Shown here piece by piece: positions 1 through 1,337 of a stretch of DNA of 1,337 nucleotides. The position numbers were made by a program, and so were the translations under genes. Origin of the DNA: Naegleria gruberi (Eukaryota); assembly GCA_000004985.1 (NCBI GenBank), contig GG739444.1; one strand, 5' to 3'. The notes beneath the pieces were generated by a model. It had not been told where the DNA came from. It was given only the letters and a program-made list of their open reading frames with translations, and did no database searches. Positions within the stretch are counted from its first letter, which is position 1. The number at the start of each line of letters is the position of its first letter.

Positions 1-2
1 CA

Positions 3-260
3 AATTCCCTACCTAATGCACAAGAAAATTTTTCTGTTAAATTTAATGAAGTACTTGCACACTACGATGAATTGATAAGGAATTACTCTCCGATTAATCC
101 AAATGGAAAAGTTGATAATTCAAACAACGATTACACAACATCATCCAGAAATACATCTGGTGAATATAATACAAATGATCAATTACCTAGTAAAAAGGAT
201 ATTGTATTTAATGGAAAAAGTGATAATATCTTCACAGTGATGATTTCATTTCACTACTAG
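3..260 (+). CDS. Frame-0 segment of the kinase-like gene: 5'-partial low-complexity (N/S/T-rich) region upstream of the kinase domain. The track's 72..260 TTG-start ORF is the tail of this longer open frame.
   Basis: The frame containing position 72 has no stop from position 3 to TAG at 258-260. It translates NSLPNAQENFSVKFNEVLAHYDELIRNYSPINPNGKVDNSNNDYTTSSRNTSGEYNTNDQLPSKKDIVFNGKSDNIFTVMISFHY*. There is no ATG at position 72 (the codon is TTG). The other two frames hit stops within the first 40 nt. Confidence 0.5.
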   Translation, partial: NSLPNAQENFSVKFNEVLAHYDELIRNYSPINPNGKVDNSNNDYTTSSRNTSGEYNTNDQLPSKKDIVFNGKSDNIFTVMISFHY

Positions 261-421
261 GACATGGAGGTGAAGGTGCTGTATTCAAAGTATTTCACAA
301 AAGCAAATCCTTAAGGGCTTTAAAATTAAAATATGACCCAGAGGAATCAGAGGAAACAATTAACTTATTGAAAAGAAATGATATTGAAGGAAAGATCAAA
401 TGTTTTGATTGGAATGGTTGA
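227..421 (+). CDS. Frame-2 segment: kinase subdomains I-IV (Gly-rich ATP-binding loop, A-x-K, alphaC region).
   Basis: LGHGGEGAVFKV at 257..292 matches the h-x-LG-x-G-x-x-G-x-V P-loop. RALKLK (A-L-K) lies about 15 residues downstream. Then comes the EETINLLKR alphaC-like stretch. The segment is bounded by TAA at 224-226 and TGA at 419-421. It was missed by the ORF track because it lacks an in-frame start codon. Confidence 0.55.
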   Translation, partial: YLHSDDFISLLGHGGEGAVFKVFHKSKSLRALKLKYDPEESEETINLLKRNDIEGKIKCFDWNG

Positions 422-557
422 TAATCACCTTTATACAGTTATGGAACTTGGAGAGGAATCATTATCAGATTATATTAAAAGGAATGATGAAATTTATCGC
501 ATTGTGAGCAAGCTTTTCATCATGATAGTCTACTTCAGAAGACATGTATTACAATAA
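372..557 (+). CDS. Frame-0 segment: kinase subdomain IV-V hinge and alphaE region, then premature TAA.
   Basis: HLYTVMELGEESLSDYIKR at 426..482 resembles the PKA-type '[20 protein letters not shown]' hinge. IVSKLFIMIVYFRRH resembles the alphaE helix that precedes the HRD catalytic loop. The stop TAA at 555-557 falls where H-R-D-L-K-x-x-N would be expected. Confidence 0.5.
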   Translation, partial: KEMILKERSNVLIGMVDNHLYTVMELGEESLSDYIKRNDEIYRIVSKLFIMIVYFRRHVLQ

Positions 558-788
558 TTCAGAGAGAGGCATCGAAAAGATTGAATTGTTATTATACACA
601 TGAAATATTTTTTACGCATGTACTTGAAAGGTGAAATTACAGAATATAAAAATATTGAAAAGGGGATTGGGGTGTGGAAGGAAATTAAACCATAAAGGAG
701 TTACTCTAAGGTAGTTGAACGATAGTCTGGAGAAGAAGTACCTATTGCTTGGAAGGCGAATTCTCAACAACCACAAATATAATTCAGC
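558..788. other. Spacer between the convergent kinase-like (+) and LRR-like (-) genes. No intact ORF. Possibly decayed kinase C-lobe rather than true intergenic DNA.
   Basis: All six frames are interrupted every 10-35 codons. It lies between the + stop at 555-557 and the - stop at 789-791. Frame 0 (+) holds weak ordered motif relics, described in findings. Confidence 0.4.
662..681 (+). repeat. Short G-rich island GGGGATTGGGGTGTGGAAGG within AT-rich spacer.
   Basis: Two G4 runs (662-665, 669-672) plus two GG runs (676-677, 680-681) within 20 nt, in a window that is otherwise about 30% G+C. Seen directly in the sequence. Confidence 0.3.
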
Positions 789-1337
789 TCAGTAATCTTC
801 AAATCCTAATTTTCGTTTCCATTCTCGAATATTCTTAAAGTATGGATTGAATTTTGAGGTCAATTCATCAATGCTATCATTGTGTTTCACATAGCAGAAT
901 TCAAAACATTCCAATCTTCCCAAATCTCCATCTCTATTCAAAGCACTTTGTAAAATTTTCTTGATATTTGAAACATGAATAGAATTTGATCCTTGTAATA
1001 AATCATTCCTGTGAAGTGAGAGAATTTTCAAATTTCTCATTGGAACAGAGAGTAGGGTAGAGGTTATTTCTGCAGAGGGACCTGTTCTGGTAACATTCAG
1101 ATATTCCAATTGATTTCCAATACTTTTTAGAACTAGTTTGCAAGTTTCTTCATCGACAAATGTTGAGATGGAGAGACCTTTCAATTTTTTGAAATGTTGC
1201 AAGTTTGAAACGGCCCTACTATTGAATGAACTGGCAGCGTAACCATCCTCTTTAAAATTCAAATTTAGAAATATTGATTGTTCTTTGCATTTTTCATTGG
1301 AAAGAATATCTGAAATTATTTCACTGTCTATTGCAGA
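789..1337 (-). CDS. Leucine-rich-repeat protein (cysteine-containing / RNI-like LRR flavour), C-terminal part. The ORF is 5'-partial and continues beyond the window. Stop codon TGA (complement of 789-791).
   Basis: The track ORF 789..1262 begins at a TTG (complement of 1260-1262), not ATG. The same frame stays open through 1263..1337 (...SAIDSEIISDILSNEKCKEQSIFLNL-NFKEDGY...). LRR-type segments: NLKILSLHRNDLL (about 996-1034), LEYLNVTRTG, KGLSISTFVDEETCKLVLKSI and ILQSALNRDGDLGRLECFEFCYV fit the L-x-x-L-x-L-x-x-N/C-x-L pattern with interspersed Cys. The basic C-terminal tail is FNPYFKNIREWKRKLGFEDY. The LRR assignment rests on pattern recognition only and has not been checked against a profile. 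Confidence 0.55.
   Translation of the reverse strand, partial: SAIDSEIISDILSNEKCKEQSIFLNLNFKEDGYAASSFNSRAVSNLQHFKKLKGLSISTFVDEETCKLVLKSIGNQLEYLNVTRTGPSAEITSTLLSVPMRNLKILSLHRNDLLQGSNSIHVSNIKKILQSALNRDGDLGRLECFEFCYVKHNDSIDELTSKFNPYFKNIREWKRKLGFEDY

Follow-up and report, generated by a model that had tools for sequence, protein, structure and literature searches.

A probable rearranged pseudogene of the DUF4116-kinase family in Naegleria gruberi

The window, which is the whole stretch of Naegleria gruberi DNA analysed here, comprises 1337 nucleotides and has a GC content of 31.7%. It contains a kinase-like region on the plus strand, an open frame upstream of this region, and the 3' part of an F-box gene on the opposite strand (Table 1). 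Frame +3 is open from the 5' edge of the window to a TAG at 258-260. Frame +2 is open between two TGA TAA pairs, from nt 227 after the pair at 221-226 up to the pair at 419-424. A second open run in frame +3 extends from nt 372, after a TGA at 369-371, to a TAA at 555-557. A run of five A residues is located at 215-219. An earlier, sequence-only reading of this stretch had listed these frame limits, stops and the A5 run (calling frame +3 its frame 0), and every coordinate holds on re-reading of the sequence. Database searches with the window's own ORFs found no record, and a search of the window against Rfam gave no match.

Table 1. Features of the window, with nucleotide coordinates and the comparison on which each row is based.
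Feature	Position (nt)	Strand	Counterpart or basis
Upstream open frame, 85 codons to TAG 258-260, N/S/T-rich 'linker'	3-226	+ (frame +3)	Translation; runs off the 5' edge of the window
Junction 1 (frame +3 to +2)	219-254	+	Frame change within 227-241, by tblastn alignments
Piece A: subdomains I-IV	227/242-409	+ (frame +2)	P0014 residues 163-223, 52/56 identical
Junction 2 (frame +2 to +3)	410	+	Lone T between GAT (Asp, 407-409) and GGA ATG (Gly-Met, 411-416)
Piece B: beta5, hinge, start of alphaD (GMVDNHLYTVMELGEESLSDYIKRNDEIYR)	411-500	+ (frame +3)	P0014 residues 226-256, 22/29 identical
Piece C: probable inverted activation-segment/APE remnant, YMSSEVDYHDEKLAHN	501-548	-	P0014 residues 330-356, 11-residue gap, 12/16 identical
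Piece D: end of kinase domain, subdomain XI (ITIIQREASKRLNCY; ITIIQREASKRLNCYYTHEIFFTHVLE)	548-628	+ (frame +2)	P0014 residues 451-476, 13/26 identical
Piece E: family-specific C-terminal tail (YLKGEITEYKNIEKGIGVWKEIKP*RSYSKVVE; YLKGEI...RSYSKVVE)	621-719	+ (frame +3)	P0014 residues 477-510, 19/33 identical
F-box/LRR protein gene, 3' 549 nt	789-1337	-	Convergent with the pseudogene and outside it; stop codon TGA 789-791

The F-box ORF encodes 182 residues and is free of stops from the 3' edge of the window. Its product is 97% identical to P0001, which is encoded by an ENA metagenome contig and shares a 90% cluster with XP_002680512.1, annotated as 'FBOX domain-containing protein [Naegleria gruberi strain NEG-M]'. 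Of its 182 positions, 5 differ from the reference protein and 6 from P0001. This places the window in Naegleria, in a further gruberi-like strain or at a paralogous locus. The F-box part of the window is also 98% identical at the DNA level to a metagenome contig (L001), and this similarity ends exactly at the F-box stop codon. The reference copy of the F-box gene is located on a 695-kb scaffold, whereas the closest kinase relatives discussed below are on a scaffold of 573 kb. Naegleria uses the standard genetic code and has GT-AG introns. Ciliate or other alternative codes were considered, as were very small introns like those of Stentor or Paramecium. Both were ruled out by the Naegleria neighbour gene, and no GT..AG pair keeps the conserved residues. 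Frameshifting at stop codons in the style of Euplotes was likewise discarded, as both the organism and the sequence context are wrong.

The open frame at the 5' edge (3-226) matches neither Pfam nor the profile of the kinase family described below. Its local alignment to the 110 pre-kinase residues of 12 paralogues gave p = 0.23 in comparison with shuffled sequences. Neither DUF4116 repeats nor a helical pre-kinase region is found within nt 3-226, and these 226 nt are all that the window holds upstream of the kinase-like region. An open frame of 85 codons (3-260) is long for DNA of 32% GC, which counts against the pseudogene reading given below.

The kinase N-lobe is encoded by nt 227-500 and is divided between frames +2 and +3. 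The frame +2 translation is YLHSDDFISLLGHGGEGAVFKVFHKSKSLRALKLKYDPEESEETINLLKRNDIEGKIKCFDWNG, and the continuation in frame +3 is GMVDNHLYTVMELGEESLSDYIKRNDEIYRIVSKLFIMIVYFRRHVLQ. The Gly-rich loop, GHGGEG-AVFKV, and the ALKLK sequence that carries the VAIK lysine are both in frame +2, and beta5 and the hinge (LYTVMELGEESLSDYI) are in frame +3. The kinase motifs are thus split over frames, as the sequence-only reading had proposed. GHGGEGAV and ALKLK align with GYGGEGVA and ALKLK of the intact protein P0014, so the GxGxxG pattern and the beta3 lysine are both present. Piece A extends to beta4 (IKCFD) and has a shortened alphaC region; compared with paralogues, it has in-frame losses of one and four codons. 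Piece B has an in-frame loss of two codons. Overall, protein-level comparison with the paralogues indicates small in-frame losses of 1, 1, 4 and 2 codons.

When the segments are stitched into a single protein of 184 amino acids, residues 84-165 align with positions 5-96 of the Pfam Pkinase profile (PF00069). This collinear alignment had been predicted, yet it scores only 17.2 bits (E = 0.0037), which is below the Pfam gathering score of 31.7 bits. The intact relatives P0003 and P0014 score 84-88 bits over profile positions 1-196. Kinases in PDB, foremost TTK, match the stitched protein with E about 0.002. Far stronger similarity was found within Naegleria. A phmmer search of 1.84 billion representative sequences returned six matches, of which the best is P0003 (E = 4.4e-33, 85% identity), and a tblastn search of the window with P0003 gave E = 5e-32, summed over two N-lobe HSPs. 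A word-indexed protein search with the stitched protein gave no match; this is a false negative of the pre-filter, as P0003 is in the same database. A scan of JGI metagenomes revealed relatives at 25% identity only.

A frameshift-aware comparison with intact paralogues, which had been suggested as a check on the initial reading, combined tblastn searches with 12 paralogues, a family profile run against all six frames, and alignment of each segment to P0014. All three show collinear homology that switches frames. The 12-member profile matches frame +2 with E = 1.3e-34 and frame +3 with E = 3.9e-18. Its matches are in order, at profile positions 477-548 (piece A, 84 bits), 540-570 (piece B, 40.9 bits), 751-789 (piece D, 20 bits, E = 6e-9) and 789-824 (piece E, E = 7e-7), as expected of descent from this family. 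The kinase signal is well above chance, but only in comparison with the Naegleria gruberi proteins that combine DUF4116 and Pkinase domains.

Intact members of this parent family have a protein kinase domain together with DUF4116 repeats, a helical middle region and a coiled-coil tail. The closest to the window copy are P0014 and P0003, with about 85% identity over the N-lobe. P0003 is named 'serine-threonine kinase [Naegleria gruberi]' and contains 11 DUF4116 repeats. P0009, P0010, P0011 and P0014 share the 573-kb scaffold, and more distant paralogues are found on other scaffolds. Further members are P0012, P0015, P0016, P0004, P0005, P0006 and P0013. The catalytic loop of the intact proteins is atypical, with the form HRDLDPxN, and DF(E/D) occurs instead of DFG. 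In the literature library that was searched, no paper on the Naegleria DUF4116-kinase family or on the present relic was found.

The window copy shares with these paralogues a collinear N-lobe, subdomain XI and the tail that in the family reads FLKGEI...SYSQL. The family sequences DFISLLGxGGEG, KSLRALKLKYDPEESEE, DIEGKIKCFD, VMELGEESLS and MIQRDxSKRLNCY are also present in it. Unlike the paralogues, the window copy has no continuous ORF and is interrupted by four frame changes and in-frame stops. It also lacks core codons that the paralogues possess, with an apparent inverted remnant in their place, and it lies beside an F-box gene.

Human TTK/Mps1 (PDB 5eh0 and 3cek) is the top match among solved structures, and its GxGG..KVF(K/Q)V, AxK and YxVME hinge sequences are in register with the window copy. 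However, the score is about 21 bits, which is generic for kinase N-lobes, compared with 129 bits to the Naegleria family. The idea of a Mps1/TTK relic was dropped once the Naegleria family was found, as Mps1 orthologues are not the closest relatives. The sequence 'IVFNGK', at one point taken for a Mps1 motif preceding beta1, was also dropped because it sits in the non-homologous upstream frame.

At the first frame junction, tblastn aligns YLHSD-DFISLLG in frame +2 with YF(K/S)NDYDFIS(V/I)LG of the family. The family match starts at nt 227, and the Tyr codon of the family sequence (K/S)(N/S)DYDFIS is absent. This shift would reflect a small insertion or duplication at 227-241, with a net effect of -1. 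An imperfect direct repeat, AGTGAT..TTCAC, can be read by eye at this junction, with copies at 219-235 and 236-254, and taking out 17 nt would put AAA AGT GAT and GAT TTC ATT in one frame. Tandem Repeats Finder reported no repeat at this junction. An internal duplication that would connect the hinge with the copies of an 18-nt repeat, located at 102, 210 and 408, was considered and set aside as a curiosity (p = 0.27 at the protein level; p = 0.003-0.2 at the DNA level, depending on the pair).

The counterpart of the second junction in P0015 and P0016 is FDCGMI(E/H)(R/N)HLYSVMELGEE, and the matches in frame +3 start from nt 411. By comparison with these proteins, the shift would correspond to a 2-nt deletion in a TGY Cys codon at nt 410. 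Because only 1 nt separates the homologous codons at this junction, an intron there is impossible. This bears on the possibility of a working gene in which splicing of very short introns, or programmed ribosomal frameshifting, connects the frames, and whose product is kinase-like but consists only of an N-lobe. N. gruberi genes do contain introns, and the F-box gene on L001 shifts frame between its exons. Moreover, the N-lobe shifts by -1 and then by +1, which formally allows a product that ends at TAA 555-557, and conservation of the N-lobe far exceeds that of the tail. However, the only GT..AG candidates of the required length class, at 204-220, 220-260, 402-438 and 417-438, each remove conserved residues (DFISLLG or NHLYT) or encounter TGA TAA. 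A slippery heptamer is absent from both junctions, as is any stop-codon context known to promote recoding, and a protein composed of an N-lobe followed by antisense-derived residues would be unprecedented in the family. A spliced or recoded gene is therefore extremely unlikely. The sequence-only reading had regarded the two shifts as a compensating pair. They do not restore one ORF: the frame changes twice more, at about 500-548 and within about 592-628, and a TAA interrupts the frame at 693-695.

The same reading held that the TAA cuts the kinase just before its catalytic loop. Instead, about 180 codons are gone after nt 500, corresponding to alphaE, the HRD catalytic loop, the DFG equivalent and alphaF to alphaH, and the C-terminus and tail persist at 548-719. 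Residues 257-329 of P0014, which include alphaE, HRDLDPQN at 289 and DFE at 308, have no counterpart in any frame, so neither HRDxxxxN nor a DFG-like sequence is found. Residues 357-450 (alphaF to alphaH) have no counterpart in the window. The hinge and alphaE had both been assigned to the second open run in frame +3. The hinge is indeed there, but alphaE is not: IVSKLFIMIVYFRRHVLQ, which is encoded by 501-557 in this frame, has a local alignment score of 19 against the alphaD/alphaE region of the family, whereas shuffled sequences average 22. In frame +3, the match to the family profile ends at about nt 503.

The 48 nt at 501-548 are probably what is left of the activation segment, now inverted and lying within a complex deletion. 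On the minus strand they match the family sequence YMSPEVSHDNY..(11 aa)..DEKLAHN, with YMSSEV encoded at 548-531. When all six frames of these 48 nt were compared with the 194 missing residues, the minus-strand score was 42 (shuffle p = 3e-4). Each half is significant in its own right (501-524, p = 5e-5; 525-548, p = 0.008), and the two share one frame and follow each other in the correct order. Several paralogues match this piece by tblastn in frame -1, each with E of about 0.07-0.14. The family profile search did not report an inverted match at 501-548. An in-line activation segment ending in APE (SPE in the family) is absent, and the segment is seen solely as this probable minus-strand remnant. 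The catalytic core would then have been lost in a complex deletion, with 48 nt of the activation segment put back in inverted orientation. A deletion accompanied by an inverted piece is a typical signature of break repair or template switching.

Alternately, the pseudogene might have formed by a simple deletion without an inversion, in which case forward homology in frame +2 resumes at about 506-527 and the minus-strand match arose by chance. The forward reading aligns EQAFHHDSLLQKTC with (D/N)xxFGVNxLLIRCI of the family. It is ungapped and contiguous with the clear match to subdomain XI in piece D, and the reading of 506-547 beats shuffles in a fixed register, with p about 0.02 both over 14 residues and over the last 7. 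The family profile passes through this region with moderate posterior probability, and one deletion is a simpler event. However, the minus-strand match is far less likely to occur by chance, given that the p values of its two halves were obtained with a free choice among six frames. The shared frame and correct order of these halves, and an exact 7-mer on the minus strand, DEKLAHN, that is common to most paralogues, also argue against coincidence. We consider the simple deletion unlikely, and the forward +2 reading remains a weakly supported rival, particularly for 525-548.

Downstream of the inverted remnant that we favour, the end of the kinase domain and the family-specific tail are recognizable on the plus strand. 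The in-frame TAA at 693-695 interrupts piece E at a position where every paralogue carries Leu. A second stop, TAG 723-725, lies past the tail, and homology fades beyond nt 719. The C-terminal remnant is 55% identical to P0014, compared with 86% for the N-lobe. In intact paralogues at a similar N-lobe distance the two regions are nearly equal, for example 80% and 77% in P0012. The option of a young pseudogene, raised in the sequence-only reading, thus suits the N-lobe and not the C-terminal remnant.

The unequal decay suggests that constraint on the out-of-frame C-terminal part was lifted sooner, or that gene conversion with the paralogue cluster renewed the N-lobe. A mosaic origin from two paralogues is a third possibility. 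Another conceivable course is stepwise, in which loss of the core left an ORF containing only the N-lobe. This ORF would have remained for a long time under purifying selection, or been renewed repeatedly through gene conversion by the cluster on the 573-kb scaffold, and the two N-lobe frameshifts would be recent. Such a history would account for the difference between 86% and 55% identity, and the N-lobe fragment might then have served as a nucleotide-binding piece or as a scaffold or decoy. We regard the stepwise course as improbable.

The plus-strand region 219-719 is, with a probability of close to 0.9, a non-functional, rearranged pseudogene of the N. gruberi DUF4116-kinase family. What survives, in the original order and successively in frames +2, +3, +2 and +3, is the N-lobe (subdomains I-V), then subdomain XI and the beginning of the tail. 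Four frame changes, the stops in and past the tail and the missing core codons give it the structure of a duplicated, non-processed pseudogene. HRD, DF(G/E) and an in-line APE are all absent and the Pfam score is under the threshold; the window copy cannot make a kinase. It is most likely idle and drifting. We infer the sizes of the indels and the inversion from protein-level comparison with the paralogues.

The lesions are numerous and of mixed kinds, which favours a pseudogene over both an artefact and recoding. The sequence-only reading had also preferred real decay over sequencing error, and the four frame changes, none of which is at a homopolymer, bear this out. An intact kinase gene could nonetheless have been corrupted by sequencing or assembly errors if the window comes from a short-read or metagenome assembly. 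Indels would then account for the shifts of frame, and a join that is collapsed or chimeric might account for the missing core. The window is short, the related contig L001 is itself a metagenome assembly, and the abrupt end of their similarity at the F-box stop could mark a misjoin in either of them. The N-lobe is also well conserved, as seen in piece A (52 of 56 residues identical to P0014). However, there are too many independent lesions of differing kinds, including the in-frame deletions of 1, 1, 4 and 2 codons, the TAA that replaces a conserved Leu, the loss of the core with a 48-nt piece between its flanks, and 45% amino acid divergence in the tail. Short-read errors are seldom indels of 2 nt or 17 nt, which are the sizes considered at the two junctions. 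Accordingly, an intact gene hidden by such errors is very unlikely. Part of the large-scale structure, namely the deletion with its inversion and the end of similarity to L001 at the F-box stop, could in principle result from misassembly.

The preferred reading, a duplicated and rearranged pseudogene, resembles other duplicated protist-kinase pseudogenes in several respects. It belongs to a multi-copy, partly clustered family, carries frameshifts, stops and an internal deletion, and is intergenic. It differs from them in the small inverted fragment within the deletion and in the markedly unequal decay of its N- and C-terminal parts, but these features are too ordinary to define a new class. 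The window copy is an unannotated, decayed member of an annotated family, and it reflects ordinary genome decay and not a new kind of gene.

Recognition of the pseudogene is useful for annotation, as a gene caller could split this locus into short, spurious 'kinase-like' ORFs, two or three in number (72-260 and 378-557). Alternatively, it could introduce introns that do not exist and so build a false gene model. The locus records turnover, by birth, rearrangement and death, in a lineage-specific expansion of DUF4116-kinases in Naegleria. The pseudogene itself opens no new question, but the intact DUF4116-kinase family may merit a study of its own.

An 85-codon open frame lies at the 5' end of the window and runs past its edge. 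By a rough base-composition estimate, a frame of this length would arise by chance with a probability of about 1e-3 at 32% GC. Neither Pfam nor the kinase family contains a homologue of its translation, and the frame may form the 3' end of a separate, unrecognised coding exon that is joined to the kinase relic.

The motif AATGGAAAAGTTGATAAT, which is 18 nucleotides long, occurs three times in the window, with all copies in the same frame, at spacings of 108 and 198 nucleotides (each divisible by 3), and with 83-89% identity. Frame +3 translations of the copies are NGKVDN, NGKSDN and IGMVDN. The second copy adjoins the first frameshift junction (+3 to +2, within 227-241), and the third crosses the second junction (+2 to +3, at nucleotide 410). 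Support from shuffling is marginal: the pair formed by copies 1 and 2 reaches p = 0.003, and the other pairs give p = 0.05-0.2.

Features of the window and of metagenome contig L001
Feature	Sequence	Position	Strand or frame
85-codon open frame	window	3-260	frame +3
18-nt motif, copy 1	window	102-119	
18-nt motif, copy 2	window	210-227	
18-nt motif, copy 3	window	408-425	
tRNA-Thr gene (anticodon AGT)	L001	36-109	minus
ORF beyond the F-box gene	L001	1817-2083	same strand

The F-box gene that neighbours the relic (789-1337, minus strand) has a counterpart on L001 (1061-1609), and the two coding sequences share 98% DNA identity throughout. Seven codons differ, six non-synonymously and one synonymously, and the differences are concentrated in window positions 1209-1276; this replacement ratio, although drawn from small counts, is unusually high given the overall identity. 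The identity vanishes exactly at the F-box stop codon (window 789, L001 1609), beyond which the sequences are unrelated. No kinase remnant is present past this point on L001, which has an ORF where the window has the remnant. A rearrangement could have its breakpoint here, the two loci could be paralogous, or one of the two assemblies could contain a misjoin. Upstream of its F-box gene, L001 carries a tRNA-Thr gene that was detected by Rfam (53.9 bits) and ARAGORN.

Word-indexed homology search returned no match for the stitched, frame-joined kinase translation, although the intact paralogue P0003, with which it has exact words of 10-17 residues in common, is present in the same database. An empty result from this search should not be taken to mean that homologues are absent.

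No paper on the intact N. gruberi family that includes P0003 and P0014 was found in a literature search. In the gene model of the paralogue P0011, the middle region runs directly into VLGYGGEG, and P0004 has an additional, canonical kinase domain (HRDLKPQN). The catalytic loop of the P0003/P0014 family reads HRDLDP(Q/K)N, with Asp at the position where Ser/Thr kinases have Lys, and DFE or DFD replaces DFG. Judged by its sequences, the family is an atypical kinase.
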